Source of the DNA: Carcharhinus amblyrhynchos
Lineage: Eukaryota
Assembly (NCBI GenBank): GCA_965287045.1
Contig: OZ336892.1
Coordinates: 19,034,001-19,098,000, forward strand
Direction: 5' to 3'
DNA: 64,000 nt
Below are positions 1 to 64,000 of the stretch, piece after piece. The number at the start of each line of letters is the position of its first letter. Positions within the stretch are counted from its first letter, which is position 1. Below the pieces are notes generated by a model. The model worked only from the letters and a program-made list of their open reading frames with translations. It ran no database searches and was not told the origin of the DNA. Made by a program: the position numbers and the translations under genes.

Positions 1-357
1 ATCCCCTTTCCTCTCTTTTTTTATCAAATTAATTTTAGGTCACCACCTGAGGCACTGCCCGTTACATTGTAAAATCGGTTCTGGGTTGGGGAGGGTGGGA
101 TCCCAGAGTCAATCCCATCCCTGCTATTTTACTCTCTGCTCCCCCACCTCCGAAACCCCCGTGCCTCAACAGGAGGGAGGGTGGTCAAAATCGGGGATGC
201 AGATTTTAGTTTGAAGAAGCACACAGCGATACATCACAAGTGGCAAATAGTCTGCTGACGGCAATGGCCACTGGATAATCTGCACAAAAGATTGTTCGGA
301 AAAAGCCCAAACCATAACACCAAACACATAACAATCATGTCGAAAATACAAAAGTTG

Positions 358-660
358 AAGTTAATTTATTAGTGTCACAAGTAGGCTTACATTAACACTG
401 CAATGAAGTTACTGTGAAACTCCCCTCATCTCCACACTCTAGCACCTGTTCGGGTACACTGAAAAAGAATTTAGCCTGGCCAATGCATCTAACCGACCGC
501 TTTTCAGGCTGTGGGAGTAAACTGGAGCACCCAGAAGAAACCCACACAGACACAGGGAGAACGTGCAGACTCCACTCAGACAGTGACCCATGCTGGCAAT
601 CGATCCATGTCCCTGGTGCTGTGAGGCAGCAGTGCTCATCACTGTGCCACCATACCAACC
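358..660 (-). mobile_element. HE1-type V-SINE, tail B
   Basis: tRNA head, V-domain GTGGGTTTC.TC.GGGTGCTCC.GTTT, tail TTCACAGTAACTTCATTGCAGTGTTAATGTAAGCCTACTTGTGAC. Other tail-B copies at about 3275, 4815, 22864, 32939, 35187, 45415, 49420, 50637, 51060 and 52255. Confidence 0.9.
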
Positions 661-1196
661 ATGTTATCTAATCCTATGAGGGCTGCATTCATACTGTTTC
701 AATGCCAAAAATACTCTGAAAGATTATAGCTTTGCAGGTTTATTCCAGAGATGCAATTATCAACTGGAAGTCGAAGGAACTACTTTGAGTCAGTATAATG
801 GAATACTTGAATGCTGAAATACTTGTCATTATTTCCAATGAACAGGCATGTTCCCACTGCTTTATCCACATGCAGTCACCAACCACCTCTTTAAGCCTCT
901 CTGAATAAATGTCCAATAAGTGTCAAATCATAGGAAGGGTCGGCGCAGCATTGTTCATTCAAAGCACTTTCGACTCGGGCTATTAAATAAAAGCTGCCTC
1001 TCACCCCATCCAGCTAAAATAGGTTTCAAGGCAAAAAGGTACATTCTTCCCCGTCAGATATGGTATTAAGATTATTTTACTATCAATTGTTCCACCATTG
1101 GAAGAAATTGTTTTCCCCTTTGGCCAGTAAACGTGCAGTGAATTCAGGGGATTCACAGCTGCCAAGAGGCCAACGGTCTGTGCCACTATTTACTGT

Positions 1197-1550
1197 TTCA
1201 TTCATGGGATATGGGCATCACTGGCTGGCCAGCATTTATTGCCCACCCCTAAGCTGCCCCTGTTCAGAGGGCAATTGAGAGTCAACCACATTACGGTGGG
1301 CTCTGACCTCACATGTAGGCCAGACCAGGTAAGGATGGCAGATTTCCTTCCCTAAAGGATGTCAGCGAACCAGATGGATTTTTCTGACAATGGTCTCATG
1401 GTCATCAGTAGATTCTTAATTCCAGGTTTTCTTTACTGAATTCAAATTCCACCAACTGCTGTGCCGGGATTCGAACCCAGGTCCCCATAACATGTGCTGA
1501 GTTTCTGGATTAATATTCTGGCAATAATATCACTGAGCCACCACCTCCCC
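1197..1550 (-). mobile_element. tRNA-derived SINE family 2, full length
   Basis: A/B boxes (GGGTTCGAATCCC), body GAACCAGATGG/GGGAAGGAAATCTGCC, tail GGGCAATAAATGCTGGCCAGCCAG. Confidence 0.85.
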
Positions 1551-1911
1551 CTGTGGTTTACGCAGCAGAAAAATTCTAAAGGATTTTAACAAACCAAGTA
1601 CCATCTGGGCTTTTTTGGATAGTAAAAACTTAAACTATTATATTACGGCACTCAGGTCTCAGTGAACCATGTCAGGCTTCCTCTATTTCTCCAAGGCACA
1701 GCAGAACTGGGAGCCTATTACTAGCTCAAACTCCTGAATCAGCTTTTAAAGTTTTAGTTTTGTGATTTAGCACATCAAATATTAAACAATAAAAAAGTCT
1801 GTCAAGAGGCTGTGTATAATGCACAAAAATACTAAACTAATTGTTATTATAGCTTTATTACTGTTATGACTTCATTTGTTCATGGGCAGGTGCCATTGAT
1901 GGGACTTATTC

Positions 1912-2222
1912 CTAGAATCCCTACCACGCAGAAGGAGGCGACTTGGTCCATCGAGTCTGCACCAACCACAATCCCAGCCAGGCCCTATCCCCGTAAACCC
2001 ACGTATTTACCCTGCTAATCCCCCGACACTAAGCGGCAATTTAGCACGGCCAATCAAGCTAACCCGTACATCTTCGGGCTGTGGGAGGAAACCAGAGCAC
2101 CCGGAGAAAACCTATACAAACACGTGGAGAATGTGCAAACTCAACACAGACAGTGACCCAAGCCGGGAATCGAACCCAGGTCCCTGGGGCTGTGAGACAG
2201 TTGTGCTAACCACTGTGCCACC
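1912..2222 (-). mobile_element. HE1-type V-SINE, tail A (CR1-type)
   Basis: Head, V-domain and tail GGTGCAGACTCGATGG.CC.AA.GGCCTCCTTCTGC. Other copies at about 3975, 5780, 6238, 10452, 11140, 11842, 13485, 19477, 25170, 26938, 29565, 31176, 32255, 38308, 46295, 51938, 57680 and 59967. Confidence 0.9.
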
Positions 2223-2366
2223 TCCTGAGAAGGTAGTAGAACAAAGAACACTCCAAGTCTGCACTGACCATGCTGCCCAAATTAACTAAAACCCCCTACA
2301 CTTCCAGGGAAAAGAACAAAGAAAATTTAAGTAGTGAAATTGTTTCACGTCTGAACAGCTTATTGA

Positions 2367-2658
2367 TGTGATACCCCCCACCACCTCCCCCCCGCCCCCC
2401 ACAGCCCCAGGACCTCCATGGGGAAAATCACTGATTGACCTCAGTATGACTCGTTAGTACAATAAGGCTCATTGGTAATTAACTCACTAGGTGATGCTTG
2501 TATACCGAGCCCTGTATAAAGCAGGCCCCTGAGTGGGTCCATTGATGTACTGTCCCGGTTGGGACCTGTTGTGTCCACCACAGACTTGTGGATTTCCTTT
2601 CTTTTATTTTCTGTAATAAGGCTCTGTTCCTTTACAGCTGGCTCCTGAGGTTATTATA
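2367..2658 (+). mobile_element. Possible small solo LTR
   Basis: TGTGATA start, TATAAA near 2515, AATAAG near 2615, TTATTATA end. No clear target-site duplication. Confidence 0.3.
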
Positions 2659-2924
2659 GTTAGGGGGCCTCAAGGGCCCGTCGTATCGTTCAGGACTGCA
2701 CTGATGTTTAGATGAAACCGCGTATTCAAGTATTAGTTGAGATGTTACAAGAATCCAGCAAAGTTCCAGGTTCAATTATCCCAATTTGAAAAATTCACAC
2801 ATTATCAGCTCAATGCAAATTCACATCTTGTTTTGCTGGAAGCTGAGCTTCTAACCTTTCAGTTGCTTGTCCAGTAGAATATTCAATACGCCACCATGAT
2901 CCACCAACAATCCTGTGGTACTGT

Positions 2925-3145
2925 TTTAAAAACACAAAAAGCTGGATAATCTCAGCAGGTCTGACAGCATCTGTGGAGAGAGAATGGAGCCAACGTTTCA
3001 AGTCTGGATGACCCTTTGTCAGAGCTGAATCCAGCCTCAAATCATTGACTCTATTCTCTCTCCATAGATGCCATCAGACCTGCTGAGATTTTCCAGCATT
3101 TTCAGTTTTTGTTTCAGATTCCAGCATCCACGATATTGTTTTGCA
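2925..3145. mobile_element. Palindromic Penelope-derived element, second family
   Basis: Inverted arms ATCTCAGCAGGTCTGA..GCATCT.TGGAGAGAGAAT; central minus-strand CTGACAA...GAAACGTT hammerhead-like motif. Confidence 0.65.
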
Positions 3146-3274
3146 GTTTAACACACTGATTAAAAATACTGTCAACTGTGTAAATAATTTGGAATGCATC
3201 ACAGGAAGTGATGCAAGTGACATAGTATGTGATATAGTTGGAGCAGTGTTGATAGCACGTGTCTGAAGCAGTTA

Positions 3275-3570
3275 AGTTCAAGTTTATTTATCAGTGGCAC
3301 AAGTTAACGTACATTAACACTGCAATGAAGTTATTGTGAAAATCCTCTAGTTTCCACACTTCGGCCCCTGTTTGGCTACACTGAGGGAAAATTTAGCACA
3401 ACTGATGCACCTAACCAAAAGATGCTTTGGACTGTGGGAAGAAACCGGAGTACCCGGAGGAAACCCAAACAGAAACAGGGAAAATGTGCAGACTCTGCAC
3501 AGTGTCCCAAGCCAGGCATCGAACCCAGGTTTCTGGCGCAGTGAGACGGCAGTGCTAACCACTGTGCCAC
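3275..3570 (-). mobile_element. HE1-type SINE, tail B
   Basis: As 358-660. Confidence 0.88.
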
Positions 3571-3974
3571 CCCCAATCCTGTCATCTTCAATAAAGAACC
3601 CTTTGTTTCAATTAACAATCACTGTCAGAAGTGATTGGTGCGTTTGTGTTAAGAGCTAGTAACACAACAGCATCTGCTCCCACCCACAACTACACACACC
3701 CCCAATTTCTTCCCTTTATTTTGTGCAAAACCTGCGATCGGTTGATGGATCTTCAATTCATAAACTGCACTGTCAGGGTACACAGGCACAGTAACTGCTT
3801 GAAACCGAATCGAGGAGAACTGATTGATGGGCAAGACTGTCTGACTTCTCCCCAATAGTGAAATGCCCACCTAATGGACTGGCTCAGACCCCATGAAGTA
3901 ACAGGCAGGCAGCGTTTTACTATTAAGAACACTTAGAACTCAATCTCTGAGATATAAGCAAAGCGGGGAATAGT

Positions 3975-4292
3975 GCAGCACGGGTGGCGCAGTGGTTAGC
4001 ACTGCTGCCTCACAGCGCCAGGGACCTGGGTTCGATTCTGGCCTTGGGTGGCCTCAATTCCTGGCTTGGGTCAATGTCTGTGTGCACACTCGCCCCGTGT
4101 CTGTGTGGGTTTCCTCCTGGTGCTCCGGTTTCTTCTCAGTCCGAAAGATGTGCAGCTTAGGTTGCCCCTTAGTGTCAGCGGGATTAGCAGGGTAAATACG
4201 TGGGGTTATGGTGATAGGGCCCGGGTGGGATTGTTATCGGTGCAGGCTCAGTGGGCCGAATGGCCTTTTTCTGCACTGTAGGGATTCTATGA
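3975..4292 (+). mobile_element. HE1-type SINE, tail A
   Basis: As 1912-2222, with a short internal duplication after the B box. Confidence 0.88.
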
Positions 4293-5214
4293 TGAGTAAT
4301 ACCATGACGCATGCATCCCATTGCGCCAACCAAACCTCACTTGATGGAGCTACACTATCTGAATTCTGTCAATCTTCCCCACACAGGGCATGAATTGGAC
4401 ACAGGAGCATTCGCAAACATGCACAATATTGGTTAGAAGTCAAGACCATGCCTCAGCATAGAGCACCACCTCCTGCCCAGTTTGTGTTACTGCACCAAGT
4501 CTGATTTTTTCTTCACTCAGCTTGTTGCTTTGTAAGGTGTAGAAAATACAGAGAATAACATACAGGGAACATCAGCTGGGCCAGCAACCCGCTAGGCATG
4601 AAAATTGTAGATTTGGGGGCAGGAGTGGGACCATGCAGCCCCGAGAGCTTGCCTCGCTATTCAATGAAATCACAGTTAAATTGTACCATGGCATAATTTC
4701 CTGAGCTCCGCACCCCCTGATGCGCAAAAAAAGAAAGACGTTTAATTATTACAGAATAAAGGATGCGCGCGCGCATGTGGATTGGCCATGCTAAATTGAC
4801 CCTTAGTGTCCAACAAGTCTGAAAGACATGCTGGTTACCTGCATTGACCCAAACAGGTGCCAGAGTTGGCGACTAGGGGAATTTTACAGTAACTTCATTG
4901 CAGTGTTAATGTAAGCATTATTTGCGACTAATAAAGAAAAACTTTAAATTCAAAGGGTTGTGGAGATTAGGTGGGGGGGGGGGGGGGGGGGGGAGGGCCT
5001 GGGAAAGATGCAGCGCCGGTGCAAAGCCGATGGACTGAATGGCCTTCTTCTGCACTGTAGAACTATGAATATTCCCCTGCTCATGTCCCACTCACCCTCT
5101 CCCCCCGCACCCGTTCTTAGAAGCTTAGAAGACTTTCACACTCTAATGCTGAACCGTGATGCCATTCATTGTCTCACTCTGCCACCTACTGGCTGGTCCA
5201 GAAAACTACATACA

Positions 5215-5368
5215 AAGTCTCACAACACCAGGTTAAAGTCCAACAGGTTTATTTGGTACCAAAGGCTATCAAGAGGCATTTACTACCAAGTAAACCTGTT
5301 GGACTTTAACCTGGTGTTGTGAGACTTCTTACTGTGTTTACCCCAGTCCAATGCCAGCATCTCCAATC
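5215..5368. mobile_element. Palindromic Penelope-derived element (inverted terminal repeats)
   Basis: About 44-bp near-perfect inverted arms (5215-5258 and 5283-5326) of the same family as 28350 and 42170. Confidence 0.7.
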
Positions 5369-5779
5369 CAGAAAACTACAGCCGAGAAAACAGTTTGTGT
5401 CTGTTGAGTGCTGATAGGCTGTGCTGAATAATTAGTTTAATAAGATCAGAACTTAGTTATATTCTGACACTGAAGGGTCTATTCAATTTCATTATCAGAT
5501 TGTTTTCACATTCTTGGCTGGCTCTATGTTCTAAATTCATATCCAGTACAGTGGCAGTCATATGATTTTCTCTATGATTTTACGTCTGGATCACAGTGCA
5601 TTTTATGTTCGCAGAAAGCCAAAACCACTACATACTGGGCAGTTTAAGTAACAAAAAGATACACTTGGAGAAAAGATTAAAGAACGAAGGAAAGAACATT
5701 CCTCCCCCAACCCCAAAATAACATTTCTGGAAGCATTCAAAAAAGATTCCATTTATCAATTTTCTCTAATTGCATTTTC

Positions 5780-6547
5780 ATAGAACCCTTACAGTGCAGA
5801 ACGAGACCATTCAGCCCATCGAGTCTGCACCGACAACAATTCCACACGGGCCCTATCCCCATAACCCCACATATTTACCCTGCTAGTCCCTCTGACACCA
5901 AGGGGCAATTTAGCATGGCCAATCAACCCAACCCGCAAACTGTGGAAAGAAACCAGAGCACCCGGAGGAAACCCATGCAGGCAGTCACCCAAAGCCGGAA
6001 TTGAACCCAGGTCCCTGGCACTAGGAGGAAACAGCGCTAACCATTGTGCCACACAGTTGCACAATCAAGGTGGTCAGTAAAAATTGAGCTTCACTTACTG
6101 TCATTTATGAGCTTGTAGAGGAATGCAAAATGCGGGACCAGGAATATAAGATTATTACAAACAACTCCAACATGAGATTCAGGAAAAACCTCTTCAGAGA
6201 CCGAGAGTCAGTAGGAAGTGGAACTCGCAACCACAAGGCAGGGTGGCACAGTGGTTAGCAATGCTGCCTCACGGTGCCAGGGGCCTGGGTTTAATTCTGG
6301 CCTTGGGTCACTGCATGTGCGGAGTTTACACATTCTCCCTGTGTCTGCGTGGGTTCCCTCCAGGTGCTCCGGTTTCCTCCCACAGTCCAAGGATGTACGG
6401 GTTAGGTTGATTGGCCATGCTAAATTGCCCCTAGTGTCAGGGGGATTAGCAGGTAAATTTGTGAGGTTACGGAGATAGGGTGGGATTGTGGTCAGTGCAG
6501 TTGCAATGGGCCGAATGGCCTACTTCTGCACTGGAGGGATTCTATGA
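5780..6547. mobile_element. Two divergently oriented HE1 tail-A copies (5780-6052 minus; 6238-6547 plus, inside an old CR1 end)
   Basis: As 1912-2222. Confidence 0.85.
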
Positions 6548-7051
6548 AACTAAGGTGTATAGAACAAATGCATCTTAAGAGGAGCCTCAGTGCTGGAGGT
6601 AGCAAGGAAAGGAAGGATGTACTGATAGAGTTAGATAACAGGGGGTGGGAGGAGACTTATGGAGAGTTTAAGCCAGTTGGACCAAATGATCACAAGACTG
6701 TGCCATAACTTCTATGTAATAAAAGGAAAAAAAGTGGTACACAGGAGGATTTCTAATTTAAAAAGCGGCAATAAGTATGTGGAAGACTAACAACAAAAAT
6801 CATTATTGGGTTTATGGAGGAATGCCTTTGTCTATAAATGGGGTGCAGGGTTAGTCGAAAGACAGTGAAGGAATGCTGTGAACAGCGAGTTAAATAGATA
6901 CAATATCTTCTGCTTAAACTGGAATTATATGGCTCACGTTTCCAGTCTCTGGATGGTCAAAGAGAGCTCGCTAGATGGGAGGTGTGCATCAGGAGGCTGT
7001 GGAAGTCCTGACACACGGACATGTGTGAAATTTTCGTCGAGGAGAAAGTTA

Positions 7052-7320
7052 AACATAAGAACATAAGAAATAGGAGCAGGAGAAGGCCATCTAGCCCTTC
7101 GAGCCTGCCCCGCCATTCAATAAGATCATGGCTGATCTGAAGTGGCTCAGTTCCACTTTCCCACTTTCTCCCCATAACCCTTAATTCCCTTGCCTACCAA
7201 AAACCTATCTATCCGTGTCTGAAATATATTTAGCAAGGCAGCCTCCACCACTTCAACAGGCAGAGAATTCCAGAGATTCACCACCCTTTGAGTGAAGAAG
7301 TTCCTTCTCAACTCCGTTTC
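7052..7320 (-). mobile_element. Young CR1 3' end, same subfamily
   Basis: ACATAAGAACATAAGAAATAGGAGCAGG tail and RVVNLWNSL coding segment. Confidence 0.9.
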
Positions 7321-7559
7321 GGAAGCATGGAGTTCGGAAAGGCTTCGTCACCTGAGCTGACAAGAAAGGGCTGGATGGAAGCAGGTGGTTGCAAGAAGTG
7401 ATGAAAGGAGGAGTGGGGAATTTGAAACATGGGGGAACCGCGCAAAGGAAAGAGAGTTTACTCGCCCAGGACAAGTTCAAATCCAGCCTTGTCAATGACG
7501 GCGGACCAATCAAAACTCACGTGGCAGTTTAGTGGTCTTACTAGTGTTGTTGAATCTTT

Positions 7560-8030
7560 GGATGTGTTCACGAGGTGGGGACATCACAGTCTGGGCCAGC
7601 ATTTATTGTCCATCTCTAACTGCTATTAGCAAGGTGGTGATGACACGCCTTCTTGAACCTCAGCAGTCCATGTGTTGTAGGTACATCCACAGTGCTGTTA
7701 GGGAGGGAATTCCAGGATTGAGCAACAGTGAAAAAAGTGATATATTTCCAAGTCAGGATGGTGTGTGGCTTGGAGGGTGCATTGTAGGTGGTGTGTTGCC
7801 GTGCATCTGCTGTGCTTGTTCCTCTAGGTTGTAGAGGTTACGGTTGAAGGTGCTGTTGAAGAAGCCTGGGTGGTTTCATAGATGCAATTGTAGAATCCCT
7901 ACAGTGCAGAAGGCGGCCATTTGGCCCATCAAGTCAGCACCAACCACAATCCCAGCCAGGACCTGCTGCGATGAATCTCATAGATGGTGGAGGGAGTGAA
8001 TGTTTAATGTGGTGGTTGCAATGTCAAAGT
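7560..8030 (-). mobile_element. Second LINE family 3' fragment with a short HE1 tail insert (about 7890-7960)
   Basis: Colinear with 55135-55540. Confidence 0.7.
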
Positions 8031-8389
8031 AATAGAACAATTCGATGCTGGAAGGCAAAAAATCCATTCATTATGGGAGGAAATACATGAATATTCTCAC
8101 TAGCAATGTTGGGCTAATGGATCGTAGATGTGTGGAGTGAACTGGATCCAGTATTGTCAAAAATATAAATTTCAAAAATATAGAAGATTGAATGTGTTCA
8201 GCAGTACTGAGGGAGATACTGAATTTACCAGATGATGATATGAGGAGGATTTACACATACAACCAGGATATTGGGACAAATTGTTTGGTGATTCAGATGG
8301 TGATCAGAGTGATTTCAATTGCTTCTAATGAAATTATGTCAAGTGGGAAGAACAAAATTGTAGAGTGCTCCATAAACGCTTTCACCAAC

Positions 8390-8990
8390 CTGTCTAACTG
8401 CAGCAAAGCTTTTCTGCTTTTATATTCCATTTCCCTTGCAATAAACACAATGTTCCATTGGCCTTCTTAATCACTTGCTGTACCTACATGTGTACAAAAC
8501 ATCCAGATCCCTCTTTACTACAGAATTCTATAATCTCTCCACTTAGAGCATACTGCTTTTCTACTCCTCCTGCCAAGAGGATAAGTTCACCTTTGCCCAT
8601 GTTATACTCAGTCAATTTTCTGCCCACTCACTCAACCCATCTGTACCCTTGGCAGGCTCCTCATGCCCTCTTCACAACTTACCGTCCTACTTTTCTTTTT
8701 GTCAGCAGCAAACTTAGCTACTCTACATTTGATCCTTTCTTCCGAGTCACAGATGTAGATTGCAAATAGTTGAGGCTCCAGCTATGATCCCTGCAGCATC
8801 CACTTGTTACAGCTTGCCAAGCCAAGGATAACTAATTTATCCCTACTTTCTGCTTTCCTTATTAGCTAATAATTCCTTTCTCCAAGCTATAATGTTACCC
8901 CCTACACCACTGGTTCTTATTTTTGTGTAGTAATCTTTGATGTGGCACCTTGTCAAGTGCCTTTTGGAAATCCAACAGTTGCCGTATTCA
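8390..8990 (-). mobile_element. Old CR1 reverse-transcriptase fragment
   Basis: Minus-strand DFQKA.DKVPHQRL and KFADDK-like remnants. Confidence 0.75.
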
Positions 8991-9194
8991 GGTTAAGTTT
9001 TTAAAAGGATTCAAGTTTTTCAATGAATGAGTGTGGGTTAGTGACCGGGCAGGAGAGGGTTAATCAGGTAGTCGGGAGAGGGGGCTAGAACTGCGTGTCA
9101 CACTGGATTCCTGTGGCTCAGAATTCACTCCAAAGGCGCAAATTCAAGAAATATATTTTAATTTAGCAAAATTTACAAACAAAAAGAAGCTCAC

Positions 9195-9287
9195 CTCCTC
9201 AATCATTTTATCCATTTCAACCGAGAGCTCCTCCTTGGATGATCCACTTTCCACCAGCATTCTTAGACGGTAACAATATTCACGCAG
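9195..9287 (-). CDS. BLMH: Bleomycin hydrolase coding exon 6 (93 nt): LREYCYRLRMLVESGSSKEELSVEMDKMIEE; gene continues past window start
   Basis: AG acceptor (ccctAG) and GTGAG donor, phase 0/0. Matches vertebrate BLMH MREFCIRLRNLV..GATKGE region. Confidence 0.95.
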
Positions 9288-9357
9288 CTAGGGACCAGAA
9301 ATTAAGTGAAATTAATCAATTGCAACAGTTACCACAAAGATCAAAAATGGGGAACAG

Positions 9358-9770
9358 TTGCATTTGTATAGGGCTTTTCAAGGCAATAAGGCATTAGTGC
9401 TTTAAAACCAGCAAATAGGGTACTTTTGGCAGTTTGGTCACTACTGTAATGGCAACCAATTTACACACAGCAAGTTCCCACAAACTTCCGTGCACTAATG
9501 ACCAAATGGTTCGTTATTGCAATCTTGACTCAGGGACAAACATCGGTCAAGCACCCAGGATAACATGCCCATTCTTCTTCGAAATAGTACAACTTTTACA
9601 TCCACCTGAGCAACAGATAGAGACTCGGTTCAATGTCTCATCCAAAAGACGCCATCTCTGGCAGTGCAACACTCCTGCAGTACTGCGCTGCTGGCAGCTT
9701 GATTTTTGTGATTAGTCCTGGAGTGGGACTTGAACCCAGAGCCTTCAGACTCGAGAAGCCAAAATTGGCA
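9358..9770 (-). mobile_element. DeuSINE (SacSINE1/AmnSINE1-like)
   Basis: tRNA-like head and Deu-domain GGATGAGAC.TT.AACCGAG...CTCAGGTGGATGTAAAAG...CTATTTCGAAGAAGA; 3' end ATACAAATGCAA. Confidence 0.75.
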
Positions 9771-10281
9771 TCAACTGGAACAAACTAAGTAAGGTTCAGA
9801 TTTTAGCACTGCATTTCTCCGCTGTCCATTTAAGAACATTACAGACAGAATTCTGCGGTCCCTCCTGCCAGCGGGATTTTCCAGTCCCGCTGAATTCAAT
9901 TGACTTTTGAATGGCTCGCTACATTGTCCAGCCCCGCCACGGTCTCGGCAAAGCTGTAAAGTTCCACCGCTTGAATAGCAATGGGCCATTCAGCCCCTTG
10001 GAAGTCTCCACTCCCCACCCCTTTCCCGTTGGTCATACTTATGTGATCATTACTTCTTTATCCCACCCCCTAAACTCTAAATAGGCCATCCAAATATCTT
10101 CACTGTTGAGGCCACATTGCATTGTGGCAGACTGGATGAAATTTTCCAATAGTTTTCTGACTGCAGTCACGTGGAACTTCTTTACGTTGACAGTTGCTCT
10201 ATTCCCAAGATTTCAGCTCGGGATACATTTTGTACAAAACATGTGGGAAACCGTTCAGCAATTATTTTCGCTTATTCGTAC

Positions 10282-10370
10282 CTTGTGATTTAGAACATCA
10301 TTCATCGTCTTGCTGGCTTCTGAACTATGAGATTCAGGAAAACACTTCTTTGGCATAATTCCATGTTTCT
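10282..10370 (-). CDS. BLMH: Bleomycin hydrolase coding exon 5 (89 nt): (E)KHGIMPKKCFPESHSSEASKTMNDVLNHK
   Basis: ttgtAG acceptor and GTACG donor, phase 1/0. PKKCFPES...MND.LNHK motif of BLMH. Confidence 0.96.
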
Positions 10371-10451
10371 CTACAAGGCAAGAAGAGGAATTTTTTCTTC
10401 CCATCTATGTCATTAATTCTGTTTAAAACTGAGGTCTCATACACGGAAACC

Positions 10452-12178
10452 CATAGAAGTCCTGCAGACGGAGGCCCTTCAGCCCATCGAGGCCGCATCA
10501 ACAACAATCCCACCCCAGGCCCTATCCCCACAACCCCACACATTTACCCCACTAATCCCTCAAACCTACACATCCCCGGACAATTTAGCATGACCGATCT
10601 TTGGACCATGGGAGGGAGCCGGAGCACCCAGAGGAAATCCACGGGGAGAACGTGCAAACTTCGCACAGACAGAGCCCCAAGCCAGGAACGAACCCAGGTC
10701 CCTGGAGTTGAGAGGCAGCTGTGCTAACCAATGTGCCATCGTGCCGCCCAAGATGTACTTGATTATTAGAAATTTATAATAGATTTTCATTTAAATCTCG
10801 AAAACTGGTAAATAGGAATGGTGCAGTAAACAGCACAATGTTAAAACATGCAAAATATGGACACGACATTGCCCAATCAAGCAAAGCATCACCAGCAGGG
10901 CTTATGAGCTTCAGTTGCAAGTTCATCCTGCCAAGCACTGCATTTTACAATGATTGAGTTACGATGAAAGACACTAACCACGTTTATAAATGTTTCATAT
11001 TTACAATGTCAGTTCTGACTTTATGATGCCATGCCAATGAACAAGTGCTAATAGTCACACGTGCACACCAACATACTGCGCCACCCATCTCCCTGACATA
11101 AGGCTTTCAGTTCCCATTCCACGATGTTTTCACAAGATGTGGGTGACACACAGTGGTTAGCATTGTTGTCTCACAGCGCTAGGGACCCAGTTTCACTTTC
11201 AGCCTTGGGAACAATTCCTGTCCAGTGTGAAGTTTGCGTGTTCTCCCCGTGTCTGCGTGGGTTTCCTCCGGGCGCTCCGGTTTCCTCCCACTGACCAAAA
11301 ATGTGCAGGTTAGGTGGATTGGCCATACTAAACTACCCAAGATGCGTAGGTTAGGAGGATTAGCAGAGTATATATGTATATATGAGGATAGGGTCTGGGT
11401 AAGCTGCTCTGTTGGGGAGTTGGTGACAACTGAATGGCCTCTTTCTGCGATTCGACCTGGTAAATCTTTGCATTTCCGAATTTTTTCTTTTAACCTTGTA
11501 TTTTATACTTTAATTGATCAAGTATATAATTCTGGGTTATTTGGTGAAAATAGGGTATCAGGAATGAAATCCCGATTTATAACATTGTTCTTACAGGAAA
11601 TCAGTTCTGGCTTAAGGCACAGTTTTCATGAACCAACTGTATCACAAGTCCGAGAACTGCCTGTATGAACATGGTTTCACGTCCACTCAGTGCATCAAAC
11701 ATCTGTAGAAAATACTTGTAATAGGTTAAGTTAGATTTAATTATCACACTATAATCCTTCCTCTGAAAATGTGCTCATCTTTCTCCCTTTCTTCTATTTC
11801 AGATCTATGCCTCTTCATTCATCATGGTGAATTACTCAACTTTAGAATCATTGCATCCCTACAGTGCAGAAAGAGGCCATTCGACCCATCCAGCCTGCAT
11901 CAACAACAATCCTACTCGGGCCCTATCCCCGTAACCCCACATATTTACCCCGCTAATTCCTTCAACCTACACATCCCGGGATACTAAGGGCCAGTTTAGC
12001 ATGACCAATGCACCTAACCCGTACATCTTTGAACTGTGGGAGGAAACCGGAGCACCCGGAGGAAAATCATGAAGACACGGGGAGAACATGCAAACTCCAC
12101 AGACAGTGACCCAAGCCAGGGATCGAACCTGGGGTCCCTGGCGCTGAGAGGCAACAGTGCTAACCACGGTGCCACCCT
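10452..12178. mobile_element. Three HE1 copies in BLMH intron 4 (10452-10748 minus, 11140-11450 plus, 11842-12178 minus)
   Basis: As 1912-2222. Confidence 0.85.
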
Positions 12179-12532
12179 TGTGGGAACTGTTCTTATTGCT
12201 TCCTGGTTCAGTATGTCTCATGGTGCCACACAGTATGAGTTTTCAATTCTTGCTAATATGGACGATGTTGAGCTTGCTCAAACACATTTAAAATCGAACG
12301 TCATGAGGGCAGCAGAGGGTAAACTTCAGTCCCACTGGTCTTGGCTGTGATCTGACACAAATCAGGAGTGGTAGGTCAGTCTGCTAATACAGTGCCTCCC
12401 CAAAGCCAATTATCCATTTCTTTCCCCCTTACTTTCTCCCCTGCACGAGGCTTTGTCCTGTGATAGCAGATTCTATCCCCATCACCAGATGATAATCATG
12501 TCTATTTCAAACAAGAAAAAGCAGAATCTTAC

Positions 12533-12686
12533 CAATGAGATTGACAAGCATTCCCCACTGGCCTCCGTCATTTGTGGGGTTCGATAGCAGGAACTGCGAA
12601 AGTCTGCTATCTGGGAGTTCTGTATCTTTGCCGGTTCTCTGAGCAATCTCAACGAATGCATTCAAGAAGTAATAGCAACGCTCAAT
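12533..12686 (-). CDS. BLMH: Bleomycin hydrolase coding exon 4 (154 nt): IERCYYFLNAFVEIAQRTGKDTELPDSRLSQFLLSNPTNDGGQWGMLVNLI
   Basis: Polypyrimidine tract plus cacAG acceptor, GTAAG donor, phase 0/1. ERCY.FL and NDGGQW motifs. Confidence 0.96.
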
Positions 12687-12896
12687 CTGTGGAAAGAGAA
12701 AGGCGGATGTTCAGAGTTCGTATGATGCCTCAATGTCACAGGTTTTCATACTGGCCAGAGTAATCATATTGGATACAGTGCCTTGCGCATTCCCTGTCTT
12801 TTCTGTGTTAACTTAGTTATCGCATTCCACAGTCACGGCACTGTTTCCCTTTGCCTTGCTAACACCAACTCAAAGTAGAAGAGTTATCCGAATGCT

Positions 12897-13075
12897 GGGA
12901 TCTCGTGGCGCAGAGTAAATGTCCCTGCCTCCGAGCCAGAAGCTCCAGGTTCTCGTCCCACTTGATGGCCAAGGAAGGCGTGTCCATAACACGGCCAAAC
13001 AGGTCACTATTAATCTGTCAATCTTTTCCAATACATGACAGACAGCAAGAGCGGGCCTGAAAGAAAAACCAGAGC
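12897..13075 (+). mobile_element. Another tRNA-derived SINE-like element
   Basis: GTGGCGCAGAGT A-box-like and GGTTC...TCCCA B-box-like head with an unrelated body. Confidence 0.45.
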
Positions 13076-13396
13076 CTCTACCATCACTATCCGCAGCTCC
13101 ATTTAAAAATGCACGTTGCACCACCGCCACGTGGATACTTGCACAAGATTCTCCCGAGTGTGCAAACATTCGCAGGGAGGAATGTCTGCAGAATATCCAC
13201 TCCCCAAACAAAAAAAACTACAGTTCAAAAGCATTAATACAGATCACCAGAGAAGGAAAAAGAATGCTTCAAATTGATCTCCACAGCGCTAATGGAACGG
13301 ATTCGGAAAATTGCAAATAATATGAAGGGATTAGAGTAATGTACACCGTAAAATCAGCACTGAATGTGAATTGTAATGTTAATCCAATCTTAGTCT

Positions 13397-14160
13397 ACCA
13401 GATTGATTCCAGGGATGAAAGGGCTGTCGTATGAGGAGCGGTTAAATAGCTTGGGGCTTGTAGTCACTGGAGTTTAGAAGAATCTGTGGCACGGTGGTAT
13501 AGTGGATAGCACTGCTGCCTCACAGCACCACGGACCCGGGTTCAATTCCAACCTCAGGTCACTGTCTATGTGGAGTTCTCCCCTGACCTGCATGGATTTC
13601 CTCCAGGTGCTCCAGTTTCCTCCACAGTTCAAAGATGTGCAGGTTAGGTTCATTGGCCAGGCGTAATTGACCCCAGTATCAGGGGGATTAGCAGGGTAAA
13701 TGTGTGGGATTATGGGAGTAGGGTGGGATTGTGCTCGGTACAGACTTGATGGGCTGAATGGCCTCTTTCTGTACTGTAGGGATTCTATGAATGAGGGAGG
13801 ATTGGATTGAGGTATATAAAATGCTACGGTAAACATTGAACAGATGTCCCCCTTCGTGGGACAGTCTAAAGCAAGAGGTCACCGATTATAGAGTGAGGGA
13901 AGGTAGGTTCAAAACTGAGGAGAAACTATTTCCCTCAGAGGCTTGTGAATCTGTGGAACTCACTGTCCCAGAGTGCAGTGGAGGCAGAATCAATCAACAG
14001 ATTTCAAGAAAGAGATAGATATGTTTCTGATGAAAAGCAGATAAAGGGCTATGGAGAGCAGGCAGGAAAGTAGCGGAGACCAGAAAAAGATCAGCTTTGA
14101 TCAAGTTAATTGGCAGAGCAGGCTCAAAGGACTGAATTGCTTCTAGATCTTATGTTCCTG
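13397..14160 (+). mobile_element. CR1 3' fragment interrupted by an HE1 SINE (13485-13790)
   Basis: LIPGMKGLSYEERL..LEFRR|MR.. resumes after the SINE; GAAT occurs on both sides. Confidence 0.85.
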
Positions 14161-14457
14161 TGTTCCCAACACCCCAGTTATTTGTGCAAAACCTTCAGCA
14201 TCACTTCTCTTGCCTCAAGTACCTGCAACATTTCACATAGACAGATGGTTCGAAAAGCAAACATTTGACAGGTCAAAGAACTTCGAGGTAACACTCAACA
14301 TCACATCCTGGGTTATCGTGTACGGATTCAATATACTCAGGCATATAAACTATGCATTATACAAAGTTACACTTCACACCTTATATCAACCAGTTTATCC
14401 CGCCCCTTTCGAAAGCAATGATACACTTTATATGTGCACAAAATCTTTTCATAGTAC

Positions 14458-14567
14458 CTTATCCCAGAAGAACAAGTAGGATTGACTGAACTCAAATTCT
14501 TCAATATTAAATTCCTTCATCAACGGAAGCCGGATCACATTAAGGCAGGAGAAAATCCAACATCGCC
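14458..14567 (-). CDS. BLMH: Bleomycin hydrolase coding exon 3 (110 nt) with catalytic Cys: (G)RCWIFSCLNVIRLPLMKEFNIEEFEFSQSYLFFWDK
   Basis: ttccAG acceptor and GTACT donor, phase 1/0. GRCWIF active-site motif and EFSQSYLFFWDK signature of peptidase family C1B. Confidence 0.98.
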
Positions 14568-14944
14568 CTGGAAATATATAAACAGTAAGTTAATATGAAT
14601 GATCCTGAGTGGTGGTGGAAGGTGGACGAGGAAGCAAAAAGTAGAAAACTGCTCTTTCGTTGCAGTGATTCAATCCGTCCATCAAGGATAGGGGGGGGGG
14701 GGGGGTGGGGGGGTGTCAATCAGCAACTCTGCTAATTGACCTGGGGGCAAAATTCAGAACGAGAATCATCACAAAACCACTAATCCCATCCCACTGCGGC
14801 CAGTTCCAAAGTGTTATTGGTCGGGATTGAGTGCAACATTTGTGCCTACCCGTCTCAATCAAGTGTATTTAGGTTACAGGGAATTCAAGAAAGAAATTTT
14901 TTTTATAAAATGGAAGTCCCACACTCTGCCTAGATTATTACAAA

Positions 14945-16060
14945 GATCTAAGAAAAGTACAGCATGGGAACAGGCCCTTCCGCCCTCCAAACCTGTGCTA
15001 ATAATGATATCCTAACTAAACTAAAAAAACTTCTGCCCTTACTCAGTCCATATCTCTCTATTCATTTACCCATCCAGATGCCTCTTAAACAGTGCTAATA
15101 TGCCTGCTTCCACCACCTCCTCTGGCAATGGGTTCCAACCATCCACCATTCTCTGCGTGAAAAACATCCCCTGCACGTCTCCCATAAACTTTCCCACCTG
15201 TGCCCCCTTGTGATTGACACTTCCGCCCTGGGAAAAAGCCTCTGACTATTCACCTTGTCTATGCTTCTCATCTGAGGGGAGACACTTATCAGGCCTTCCC
15301 TCAGCCTCTGTCTTTCCAGAGAAAACAATCCTAGTTTATTCAACCTCTCCACATGGTCCTTGAGACCAGGCAACATCCTGTTGAACCTTTTTTTGCACCC
15401 TCTCCAAAGTTTCCACATCCTTCTTGTGGCGTGCCAGAACTGCACGCAATACCCCAAATGCGGCCGAACCAAGGTTTTATATAGCTGCAACATGATTTCC
15501 CAACCCTAGTACTCAATGCCCAGGCCAATGACAGCAAACATGTCATCTGCCGTCTTAATCACCTTAGCCACTGTGTTGCCGCTTTTAAGGAAGTGTGGGC
15601 CTGCATGCCCAGATCCCTCTGTATGTTAATGTTCCTATGGGTTCTGCCATTTACAGTACAATTCACACCTAAATTTGATCCTCCAAAATGCATCACCTCG
15701 CATTTGTCTGAATTGAACTCCATCTGCCATTTCTGTGCCCAAGTCTCCAATTTATCTAGATCCTGTTGTATCCTCTGACAATGCCCGGCACTATCAGCAA
15801 CTCCACAAACCTTCGTATCATCCGCAAACTTACTAATATCTCGGTTGAACCTGCCTCCACCACGCTTTCAGGCAGTACATTCCAGCTGCAAACCACTCAT
15901 TGTGCAATGAAAGTTTATCCTTACAGTGCCATTGCTTCTTTTGCCCATTACCTTAAACCTGTGCCCTCTTGATCTCCATCCCTCCACCAGTGGGAACACT
16001 TTTTCCCCCACCTACTCAGCCCAGACCCCTCAAGATTTTCTATCAAATCTCCTCTCAACC
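14945..16060 (-). mobile_element. CR1 fragments (RT thumb to 3' end, plus a second fragment)
   Basis: WQMEFNSDKCEVMHFG, QRDLG, LYKTLVRPHL.YCVQFW. Confidence 0.88.
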
Positions 16061-16069
16061 TCCCGTGCA

Positions 16070-17020
16070 ATTGGTCAATTAATTTCTTCCTTTATTTGGA
16101 ATAAGAAAACATCCAGGACGCAAAGCATATCAACAAAGACTCAAGCATTTCAGTAGCTTTCAGTTTCATTACTGGTCTGTTAATATTTATTTGCTGCTTC
16201 ATTCAGACCTGGCCAGTTTAGCATGGGGTCAATTGGAGGCAGTCTCCTGTCAGTTGAAATCGCTGCCTGTTCTGTTGTGGTCCTCTGTTACTTCTTTAAC
16301 CAAGTCACTTTTCTTCAAGCTGTTAGACACTCACTTAAGATTTGGACCCAGTTCATAACACACTCTGGGTTACAATCTTTATGCAGCCCTACTGATGCAA
16401 ATCATTTACTGCTGCCTTAGTTAGGACAGTGTTGCCTTTTAAAACCCTCTAAATTATATATTGATAATATTTTTGCTTCTTTCGACTCTCTTCCTTGGAA
16501 ATATAATCTTCCCCATGCACACTTCATTCACTGCTTACAGATCAAGGATTTTATAAGAACATAAGAAATAGGAGCAGGAGTAGGCCATCTAGCCCTTCGA
16601 GCCTGCCCTGTCATTCAATAAAATCATGGCTGATCTGTCGTGGCTCAGTTCCACATTCCTGCCCTCTCCCCATAACCCTTAATCCCCTCGCTTATCAAAA
16701 ACCTATCAACCCGCGTCTTAAAAATATTTAGCGAGGCAGCCTCCACCACTTCAACGGGCAGAGAATTCCAGAGATTCACCACCCTTTGAGTGAAGAAGTT
16801 CCTCCTCAACTCCGTTCTAAACCGCCCACCCCTTTATCTTGAGGCTGTGCCCCCTAGTCCTTACGTGCAAAAAAAATTGTTCCGTTTCCATCATTGCCCT
16901 CCTTAATCAGCAATTGATATTATAGTGCAACTAAATGCTTTTGTTGGGGAATTCATTTTCAAATTGGGATTATAATTCTTCTGGAACTCTTCAAGGATGT
17001 AATTAGTAGAGTTGATGAAA
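16070..17020 (+). mobile_element. Degenerate L1/Tx1-clade ORF2 fragment, split by a CR1
   Basis: Remnants ISSFIWNKK, VRHSLKIWTQF, LYIDNIFASFD.L..KYNLP..HF...QIKDF typical of fish L1 ORF2. Confidence 0.65.
16555..16861 (-). mobile_element. Young CR1 3' end, same subfamily, inserted in an L1 fragment
   Basis: Same 3' UTR and tail as the 21826 and 46743 copies. Confidence 0.9.
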
Positions 17021-17024
17021 ATGC

Positions 17025-18145
17025 AGAAGTCGATGTGGTTTATCTGGACTTCCAGAAGGCTCTCGATAAAAATCCCATGTGAAGAGATTAGCATGTAAAA
17101 TTAAAGAGCGTGGGATAGAAGGGGATGGAAAACTGGTTGGCAGACAGGAAACAAAGCGTAGCAAAATCACAAGTCTTTTTCCAAGTGGCACAAAGTGACT
17201 CGGGGCTACCGCAGAGATCAGTGCTGGGACCCCAGCTATTCACTATTACTGATTTAGATGAGGGAACTCAATGTAATATCTCCACATTTGCAGATGACAC
17301 AAAGCTGGGTGGGAGGGTGAGCTGTGAGGGGGACAAAGAGATCCTTCAGTGTGATTTGGACAAATTGAGCGAGTGGGCTAATGAATGGGCAGATGCAGTA
17401 TAATTTAGACAAATGTGTGGTTATCCATCTCAGTAGAAGAAACAGTAAGGCAGATTACAACTGAATGGCCATATATTAGGAGAGGGGAATTTGCAATAAG
17501 ACCTAGGTGTCCTTGTACACCAGTCACTGAAGGTAAGCAGTGACAGGCAGTTAAAAAAGGCAAACGGTAAGTTGGCTTTCATAGTGAGAGGATTCGAGTA
17601 CAGGAGCAGAGCCTTAATGAGACCACACCTGGAATATTGTGTGCAGTTTGGTCTCGCTGTCTGAGGAAGAATGCTCTTGCTTTAGAGGGAGTGCAGAGAA
17701 GGTTTACCAGACAGATTCCTGAGATGGTAGGACTGATGCACAAGGTAAGATTGAGTCAGTTAGGATTATATTTGCTGGAATTCAGAAGAATGGGGGGAGA
17801 TCTAGATAGGGTAGATGCAAGAAGGATGTTCCTGATGGTGGGGGTGAGCAGATCCAGAGATAGCAGTCTGAGGATACATGGTAAACCATTTAGCACAGAG
17901 ATGAGGAGAAATTTCTTTATGTACAGAATGGTCAGCTGGTGGAATTCACTAGCACAGAAAGTAACTGAGGCCATTGTATGTTTTCAAGCAACAGTCAGAC
18001 ATAGCTCATGAAATGAAGGGGATCAAAGGAAATGTGGGGGGGAGGAAGGCAGGATCAGGCTAGTTAGTTGGCTGATCAGCCATGATCCTAATGAATAATG
18101 GAGCAGGCTCAAAGTGCCAATTGGCCTCCTTCTGCACTTAGTTTC
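17025..18145 (+). mobile_element. Degenerate CR1 ORF2 (RT domain to 3' end)
   Basis: DVVYLDFQKA, SGLPQRSVLGPQLF, FADDTKLGG, LEGVQRRFTR. Confidence 0.9.
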
Positions 18146-19794
18146 AGTTTCTATTATAACCGCTACAGTGACTGGGCTTGCAGATAAAAGATCACAGGCC
18201 ACTGCATGTGTTGAGATAACAGAGAAAAGTGCTAAATCCGCACTGACAATAAGTCTGCTCAGCATTCTAACATAAAAATCTGTGACAAATTCTGATGAAC
18301 CGCAACTGGGGTGATCAAATCAATGTACAACATCCAACTGAGTGATTCAGTTAACAATCTACAAAACTGACAGCAAAAGTTTTCAACTGAGGAGTAAGCT
18401 AAAGCTGTGTGGTTCGGACAAGAAAATCAGTCAACTATTGTCAATGTCGGATCAAGTCCTTAAGATTTTCTTCATCTGTTATCATGCAAGGTGGTTGTAA
18501 GGCCATGATGGTGGAGTGCACATTGTTCTTTACTGACTAACTCTTTAATCCAAGTCATAGGCCAACAACATGTCGGTGCGCCAACACCTGAGCAGGAGTT
18601 TAAAGAAAGGAGCTTAGACCATAAAATGAAACCCAATAATGATCACAATTGGGGGTTTTCACAGTAACGTTAATGTAAGCCTACTTGTGACTAAATAAAT
18701 AAACTTTAAGATTAGCTACGGCACCAAATGGAAGGACAGTTAGGAAAACATTGTTCTGACAGGCAATGGAAAAAGCTGCTCTAAGGGATTGCAATGTGCT
18801 ACTCCCAAACTAGTTCCTTCCTCCTTCAAACTGGTAGATCACTGTGTAATATGGTGCATCAGGTAGGCCTCAAGTCTGACCACAAGAATGTAGTTGAGGT
18901 AGCTGCTCTCAGTGGCAACAGTGGAATTACAATTGCTTCCATTCCCTGGGAGGAATAAGAAGCTGAGAATGGCCACAGCTTCTTCCTCGATACAACTATG
19001 CACTGATTCTAATGGAAAGTGTACACAGATCAGTACAAACACAAAGAGGCTACTTAGCTGATCAGGCCCACACTGCTGCTTTTCTCCAGGTGAACTACCA
19101 CCAGGATCTGCTTCCAGCTGGCCAGCAGAATCGATAATACCAGGGAGAAACACAGAAACACTGCTTTTCAGTCTGATGTCCAAACACTTTCTAAACTAAA
19201 ACAGCAACCAGTAGCCCAAGACTGAAAATGAAAGAACTTTTGTCACTTGGATCGTCAAGCATTCTTCCCCCCATAATTCAGGATCATAAAAAATAGAAAG
19301 TTCCTGATGCCCAGAGTAAAAATAAACAAAACCCCATTTAAACCACTGAAGTAGCAATAAAAGGACTTCTAAGCAGACAACTTGACAACAATGAAAAAAG
19401 GCCTGCTTACAAACTGCAGAGAACGTGATTTCAGAAAGGAAATACATTTCTTAAACAGTACACTAGTGTCACAACACCCTTATCCCTGTAACCTCACGTA
19501 TTTACCCTTCTAGTCCCCCTAACAGAGGGTCAATTTAGCATGGCCAACCAACCTAATCCATACATCTTTAGGACTGTGGAAGGAAACTGGAGCATTTGGT
19601 GGAAACCTACTCAGGCACAGAGAGAACATGCAGACTCCGAGATTGGAGCTGAACCCAGATCCCTCGTGGTTTGAGGCAGCAGCTTCAAACAATGGCACAT
19701 GAAACAGCACTCTACAATCTAATCATCTGTTACCTTTTAATTCTCCAGTGGCTCTCCAAAACTTGCACCTGTTTATTGTTGGCCAATGTAAATA

Positions 19795-20240
19795 ATAAGA
19801 CCATAAGACATAGGAATAAGATTAGGCCACTCGGCCCATCGAGTCTGCTCCATCATTCGACCATGGCTGATTTTTTTTCCTCATCTCCATTCTCCTGCCT
19901 TTTCACCATAAACCCTGATCCCCTTATTAATCAAAACCCCATCTATCTGTCTTAGAGACACTGAATGACCTGGCCTCCACAGTCTTCTGCAGCAAAGGGT
20001 TCCACAGATTCACCACTCTCTGGATGAAGAAATTCCTTCTTATCTCTGTTTTAAAGGATCGCCCCTTTAGCCTGAGCTCATGCCTTCTGGTTCTAGTTTT
20101 TCCTATGAGTGGAAACATCCTCTCCACGTCCACTGTATCCATGCCTCGCAGCATCCTTTAAGTTTCAATAAGATCTCCCCTCATCCTTCTGAACTCCAAC
20201 CAGTACAAACCCAGACTCCTCAACTGTTCCTCATACGATA
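19795..20240 (-). mobile_element. CR1 3' fragment
   Basis: ERMFPL.GKTRTR.H.L.LKG..FKTE.RRNFF.QRVVNLWN; (CTTATGGT)-type tail. Same subfamily as 61797. Confidence 0.88.
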
Positions 20241-20709
20241 ATCTTCCTCTGCCTGCCACAAGTCCTTCTAATTTTGAAGAACTTCAATGTTCTCCTCATC
20301 AATTGCAACGAAAGTGTGCTCCAATTTCTCAACTCTTCATAAACGTAACCTCTTGTACCTAGTAGCATCCTACTAAAATCTATGGCTGGAATTTTATTGT
20401 CCCACTACAGGAATTGGTCCATTAACCTTGCGCAGGATTTTACAATTTCAGGATGAACGAGGCTGTAAAATCCCACCCTTTGTCTCCACTGTTTTTATAA
20501 ACATACCATTAAAAGCCTCATCATTGTACCTCAGAAACGTTGCACGTGTATAGAGCAAAAAACAATGATGTTAATTGGCTCATACATTCACTAACTAAAC
20601 AGGAGTTGCACAGTGTTGGGGGTAGGGATGGGATTAGTATAGATTCACAACCAAATGTTAGAGTCACGGTGTTTTCCTACTTCAGAATAGTTGATTGGAT
20701 GATAATTAC

Positions 20710-20907
20710 CTGTATGTTTCTGGTTTGTAACTGGCTTTCCTTCTGCAGGGATGACATGCTTGAATACATGCGATGTTTCTTGAACGACTTGTCTCTGAAG
20801 GTAGGTTTGCAGAAGATCACCACTGGTTGCCACATTCTGGGCAAGATTATAACGTGGCTCAGCCTGGAATTTTTTGGTGAAAGCTGCCGCCTTTTCTGGA
20901 CAAAGGC
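20710..20907 (-). CDS. BLMH: Bleomycin hydrolase coding exon 2 (198 nt): (G)LCPEKAAAFTKKFQAEPRYNLAQNVATSGDLLQTYLQRQVVQETSHVFKHVIPAEGKPVTNQKHT
   Basis: cacAG acceptor and GTAAT donor, phase 1/1. LAQNV and EGKP.TNQK (oxyanion Gln) motifs; lies inside ORF 20645..20923. Confidence 0.96.
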
Positions 20908-21479
20908 CTGTGACGATAACCAAAAACAGCAGCCAAATTGAATTACAGACATTCGCATTAAGTTCTTGCTCAAGTTAACAAGCACTGGTTATATTCTGTC
21001 ACTTAATCTGATCATCACTGGCTAGAATTATGAAAACGATGTGAAGATTGCACAAGCAGTGTCTTGGAACCTCCCTCGAGCAGGAATTAGAATGCTTAAA
21101 TCATGTTTGGGTAATTGTTTGCAATTTTAAACATCTTTTAGTGACACACGCCCACCATGAATGCGTACTGGGGAAGTTTAGATAAGATCAGTGGATCATG
21201 AAGGATTTGCTAACAGTACCAAAACTGTTACTGTTTGTTTTTGTCAAACAAAACCCTATCCTGGGTCAACTTATTTGTACCTTTTTAATCAATTAGCTTG
21301 CACCTAATTTAATTCCTCCATAATACTGAACTTCAGCAGGACTCAGCTATCTGTTATCCAATTTCACTTTGAGCGCTTGTTTAGTTTTTAAAAAAGGAAT
21401 AGTATTAGGTTTCTTTTAGGAAAGAGTAAATTTAAAAAAGAACTTATAATCAGAAAACTTTGGGCTTAATAAATAAAAA

Positions 21480-21715
21480 CTATCTGGAATTAGGAATCTA
21501 CTGATGACCATGGAGCCATTGTCGATTGTCAGAAAAACCCATCTGATTCACTAACGTCCTTTGGAGAAGGAAATTTGCTGTCCTTACCTGGTCTGGCCTA
21601 CATGTGACTCCAGGGCCACAGCAATGTAGTTGACTCTCAATTGCTCTCTAAACAAGGGCAATTAGGGATGGACAATAAATGCTGGCCAGCCAGCAATACC
21701 CATGTCCCAAGAAAT
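21480..21715 (+). mobile_element. SINE family 2, 5'-truncated
   Basis: Same body and tail as 1197-1550. Confidence 0.85.
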
Positions 21716-21825
21716 AATTTAAAAAAAAATTAGCAACCCATTTTTGGAATTCCAAGTAAATACACACATGCACCATCAAAAAGTAATCACGACAATTTTG
21801 TGAAATTTGCAACCTTGCTAGATAG

Positions 21826-22625
21826 AACATAAGAACATAAGAAATAGGAGCAGGACTGGCCATCTAGCCCTTCGAGCCTGCCCCGCCATTAAATAAGATC
21901 ATGGCTGATCTGTCGTGGCTCAGTTCCACATTCCCGCCCTCTCCCCATAACCTTTAATCCCCTCGCTTATCAAAAACCCATCAACCCGCGTCTTAAAAAT
22001 ATTTAGCAAGGCAGCCTCCACCACTTCAACGGGCAGAGAATTCCAGAGATTCACCACCCTTTGAGTGAAGAAGTTCCTCAACTCCGTTCTAAACCGCCCC
22101 CCTTTATCTTGACGCTGTGCCCTCTAGTCCTACTATCCTTTCTGAGCGGGAACAGTCTCTCCACCTCTATCCTATCCATCCCATTCATCATCTTATATGT
22201 CTCAATGAGATCTCCCCTCATTCTTCTAAACTCTAACAAGTACAAGCCTAGTTTATTCAGCCTCTCCTCATAGCTCAACCCCCTCAACTCCGGTATCAGC
22301 CTAGTAAACCTCCTCTGCACTCCCTCCAAGGCCAAAATATCCTTGCGTAAGTGCGGCGACCAAAACTGCACACAGTACTCCAGCTGCGGCCTCACCAATG
22401 CCCTATACAGCTGCAGCAAGACCTCCCTACTTTTATATTCAATCCCCCTCGCTATGAAGGCCAGCATCCCATTTGCCTTCCTGACCACCTGCAGGCTGGG
22501 TTTTTGCGACTCATGCTCAAGGACCCCGAGGTCCCTCTGCACCGTCGCCTGCTGCAGTTTTTCACCACGTAAGTAATAGTCCTTCCTACCATTATTCCTA
22601 CCAAAGTGGACCACCTCGCACTTAG
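21826..22625 (-). mobile_element. Young CR1 LINE copy, same subfamily as 46743
   Basis: KCEVVHFG...QRDLGV...EYCVQFWSP; nearly identical to the 46.7 kb copy apart from small deletions. Confidence 0.95.
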
Positions 22626-22863
22626 GAGCAGAAGGTTGTGGAATCAGATCTATAGCCTTATCTGGGGCCATATTCTTATCCAGCAGGTCCGTCCAGGACA
22701 GCTATCTTGCAAAACTGGCTTGTGCATTACTAACAACTTCAGTGCTTTGTCTCTGATGAAACAAATTCACCTGTTTGCACACAAGATAAGAGAATAAATA
22801 CCTTTGCTTGTCTATGTGACTGCAGTTGGCTGCTATGGACAAGCAATGTGTGAAAAAACATGT

Positions 22864-23162
22864 AGGGAATGGCACAATGTTTAGCACTGCTGCCTCATGT
22901 TACCAGGGACCTGGGTTCAATTCTCAACTTGGGTCACTGTCCGTGCAGAGTCTGCACGTTGTCCCTGGGTCTGCATGGGTTTCCTCTGGGTGCTCCGGTT
23001 TCCTCCCACAGTCCAAAAAAAAACGTGTTGGTTAGTGCACCAGTCCCAGCTCTCCCTCAGTGTACCCAACAGGCACCAGAGTGTGACGACTAGGGGATTT
23101 TCATAGTAACTTCATTGCAGTGTTAATGTAAGCTTACTCGTGGCACTAATAAATAAACTTTA
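22864..23162 (+). mobile_element. HE1-type SINE, tail B
   Basis: As 358-660. Confidence 0.88.
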
Positions 23163-24136
23163 ACTCTGCAGCATTCCCAACTTTCCTCCCATATTTTGGA
23201 ATTGATCTTCAGCAGGGAAAGGAAGGGATGAGAGATACGTCGGATTTAATTGGACATCACCCTAAAAGTTAATAAGAAATTGAATGCTGACATCTAACGA
23301 AGCAAAGAAATCAAGTCAAGTGACATAAAACATTACCTGAAGCGCATGGCCAGCTGTAACTCATTGCGGGATACTGTGTAATATTAAGGTATTAAGTGAC
23401 CTAATGAAACTAATTCAGACTGTGGAAATATGGAGCAGGTCCTTCGCTTTAAAAAACACAGTATTCAAAGAACAAGAAAATTACAGCACAGGCCCTCCAA
23501 GTCTGCACCAACCAAGCTGCCCGATTGAACTAAAACCCCTATTCTTTCCGGGAACCGTATCCCTCTATTCCCATCCTATTCATATATTTGTCAAGACGCC
23601 TCTTAAAAATCATTGTGTGACTTGTTGAGACATTTGACAGATACCTTTTAAGTCAGTGTAAACTATAATTTAGAAATTCTATCCATCTAAACTAGTTACC
23701 ACGATGGTTATGCAAGGAATAGTTTAAGCTTTGAGACGTTATTGTTTGTATTTTATTCAAAGCTCATGCAAATCTCTACACCTACTATGAATTATCAAAT
23801 ATACTAATGCTTCTATTAATTCCCAAGCATACATGACCATGTAGCAATCTGGAAGATCATGTGTAGGCCTTCTTTCATTCTCACCACCACTAGCAAGTAA
23901 ATTGAAGTGTCAAAGTGCTGGTCGCACAATGAAAATTACCCATTTGGAACACTGCCCAGTTTAGGTAGAGAGCAGCGTAGTAGAAAAACATGGAAATTAT
24001 TTTATGAACAAGCAGAGGAGTGATATTTGTTCCACTTCATGTGCCTTTTTTTAATAAAGGGAAAAGAACAAGTCTGGAAAATACAGCTGCATGAGAAGAT
24101 GATGTAAGGAGAGTCATCCCACATAATTGATCTGGG

Positions 24137-24192
24137 TACACACACACACACACACACGTGTAACACATGCATGTGTGCGCACACACACACAC
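24137..24192 (+). repeat. Interrupted (CA)n microsatellite
   Basis: Direct reading. Confidence 0.9.
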
Positions 24193-26129
24193 GTATATCA
24201 TTACTGGAACACTACATGAAACACCACTGCCCTGGCAAACATCACTCTGCCACCTATCTACTGACTTGCAACAACACACAAAATGATAGAAAAAGTTCAC
24301 AGTGCCTCCCCTACTTGCCAATCTATTCGGCCCACCCAAGGTAAAGTCTGATTTTGAAAATTCCTCCTACAGAGGGCTTCAACGCAAATTCCGCCTGGAC
24401 AAATGAATGAAAATCATTGGACATGACAAGCAAGTACCTGATTTCAAACCCAACGGCTACCTGGTTTCAACCTTCCAAGGAAAGTGTGGACCACCCTCAA
24501 CGGGTTCAGAACCAGCCATGGCTCCTGCCTGGCCGACCTCCATAGACGGGGCATTAGTACCAGCCCCCTATGTGCCTGCGGGAAAGAGCAAGCTATACAC
24601 CACAGCATTGAAGAATGTTACTGAAATGTACAGTTGTACGGTACCCAGCCCTGTGTCAGACAAACGGTTGTCACATTAAGATAAGTCTCTAGTTTCCTCA
24701 AACCTTCTCCTTGTCCTCATCATCAGTCGGGCAATCTCTAGGAATCAGGAGGGCCTTATCTCACATACCGGCACTGGTTAGATGGTCATTGACTTACCTC
24801 ATGAACAGGTCAAGATCTCATCTCGCTTAACCTGATAGCAGATCCAAACTGAGGGTCAAACTTCTGAGGGTCAAATGTCCTTCGCTTTCTGGGTATCCTG
24901 TTCCATTTTTTTAAAAAAGCGTTGGAAGGCCCAGGATTTGTTTTTTGGCAATTCTTGGCCAGTCATATTCTGAGTCACCACATCCAAACCAGTACGTAGT
25001 GAACATTATCCCCATGGGATCCCTGTTAGGAATGACTCACTGTGGTTTAGACCACCACATGCCCTCAAGCAGAGGGCTGATGCCCTCAACACCATCCCAA
25101 TGAAAGGTAGGAGGAAACTTTAACACAACCTCCAGTTTAGTTATCGCCTGGACGCGTCAGGGAAATGTACAGAATCAAAGAGTCCTACAGTGCAGAAGGA
25201 GGCTATTTGGCCCATCAAGACTGCTCCAACCATAATCCCACCCAGGCCCTACCCCCATAACCCCATGCATTTACACTAGCTAGTCCCCTCGACACTTAGG
25301 GACAATTTAACATGGCTAATCAACTAATCTGCACATCTTTGGACAGTGGATGAAACTGGCACACCCGGAGGAAACCCACACGGGCACGGAGAATGTACAA
25401 ACCCCACACAGACGGTGACCCAAGCTGGGAATGTCTGCCAAGACTCCTGTGGTGGGTGGGACAGGAAAATTCCTCCTGTAGTTATCCCACTATTCACTTC
25501 TCAACCACCACCACCACCACTCAATACCCAGAGTGATGCTCCTGGGGGGAATCAGCTGGGCAGGAAGGTGGAGGGGATGTGCCATCCACTGTGTTACAGA
25601 TCTCATGCAAAGATCCACAGAGCTACTGTAACCAGAGCCCATAGTTACCTCTGTGCAGAGTGTTTCCCCTCTCCTGCATTTCACTCACAGTGATCCCAAA
25701 AGGAGTTTGCCACCCGTATCCATCACCATTAGCAAGGCGCACAGATACTGGCCACACAAAATGTTGCAAAGTGGCAATTTCTGAAGGGAGATATCTGGGA
25801 GGGGAAAAAAAAGGTGCTTCCACCCTTTTCTTTGTCGAACTCGTTGTGAGTTCTCATTCTTTCAAGTTAACAACATCGTCCGATGCGAAAGGCAAGCGAC
25901 GCAGCTTGTTAAGAAGCAACAGGGGGCTTTGAGAATACCGTACAGAAGGGAGAGCTATTCAATCCCCTGAACTGCCTGCAGGCCTTAAATGTGACTCAGC
26001 ATCAACTGGGCTCTGCACGAACTCCGGTTAACAGCGAAAACGCCCATTCATTCAAGGGCAACCTGAGTGAGCAAGACAGCAATTGCGGGGGGGCGGTGGG
26101 GAAGAGGCTTGCACAGACACAGGCATCTT

Positions 26130-26149
26130 TACACACACACACACACACA
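26130..26149 (+). repeat. (AC)n microsatellite at the start of BLMH intron 1
   Basis: Direct reading. Confidence 0.9.
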
Positions 26150-26247
26150 TAGGAACTGCAACTGGAAATCCAAGTGACACAAAAGGACGGCTCAGCACAG
26201 TCCCTCCCAACAGAGCGAGGTTGCACAAAGGGAGGGAAGCTCCTTAC

Positions 26248-26257
26248 CCGCTGTCAT
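26248..26257 (-). CDS. BLMH: Bleomycin hydrolase coding exon 1 (ATG ACA GCG G: M-T-A-G)
   Basis: agaATG followed by G|GTAAGG donor in phase 1, matching exon 2. Sits in the CpG-rich region. Vertebrate BLMH exon 1 likewise encodes only a few residues. Confidence 0.8.
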
Positions 26258-26370
26258 TCTGTAGCCGGGAGGGTGGGGAGAACAAAAAAAGTTGCCTTCT
26301 TCTGGATGATCTGCAACTTTTAAATAATTCGCCAGGAGTCACGAAGGGCTGCAGCGTCTTAAAGGAAGCA

Positions 26371-26391
26371 CCGGAAACAGGAAACCGAAAC
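26371..26391 (+). promoter_or_regulatory. ETS plus ISRE/ETS-IRF composite motif CCGGAAACAGGAAACCGAAAC
   Basis: Contains CCGGAA (ETS) and GGAAACCGAAAC (reverse complement GTTTCGGTTTCC, ISRE core), about 115-135 bp upstream of the BLMH ATG. Confidence 0.5.
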
Positions 26392-26937
26392 AAGTTGAGG
26401 CAGCAGAGAGACCAGCCTGGGATGTGTCAGGAGCGGACAGTCTGTGTGTGGCTGCAGCAGCGACCGGGCAATTTCACTGCAATCCCAGGACCACCTCCCA
26501 CGCCTCTTCCTGGAGCCCCGGGGCTATCTGATTGCTTGGTTTAAATGACAAAGATTAAAAATAACCCACATTCTCTTCTCTGCCAGACACTGGCAGCAGG
26601 GTGCATTACACTGAGGGCTGCATGTACGTGTATTGCCTGCCCGGAGATAGGAAGAAACCTTCACTATTCCGGGATGTTTTAACACAATAAACATCCCCCC
26701 AGACACCTATTACCATGTCGACAAAAAAAAACAAACTTTTTTAAACATATAGGTTTCACAACCGTATCTTAATGCCTAATGAAGGAAATTCCCATACATA
26801 GGTAGGGCAGAAGATGCTACTTTCAAATCACAGTTTCAAATAACTTTTCCACGCATCCTTGCCATTTCCTCGCCTAGACAGGGTGTCCAACCAGTGTGCA
26901 TTTCTTCTCTGCCACTCATTAATAGCACAATGTCTCG

Positions 26938-27427
26938 TATAGAATCATTACAGTGGGGTGCAGTGCAGAAGGAGACCATTTGGCCCATCGAGTATGCACA
27001 GACCACAATCCCACCCAAGTCCTATTCCCATAACCTGTCTTATTTACTCTGCTAATCCACCTGACATCAAAGGGCAATTTATAGAGTCATAGAGGTTTAC
27101 AGCATGGGAACAGACCCTTCGGCCCAGTTTGTCCATGCTGCCCTTTTTTAAACCCCTAAACTAGTTCCAATTGCCCGCATTTGGCCCATATCCCTCTATA
27201 TGCATCTCACCCATGTAGCTGTCGAAAGGCTTTTTAAAAGACAAAATAGAGCTTGGCCAATCAACCTAACCGGCACAGCTTTGGACTGTGGGAGGAAACC
27301 AGAGCACCTGGAGGAAACCCAGGCAGACAACATGCAAACTCCACACAGACTGTGGCCCAAGGCCAGAATTGAACTCGGGTCACTGGCGCTGTGAAGCAGC
27401 AGTGCTGACCACTGTGTCACCATGCCA
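26938..27427 (-). mobile_element. HE1 tail-A copy interrupted by a short CR1 3' end (about 27081-27245)
   Basis: SINE sequence stops at GGGCAATTTA and resumes at AGCTTGGCCAATCAACC. Confidence 0.8.
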
Positions 27428-27854
27428 CTTTATGCCTTAACTATTCTCAATCCCAGCTCCGGGTTGAAGAGCAATTGGAGGGAGGAGGCACAATTAATTT
27501 GTGATCATAATTCAGGGAGGAAAAGGATACAGCTTTTACTGCTCTAGTTCTGGCCTGAAGTATGTATGAATAGGCCAACGTCAAGATGAAGGCTGCAAAT
27601 CCTCAGGGTAAGATGAAGCCCAAGATGGGGTGCAATGCCTTTTCTTGTAGCTTGGATCTTGTGGCCACTCTTGTGGGGACCATGAATTAGATTCATTTGG
27701 AATTTGAATTTGGTTTTTGGAGCAAGCAAGGAATGGATTTGGGTTTACCCGGTCCTTTCTGAACATTCGCTTTGTAACCTAAGGATGGTGTTTCTTTTTT
27801 TAATCCTCAAATGGCCACATAATTCAGGGAAATATTACCAATCACACACCACAG

Positions 27855-28113
27855 ATATATTCCCTTCCACTGTCTTCCGTTGGGAAGAGATACAAATGCC
27901 TGAGGTCCGGTACCAACTGACTCAAGGATAGCTTCTTCCCTGCTGCCACCAGTCTTTTGAATGGTATTAAGTTAATCTTTCTCCACACCCCAGCTATGAC
28001 TGTAACAGTACATTCTACACCCTCTCCTTTCCTTCACTATGTACGACATGCAAGAAAGAATACTTTTCACTGTATACAAATACATGTGTCAATAATAAAT
28101 CAAATCAAATCAA
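27855..28113 (+). mobile_element. Rex1/Babar-clade LINE 3' end
   Basis: LP.GRRYKCLRSGTN.LKDSFFPAATSLLN C-terminal motif, 3' stem-loop, AATAAA and (ATCAA)n tail. Confidence 0.7.
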
Positions 28114-28349
28114 AAACAATGCTCACATCTCATGAAAGAATTAAAACAAAATCCAGTATTTTCTGTTGGAAGCCATTTAGATAGGTTTTGGTATTAGCAG
28201 CAGCAATTATATTGTATGTATTTATAAGTTAATGGCTAAAGCTAGCCTAGGGAGAATAAATATCATGATTTAAGACATATGTAGAAATAACACAGCATGA
28301 GGGAGAAAGAAGCTACCATGTGTTGTTATATGCTCTGCCTGAGGCCAGA

Positions 28350-28450
28350 ACTCTCCATTCACCTGACGAAGGGGCAAACCCCGAAAGCTTGTGAGTTTAC
28401 TATCAAATAAATTGGTTGGACTTTAACCTGGTGTTGTGAGATTTCTTACA
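28350..28450 (+). mobile_element. Penelope-like element terminal-repeat fragment
   Basis: Hammerhead motif followed by AAATAAA..GTTGGACTTTAACCTGGTGTTGTGAG, also found at 5290-5325 and 42325-42355. Confidence 0.65.
28357..28396 (+). ncRNA. Minimal type-I hammerhead ribozyme motif (Penelope-like element type)
   Basis: ATTCAC-CTGACGA-A-GGGG(CAAA)CCCC-GAA-AGCT-T-GTGAGT: stem I pairs 6/6, both core boxes intact, palindromic AGCT in place of stem III. Confidence 0.7.
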
Positions 28451-28729
28451 GGGTTTTTTAAATCACAGGAACATGCCCATGCTCGCTGCTTCAGTGATTT
28501 TCTCTCTGCAACCTTCAGCCTCTGACTCAGTTTTTGTAAAGATATTAACCTGCTTTACAGCAGCACTGGGCACTTGTGAAGTTAGTCACTGAAAAAAACC
28601 TTAAACACGTAACAAAGGAATTTTGCATACAGCTTCCTTATTCTACAGTTGCACAAACCTAGTTCATGGTTCATGTTTCAACTATCTGTCTTTTCGTGCA
28701 ACATGTAATTTTAAGGAATTAAAGTTTAA

Positions 28730-30076
28730 TTGTAGAAGATGGGATCAATACAATTAAAGTAGCTCAGGGTCTATTAAACTCAAAAGATTGAGGCCATGTT
28801 GCTTTAAGCGGTTAGCGGCTAGAAGATCACAAAACAGTAAGTGGGCTAACTTAGCTGGAGAACTGGAGATGTGATGTCTTCATTACTTGAGAAGCGGCAC
28901 AGTCCATTGAGGTGATTTCGTTTGGGACTTAGATTAGAGCCAAAATGGTTTAAAAGCATTTGGTAAATTTTGAATAGTTGTAAAATCCATTTAGTTTAGC
29001 TTTTTAAAAAGTAACTTGTAAATAAGGGATAATTAAATTAAAGGCCTGTTTGAGGATAGCCCAGACAAACTAATTCATCATGGAGTGGAATTTAGGAAGG
29101 CTCTCTGGTTCAGTTTATCTGGGTGTTGGCAGGAAGAGCTCTTCAGTTGCAATTTGGACCTTGTGTGGTTTGAAGCTCATTGAGAGAATTTAGTCAAAAT
29201 AAATGACAATTATACACACCTGCACTGTAAGTAAGGTAAGCATTTACTCTGACCATGAGGAGGGCAGGTGAGGCTTAATCTCAGTTCAAATTTTGTGAGT
29301 GCCTAGTTAACATAGTGGGGGAATCGACAATGGGACTCACAATGTCTTATTGCAAAAGGAAATAACTAGTGGAAGTCTTGAAAAGTTACTAGAACAAGAC
29401 CTTCACAGTCATGAGATGGCAAATGAAAGTTTTTACCTCTGAGACTATCTTGTGCTGAAGGACATTCTCCTGAGGACTGTTTCATATTTAAGTATGGTCC
29501 CTACAGAAGTAAATAACTTTAATAATGAAGTGTCGTGTAAGAGAATTCTCAGAGTGGGAAGTAGTGGGGTGGCACAGTGGCACGGTGGTTAGCACTGCTA
29601 CCTCACAGCTCCAGGGTCCTGGGTTCAATTGCCGGCTTGAGTCACTGTCTGTGTGGAGTTTGCACATTCTCCCTGTGTCTGCATGCGTTTCCTCCCACAG
29701 TCCAAAGATGCATGGGTTAGGTTGATTGGCCATGCTAAATTGCCCCTTAGTGTCCCAGGATGCATAGGTAGGAGGAATTAGCATGGCCAATATGTGGGGT
29801 TACAGTGTAGGGCTTGGAGAGGATTGTTGTTGGTGCAGACTTGATGGGCTGAATGGCCTCCTTCAGCATTGTAGGGTTTTTATGATTCTAGACCTGAGTG
29901 CATAACATATAGAGTTATAAATCAAATTGTTAAGTTATTAGTGCTTGATTTGTTTAAGTCTTTTATATGCAACTAAGTATGTTTTCTTTAAAAAGTGGTA
30001 ACATCTTGTGGCATAGTTCTGTTGGTTAAAACGAGGTATTTTTGTAACTGGTAACGGGCTTATCCAGATCTTAACA
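28730..30076 (+). mobile_element. Possible solo LTR with a nested HE1 (29565-29890)
   Basis: Starts TGT and ends GATCTTAACA; similar style to 34.1-35.6 kb, which ends GATCATAACA. No internal gag/pol seen; left boundary uncertain. Confidence 0.35.
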
Positions 30077-30469
30077 CTACTCATCCTGAACAGATGGTTT
30101 TGAGAACTTTACATTTTTCTTAACGTTTCTGTAGTTTTGATATTATTTCTTTAAAAATTGAGCACACATGTGATTTCAATGTTTCCAAGTGCCACTGCAC
30201 AATTAAATATTTCCAAATATTTATACAAGCTTAGGTTTGTTGAACCATAAGAATATCTGTCATCCAGATTTATAGAGAAGCAAAGTCCTATGAACAAGAA
30301 TGCAATTACTTTTATTTTCAAGTCAGTTATGACTTCACTCCTCCATAAAAACCTCTATAAAATGTACATCAGTGTGTCAGACTTTATGAATATTGTTCAT
30401 GTCCATTGAGCAGCCCCAAAATTTTAATAGTCTTACTTCACCAAAGCTCCAACATAATTGATTTCCAAG

Positions 30470-30822
30470 TTTTCTTATTCATTTGTGGGACATGGGTGCA
30501 GCTGGCTGGCCAGCATTTATTGCCCATCCCAAGTTACCTGAGGGCAGTTGAGTGTCAACCACATTGCTGCAGTTCTGGAGTTTCATGTAGGCCAGTCCAG
30601 GTAAGGACAATAGATTTCCTTCCCTAAAGGACATTAGTGAACCAGATGGGCTTTTCCGACAAATGGTTTCATGGTCATCAGTAGATCTTTAATTCCAGAT
30701 TTTTTTATTGAATTCAAATTCCACCATCTGCCATGGTGGGATTTGAACCCAGCTCCCCAGAACATTAGCTGAGTCTCTGGATTAATAGCCAAGCGATAAT
30801 ACTACCAGGATGTTGCCTTTCC
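30470..30822 (-). mobile_element. SINE family 2, full length
   Basis: Same as 1197-1550. Confidence 0.85.
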
Positions 30823-32938
30823 ACATGTGTTTGTTCTAATGATGAGGGCATCAAATATGTGCATCAAGTGAAATAGGTTTACAATTCCCTTTCTAAATAA
30901 TTTGTTGCTATGTCTGTTTATTGTTGTCACTTCAAATTAATTCAGTAAACATTATGCCACAAAGTAATTGTCCACTCTTTAAAATGGACATTGGTTGACA
31001 AAGGGAGGGTGGTGATGATCTTACCAGAACTTGGCAAAGTGTCAGTTCTGCCAAGGAAACTAGGGTGAAGTTCTCCAACTCCACTGACCAGTTTTCGCTC
31101 CAGATTTTGAACCTCTTAGTCTGAAAAAAAGAGTGGCTGTGGCTTATGTCATTACTCTGGTGAAGTGGGGATTCTTAGAATCATAGAATCTACAGTGCAG
31201 AAGGAGGACTTTTGGTCCATCGAGCCTGCACCGACAACAATCCCACCCAAGTCCTGTCCTATCCTCATAATCCCATGTATTTACCCTCCCAATCCCCCTG
31301 ACATTAAGGAGTAATTTAGAATGGCCAATCAACCAAATCTGCACATCTCTGGACTATGGGAAGACACCGAGCATCCACAGGAAACCCACACAGACATGGG
31401 GAGAATGTACAAACTCCACACAGATAGTCATCTGAGGACAGAATTGAACCCAAGTCCCTGATGCTGTGAGGAAACATAACCACTGTGCCACCATGCTGCC
31501 CCAACTCTTAGAACTGACAACAGGTTCCACTGAGATCAGGGCGCCATCTTTAAAGGCCATCCTGATTGGCACATAAAGCTGAAACCATCCCCCCACACCC
31601 ACACACGCACATGATCATTGCTGGCAACCCCATTGCATCCACTCCCATTATCGCTGGCATTCCCATCCCCAACCAGTCCCCTCCTCCACTGTGTCACCAT
31701 TGCCTGAATTTGCATCCCCCCTTCAGTGCCTGCTCCCCCAGACCACAAAACAATGCCCCCCCCCCGCACCCCCCCACCACCACCACCACCGCTGTGCCAT
31801 ACCTGGCCGTGTCCCTGTATCCCCGGCGGCTATACTTACCATTGTGACCCCCGGAGGGATGGGCTTGACAGGTTTACGTTTGGGTAAACCTGTCGAGAAA
31901 TTCGCTAATGTGATGTCACATTGGCTGAAGTATGAAAAGTTAGTGAGGGCGATCATTTGGCAAGGGAATTATATCATTACATATACATTTCTTGAAATTT
32001 TTTAAGATAGGGTTCTTGCCCAATAATGGGAACCTGATGACATTGCCAGTGAAGGGCGGGAAAATCGGAAATCGCGATCTTGGTTTTCCCTAAATTTGAG
32101 CCCCTTCCGAGGATTGTACGCATGGGGAATGTGGGGCTCAGGACCCCATCCCTTGCCTTTAAGGAGTCGGAGAAAGCTACATTTTCCATTAATTCATCAT
32201 AATAATAATTATAATATTAAAGAAAGAATCATGATCAGTCAATTTTAAATATCGGTGGTTAGCACGGCTCGTCTCGCTGTTTGTGTGGAGTTTGCACATT
32301 CTCCGTGAGTCTGCATGAATTTCCTCCGGGTGCTCCGGTTTCCTCCCACAGTCCAAAGGTGTGCAGGTTAGGTTGATTGGCCATGTTAAATTGACCCTAG
32401 TTTCAGGGGGATTAGCAGGGTAAAGATGTGAGGTTACGGGGTAGGGTGGGATTGTTGTCGGTGCATACTCAATGGGATGAAAAGCCTCCTCCTGCACTGT
32501 AGAGATTCAATAATTCTATCTTGTTGTGTAAGTATATTGTGTTATTTTAGAATCCAGAATTGCTGCTATGATGCATGAAGCATAAACATAAGTGAGGCAT
32601 GTAGACATCACCTGAGGCTGAAGAAATGATAAATCTGTTTTTGCATGTGAATTGGCTTATTCTGATAGTAAGTATCTAAAACACAAGCAAAATATGATAC
32701 TTAGAAATACATACACCCAAAAGATACGTCTTCTTTCATCCATTATGCACAAATCTGTGCATAAATACATAAAATACCGTATCTCTGCATGATAAGTTTT
32801 ATTACTGAAAACCTTGTCATTTTAATTCATATAAATCTAGAAGTGAAAATTCCTCTCCCAAAGAATTCCATTAAATGCATGGGTCTTCTGAGCTTTTAAC
32901 AATTTTAACAATTCCACAGCAAATTTAATTTGCCATCA

Positions 32939-33245
32939 GGGGCAGCACGGTGGCACAGTGGTTAGCACTGCTGCCTCTCAGCACCAGGGACCCAGGTTTG
33001 ATTCCCGGCTTGGGTCATTGTCTGTGCAGAGTCTGCACGTTCTCCCCATGTCTGTGTGGGTTTCCTCCAGGTGCTCTGGTTTCCTCCCACAGTCTGAAAG
33101 ACATGCTGTTTAGGTGCATTGGCTGTGCTAAATTCTCCCTCAAAGTACCTAAGCATACGCCTGAGTTTGGCGACTTGGAGTTTTTCACTGTAACTTCATT
33201 GCAGTGCTAATGTAAGCTTACTTGCGACACTGATAAATAAGCTTA
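32939..33245 (+). mobile_element. HE1-type SINE, tail B, full length
   Basis: As 358-660. Confidence 0.9.
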
Positions 33246-34528
33246 ATGTATACTTACTAGTGAATTAACAGGGATGTATTGTCACAGATCCTTTATGCAT
33301 AATATTTAATAGTGCTATTCTGATCATCTAATGACATCAGTTAGGGCAGGCAAATAATAATAAACCATAAGTAAAATTCCCTATTTGGAAAACCTAATGT
33401 GATACTTTCTATCGCAATTTTTTACAACTGAATGGCTTGTTAGGCCATTTCAAACCATCGTTGAGAATTAACCACATTGCTGTGACTTTGAAACCTCATA
33501 TAGGCCAGGCCGGGTAAGGAAAACAGATGCCCTCTCCTGAAGGGCATTTGTGAACCAGATAGATGTTAACTAAAATCCAATAGTTTCATGAGCATAGTAA
33601 ATGAGACTAGCATTTTATTTCCAACTTAAATTTTTACAGCTGTCATGGTGGAATTTGAACTCCTGTCTCTGGACTATTCATCTGGACCACTAGTCCAGTA
33701 ACATTACCATGATGCCAGCATTTCCCATATACCATCCTGACTTGGAGCTATGTCACCACTCCTTCACTGTCATTGGGTCAAAATCTTGAACTTCCTGTAA
33801 CTTTGAGAAGAATCATAGAACTCCCTACAGCGCAAAAGGAGGCTATTTGACCCATTGTGACTGTATCGACTCTCTGACCGAGCATCTTACTCAGGTCCTT
33901 TCCCCCGCCCTATCCACGTAACCCCACTGCTAACCACTGTTCCACAGTGCCGTCCCTAACCTCTGAACATTGGAGCTTCCGCTTAGATGGTAAAATCCTG
34001 GTGTTTGTGGGCTTTTTTTCCAAAGAGACAACAAAGATGTTAGAAATGTCAGGAAAACAGTTTTAAACAATCTATATTTTATTATTAAATAGCAAAAGTA
34101 AGGTATAATTTGAAGTGGGTTTAATTTACTAGCTCTGTATAAGGAGAAGTAAACCTATAGTTAGCTTTACGCTAGACAAAGGTGTTGTATGTGAGGGGAT
34201 TAGCTCAGTTCAAACTGTACTTCTATTGTGCTTAGAGAGGGCAACAGCATGAAATGTAAACAAGCTGGCAGAAGCAAAAAGTCATTGCTTAGCAACTGGG
34301 GGATCTTTTAGGGTAGGAAGGCTTCTTGAGTTTAGTTTTGGCTGAATACTTGGCACTTGGATATAGGCAATGAGAGAGAAGGCGACTCTTACAGCTCTGC
34401 TAGAAATAATCAGTTTTAGAAGGCTAGCGAGGGAAACATCTCTCTCAGCTTTGCTGGAAGAAAGACCTTACCATGGAGTATTGATTAAGAAGACAAGTAT
34501 TGATTAAGAAGACAAGATTAAGAAGACA

Positions 34529-34741
34529 TTAACTAAAATCTAACAGTTTCATGAGCATGGTAAATGAGATTAACATTTTATTTCCAATTTAAGTTTTTAC
34601 AGCTGCTTGGTGGAATTTGAATTCCTGTCTCTGGACTATTCATCTAGACCACTAGTCCAGTAACATTACCATGATGCCAGCATTTCCCACATACCATCCA
34701 GACTTGGAACTATGTCACCAATCCTTCACTGTCACTGGGTC
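34529..34741 (+). repeat. Local duplicate of 33566-33779
   Basis: About 213 bp of high similarity, 963 bp apart. Confidence 0.85.
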
Positions 34742-35186
34742 CAAGCTCCAAGGTTCAGAAGTTAGGAGCAGCACAGTGGCACAGTGGTTAGCAGTGATAG
34801 GTTACGGGAATAGGGTGGGAGAGAAAACCTGGAGTGGATTTCTTGTTAGAAGTGGGGTAGAAGCTTTGTTGAGAGGATAGTTTGGAAACTGCATGTATTC
34901 TAAATGCAAGCAGCTGATGGAAAACATTATTTGAAAGAAGATTTTATGCATGACATTTTGGGAGTGGAGTTTGGAAATCCTCATGTAACAATCATCTGGA
35001 TAGATTGTGAGAAGAAATTCATGGAAAATCAATTGAGTGGCACTGGAAATTTGGTTTCAGAGTGGGGTGTTACCTTTGAAAATTAGATACATTTGTGAAG
35101 CTACAGGAGGAGTAAAGGACTGTTGTATTATGATCAAGCATTTCATATACATTACATGTTTTATTCTTGTTGCTAAAAGCTAATGG

Positions 35187-35492
35187 CGGGGCGGCAAGGT
35201 GACACAGCAGTTAGCATTGCTGCCTCACAGCACCAGGAACCCAGGTTTGATTCCTGGCTTGGGTCACTATCAGTGTGGAGTTTGCACATTCTCCCCATGT
35301 CTGCATGGGTTTCCTCCAGGTGCTCCGGTTTCCTCCCACAATCCAAGAATGTGCAGGTTAGGTGCATTGACCATGCTAAATTCTCCCTCAGCATACCTGA
35401 ATAGGCACCGGAGTGTGGTGACTAGGGGATTTTCACAGTAACTTCATTACAGTGTGAATGTAGGCCCACTTGTGACTAATAAATACACTTTA
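35187..35492 (+). mobile_element. HE1-type SINE, tail B, full length
   Basis: As 358-660. Confidence 0.9.
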
Positions 35493-35619
35493 ATGAGCAA
35501 TCCTGTGTCTCAATTCCTCCATGTTTGCTTAAACAAAGTGAAGCTCTACAGTCTTCTGAGCCAGGATACCATCCTGGGACCTTCCTATCCAGTGGGAACT
35601 CCAGGTGGGATCATAACAG

Positions 35620-37525
35620 AAAGGCTTTCTTTACTTAAAGTTGGTAAGACACCAGGACTTAGATGACACATCTAAGGATACTGAGTGAGATGAGTGTGGA
35701 AATTTCAGAGGCACTGGTAATAATCTTCCTTAGGCACAAAGGTGGTGCTGTGGGACTGAAGAATTGCAAATGCTACACCCTTATTCAAGAAGAGTTGCAA
35801 GGAAATTGCCAGCAACTACAGACCCATCATTTTGACTTCAGTGGTAGGGAAATTTCTGGAAACCATAGTTTGGGACAAAGTCATTAATCAGTTACAGGTG
35901 CAGGATAATTAAGGCAAGTCAGCATGGACTCATTAAGGGAAAATCAGGTTTAACTAGCTTGCTGGTGTTTTTTGAGGTGATAGCAGAGAAGGGTGATAAT
36001 GGCAATGCTGTTGCTATGGTATATATGGATTTTCAGAAGGTATTTGATATAGTGCCATACAACGGACTTGTGAAGAAAGGTTTAGCTCATGGAATAAGAG
36101 GGAAAGTGGGCACTCGGATAAGAAATTGGAAGGAAAACAGAGAGTGGTGATAAATAGTTGTTTTTCAAATTCACAGAACACCTACAACGCAGAAGGAGGC
36201 CATTCCACCCATCAATTCTGCATTGACTCTTACCCAGGCTTACTGCGTCCATGTATTTACCACGCTAATCCCCTGAGCCTGGGACATGAAGGGGCAATTT
36301 AGCATGGCCAATCAACATAACAGGCACAAGTTGGAGTGAGGTTTGTAGTGAATTCCCCAGGAGTCAGTGTTGGGACTCTTGCTCTTCTTGATATATATTA
36401 ATGTCCTGGACTGTGATGCTCAGGGCATGATTTCAAAATTTGAGGATGACCCAAAGTTTGGAAACATTGTCAGCCATAATGAGGAAAGTCTTGAATTTCA
36501 AAAGGACATAGAGATAGTGGTGGATTGGACAGACAAGTGGTAGATGAAGTTCGAAGAAGTTTGAGGTGATTAATTTTGGAGGAAAGAATGTAGAGAAACA
36601 GTGGGTGAGATTCTCCGGCCATGCTTGCCCCAAAAACGGAGAACCCTGCCCGAGGTCAATGGACCTATGCGTGGTCCCCCCCCCCAACCCCCCAATCCCA
36701 CTCCCAACCCACCTCCCCACCCACCCCCCACTCCTCCACCTGCTTCGATTCCCATGGCAGGCAAGACGGGGAAATTCCTCCCAATATAAAACAAAGGTTA
36801 AAAACCCCTAAAGAGGTGCAGGAACAAAGAAACCTCGGTGTTTATGTACATAAGTCATTGAAGGTGGCAGGGCAAGTAGCGAGAGCTGTTAATGAAACAT
36901 ACAGTATCTTAGGTTATATTAAGAGGGGAATTGAGTACAGGAGTAAGGAGGTCATGTTGAACCTGTATAAGACACTAGTCAGGCTTCATCAGAGGGAGCA
37001 CTGCGCTCAGTTCTGGGTACCGTAATTAAGGAGGGATGAAGGCATTGGAAAGGGTACAGAGGAAACTCACAAGGATGATTCCAGGGATTAGGAATTGTAG
37101 CTATGATGATAAATTTGAGAGGCTGGGTCTGTTTTATTTGGAGTAACAAAAAGTGCAGAGAAGAGATTTGATAGACGTATTCAAGGTGTCGAAGTGTATG
37201 GACAGGATAAATAGTGAGACGCAGCATTACATTAAGAGTTAAAGGGCACAGATTCAAAATAATGGGCAATAGGAGTAGAAGTGGTGTGAGGGAAATGTTT
37301 TTATGCAGAGGCAGGTCAGATTCTGGAATGAACTTCCTCAGAGGATGGTGAAGGCAGGTTTGATCGAGATATTCAAAAGGGAATGGGTTTGTTACCTGAA
37401 AATAAATATTGTAGAGGTTACAAGGATAAGACAAGAGTTTGAGATTAGGTAGAGTGGTCATTCAGCGAGCCAGTGCAGACTCAATAGGATGAATGGCCTC
37501 CTTCTGCACTGTAAAGACTCTATGA
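35620..37525 (+). mobile_element. Long degenerate CR1 (HER1-like) LINE with nested HE1 fragment and MITE
   Basis: VYMDFQK.FD.VP, PQESVLG.LLF, LYKTLVR; 3' end identical in form to HE1 tail A. Confidence 0.88.
36603..36782. mobile_element. MITE-like element with GGG.G.GATT...AATT.C.CCC termini
   Basis: Interrupts a CR1 and is homologous to 42817-42943 and 20384-20478. Confidence 0.6.
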
Positions 37526-39124
37526 TAATCCCCTTAACAGCGCTGTGAACAATACAGACTGCTCACCACCACCTTCGTAAGAGCAATTAGGGATGGGCAA
37601 TAACCACTGACCTTACCAAACATGCTCACGTCCCAAAGAAAAATGCTCTCACTCCAACTTTATTGAGAAATCTCTTGCTACCACCGATGTTTGCCAAAGG
37701 CCAAGTAAAGAAGTTATTCCCATTCTTTGCTACTCAGGCTAAAGGCTCAGCTGGACTCATTATTTGTTCTAAATAGAATGCATTCATAGAACCAAGACTG
37801 CACTTCAAAAGAGTTAATTGTATGTGAAACATCTTGGAGCTTTCTGAAGGATGTGATTCTGATAATCTCAAATCCTTTTTTTGAATCTTCATCCTGTATT
37901 TATCCCTCATTATCTTCCAGGTGTGGGCTGAGTGCTTTGGAGTGAAGATTGCAATTTTCTAAATTTGTAGTTGTGTTAAAGCTGCCTCCATGATGATAGC
38001 ATTTACTGCATTTCTTAATGACTCTGACAGATTTTCTCTTTGGAATCTATAGGGTCAGTAGTATTTGTGAAGTAATAATACATTACTGAACTAGTAACTG
38101 CAAGGCACTAGTTCAGTAATGTCTAGTGAACTTACTGAAGTAAGTTCATTGGCATGGGCTAATGATTTGAGATATGACTTCAAATCAAACCAAATCAATT
38201 TTAAAAATCTGGAATTAAGACATAATGGTGACAATGAAATTATGGGACTGTTGTCAATCTGTTGTCTTTATCCCATCTGGCTCTATGTGACTTCAGACAT
38301 ATAACAAGAGTGGTTAGTACTGCTGCCTCACTATGCCAGGGACCCGGGTTCAATTCCAGTCTCAGGTGACAGCCTGTGTGGAGTTTGCACATTCTCCCTG
38401 TGTCTACGTGGGTTTCCTCCGGGTGCTCCGATTTCCTCCCACAGTCCAAAGATGTGCACGTTAGGTGGATTGACATGCTAAATTGACCCTTAATATCAGT
38501 GGGATGAGAATGGTAAATACATGGGGACATGGGGATGGGGCTTGGGTGGGATTGTTCTTGGTTCAGGCTCAATAGGCCTCTTTCTGCATTGTAGGGATTC
38601 TATGATTCTTAACAGTTCTCTGTAATAGCCCAGCAAGCACCTAGTTTGTGGTCTGAGTCAATTATTACCCTTAACAGGAAGTCAAGGTCACAAACATTTT
38701 AAAGCAATTTATTAAGAAGCAACAGTTTTGATATGATACATAAGTTTGTAAAGCTATTGACAGAAAACCACATGATTAATAACAGATGAGAATGATTTAC
38801 TGGTCCCAGACCAGATGAAAGGATGGTTGACATAGTGAGTGTTGAAACCTGTAGCTGCACACTCTAGCCGTCCACCTGGCTCTTAGACCTTTTGGATTAA
38901 TCAGGGTGTTAGTCAATGGGGATCCACCATAGAAAGCTTTCCCTTGTCTGATGTACCTCATCCCTCCCAAATGCCCATATTTCCATGCAGCTGCTAGATG
39001 CCCCATGCCAATCTCTCTTTGAATGATATGTTTCTATCCAATTTTTGCAGAAGTAAGGGACAGATACTGTAGTATATCCTTCCTATTGCAGACCCACAGC
39101 ACAGGAAAATATGGACTGCTGGAA

Positions 39125-40248
39125 GACAGTTGATAAGGTGCAGCACAAAAGTTAACACAAGTTAAGATCTCTCAGAGTTGGGAGTAACTTATTAGCTTGG
39201 ATTGAGGATTGACTAACCAACAGAAAGTAGAGAATGGGGGTAAATGTGTCTTTTTCTGGTTGGCCAATATTGCCACAGGGTTTCATCCTCAGGCCCCAAC
39301 TATTTACAATCTATATTAATGACTTGGATGCAGGGATGGAATTTCCTATAGCTAAATTGCTGATGATGCTAAAATAGGCAGAAAAGCCATGTGCAATGAG
39401 GAAATAAGACGTTTACAAATGGATATGGATTAAGTAAGTGGGCCAAAATTAGGCAGATGGAATTTAATATGGATAAATGTGAGGTTATCCATTTTGGTTG
39501 GAGGAATAAAAAGGCAACTTCTTGTCTAAACGGAGAGAAATTTCAAAATGCTTCGGTGCAGAGGGATCTGGGTGTCCTTGTACATGAATTGCAGAAAGTT
39601 AATATGCAGGTCCATCAGGTAATAAGGAAGACAACTGGAATTTTGGCATTCATTGCTAATGGAATGGAGTATAAAAGTTAGGGAGGTGCTGTTGCATTTG
39701 CAGATGGCATCAGTGAGACTGCATCTGGAGTTCTGTGGACAGTTTTGCTTGAGGAAGGACATAAATGTATTAGGGGTGGTTCAGAGACGGTTCCCTAAAT
39801 TAATTCCAGGGATGAATGAAGACAGATTGAGCAAGTTAGGCTGATACTTGCTGGAGGTTACATGAATGAGAGAAGATCTAACTGAGGTATATCAGATGAG
39901 GGTAAACATAAACTGAATGTTTCCCCTTGTTGGACATTCTAGAATGAGAGGCCATAGCTTTAGGCTAAGGGGTGGCAGATTTAAAACAGAAATGAGGAGG
40001 AACTACTTCACTGAAAGGACCAGGAATCTGTGGAATTCTCTACCCCAGAGTGCAATGGACGCTGGAACAATAAACAAATTTAAGGTGGAGATAGATAGGC
40101 TTTTAATTAGTCGCGGGATGAAGCATTATGGGGAACGGGCAGGAAAATGGAGATGAGACTGAGACAAGATCAGCCATGATTGTATTGAATGGTGGAGTAG
40201 GCTCCAGGAGCTGAATTGCTGACTTCTGCCTCTAGTTCTTATGCTCTT
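39125..40248 (+). mobile_element. Degenerate CR1 ORF2 and 3' UTR
   Basis: MEFNMDKCEVIHFG, VQRDLGVLVHE, RMRGHSFRL..RFKTEMRRNYF. Confidence 0.9.
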
Positions 40249-40599
40249 ATTATCCCTTTGTAAGAATATCTTGTTAGTTCCATCAGATAGATTTTAGAGA
40301 AATGGGCATGAGACCCCAAGACTCACCTGTGCCTCTGCCCCTCCTCAATCTGTGGCCTTAGGGGCTGTGGTACTAGTAGCAGCCACCTTCTCCCTGGTGG
40401 AGTAGCTGGACTATCAACTATCAGTGGGTGGGACTTTTTCCTCCAGGGTCAAGGGCCTTTGCTGGCCTAACAAGTGCCTGAGTGGTACAAGATGCAATAG
40501 AATTTCCTGAAAAGATGCAACGTGGTGGGGTCCCAATGGATATGCAGACGGAGGCAAAGACTCCCTTCATTGCCACAATATTTGACCAGCATTTCTGTG

Positions 40600-40950
40600 C
40601 AGCAGAGAAAAGGGTTGAATGATTTGATTCCCGATGGAAGAAGGTGGAAGAGAGCATGTTTGGGGTGTGTGGATCCTTGATTATGTTGGCAGGGGGGAGT
40701 GTAGACTGAGTCAATGGATGGGAGGTTGGTTTGCCTGATGGATTGGGTTTTGTTTGCAACCCTTTGTAATTCCTTGCAGTCTTGGTCTCAGCAGGAGACA
40801 TACCAAGCTTCGATACATCCAGAAAAGATGCTTTATATGGTGCATTTGTAAAAACTGGGGAGAGTCCTAGCAGACATATTGTACTTCTTTAGCCTCTAGA
40901 GAAAGTAGAGGCACTGACGGGCTTTCTTAATTATAGTGTCGGCGCATGGA
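40600..40950 (-). mobile_element. Rex1/Babar-clade LINE ORF fragment
   Basis: Minus-strand Q.LYFL..L.K, FYKCTI.SI.SGCI.AWY, AN.IKDP.HP.H.LF..LPSG. Confidence 0.7.
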
Positions 40951-40984
40951 ATGACCACTTAACTTGCCTTTGGGGGTGTATGCA

Positions 40985-41235
40985 GAAGAAAGCAATATTG
41001 GCCAGGTGACCAATTCCCATTCTTCCATTAGCGCCATAAAACCTTCAATGCCTGTCTGATCAAGAAGACTGATTCTCAATGCAACTGAGGTGTCATCCAA
41101 AGATTGGAAGTGCCAATAATACAGCACTTGCTCAGTATGGCAGCCTAGGGAATGCTCTAGGGATCCAAAGAGGGACTTAAACCTCCAACCTTCTATGCCA
41201 GAAGTCAGAATTTCACCACCTGGGCCAAACTATCA
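40985..41235 (-). mobile_element. Very old DeuSINE-like fragment
   Basis: Weak colinearity with the 9358-9770 head and Deu domain. Confidence 0.45.
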
Positions 41236-41399
41236 CACAAGCACATTACAGAAGATTTTCCTAAGTGGATATGAGAACAGTCAATCCAATCTTCATTACA
41301 AGTATGAAGAAATCATATGTTGACTTGAAAAGTGCCCAATCTTCCCTGGACAAATGATCAATTTAAAGAGGTGTACAATACTTCACAAATTCCAAGCAG

Positions 41400-41857
41400 C
41401 AGCTTAAATTTTTGTAAATTTATTCTTGGTCTATTTTTAATACAGCTTTGAAAATATTATTAAAATGTTTGACTTCAGGTAAATGCACAAAACAGAAATA
41501 ATTTTGATTAGCGTTGAGTAAAAAAATCCAAAATCAAGTCAATGAGTTCAAATAAAAATCAGTAGAATTACTGTTATGTTTACCAAAGAACAATGTCATT
41601 TAAAATAGTGAATTTTAAGAAAATATAAGACTTTAAATTTATGTAGGAAATGCCATGGAGAAGTTTATAGACACAGTTAATCTAATTAAATAATAAATTA
41701 ATCTGTTAAATGCCAATAATTAAAGGGGGAGAGAGGAAGTGAAATTTTACATGCACAAAAGGATATTAGACAAAATTGGCATCAATATATTCCTTCCGAT
41801 GCTGTTTTATATTTTAAAGATTTTCTTCACTACTTTTGTCTTTGTTCCTTCGATGTC
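41400..41857 (-). other. TMIGD1: TMIGD1 terminal non-coding exon / AU-rich 3' UTR
   Basis: atttttcctgcAG acceptor at 41858-41859 gives a 151-nt intron. Repeat-free AT-rich sequence with several ATTTA motifs on the minus strand. Confidence 0.6.
41419..41424 (-). terminator. Candidate polyadenylation signal AATAAA of TMIGD1
   Basis: tttatt on the + strand at the end of the AU-rich tract. Confidence 0.5.
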
Positions 41858-42020
41858 CTGCAGGAAAAATAACTCTTGGATTAAATCTCTTTTGAGCAAT
41901 TGTGGGCTTCCAGCAGGCTACGCTGTAATAAACGTGGAAATCATAATTAAAGCGCATCCATAGCTTGTTTTTAATTAAAAATGAAGTACAAAAGAGGATG
42001 ATACTTACAGTCTTGCCTTC

Positions 42021-42068
42021 TTATTGAGTATCATTCTCAACACGCGTGTCGGTTTTCTTTCTGCATGT
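42021..42068 (-). CDS. TMIGD1: TMIGD1 cytoplasmic-tail exon: TCRKKTDTRVENDTQ*; exon extends to 42009
   Basis: ttcctttttcAG acceptor, phase 0. xC-basic start resembles the mammalian LCMKDK tail. TAA at 42021-42023 and a perfect GTAAGT donor 12 nt later. Total CDS 795 nt, 264 aa. Confidence 0.8.
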   Translation of the reverse strand, partial: TCRKKTDTRVENDTQ

Positions 42069-42169
42069 CTGAAAAAGGAATTCCATCAGGTGAAACTTGT
42101 CTGTGGATTGAGCAATATTTTGTCTAGCAAATGTTGCCTATAGTGCCACAGAAAGATTCCCCAAACACT

Positions 42170-42372
42170 ATGATGTGGAGATGCTGGCATCAGACTGGGG
42201 TGGGCATAGTAAGAGGTCTGAGAACACCAGGTTAAAGTCCAACAGGTTTATTTGCAATCACGAGCTTTTGCTGTGCTACTCTTTCATCAGGTGAGCCAAA
42301 AGTTCCAAAAGCTCATGATTCGAAATAAACCTGTTGGACTTTAACCTGGTGTTATAAAACTTCTTACTGTCT
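42170..42372. mobile_element. Palindromic Penelope-derived element with degenerate hammerhead
   Basis: Inverted arms AACACCAGGTTAAAGTCCAACAGGTTTATTT; minus-strand CTGATGA...AAAAGCTCGTGA. Confidence 0.7.
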
Positions 42373-42816
42373 CCAAACACTAGGCAGTAACAGTTGGTTC
42401 AACAACATCATGCAAGCATGGTGTTGTGATTAGATTCTTGATTAACAAGATGGTGAAAGATTACTGGGGGACAGGCAGGAATGTCTGGGTGGTATGGTGG
42501 CACAGTGTTTAGCACTGCTACCTCACAACGCCAGGGACTGGGGTTCAATTTCAGCCTTGGATGATTAATTACGTGCAGTTTGCGCATCCTCCCCGCTGTT
42601 TTACTTTTAGTTTTATATTCTGTGCAAAGCAAAGAACAGCTCTTCAATAAAAGCTGATTGTGTGGTTTGAATCGACATATGCTAACCAAGTGTATTTCTT
42701 TCTGTTAAAACCCACACATTAACCATTGTAGAGGTTACAATCAGATCAGCTATGAAGTTATTGAACAGCAGAGCAAGCTCAAAGTGCTGAGTGGCCAATT
42801 CCTGCTCCTAATTCAT

Positions 42817-42943
42817 GGGCAGGATTTTACAGCCTCGCTCGACCCGTGATTGGAAAATCCTACCCGAGGTCTATGGACCTTCCCACTGTCTGCCCCTCGC
42901 CCACTCCCATCCCCATGGTGAGCAGGACTGTAGAATTCCAGTG
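42817..42943. mobile_element. MITE-like element, same family
   Basis: GGGCAGGATTTTACAG...CTGTAGAATTCCAGTG, flanked by CAT on both sides. Confidence 0.6.
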
Positions 42944-42974
42944 CATAGGTTCAAATGGTCTCACTTATTCTTTC

Positions 42975-43368
42975 AATAAAAGCAGGACTAGCCCCTTCAG
43001 CTCTTCAAGCCTGCTCAGCCATTCATTTTGATCATCTCTGATTATCAAATACAATATTCTTTCCCTCATATCTCTTGATCCCTTTAGCCCCAAGAGCTAT
43101 ATCTAATTTCTTCTTGAAATCACACAACATTTTGGCCTCAACCGCTTTATGTGGGAAAAAATTTACCACTCTCTGGGTGAAGACATTTCTCCTCACCTCA
43201 GCCCTAAAACGTTTACCTCTTGTCCTCAAACTATGACCCTGAGTTTTGGATTCCCCCATTAACAAGAACATATTTTGTGAATCTACCTTGTCTAACCCTG
43301 TTAGAATTTTATAAGTTTCTATGAGATCCCCTCTCACTCTTCTAAACTCCAGTGAATATAATCCTAGC
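42975..43368 (-). mobile_element. CR1 3' fragment
   Basis: ORF LGLYSLEFRRVRGDLIETYKIL...QRVVN. Confidence 0.88.
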
Positions 43369-44191
43369 ACAAGGCTCGCTTTCTATTAAAGTTGGGGATT
43401 GTTTGTGCAGTTTCCACATTTTCCAACAATGCAAGTAACAGGAACAACATGAATGGGTAGGATTTTAGAGAACAGTTCTGACAGTACCAGAGAGGAATAC
43501 AATTCCTCTTTCAGTAAAAGAAATCTGAGATTTCTCAGTAATTAACAGCCCATTAAATTGCACAAACATATGTTCTGAAGCACACAAGTTCTGAGGGTAT
43601 GATTTTAGTATCTAGAAATATAAAATCAGATTCACTTATTTTCCACTAAAACACAAATTTCTTTTCCATCCATTTCCTGTTGGATTTGTTACTGTGTTCA
43701 GGGAAGGAAGGACTTTGGTCTTAACCTTCTTTTATGATTGCAATAAAAGTATTTTATTTCAACAGCTTTCAGCAGAATATGAGGGAAATTTTGGCTGTGA
43801 GCTAATCTTGATGTTAGTTACATTTAATTAAAGAAGTGTATAATTAAGCAACTCTAGCCTGAAGTTCATGAACCTTCAGTGCATTGCCCGGTACAGTGCA
43901 TATCCCTAGTGCTGGGAGTGCACTCATATTTTCCACCATCTTTAACAAAGTATGATGTCAAGTAGGAACCTTTAATTCTATGTAGCTTCAGTATGTAATG
44001 GTAAAATTGTGGGTGGAATTTTACTGGCACATCCGCCTGAGGTTCGTATGATCCTGCCTGATGCCAAGGGAGAATGCCATTCTCTGAACCTTACCCTCCC
44101 CAACCCCCAACACCCGGAATCGGGGCAGGCGTGCCAGTACTTTTTTGGCCTGTGTGTTTGAATTCTCATATCTTTCTTGAAATTAATTAAT

Positions 44192-44732
44192 GGGGGAAGT
44201 GATGGCTTAGTGATATTATCGCCAGATTATTAAGCCAGAAACTCATCTAGCGTTCTGGTGGTCCAGGTTCAAATCCCACCATGGCAGCTGGTGAAATTTG
44301 AATTTAATAAAATTCAATTAAGAATCTACCGATGGCCGTGAAACCATTGTTGATTCCTGAAATTAACTAATGGGACAGGTGACAGCCTAGTGGTATTATC
44401 ACTAGACAATTAGTCCAGAAACTCAGCCAATGTTCTGGGGACCTGGGTTTGAATCCCTGCACAGCAGATGGTGGAATTTGAATTCAACAAAAAAATCTGG
44501 AATTAAGAATCCACTGATGACCTTGAAACCATTGTCGCTTATTGGGAAAAACCCATCTGGTTCACTAACGTCTATTAGGGAAGGAAATCTGCCATCCTTC
44601 CTTGGTCTGGCCTACACGTGACCCCAGAGCCACAACAATGTGGTTGACTCTCAACTGCCCTCAGGAAACTAGGGATGGGCAATAAATGCTGGCCAGCCAG
44701 CAACGCCCATGTCCCACAAATGAAAAAGAAAT
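44192..44732 (+). mobile_element. SINE family 2: partial copy followed by a full copy in tandem
   Basis: Head repeated at 44192 and 44372. Confidence 0.85.
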
Positions 44733-46742
44733 GATGGGCATACTTCAGAGTTTTTTTGTTCACTGATGTTGCTGAATCTATCTTCAGCTAGACATACTAA
44801 ATTAAGTGACCTCTCTTCTTCACCCAGAAGTATTCCTTCACTTGTTTTATGTTCAGAGTTTTATGTCACCATTCCAATTTATAGCTGATGAACCACTGAA
44901 TTACAGGCTCTTAATTGACAAAGAACAAAGAACAGTACAGCACAGAAACAGACTCTTTGGCACATCAAGCCCATGCTGATCATGATGTCCTATTTAGGCC
45001 AACTACCTGTATCCCTCTATTCCCCGCCTGTTCATGTGCCTATCCAGATCAGTCTTAGTTAGGGTTAGAGTTTTAAAAGATAACCACCCTGATAAATGCC
45101 AAACGCTGTGGCAAGAGTAGGAACAGTGTCAAGTTTCAACTACCCACCTGTAGCAATATAATAATGGATAAAGTTCATTCCAATTGGTAGTTTCAAATGC
45201 TCTGCACCTCTTACTGTTTGAACCACTTTTGTTCATTATACATCAGGGCTGGGGTACGCCCCTTAAATACATTTAAGAGAAAAATTTGTTCCATCTTCAA
45301 TTTCAATCCCAAAAGGATTTTCCTATCTTTATACCTACAGTGTAGACAGAGGCCTTCAGGTCTGCACTGACTCTCTGCCACAGCTTCACACCCGAGCCCT
45401 ATCCCTGAAACCTGTGTCCACGTGGATTTCCTCCGGGTGCTCCGGTTTCCTCTCACAGTCTGAAAGATGTGTTGGTTAGATGCATTGACCCAAACAGGTG
45501 CCGGGGTGTGGTGACTTGGGAAATTTCACAGTAACTTGAATGCCATGTTAATGTAAGCCTACTTGTGACTAATAAAATAAATTTGAACTTAACTTAGCTG
45601 ATTCCGCTAACTTACTCATCTTGGGACACTAAGGGGGCAATTTTGTGTGACCAATCCACCTAATCTACACATCTTTGGAGTGTGGAAGGAAACGGGAGCA
45701 CCCGGAGGGAGCCCACACAACACGGGGAGAATGTGCAAATACCACACAGAGTCACCCGAGGCTGGATTCAAACCCAAGTCTCTGGTGCTGTGAGGCAGCG
45801 ATGCTAACCATTGTGCCACTGTTTTCACTATAACAAATGGTTCCATTTTGGTGAAGACAAAACCACCCAGGACCAGGGCTCCAAAATAAAGATGGTTACG
45901 TTTATAAGTAAAACATGAAAATATATCTCTTATAATCATGTTTTAGATATTAAAATCCATCAACGGTACTGATTAATGAAGAAGGTTTTAGAAGCTGATG
46001 GTATTTGGAACTGTAGGTTTCAAGTGTGCTTTATTGCTATGTATCACTCGAAACAGCTACACTGGCCTTTAATATATCTAACATTTCCCCAACAGTCACT
46101 GTGATCACTTTAATTCTTGTCATAAAAAAATGTACAATAATGTTGCAGCCAAGGCAAATATTAGTTTTCGATAGTATGTAAACCACACCTCAGGTCTGAA
46201 GGTCATACAACCTATTGTAGTGGTTGAAAGTTACCCTGTTTTAGTTCATAGTTTAATACAGAAATTGCTAGACAGGCAGTTTTATAACATTTTCATAGAA
46301 TAAAATCCCTACAGTGCAGAAGGAGGCCATTCAACCCATTGTGTCTACACCGACAACAATCCCACTCGGCCCTATCCCCAGAACCCTATGTATTTACCTT
46401 GCTGGTCCCCCTGACACTAAGGGGCAATTTAGCACGGCCAATCAACCTAACCCACACATCTTGTGTGGGAGGAAACTGGAGCACTGGGAGGAAACCCACG
46501 CAGACATGGGGGGAATGTGCAAACTCCATCCAGGCAGTGACCCAAGGCTGGAATTGAACCTGGAGCTGTGAGGCACCAGTGCTCACCACAGTGCCACTGT
46601 GTCATCCATTTTATAAACACACCTAATACTACCTGGAAGGACTACTTCTCTGTACTGAAGGAAGTATCCATCTTATTCTTTCAAAGAGAGCTGGCTGATT
46701 CTGACAAGGCAGATTCCTTAAAATCTATCACAAAAGGGGAAG

Positions 46743-47528
46743 AATGGTAGGAAGGACTATTACTTACGTGGCGAAAAACTGCAGCAGGCGACGGTGCAGA
46801 GGGACCTCGGGGTCCTTGTGCATGAATCGCAAAAACCCAGCTTGCAGGTGCAGCAGGTGGTCAGGAAGGCGAATGGGATGCTGGCCTTCATAGCGAGGGG
46901 GATTGAATATAAAAGTAGGGAGGTCTTGCTGCAGCTGTATAGGGCATTGGTGAGGCCGCAGCTGGAGTACTGTGTGCAGTTTTGGGCGCCGCACCTGCGC
47001 AAGGATATTTTGGCCCTGGAGGGAGTGCAGAGGAGGTTTACTAGGCTGATACCGGAGTTGAGGGGATTGAGCTATGAGGAGAGGCTGAATAAACTAGGCT
47101 TGTACTCGTTAGAGTTTAGAAGAATGAGGGGAGATCTCATTGAGACGTATAAGATGATGAATGGGATGGATAGGATAGAGGTGGAGAGACTCTTCCCGCT
47201 CAAAAAAGACAGTAGGACTAGGGGGCACAGCCTCAAGATAAAGGGGAGGCGGTTTAGAACGGAGTTGAGGAGGAACTTCTTCACTCAAAGGGTGGTGAAT
47301 CTCTGGAATTCTCTGCCCGTTGAAGTGGTGGAGGCTGCCTCGCTAAATATTTTTAAGAAGCGGGTTGATGGGTTTTTGATAAGAGAAGGGATTAAGGGTT
47401 ATGGGGAGAGGGCGGGAAAGTGGAACTGAGCCACGACAGATCAGCCATGATCTTATTGAATGGCGGGGCAGGCTCGAAGGGCTAGATGGCCTACTCCTGC
47501 TCCTATTTCTTATGTTCTTATGTTCTTA
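46743..47528 (+). mobile_element. Young 5'-truncated CR1 LINE (ORF2 C-terminus, 3' UTR, (TTCTTATG)n tail)
   Basis: Uninterrupted 211-aa ORF: QRDLGV...LYRALVRPQLEYCVQFW...RGDLIETYK...RTRGHSLK...RVVNLWNSLP; microsatellite tail. Confidence 0.95.
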
Positions 47529-48924
47529 AGACCTCCATAGCCCATTGGGGATTCAACTATCAGTGAAATGTGAAACACACCTCAACTGTGTTGACTTCCA
47601 GCTTAACTGCAGTGGTTTAGAGGGACTTTGAGTAACTGCTTCAGTAATTATCATATTGACCTCAGAGCTTGGGAGACATCTGAAATTAATGCTGTATATT
47701 GAATTTCCCAACAGCTGAAGAAAGTCAGACACTGCCAGGTCAAGTAGGTATTTGTTCTATTTCCAGCCCTGCCTATGGGCCAGGAGAAATGAGACTGTTT
47801 GCTCCCTGCCCCCCAAAGCAACCCTTCTGCTGCAACCTTTCCCTTGCATTGACCTTCCCTCAGGCTTAATGCTCTCCCCCAACCACCAACCCTGTTAACC
47901 TCACTATCCCTCCTTGCTACCTCACTCTGAATTGTTCCCCTCACCGATCTCCAACGTCAGATTGCCAGGAACAATTCCTAGCAATTGCAACCTTCTCCAG
48001 CAGACTTTCCCAGCCAGCAGACAGTCAGCCTTCACCCTGGCCAACAGTGGGTCAGGAAAGGAAGGAAAGATGTTCTAACATGATTGTGCCATTAACTTCA
48101 CCAGAGCCTTCCTTCCTGGTATTTTTTGGGTTGCATCCCTCCTTACGTCAGGGAGAGCCATCAGATAGTCTTTCTGAATGCTACTTTGGTCAGCAGAGAT
48201 TATTAATTGGGCAGGATTCCTTTCTATTTTACCTTCCAATCTATACTCAGAAGCAGAGGGTCTAAATCAGGAAATATATTGTAGTGTATAAATTTAGACT
48301 GAAATGCGGAAAGCAAAATAAAACAGATGGAAAGGAAGATGGGATTAAGAGAGAAATAAAAGAGTTAGAAAGATAAAGTCAAAAATAAAGCCCCCAACAT
48401 TGATTAAAATTTGAACGAGTGAGACTACACACTTATAAAATTAAATTTTCAGTGCTGGAGCAAGGTGCTTTGAGTGTAATAATGAATGATTACAGCATTA
48501 AAAATTTACTAACAGCTGAGTGTACCAGCTCTGATGTTTTCTGCCACATTTAGTGAATAAGTATGGTCATTTAGTGCTCTTATGTATATTCCAAAGCCAA
48601 GTCCATCAGTGAGATACCGTTCTAGAGCAGCCTGCGGTGGAGGACAATGGTTGGATGACAAATTTTGGATTTATGCATTATTATGCCTTTTGCAAGTGCC
48701 AGCCTACTTGATTTACTCCATTATAATTGTGAGCGTAATGTTACCAATATTCTCAACACAAAACCCAGGCCAAAGTGGTTTATTGTTTTTCTGAAAAAAA
48801 GAGATATGCCATCAAAGTTTTTTATCTTGTACTCATCAGGACGGTTGGCAAGAATAAGAACAATAAAGGGAGAAACAATTTATACTGCATGAGAAGAGAG
48901 TGCTGATTGATTAGCAAATTAAGC

Positions 48925-49415
48925 CATAGAGACTTACAGCACAAATAGAGGTCTTCAGCCTATCATGTCTGTGCACCTACCTATTCCAATCCACTTTCCC
49001 AGTATTTGGTCCATAGCAGTAAATTTCAGATCCCCCCCCGCTCTCTGGATGAAGAGGTTTTTCTTCAAATCCCCTTTAAATCTCCTGCCCTTCCCTTCAA
49101 TCTATGCCCCTAGGTTATTGACCCCTCTTCTAAGGGGAGAAGTGCCTTCTTATCAATCCTATCTCTGTTCCTTATAATTTTGTGAACCTCAGTCAGGACC
49201 ACCCCCCCCCCGCCCACCCCCTGCCCCCTCAGCATTCTCTGCCATAAAGAAAACAACCTCAGCCTAACCAGTCTCTCTTCATAGCTGAAACTCTCCAGCC
49301 CGCGCAACATCCTGGTGAACCCCTTCTACACCCTCACTCATGCAATCACATTCTTTCTATTGTATGGCGACTACAACTGCACACTGTACTCCAGCTGTGG
49401 CCTAACGAGTGTTTT
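48925..49415 (-). mobile_element. CR1 3' fragment
   Basis: RPQLEYSVQL, GLESFSYEERL.RL.LFSL. Confidence 0.8.
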
Positions 49416-50159
49416 ATATTGCAGAGTCTGCACGTTCTCCCCGTGTCTGCGTGGGTTTCCTCCAGGTGCACCGGTTTCCTCTCACATTCCGAAAGACGTG
49501 CTGGTTAGGTGCACTGGCAATACTAAATTCTCCCTCGGTGTACCCAAACAGGCGCCAGAGTGTGGCGACTAGGGGAATTTCTCAGTGCAGCGTAAACGTA
49601 AGCCTACTTGTGACACGAATAAAATTGAAAGAAAAATAAAGATTTCTGATGACCCATCAAAGCTTACTTCACATGTAAAAGCTGGTTTCAGTTCACGGGT
49701 AAATGCATTTTTGTCTATTGAAGTGATCCTTTGTATTGGGCATGAGAAGAAAAGTAGAATCTTTTGAGGTATGATTTACGGAATATTTGCAGGTAGTAAA
49801 ATAATAATAACTTGAGTCAGTTATTTGTGATTTGAACAGTAGTCGCCCCGCATCAGTTATAGATTTCCCTCCTTTCATTGTGTCTCGCCATTTACCTGTA
49901 CTACAAATCATTCATACCTTTGTTGCCAGAGTACAAAAACAGTGTCAATCTTTCCTTCCTGCCTCTGGTGCTCTCCATTGAACATTCCATTCCTTGATGC
50001 CATGGATAAGATGGAGAATCCACTTTATTGGGATTCCTCACCATTAATCTGGGTGCTGCAATTTTATCTCAGAATATTGACTACTGCATACTTGGGAGCT
50101 TCACTCGTCCACGTCTATTCCATTCCCGTTCTAAAAGTGTCCATTTCTCACGCACTCAC

Positions 50160-50263
50160 CTGAATTATTTGGCTTCTCCGTGAAAAGATCCCGAAAAGAG
50201 CAGTCAGCACAATAACCACCAGCCCAGCAATGATTGGTTCAATTGGTAATTCATAAGGTTTGT
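50160..50263 (-). CDS. TMIGD1: TMIGD1 transmembrane exon (104 nt): (D)KPYELPIEPIIAGLVVIVLTALFGIFSRRSQIIQ
   Basis: gacAG acceptor and GTGAGT donor, phase 1/0. PIEPIIA..VV..LT..FG...RR is diagnostic of TMIGD1. Not present in the ORF track. Confidence 0.95.
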
Positions 50264-50324
50264 CTGTCAAAGAACATAATCGCATTTTTTTAAGAACAGC
50301 AGCAATTTTTTAAAAACATAAATT

Positions 50325-50960
50325 AAATATAGTTTTATGGATGGATGGACTGTCTCAAAGCACTTTACTGCAATGGTATACTTTGGAAGTGTCAGCATTA
50401 CTTGTAATATTGGAAACGCAGCAGCCAATTTGCATGTAGTAAGCTTCCACAAATAAAGTTGTGATAATGACCAGTTTTTTGTGATGTTGATTGAGGGACA
50501 AATATTGGTTAGGATAACTTTCTTGCTCTTATTCAAAATAGTGTTATGGGATCTATTACATCTGCCTAAGAGGGCAGACAGGGTTTATCAAGTTATCCCA
50601 AATTATGGCACCTTTGACAGTACAGCACTCCCTTTGCCTGTGTGGAGTCTGCACATTCTCCCCTTGTCTGCTTGGGTTTTCTCTGGATGCTTCGGTTTCC
50701 TCCTACAGTCTGGGGTTGGCTGCATTGGTTAAGTGCTGGTTAGGTGGATTGGCCATGCTAATTTCTCCCTCAGTGTGCCCGAACAGGTGCTAGAGTGTGG
50801 CAACTAGGGGATTTTCACAGTAACATTATTGCAGTGTTAATGTAAGCTACTTGTGTCACTAATAAATAATTAAAACCTCAATACTACAGTGAAGAGTCAG
50901 ACTAGATTTTTCTGCTCAAGTACTGGACTGGGAACCAAACACACAATCTTCAGACTCTGC
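50325..50960 (-). mobile_element. DeuSINE split by an HE1 tail-B copy (50637-50872)
   Basis: Colinear with 9358-9770 on both sides of the insert. Confidence 0.7.
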
Positions 50961-51484
50961 TTCTAGTGAAGGTCAGCAACATCTTGTTCATTTAATAAAC
51001 TGCAACTGCCGAAGAAGAGAAACTAGTAGTTTGCCATTAGAACAAATCATTATTTGTCTAGTTTATTTATTAGTGTCACAGGTAAGCTTACATTAACACT
51101 GCAATGAAGTCACTGCAAAAATCCCCTAGCCGCCACACACTGGCACCTGATCGGGTACACTAAGGGGGAATTTAGTATGGCCAATGCACCGAACCAGCAA
51201 GCATCTCAGACTGTGGGAAACTGGAACACCTGGGAAGAAACCCATGCAGACATGGGGAGAATGTGCAGACCTGCACAGACAATGACCCAAGCCAGGAATT
51301 GAACCCGGGTCCTTGGTGCCATGAAGCAGCAGTGTTAACCATTGTGCCACCATGCCACCTATTTGGATTGGAAAAGAACTCATACAATAAAAACACACAA
51401 AAATGGAATACAGAAAAGGAAATATTACATTTGCTCATTTGAGGTTAGCTGTTCATCAGGGTTATGAGGCTTGTTCATTCTTAC

Positions 51485-51769
51485 CTTTCACATTCAGGTG
51501 GAAGGACAGATTGCTGCTTCCAAGTGTAGACTTTGCCATACAGGTGTATGTCCCACTTTCCATCTTCTGTATCTTCCTCATAGATAGTCTAAAAACACTA
51601 CTGTCCCAGTGCACACTGTGTCTGCCGGCCATCATCTTCAAGGTATTGTTATCTTTATACCAGGACATCACAGCTGGTGGGTTCGATTTCACATTACATG
51701 TTAGCGCCACATCATTTCCTGCAAATACTTCTATTTCCTCCTCTCCATCCCTACTCAGAATGGGGATAA
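51485..51769 (-). CDS. TMIGD1: TMIGD1 Ig domain 2 exon (285 nt): IPILSRDG...VALTCNVKSNPPAVMSWYKD...ESGTYTCMAKSTLG...FHLNVK
   Basis: tttttAG acceptor and GTAAG donor, phase 1/1. I-set/C2 Ig motifs CNVKSNP, WYK, GTYTC, FHL.VK. Confidence 0.95.
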
Positions 51770-51937
51770 CTAAAAATTCAAGCATAAAATACTACACATA
51801 ATTATAAAGCTATTTTAAATTGTTACTTTTATGTACTATTTCTAAACATGAACACATTAAAATTGCTGTTCAAATATCACACCGTAGACATACTAAATTC
51901 TTTTCTGAATGTTAAAGATGAAATGTTCACACTCTTC

Positions 51938-52543
51938 CATAGAACCCTTACAGTGTAGCAGGAGACCATTCAACCCATCAAGTCTGCACCAATTCTCCAA
52001 ATGAGCAGCTTGCCCAAGCTCACCCCACTGGCCCATCACCATAACCCACACATTTACTATGGCTAATCCACCTAACCTAGATATCTTTGGACTGTGGGAG
52101 AAAACCAGAGCACCTGGAGGACACCCATGCAGACACAGGGAGAATGTGCAAACATCACACAGAGAGTCACCCAAGGCCAGAATCAAACCCATGTTGCTGG
52201 TCCACTGAGGCAACAATGCTAAATACAATGCCACCATGCCACCCTTTCTTTTTAAGTTTATTTATTTATTGGTGTCACAAGTAGGCTTACATTAACATTG
52301 CAATGAAGTTACTGTGAAAACCCCCTAGTCACCACAGTCCAGCACCTATTCAGGTACACTGAGGGAGAATTTAGCAGAACCAATGCACCTACCAACATGC
52401 CTTTCAGACTGTGGGAGGAAACCCATGTAGACACAGGAAGGATGTGCAAATGTCACACAGGGAGTCACCGAAGGCCAGAATCAAGCCCACGTTCCTGGCG
52501 CTGTGAGGCAGCTGTGCTAACCACTGTGCCACTGTGTCACCCT
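51938..52543 (-). mobile_element. Adjacent HE1 copies: tail A (51938-52243) and tail B (52255-52543)
   Basis: Both heads and both tail types visible side by side. Confidence 0.85.
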
Positions 52544-52769
52544 TTCTGAGAAACATATTGGACATTCCATTGAAAGCAATAGTACATGGCCTTCAAGGTG
52601 CCTCAACACTATACCAGAGGTGTTATTTTTTTCAATTTCTCGTTCACTTTGCCTGCCTGAACAAATTTGCCGAACCAAAAAAATCTTGGATCATAAATAT
52701 CTGTGGCCTAAATCATACCAAACCTGAAAAGATCATTTCATAACAGAGAGTCTGATTATCAAAAAAAAT

Positions 52770-53200
52770 TCAACAGCATTCGAGAGGGTGCAGAGGAGAT
52801 TTACTACCAATAAGAAGAGACGTCAGCAATGAGAAAAGAAGAGAGAAACGAGGATTCTTCCCCTGAGCACATTGAAGAGTGTGGGGAGATTTAAAATGAG
52901 TATGCAAAATTGGGAAGAGCTTTGACAGAGTAAATAAGAAGGAACTGTTTCCACTAAAATGCAAGTCTTAACTTCAGAACATAGCACTGAGAAAATTATC
53001 GAGTAACTATAGGGAGATGAGTCTTTTGTTAAATGAGATGCTATGATCTGCAATGCACTATCTGAAAGAGTGATGAAGCAAAATGCCAGTAACTTCCAAA
53101 AGGCAACTGAAAATCTGTTTGGAAGGAAAGAAATACGGGACCGTGGGAAAAGACCAAAGCAATGGAACTGACTGGATTGCTCTTTCAATGAGCCAGCACA
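52770..53200 (+). mobile_element. Old CR1 3' fragment
   Basis: ERVQRRFT and LFPL remnants; CR1-type 3' UTR. Confidence 0.65.
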
Positions 53201-54249
53201 TGCGCCCAGGTCCAGATATATTTCTTCTCTTTTCTAAGGTTTTATGAGTCCATTTAAATTGAGCTGCCATTAACTTCCTGTACTTGACCCACTCACGCCA
53301 TTTGCCTCTCCTTGTTATAGAATGAATAGCTTACATTTTTATTCCCAGCTGAATCAGGAACATGAGGTGAGTTTTCCCATTCTACCCACTATGGCAAAGG
53401 TCCATTTACCTCAGGTGGGATTTCCTGGTTTCGGGGTGAGAGCAGCCAAAAAATCCCTCCCAAAATACTTCAATCAAAGTTTGCATTCTGTGCTTCCTAT
53501 AATGTGGTGAGAAATTTACCACGAACCTCTCTACCGGCTTTCTGATGTTCTCCACCATTTCTGGGATTTTGGTTGATGTACTTTAAGCGCATGTAAGTAA
53601 TGGGAACATATAATTTCTGCCTGTACAATGTTGCAGCAGTATATCCATAATACTCCTGGCATCACGCCAGTGGCAAAGGAATTGGTGGCTATCTCTCTTT
53701 ACCATCTCAAACCAGCAAAGCATCAATGCCAATGAGGGAGAATTGAAACAAAATTAAACTTTAACCTGCACGATTGATTCTAGGATGAGCAATTTCATAA
53801 GGTAATGCATTATTTTAAAACAGAATTTAATTTCAGAGCAATTCGTTTTGTCACCTTGAGTTAATTGCTGAGATGCTTCAAAGGTTCTAGATTGTTGCTT
53901 GGGTCTATTGAGATGTTCCAAATTGGAAGAGCAGGCACCATCACACTTTGGCCTACCATAGAAACTTGCCTCCCACTTTGGATATGCAATATAGTTTAAG
54001 CTCTCGGTAGGCCCTGGGACCATGAAGTACTGCCATGACCAAAATTTTCAACTTCCCTCAAAAACTCTGGCCAAAATCTATCGGATGATGAAAGCTAATT
54101 TCTACACATGGTCTTACGATTCCATAACTAATACTGTGACTGGGTGAAAACTGAAAACTTTTTGATTTCTTTATTGGTAGTATCTCTTTCCCCAGTAAGT
54201 TCCTTTTAACAATATTGTTTTTTTCCAGTAAGATCAGTAGGTTACTCAC

Positions 54250-54528
54250 ATCTGATGTCCAAGTGCACAGTTACATTAACGTTACCATTTTTCTTTAAAC
54301 TGCAACTGAAGGTAGCATCAGTGTCATCTTCTGTAATTGGATCAACACAAACAGTGCTAATATTAATTTGATTCATAGCCTTCAATTTAATTTGTCTGTC
54401 TCCACGAAGCCAGACTAACTCTTCATCGCAGGTGTTGTTGACTGCTGAGCATGTTAACAAAAGAGAATCGGAGACATTCTTGATGATTCTGTAGTTAGTT
54501 GTGATACCATTGATAGCAAGACTTACAC
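54250..54528 (-). CDS. TMIGD1: TMIGD1 Ig domain 1 exon (279 nt): VSLAING...LLLTCSAVNNTCDEELVWLRGD...INISTVCV...DATFSCSL...VHLDIR
   Basis: AG/GTGAG boundaries, phase 1/1. Ig Cys-Trp-Cys pattern; EELxW and NxSxVCV motifs as in TMIGD1. Confidence 0.93.
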
Positions 54529-54627
54529 CTAGATGAAGAAGAATAGCATTACTTTGCATGCATCTGACAAGAGGATTCAACTTAGGAAGTAATAAGCACA
54601 ATATTTGTATTGTAAATTCCAAACTGT

Positions 54628-54978
54628 GTTTTTTTATTTGTGGGACATGGGCGTCGCTGGCAGGCCAGCATTTATTGCCCATCCCCAGTTGCCCGAGGGC
54701 AGTTAAGAATCAACCACATTGCTATGGCTCTGTAGTCACATGTAGGCCAGACCAGGTAAGGACGGCAGATTTCCTTCCCTAATAGTAATTAGTGAACCAA
54801 ATGAGTTTTTTCTGACAATGGTTTCACGGTCATCAGTAGATTATGAACTCCAACTATTTTTTAATTGAATTCAAATTCAATAATTGCGTGGTGGGATTTG
54901 AACCCTGGTCACCAGAACATTAGCTGAATTTCTAGATTAATAGTCTTGTGATAATACCACTAGGCCATCGCCTTCCCT
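54628..54978 (-). mobile_element. SINE family 2, full length
   Basis: Same as 1197-1550. Confidence 0.85.
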
Positions 54979-55134
54979 CCAGAGGTGAATAAAGTGATTA
55001 CAGAATAAGGTTTCTATCACATGAAAATGCTATGAAAGTCTACATTTTTATGACAGGACAAAAGAGTGTTGTTACTTTGAAAGCTCAAATCAAACAGCCT
55101 ACCTTAAAAAGGAAAAGCATCTACCCAGTTTTTT

Positions 55135-55995
55135 TATTTATTCTTTTACAAGTTGTAAATGTTGTTGGCTAGGTCAGCATTTATTGTCTATCCCTAATTT
55201 CCTTTCGAGAACATGGTGGTGAGCTGCCTTCTTGAATCATTGCAGTCCTGCTAGTGTAGGTGCACCCACAGTGCTATGAGGAAGGGAGTTCCAGGATTTT
55301 GACCTAGTGACAGTAAAGGAACAGGATATAGTTCCAAATCAGAATGGTGTGTGGCTTTGAGGGATATTTGCAGGTGGTGATGTTCTCATGTATCTGCTGC
55401 CCTTGTCCTAATAGGTGGCAGAAGCTGTGGGTTTCGAAAGTGTTGTTAGAGACTTAGGGAGTTTTGCAGTGCATCTTGTAAATGGTACACACTGCTGCCA
55501 CTGTGAATTGGTGGTGGAGGGAATGAATGCTTAATGTGGTGGATGAGCTGTCAAGTGGCTTGGATGGCACTGAACTTTTTGAGTGTTGTTGGAGCTGCAC
55601 TCATCCAGGCAGGTGGACACTATCCCATAGCCCTCCTGACTTGTGCCTTTTAGACAGTGGACAAGCTTTGGTGAGTCAGGAAGTGAGTTATTATGCCCAG
55701 CCACAGTCCTGCTCTTGTAGCTACAGTATTTAGAGGTGGTCTGGTAACACTCAGGATATCAGAAGTGGACAACTCAGCAATTGTGTTGCCATTGAATGTC
55801 AATGAAAGGGTTTTACATTCTCCCTTGGTGGAGATCACTGACTGACACTTGTGTGGCATAAATGTCACTTGCCACTCATCAGCCCAAGACTAAATGTTGT
55901 TCAAGTCTGGTAGCATATCTGAGTAATTGTGAATGGTGCAATACATTGCGCAATTGTCACGAAACATTCCATTTCTGACTTTATGATGGGGGGTT
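55135..55995 (-). mobile_element. Second LINE family 3' part (clade uncertain, CR1/L2-like RT); partner of SINE family 2
   Basis: VTFMPHKCQ..IS...LTFNG..I.E remnants; ends in a GGGATAGACAATAAATGCTG tail. Other pieces at 7560-8030, 37530-37640 and 61410-61585. Confidence 0.7.
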
Positions 55996-57152
55996 CTGGA
56001 GCAGAAGTCTAATTGAGTTACTAATGCTGTAACTATAAATCTTACGTTATAATGTTTAATTTGCTCATCAATTTCTTTTTGATGTGAGACTAAAGTGAAG
56101 AGTTTGTGGCTCCACTAACTAAATTTTTTTTATCTAATAGCTCACAGACATCAGGTAAACAAAACATGTAGTTGATTTTGGGCAGCACAAGGAGCTTTTT
56201 GAATTACTTCTCCACTTAATTGCCGAAAAAATATACCTAATGCAGCTCAGCTATTTTGAATGATGCAAACAAAAAAAAATCAGGAAGAAGGAAATGAGAC
56301 TTTAAAAAAACTGATTTAAAATGTCAATAAACTGGAATGGAGTATGACTACCAAGTTTCAGAATTTGTCTACAAATTGCATTGCGCAAACCAGTCAAATT
56401 CAGTTTTTGAAACATCAGTACAAGTATAGGCCATTCAACCCCTCAAACCTGTTCTATCATTCAGATAGATCATGACTAATCGGTATCTCAACACCATTTA
56501 GCTACTGTTTATCGATATCCATCAGTTCCATTATGTAATAAAATCAGACTTAATCATTTCATTTGTTTACGGCATTCACAATCTTTCAGAGAAAGAAATT
56601 CTAGATTCCTGTTAACAATTGAGTGAATATAGGTTTGCTGATTTCATTCCTGAATGGTTAGTTGTAATCCTTCATTGAAAAGTTCTGCATCCAGATCTTA
56701 AGTTTGACAAATGTGATGCCTGCCAATTTATTTCACACAAAGCATCATTTCAGGAGGGGCACAGATTGGTATTATACATCAGAAAACCATGGAACATTAA
56801 TACTCAGTCATTAATTCGCTGACTGGAATAATAAAGTCGCTCACAAAGTTGGAGAAATTTCTTTACTCAAAGTCCGATTATTATTTAGTACATGTTATAA
56901 GGTAAGGGAATGGAATCAAAGGCATTTGGACATTCAAAATGAGGCTGATGTCTGGCAGAGTAAGGGTGCTGGACATAAGAGCTCCATAGAGTGAACTGAC
57001 GGTTTCATCCTTGAACTTTTCATATATTCTTAGAAATGATTTGTTCTAGTCATTGTAAAAGCTATTGATTTCCAGGTGTTTCTTCAATATTCTGTTTACG
57101 TCATAAAAAAATCAACGCTTTTGGGCACAAGTATGTTTGTGTCACAAATCAC

Positions 57153-57538
57153 AGGGGAGGCAATGGCCGAGTGGTATTATCATTTGTCTATTAATCCAGA
57201 AAATCAGCTAATGTTCCGGGGACCCAGATTTGAATCCTGTCACGACAGCTGGTGGAATTTGAATTCAATAAAAAAATCTGGAAGTAAAAATCTACTGATG
57301 GCCATGAAACCATTGTCAATTGTCGAAAAAACCCAACTGGTTCACTAATGTCCTTTAGGGAAGGAAATTAGTGTTCTTACCTGGTCTGGCCTACATGTAA
57401 CCGCAGAGCCACAGCAATGTGACTATCAACTACCCTCTGAAATGGCCTAGCAAGCCACTCAGTTCAAGGGCAACTAGGGATGGGCAATAAATGCTGGTCA
57501 AGCCAGCGATGCCCAAGTCCCGCGGATGAATAAAAAAA
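57153..57538 (+). mobile_element. SINE family 2, full length
   Basis: Same family, with the longer 3' variant. Confidence 0.85.
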
Positions 57539-58393
57539 GAGTCTGTTAGCCAGAAACGTTTCTTAGCGATTAGCAACCTGATCAGAAGTCACGCTCTTGC
57601 TGTCAGTAGCATTATTACGTATAAATACAATATATAACATATAAGCAACTAACAATATCACTACACTTAATTGACTTCGCATGGAATCCCTACAATGCAG
57701 AAGGAGGCTATTCCGCCCATCGAGTCTGCACCAACAACAATCCCACCCAGGTCCTATCCCATAACCCCACGTATTTACCTCATTAATCCCTTTAAACTAC
57801 ACATCCTGGGACACTAAGGGGCAATTTAGCATGGCCAATCAACCCAACCGGCACATCCTTGGACAGTGGGAGAAAATTAAGGCACCCGGGGAGGATGTGC
57901 AAGCTCCACATAGACAGTGACCCAAGCCAGGAATTGAACCCGGGTGCTAACCATCGTGCCACCATGCTGCCCTTTAATAAATAGTTTGGAGGAGAAGGAT
58001 TGGTACAAATTCACATTTTTAAAAAAAATCTTAAGTTAGCTCTTGAGAAGCCATTGAGTTACTGAAAGTATGTATTTATCAAGTGTAGACTCTTGAAAGC
58101 TGACTTTGTTGACTTTTTACAAGCTACATAGAGTTGGTGCACTCTTAACACACTTTCAAAGCACACTTATTGCAACAAATTCTACAGAATGTGATATAAC
58201 TATGGTACGTTCAAAGCTAATATTGAGTTTAACACTGACTATATCGAACATTGATAGCAGTGATCCAAAATGTGATAAGCACCAAATGAACATACACTGA
58301 AATAAATAAAGATTTTCACATGGTTGAATGAGGTTAGAGTATTCCCACTGTGTGTTCCGGTCATTGAAAATAAATTAACATATAAATACATAC

Positions 58394-58472
58394 CTGTGTA
58401 TGCAGGAACAAAATGTAATGCCACAATAAAACTTAGCCCAATAATTAGATTCTCAAGGATCCATGGAGCCAT
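58394..58472 (-). CDS. TMIGD1: TMIGD1 signal-peptide exon: MAPWILENLIIGLSFIVALHFVPAYT(G)
   Basis: ATG at 58472, hydrophobic leader, G|GTATG phase-1 donor compatible with the Ig1 exon. Candidate upstream acceptor ttttcttcAG at 58535-58536. Confidence 0.85.
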
Positions 58473-61029
58473 ATTTCAGGGATAAATGAAGAATTAGTAA
58501 AATTCTAAAGAGCTTTTGTATTCCTGATGAAGTTCTGAAGAAAAACAAGGTTCCCAAAAAAAAGGTGAACCTTTGACGAATTACTTCAGTTGTCGAACTG
58601 ACATTTTTTGCTGGCTTGCCTCAGCATACGTGCTAACCGAGAAAGATCTCAACAAAACTGTACGCTATGTCATGAGAAACAGCCTTAAACAGCTAAATCT
58701 GATGCTTTCATCTTGAAAGTTAATATCTAATCCTTCAACATAAATGTATCTTGATTGATTTTTATGGCACCAGTAACGTAGATTTGAATTGCACAGTTTA
58801 CATCTCCCCATTTTTGTTTTATAGTTTTTATAAGTGGGGGTCAGTAAAAGTTAACAACTGAGCAAGGTCATGAAATTTACCCATAATCCGATTAACCAAG
58901 GTGTTCAGTATTACTTCAAGGACACAGTTACATTTATTTTGATGATGTCAAATTATCACTGAAAGAGATAACAATGACCGATGAATGACATGTTGAAACT
59001 TTATCTGTCTCAATATCTTCTGTTGTCTCCTTCCAACAAAATAACTTGAAACTTGTGCAGTCCTTTGGCTGACAGCAATTAACTGTGATGCATGTGGTTA
59101 CCTTTGTAATTACTAGAAGTCAGTTTAAGAAATGAATAAAACCTTGTGGACCCAGTGGACAGACAGAGATTGGACTCCTTATACATGATAACTAAAAAGA
59201 GTAGACTCTCAGAACAAAAATTATAGCTGTTTCAATCATATATTAAAGAATGTGGAATTAAATTGACTTTCATCAAATTGGTATGTATGAAGCTGATTAA
59301 AAGTCTTGGACTATCATAAAAAGCTTGCGTTAAGGAACAGCTAATTTGGTCTTTGAGGCCACTTCTTTTGAAGGACAATCCCTAATTAGTTAACCTAAAG
59401 AGGAACGTAAATAACTACAAGTAAAGACCTCTAGAATAAAAAAAAATCTACTTTTAAAAAAAGGAACAAACTTATACATTCTCAAGTAAACAACTTAAAG
59501 TACAATTTGCATGAAACTGAAAAGGCTGTTGGTCCGAGACATTAAATGGTATTTAGTTTCCTGATGGGGTGTATAGACAAATCTCTTAACTCCCTAAATT
59601 CAACTCAACCATCTTTTCACAAACACTTTTCTCTATACTGAACTGAAATAATAAGAATGTGAAATAGCACAAAATTTGATTTCAAAGAAGGAGCCGTACA
59701 AACTGATAACAGGAAAAGTGTTCTCTGGTAGTTTATTGGTTAACATTAATTAAAAGGGCATTACAAGATGGCATACACACAGGGGATCTTCTGGAAGCAC
59801 CCCATATCCCACAATTTTATCAAGAAGCAATGTGTGATGCATCCGTTTACCACCAGTAAGCTTATTATGGAATTGCAGCCATACTTGAGCCCTATACCAG
59901 AGTATGGAAAGATTGCTGGTAGTTGTCAAGATCACTGGTCCTTAACTACATTGCAAGATCATGCTTCATAGAATCATAGAATCCCTACAGTGCAGAAGGA
60001 GACAATTCAGCCCATCAAGCCCACACACCGCCAATAATCCTATCTAGGCCCTATCCCATAACTCCACATATTTACCCTGTTAGTCCCCCTGATACTAAGA
60101 GGAATTTAGCATAGCCAATCCACCTAACCTGCACATCTTTGGAGTGTGGGAGAAAATGCACACAGACACGGGGAGAACGTACAAACTCCACACGGACAGT
60201 CACCCAAGGCCAGAATCGAACCCGGGTCCCTAGTGCTGTGACCACTCTGCCACCGTGCTACAAAGAAACTACAAAAGATATTGGCGGGATTTCCCCTCGC
60301 CCTCAGCATATTTTGCAGAGGCGGTCCGCCATTGGCCAGAAGTGGGATCTTCCAGTCCTGTCGCTGCCTATGGGGTTTCCCATTGCTTGCACTCTCCGCC
60401 TCTGGGGAACATATGGCAAGATCTTGGCTAACATCAGTGGGAGTTTGCCATTCACCACAATATACCGGGGGGAACATATACATCACAATCCCTACTGACA
60501 AAGGGAGTTTGTTGGATATGCTGAGCCAAGATGTCTGATTTCAAGAAGAAATTAGGTATAGCTCTAGAGGCTAAAGGGATCAAGGGATATGGGGGGAAGG
60601 GGGAAATCAGGATATTGAATTTGTTGATCAGCCATGATCAAAATGAATGGCAGAGCAGACTCAAAGGACCAAATCACATATTCCTGCTTCTAGTTGCTAT
60701 GACAGAATGAAACAGGACAAAAGTGCACTATGTTTCATCTACTTTGCAAGTTTCCCCAGAATCCAAGGTGTCATAGATTTCATTCATATTGCCTTGAGTA
60801 ATTCCCCCCCATCATCGATCAGTCTGATATCTTTGTGTATAGAAAGGGATAGTACTTTCTGAGGTTGCAGCTCATTTGAAACCAGATAGATTTTTGCTTG
60901 ACTTAATTAACCATTGATTAGATTTGAACCAATCAGCAACTTTGTCCAATACTAAAGAGAAATTAAAGATTTTCCACCATGAGAAAAGCTTTTCATCAAC
61001 AAGTCAGTTCTCCATGATTCATGATGAAG

Positions 61030-61275
61030 ATGGCTAAAAAGGCAGAGGGATAACAGATGTGCCAAAGACAAGGCCATTAAGAAGTTGTCATCCACAACAT
61101 TGTGGAGGCTAGTGTCTTTGATACGTATGTGTTGCCCAAGTTCTACGTGAAATTGCATTTCTGTGCCAGCTGTGCTATCCATAGTAAAGTGGTAAGAAAT
61201 TGTTCACGAGAAGTGAGGAGGGACCGAACCCCACCCCCACGTTTCTGGCCAAGTGCTGGACCTTTGAAAAAAAAA
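61030..61275 (+). pseudogene. RPS26: Processed 40S ribosomal protein S26 pseudogene
   Basis: MAKK...[58 protein letters not shown]. Intronless, two frameshifts, two internal deletions, ends in an A-run. Confidence 0.93.
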
Positions 61276-61409
61276 GCTAGGAATAGACATTTGAAAATTA
61301 AGTTGTTCAATTGTTTCACAAAACCAAACTTGATAATTCACTAAAAACCACAAATCTGATTTATTAAATTCTCAGAATAATTTTCAGAATGTATAAGCTT
61401 CCTTTGCGG

Positions 61410-61587
61410 TCGCTGGGTTAAAATCCTGGAATTCCCTTCCCTCCCACTGTGGGTCAACCCAGAACACACGGACTGCAGCGATTCAAGAAGGCAGCTCACC
61501 ATCACCTTCTCAAGGGCAACTAGGGATGGGCGATAAATGCGGGCTAGCCAGCGACGTCCATGTTCCACAAATGAATGAAAGAAAAAG
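61410..61587 (+). mobile_element. Second LINE family 3' end
   Basis: WNSLP...GLQRFKKAAHHHLLKGN* followed by the tail shared with SINE family 2. Confidence 0.75.
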
Positions 61588-61796
61588 CTAATATTTTGTT
61601 TCCATTCATATTCACATCATAAAGGCCAGAACAAAAAATGTAAGTGCCTGGTTGAGTCAATCACAATTTTTGCTCTTTTAATTTACATTGCCTTTGTGGC
61701 CCTTAGGAATTGTGACACTATAAATGGGCACTGAATGCAAGACTTTTAATTATTGAGGTCTTTGTAGTTTAATGTTGAATGTTTAATGGATATATT

Positions 61797-62222
61797 TGCA
61801 TAAGACATAGGAGCAGAATTAGACCACTCAGCCCATCGAGTCTGCTCCATCATTCAATCATGGCTGATATTTTTCTCATTCCCATTCTCCTGCCTTTTCC
61901 CCATAACCCCGATCGCCTTATCAATCAAGAATCTATCTATCTCTTTCTTAAAGACACTCAATGACCTGGTATCCACAGCCTTCTGCGGCAAAGAATTCCA
62001 CAGATTCACTACTCGCTGGCTGAAGAAATTTCTCCTCATCTCCGTTTTAAAGCAGCGTCCCTTTGGCCTGAGATTGTGCCCTCTAGTTTTTTCGACTAGT
62101 GAGAACATCCTCTCCATGTCCACTCTATCCAGGCCTCGCAGTATCCTGTAAGTTTCAATAAGATCCCCCTTCATCCTTCTAACCTCCAATGAATACAGAC
62201 CCAGAATCTTCAACTGTTCCTT
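61797..62222 (-). mobile_element. CR1 3' fragment
   Basis: ORF 61854..62213 LGLYSLEVRRMKGDLIETYRIL...RVVNLWNSLPQK. Confidence 0.9.
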
Positions 62223-62699
62223 GTCAGAAACAAAATTAGTGATAAAATTACAATGGATTTACAACAGGATTCTCATATACTATTTTGTAAGTTACAGACT
62301 ATCTGGATTTAAAACTTTCTTACCCAGATTTAATCATAAATGAACAGTTGTGATTCTTTTAAACTGCAGAAAAGTTTATTATACTTTCTGATGAAAATAC
62401 AGTTTTATATTAACTTATTGCAAAGAATATTTGGTATGCAAAACAGAATCAGAATCCTAAATATATATTTTAGAAATATATATTTAGAAATACAAAAAAA
62501 ACAAATGGGAGTGGCCCTTTAAGATCGACTTGTGTCATGATTAACTAAAAATGACATGTTCAACATGGCAATAAAATTTCCATTGAGTCCTTAGGCAATC
62601 AGTAATTGACATTACAATGGAAGTTCATCAAGCTGACATCTTAAAGGACCACTCCCTTCTCAGAATTTGCTACAGTTGACAGTCCACAGGTTTCTTTAA

Positions 62700-63195
62700 T
62701 TAATCATTAGCCAAATGTTTCCAAGTTACGTAATATGAACTGCAATGGAACTTAGACATGAAAAATACGGCAAATAGTTGAGGATTCAGCCAATGTCCTT
62801 GTGGGAGATCCCGAGTCACTTTCTTCCAATTCAAGTACTTAACTATTATCTCTGACTGTCTTCTGTACCCTATCCAATCTCCTAAACAGATCAATAAACT
62901 GCCTTCAATTACTGAGCTTAAACATTAGTTAATGATTTCTTAAGTAGAATCGAGTTAAGTGCCTCTGGAAATCCACATAAATTATACCCACTGGCACTGT
63001 GTTGTCCACTACATTAGTTATTTGTTCAAAAAATTCAATTAAGTTTGTTGAACATGACCTGGTATTTACAAATCCATGTTGGCTCTGTCTAATCAGCTCA
63101 AATTTCTCTTAGTGTTCAGTCACCCTGTCCTTAATTATAGATTCCAATAACATTCCCACAGCAGATGTTTGACTAACAGGTCTATAATTTCCTAC
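62700..63195 (-). mobile_element. Old CR1 RT fragment
   Basis: Minus-strand NYRPVS.TS.VG..LE, QHGFVN.RSC.TNLIEFF, IYVDFQ. Confidence 0.8.
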
Positions 63196-63239
63196 TAGGG
63201 CAAATCTGATCACATTGGTTGTGCACACAACAGCACCAT

Positions 63240-63760
63240 AATGAAAAACAGAAGCGAAATACCATGATACTGGAAATAAATCAAATTAGAAAATGCCCAA
63301 GATATTCAGCAGGTAGAGTAACATTTATAGCTAATAGAAAAAAAATTAACCTCAGGCCAATTTGGTCAGCAATCTGAAATAATAACTCTCCACAGGTGCT
63401 GCTTGACCTGCAAAATATTTTCTTTTTAAATTTGAGGTTTCCATCACAAGTATTTTTCCTTTGATTTATTGCCTCTCCTGCTATTATTTTTGACTCTGGT
63501 GCATATCAATTGTCATTTAACCATTCCTTTTCTCCATGATAGCATTTCCAGATCGTTGTATCTTTTAGTTTTTCCTCTTCTTCCCCTTTGTTCTGGCCCT
63601 ATTTTAAAGCAAATCTCGGTGATATCTTTCAGTTTTAGTTAAGGTTCTGTATCTCAAACATAGGTGGAATTCGGTCCTCTCCACAGATGTTGTGAGGCCA
63701 AATGAGAGTCTTCAGAGTTTCTCAATTTTGGTCGAAGATTTTCACCAGTTGCAATATTTT
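63240..63760. mobile_element. Old degenerate Penelope-derived element, family of 2925-3145
   Basis: TTCAGCAGGT arm, and CTCTCCACAG(G/A)TG.TG...GACCTG arms at about 63385 and 63678. Confidence 0.4.
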
Positions 63761-64000
63761 AAGCTTTCTCTTTGTTTATCTGGTTTACACTGTGTCACTT
63801 CCGCCGTATCTGAATGCTGAGCCCTCCAGGCCAGCGAAACTGGGATTTCAAAGTTATTAAAATGGCTTAGGTCTCTGAATAGCAGGATTGCGATTGTTAA
63901 TCTGGAAATGTTATAGTAAACTGCTATCCTGATCTGATTCTCAGGACCAGGTACTCCACCTTTAAACCAGTTTATATTTAATATTCGTTTCTGATATGTG

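Follow-up and report, generated by a model that had tools for sequence, protein, structure and literature searches.

The window analysed here, a stretch of 64 kb from the genome of Carcharhinus amblyrhynchos, holds on its forward strand a 40-nucleotide motif that an earlier note had read as a minimal hammerhead ribozyme with an intact core, of the type carried by Penelope-like elements (PLEs), and had tied to the promoter of BLMH some 2 kb away. The locus thereby raises the question of whether this motif is truly a hammerhead, from which element it came, and whether it cuts any RNA or serves the neighbouring gene. The letters, the stems, the palindrome and the CUU triplet were all found as that note had read them. 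The + strand from 28357 to 28396 reads, in order, ATTCAC, CTGACGA, A, GGGG CAAA CCCC, GAAA, GCTT and GTGAGT, and is divided into the following parts.

28357..28362, + strand: 5′ strand of stem I, of which the inner CAC alone is kept across subfamilies
28363..28370, + strand: CUGACGA box (C3 to A9), fitting the CUGANGAH consensus, followed by one further A, unpaired, that separates positions 9 and 10.1
28371..28382, + strand: stem II of four G-C pairs with a CAAA loop; pairs 2 to 4 alternate between G-C and A-U in sister subfamilies
28383..28390, + strand: GAAA box (G12 to A15.1), palindromic AGCU replacing stem III, and U17; cut predicted after 28390
28391..28396, + strand: 3′ strand of stem I, placed by sequence, fold and haplotype comparison

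The palindrome AGCT lies at 28386-28389 and the CUU triplet at 28388-28390, and by hammerhead numbering, as given in PMC4209133, cleavage is predicted at 28390/28391. Stem I of the window copy has two G-U pairs among its six. Folded as an isolated 40-mer, the motif forms stems I and II at −12.4 kcal/mol (z −2.26), and 5 of 200 shuffles fold equally well; in genomic contexts of 250-440 nt the fold computation gives probabilities of 0.98-0.99 for stem II and about 0.9 for inner stem I. When 28319-28450 is folded alone, the probability of stem I goes down to 0.14-0.25, and shuffles fold as well as contexts of 81 nt and 132 nt do (z 0.31 and 0.67 for the two contexts). An Rfam search of 27400-29400, which the earlier note had proposed as a check with hammerhead models, gave six matches at E ≤ 10 with no hammerhead family among them, as is expected for a motif without stem III. 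The shuffle-level folds and the silent Rfam search are what a chance fit to a relaxed descriptor would give. However, the full descriptor has a single match in the window, and 300 order-1 Markov resamples of the window give none, which argues that the motif is not there by chance; a looser core-intact pattern has 49,021 matches in the genome against 5 in the control; and the covarying stem II and the location in a pseudo-LTR (pLTR), both described below, are as published for this ribozyme class. The probability of a chance fit is thus virtually nil, and the match counts refute it. Other matches to CTGANGA...GAAA in the window were rejected as hammerheads, as they come without the stems. One such stemless CTGATGA...GAAA string belongs to another dispersed repeat and recurs at 1381-1408, 21501-21535, 30653-30681, 44514-44549 and 54809-54836; its copy near 30470-30820 is presumably a tRNA-derived SINE, judging by how it reads.

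Measured against canonical type-I hammerheads, the window motif fails on both stem III and Rfam score. Measured against minimal hammerheads, it has the whole core, consisting of CUGANGA, the extra nucleotide, the G10.1-C11.1 pair, GAAA and UH, and it combines the lack of stem III with a palindromic 15.1-16.1 (AGCT). It agrees point for point with the consensus printed by Cervera and De la Pena (2014; PMC4209133), which in the available part of that paper comprises CUGANGAH, G10.1-C11.1, GAAA, a palindromic 15.2/16.2, UH, a short stem I and no stem III, although stem II here is short (4 bp) compared with theirs. With every core position intact, flanks that belong to a pLTR and agreement with this consensus, the assignment to Penelope-type minimal type-I hammerheads stands. 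The flanks had been named in the earlier note as a point on which this assignment could fail, and they are those of a PLE pLTR, of which longer copies lead into reverse transcriptase (RT) and endonuclease. The following features delimit the host fragment.

28319..28449, + strand: solo, 5′-truncated pLTR (3′ end) of a Neptune-type PLE, limited by homology to other copies
28327..28331, + strand: weak TATA-like stretch that precedes stem I by 30 nt, suggested by sequence and by the clustering of 5′ ends
28406..28411, + strand: AATAAA inside the pLTR, 16 nt past the predicted cut, which begins the conserved 3′-end motif of the family

Homology to other genomic copies begins at 28319 and stops at 28449, giving a stub of 131 bp. 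By eye, no obvious target site duplication was seen in the flanks of 28319-28449, and the stub has neither an inverted partner nor a tail of 30-40 bp. The nearest relative of the window copy is 97.7% identical to it. In another copy of the family, L006, 127 of the 131 positions are identical and the DNA upstream encodes RT and endonuclease; in longer copies generally, about 220 nt of 3′ sequence lie upstream of the stub homology, followed by the C-terminus of the endonuclease and then by the RT. The 3′ pLTR of the full-length copy L087 agrees at 117 of 131 positions. Several other repeat fragments were seen in the window. At 5215-5339 the same element has left two very short pLTR ends in head-to-head order, both truncated 3′ of the hammerhead and the + copy with a tail, and around 42170-42370 there is an older inverted pair of pLTR ends whose hammerheads have decayed, with G12 lost on both. 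A repeat fragment of about 270 bp with an (AAATC)n tail occupies 27843-28114, shares 73-76% identity with parts of L022, L024 and L028, and is likely a LINE 3′ end.

What the parent element looks like can be read from L087 (G000:C1:1568000-1574700), a young full-length PLE unit. It begins with an inverted copy that holds a 630-aa open RT-EN frame, followed by a pLTR-ORF-pLTR arrangement in which the ORF carries one stop and one frameshift. Hammerheads are found in both direct pLTRs, at 3122 and 6136 and thus 3,014 nt apart, with the RT-EN region between them, and the start codon of the parent element lies about 97 nt after the cut. Pfam recognises RVT_1 in the 630-aa frame (39.4 bits, cut-off 29.6). 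GIY-YIG was missed by Pfam on the whole 630-aa frame and was found (24.4 and 24.9 bits, cut-off 22.6) once the last 146 aa were searched alone; the third Atlas look-alike cluster, in which GIY-YIG is present on 31% of members, agrees with this as a lead. By eye, a C-x4-C-x2-C linker separates RT and nuclease, and two Cys and two later His are present in the nuclease. A search of the PDB with the ORF of the element gave nothing below E 0.98. The marks of an endonuclease-bearing (EN+) PLE are thus found in L087, namely RT plus GIY-YIG at the C-terminus in one ORF, the linker and CCHH motif, direct pLTRs and an inverted 5′ copy, together with tail-like sequence at some ends of the family. Such a tail of 30-40 bp follows 45 of 89 distinct 3′ ends among the matches listed, and the 3′ termini of copies fall at two fixed points, some 60 and some 95 nt downstream of the cut site. 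Several insertions within G000:C1:0-5.4 Mb (e.g., L068, L089 and L113) recur with near-identical flanks, which suggests segmental duplication in the opening part of this contig.

In the available text of Craig et al. (2021; PMC8557442), a CX2-5CxxC linker is a mark of Neptune and Nematis, and the order of RT, linker and C-terminal GIY-YIG given for the Neptune clade is that of our parent element. We therefore regard the parent as a probable Neptune-type EN+ PLE, an assignment that rests on domain order and on a linker that Nematis shares. The family also resembles the Neptune units described there in its partial tandems, in the inverted 5′-truncated copy and in the tail of 30-40 bp on about half of the ends, whereas the window copy differs from them as a solo stub with no tail and no inverted partner. 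A second instructive relative, from a different clade, is the Anolis Poseidon element PAc (Frangieh et al., 2024; PMC11167929), which likewise ends at two fixed 3′ positions past a pLTR hammerhead, one with the tail and one lacking it, and whose main template also appears to be uncut RNA; its start codon lies inside the ribozyme, in contrast to 97 nt after the cut here.

Covariation of the stems across genomic copies, on which the earlier note had let its reading depend, is seen for one stem of the two. The sample consists of 100 matches listed for the core pattern, which reduce to 85 distinct contexts and 57 motif haplotypes; these are related and were all drawn from a single contig, within its first 5.4 Mb, which leaves few independent changes behind the covariation. 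Stem II pairs 2, 3 and 4, which the pattern does not demand, are Watson-Crick in 51, 50 and 45 of the 57 haplotypes, values that none of 5000 shuffles reach, and they split between G-C and A-U as 26/25, 37/13 and 39/6. This covariation argues that the fold is held by selection in the source elements, and it bears nothing on inserted stubs. Stem I is conserved in its inner three pairs, which are nearly invariant (50/57, 52/57 and 49/57), and shows no covariation: its outer pairs are loose and form in 37-45 of 57 with G-U counted, and pairs 1-5 show no excess over shuffles. Of the 85 contexts, 84 have U, A or C at position 17.

Given that the earlier note had singled out this copy for its intact core, we asked how common such copies are in the 2.92-Gb genome of the species itself. 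A similarity search gave at least 41 matches (40 of 750 candidates scored), of which the 40 full-length ones show 94-100% identity, and the 34-nt core of the window copy has 628 exact genomic matches against 0 in the control. From the core-intact count given above, 1.07 matches are expected per 64 kb. With A in place of the catalytic G12, which is the change expected from methyl-CpG decay, the same core pattern finds 17,025 matches against 5 in the control, and a 31-nt pattern of the 3′ end of the family has 69,631 exact matches and 0 in the control. Among the 100 matches listed for this end, 89 are distinct, and by rough regex classes, with at least one end misclassed, 45 are core-intact, 22 mutated and 22 truncated. 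The intact core of the window copy is expected from its identity to the nearest relative and is not special; with about one such core per 60 kb of genome, the distinction drawn in the earlier note falls away.

Whether such a copy could cut would probably depend on a partner or on protein. In the available text of the published studies, single minimal hammerheads did not cleave while dimers and trimers did so at a low level (PMC4209133), and one of nine Xenopus dimers was cleaved (10.64898/2026.07.22.740005). The anole PLE hammerhead cut only with the protein of the element and was dispensable for insertion in vitro; no RNA-seq reads ended at the cut, and reverse transcription started at two internal sites which define the tail (PMC11167929). 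As its core and both stems are intact and fold as predicted in context, the window copy could be competent. It lacks a partner in cis and would be inactive as a monomer: no second core-intact hammerhead was found within the 64-kb window, and the four other pLTR ends there are truncated or decayed. A double-hammerhead dimer is computed at −22.3 kcal/mol, close to the −23.2 kcal/mol of two monomers, so that pairing in trans would still be feasible.

Cleavage of the element RNA before reverse transcription can be looked for in the insertions themselves, and clean 5′ breaks were counted at four positions among 16,383 3′ ends of this subfamily group. There were 80 breaks at the cut, 158 at +3, 19 at −4 and 25 at −8, which become approximately 200, 360, 50 and 100 after a rough correction by the chance that a random flank mismatches (0.40, 0.44, 0.36 and 0.25 in the same order, from the base composition of the window). 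No spike of 5′ truncations at the cut is seen across these four positions and 16,383 ends. The two positions just before the cut show 2-4 times fewer breaks than the cut itself or the position after it, with the −4 count biased by AT-rich targets, and this drop is compatible with a little cleavage in vivo and also with an A-run microhomology bias. The share of insertions derived from RNA cut at the exact site is bounded at roughly 1% in this subfamily group, and the low count at the cut speaks for uncut RNA as the usual template.

Taken together, we consider it very probable that the motif is a minimal type-I hammerhead in the 131-bp truncated end of a PLE, and that this copy is likely a silent passenger whose core has been kept by recent insertion; its silence and lack of conservation are judged from the abundance of the family. 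The life cycle that would produce it can be outlined as follows. The parent element carries the motif in both pLTRs, 3.0 kb apart and about 97 nt before the start codon. In the parent RNA, the two hammerhead copies would pair through AGCU and swapped stem I strands, probably helped by the protein of the element, and by analogy with published PLE work the paired hammerheads would cut after U17 and trim the element RNA. The observed 3′ ends suggest that reverse transcription begins at fixed points about 60 or about 95 nt past the cut site, from where it would mostly read through an uncut ribozyme, and a cDNA of uncut RNA that stopped early would have left the window stub. After insertion, CpG sites such as C11.1/G12 are where copies mainly decay, as the counts indicate, presumably under neutrality, and a stub like that of the window would not cut alone.

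The TATA-like stretch at 28327..28331 is possibly a remnant of the own core promoter of the element, and this opens the reading that the stub keeps a weak promoter and gives short RNAs, from the ribozyme to AATAAA, that pair and cut in trans with RNAs of other copies. Mapping of 5′ ends in 85 deduplicated copies, a small sample in which positions are blurred by stem II length, placed 8 of 85 ends at −6..+6, counted from where stem I begins, with a density of 0.62 per nt, and another 8 of 85 at −25..−7 (0.42 per nt), against 2 of 85 at −50..−26 (0.08 per nt) and 0.08-0.19 per nt overall further up; inside and after the motif the density is 0.30-0.43 per nt. This mild clustering hints weakly that transcription may start close to the first ribozyme base, 30 nt past the TATA-like stretch. 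The inner stem I, common to subfamilies in 49-52 of 57 haplotypes, means that partners in trans would be compatible, and the available text of PMC8557442 places the start site of other PLEs within the pLTRs. However, the same text describes the promoter of Penelope as internal, overlapping the downstream 5′-UTR; the stub has neither a tail nor the ORF start, the TATA match is weak, the clustering comes from few copies at blurred positions, and the heavy CpG decay of the family points to methylation. We regard it as very unlikely that the stub makes such RNAs. A broader form of cutting in trans follows from the one palindrome and the one inner stem I that approximately 49,000 core-intact hammerheads have in common: any transcribed copy, including an upstream RNA of BLMH, could be paired in trans and cut, with the protein as chaperone. 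We hold this to be very unlikely indeed. If it were true, the retroelement would have seeded a genome-wide, sequence-addressed network of RNA cutting, and that network would have left its fossil trace in the 2-4-fold change of truncation frequency seen at the cut.

The neighbourhood of BLMH, which gave the locus its initial appeal, has to be weighed by itself. BLMH is real and lies on the − strand, with Peptidase_C1_2 exons of which exon 2 at 20708-20899 matches PF03051, and its start is given by the following exon.

26248..26257, − strand: first coding exon of BLMH, 10 nt, with the ATG at 26257, joining exon 2 in frame through canonical GT/AG sites

The motif is thus located 2.1 kb upstream of the ATG on the divergent (+) strand, in line with the distance of about 2 kb given earlier, and this orientation together with the intact core would suit a divergent transcript from the BLMH promoter that includes the motif and is ended or destabilised by ribozyme cutting. 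The description of a CpG promoter is overstated, however, since CpG o/e is 0.50 at 26000-26500 (GC 0.54; 0.31 for the window as a whole) and the usual threshold for a CpG island is 0.6. Early poly(A) signals are where divergent transcripts usually terminate, and the + strand has three AATAAA (26686, 28094 and 28255) and two ATTAAA (26554 and 28140) ahead of the motif. From density alone, chance would put an intact copy no further than 2.5 kb away, on one given strand, at about 2% of promoters. Moreover, the window offers no second intact copy for a dimer, and monomers were inactive in PMC4209133. We therefore find it extremely unlikely that cutting here ends or destabilises an upstream transcript, and the tie between hammerhead and BLMH drawn in the earlier note is unsupported, given the low CpG signal, the three intervening AATAAA and the placement expected by chance. 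A Pfam search of the 100 longest of 157 open stretches of at least 62 aa upstream of BLMH gave no + strand gene around the motif, a search that short exons would escape. Pfam also matched two Ig-domain exons upstream of BLMH on the − strand, at 51465-51791 and 54245-54709, which belong to the next gene upstream (51-55 kb), presumably TMIGD1 by human synteny, and a Ribosomal protein S26e match on the + strand at 61081-61341 (model positions 50-102, E 6e-19) that may be an exon or a processed pseudogene. Returning to the silent passenger, the locus is probably a relic of the ordinary kind that plays no part for BLMH.

How much of this is new can be stated by comparison with the literature. Earlier publications already cover the motif class, its pLTR location, its frequent occurrence as solo fragments and the dimer model. 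In the available text of PMC4209133, as here, minimal hammerheads occur in both pLTRs of an element with RT and EN and are found mostly as single motifs from truncated copies. By contrast, no cartilaginous fish appears in Table S1 or Fig. S3 of the paper as available, and the 49,021 matches counted here with one narrow pattern exceed the 4,000 of coelacanth and the 9,000 of Xenopus given there, under descriptors that differ. Non-LTR retrozymes (10.64898/2026.07.22.740005) also carry type-I hammerheads from PLE pLTRs and are reported in one chondrichthyan in the portion available; they form head-to-tail arrays of at least two units, whereas the window copy is single. Retrozyme identity was rejected, the 64-kb window having one descriptor match and no tandem units. 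In the literature consulted, no description of shark minimal hammerheads was found, and the supplements of 10.64898/2026.07.22.740005, which concern one chondrichthyan, may list the family. What is new here is a shark member of the published class of PLE minimal hammerheads, at high copy number.

The locus itself matters little, being one of about 49,000 core-intact copies with nothing to distinguish it. The family matters more for a question raised by the available parts of PMC4209133 and PMC11167929, namely whether PLE minimal hammerheads cut in living cells: it is young, it offers some 70,000 3′ ends that can be counted, its full-length copies include near-intact ones, and it would thus lend statistical power to truncation mapping and to cyclic-phosphate RNA sequencing.
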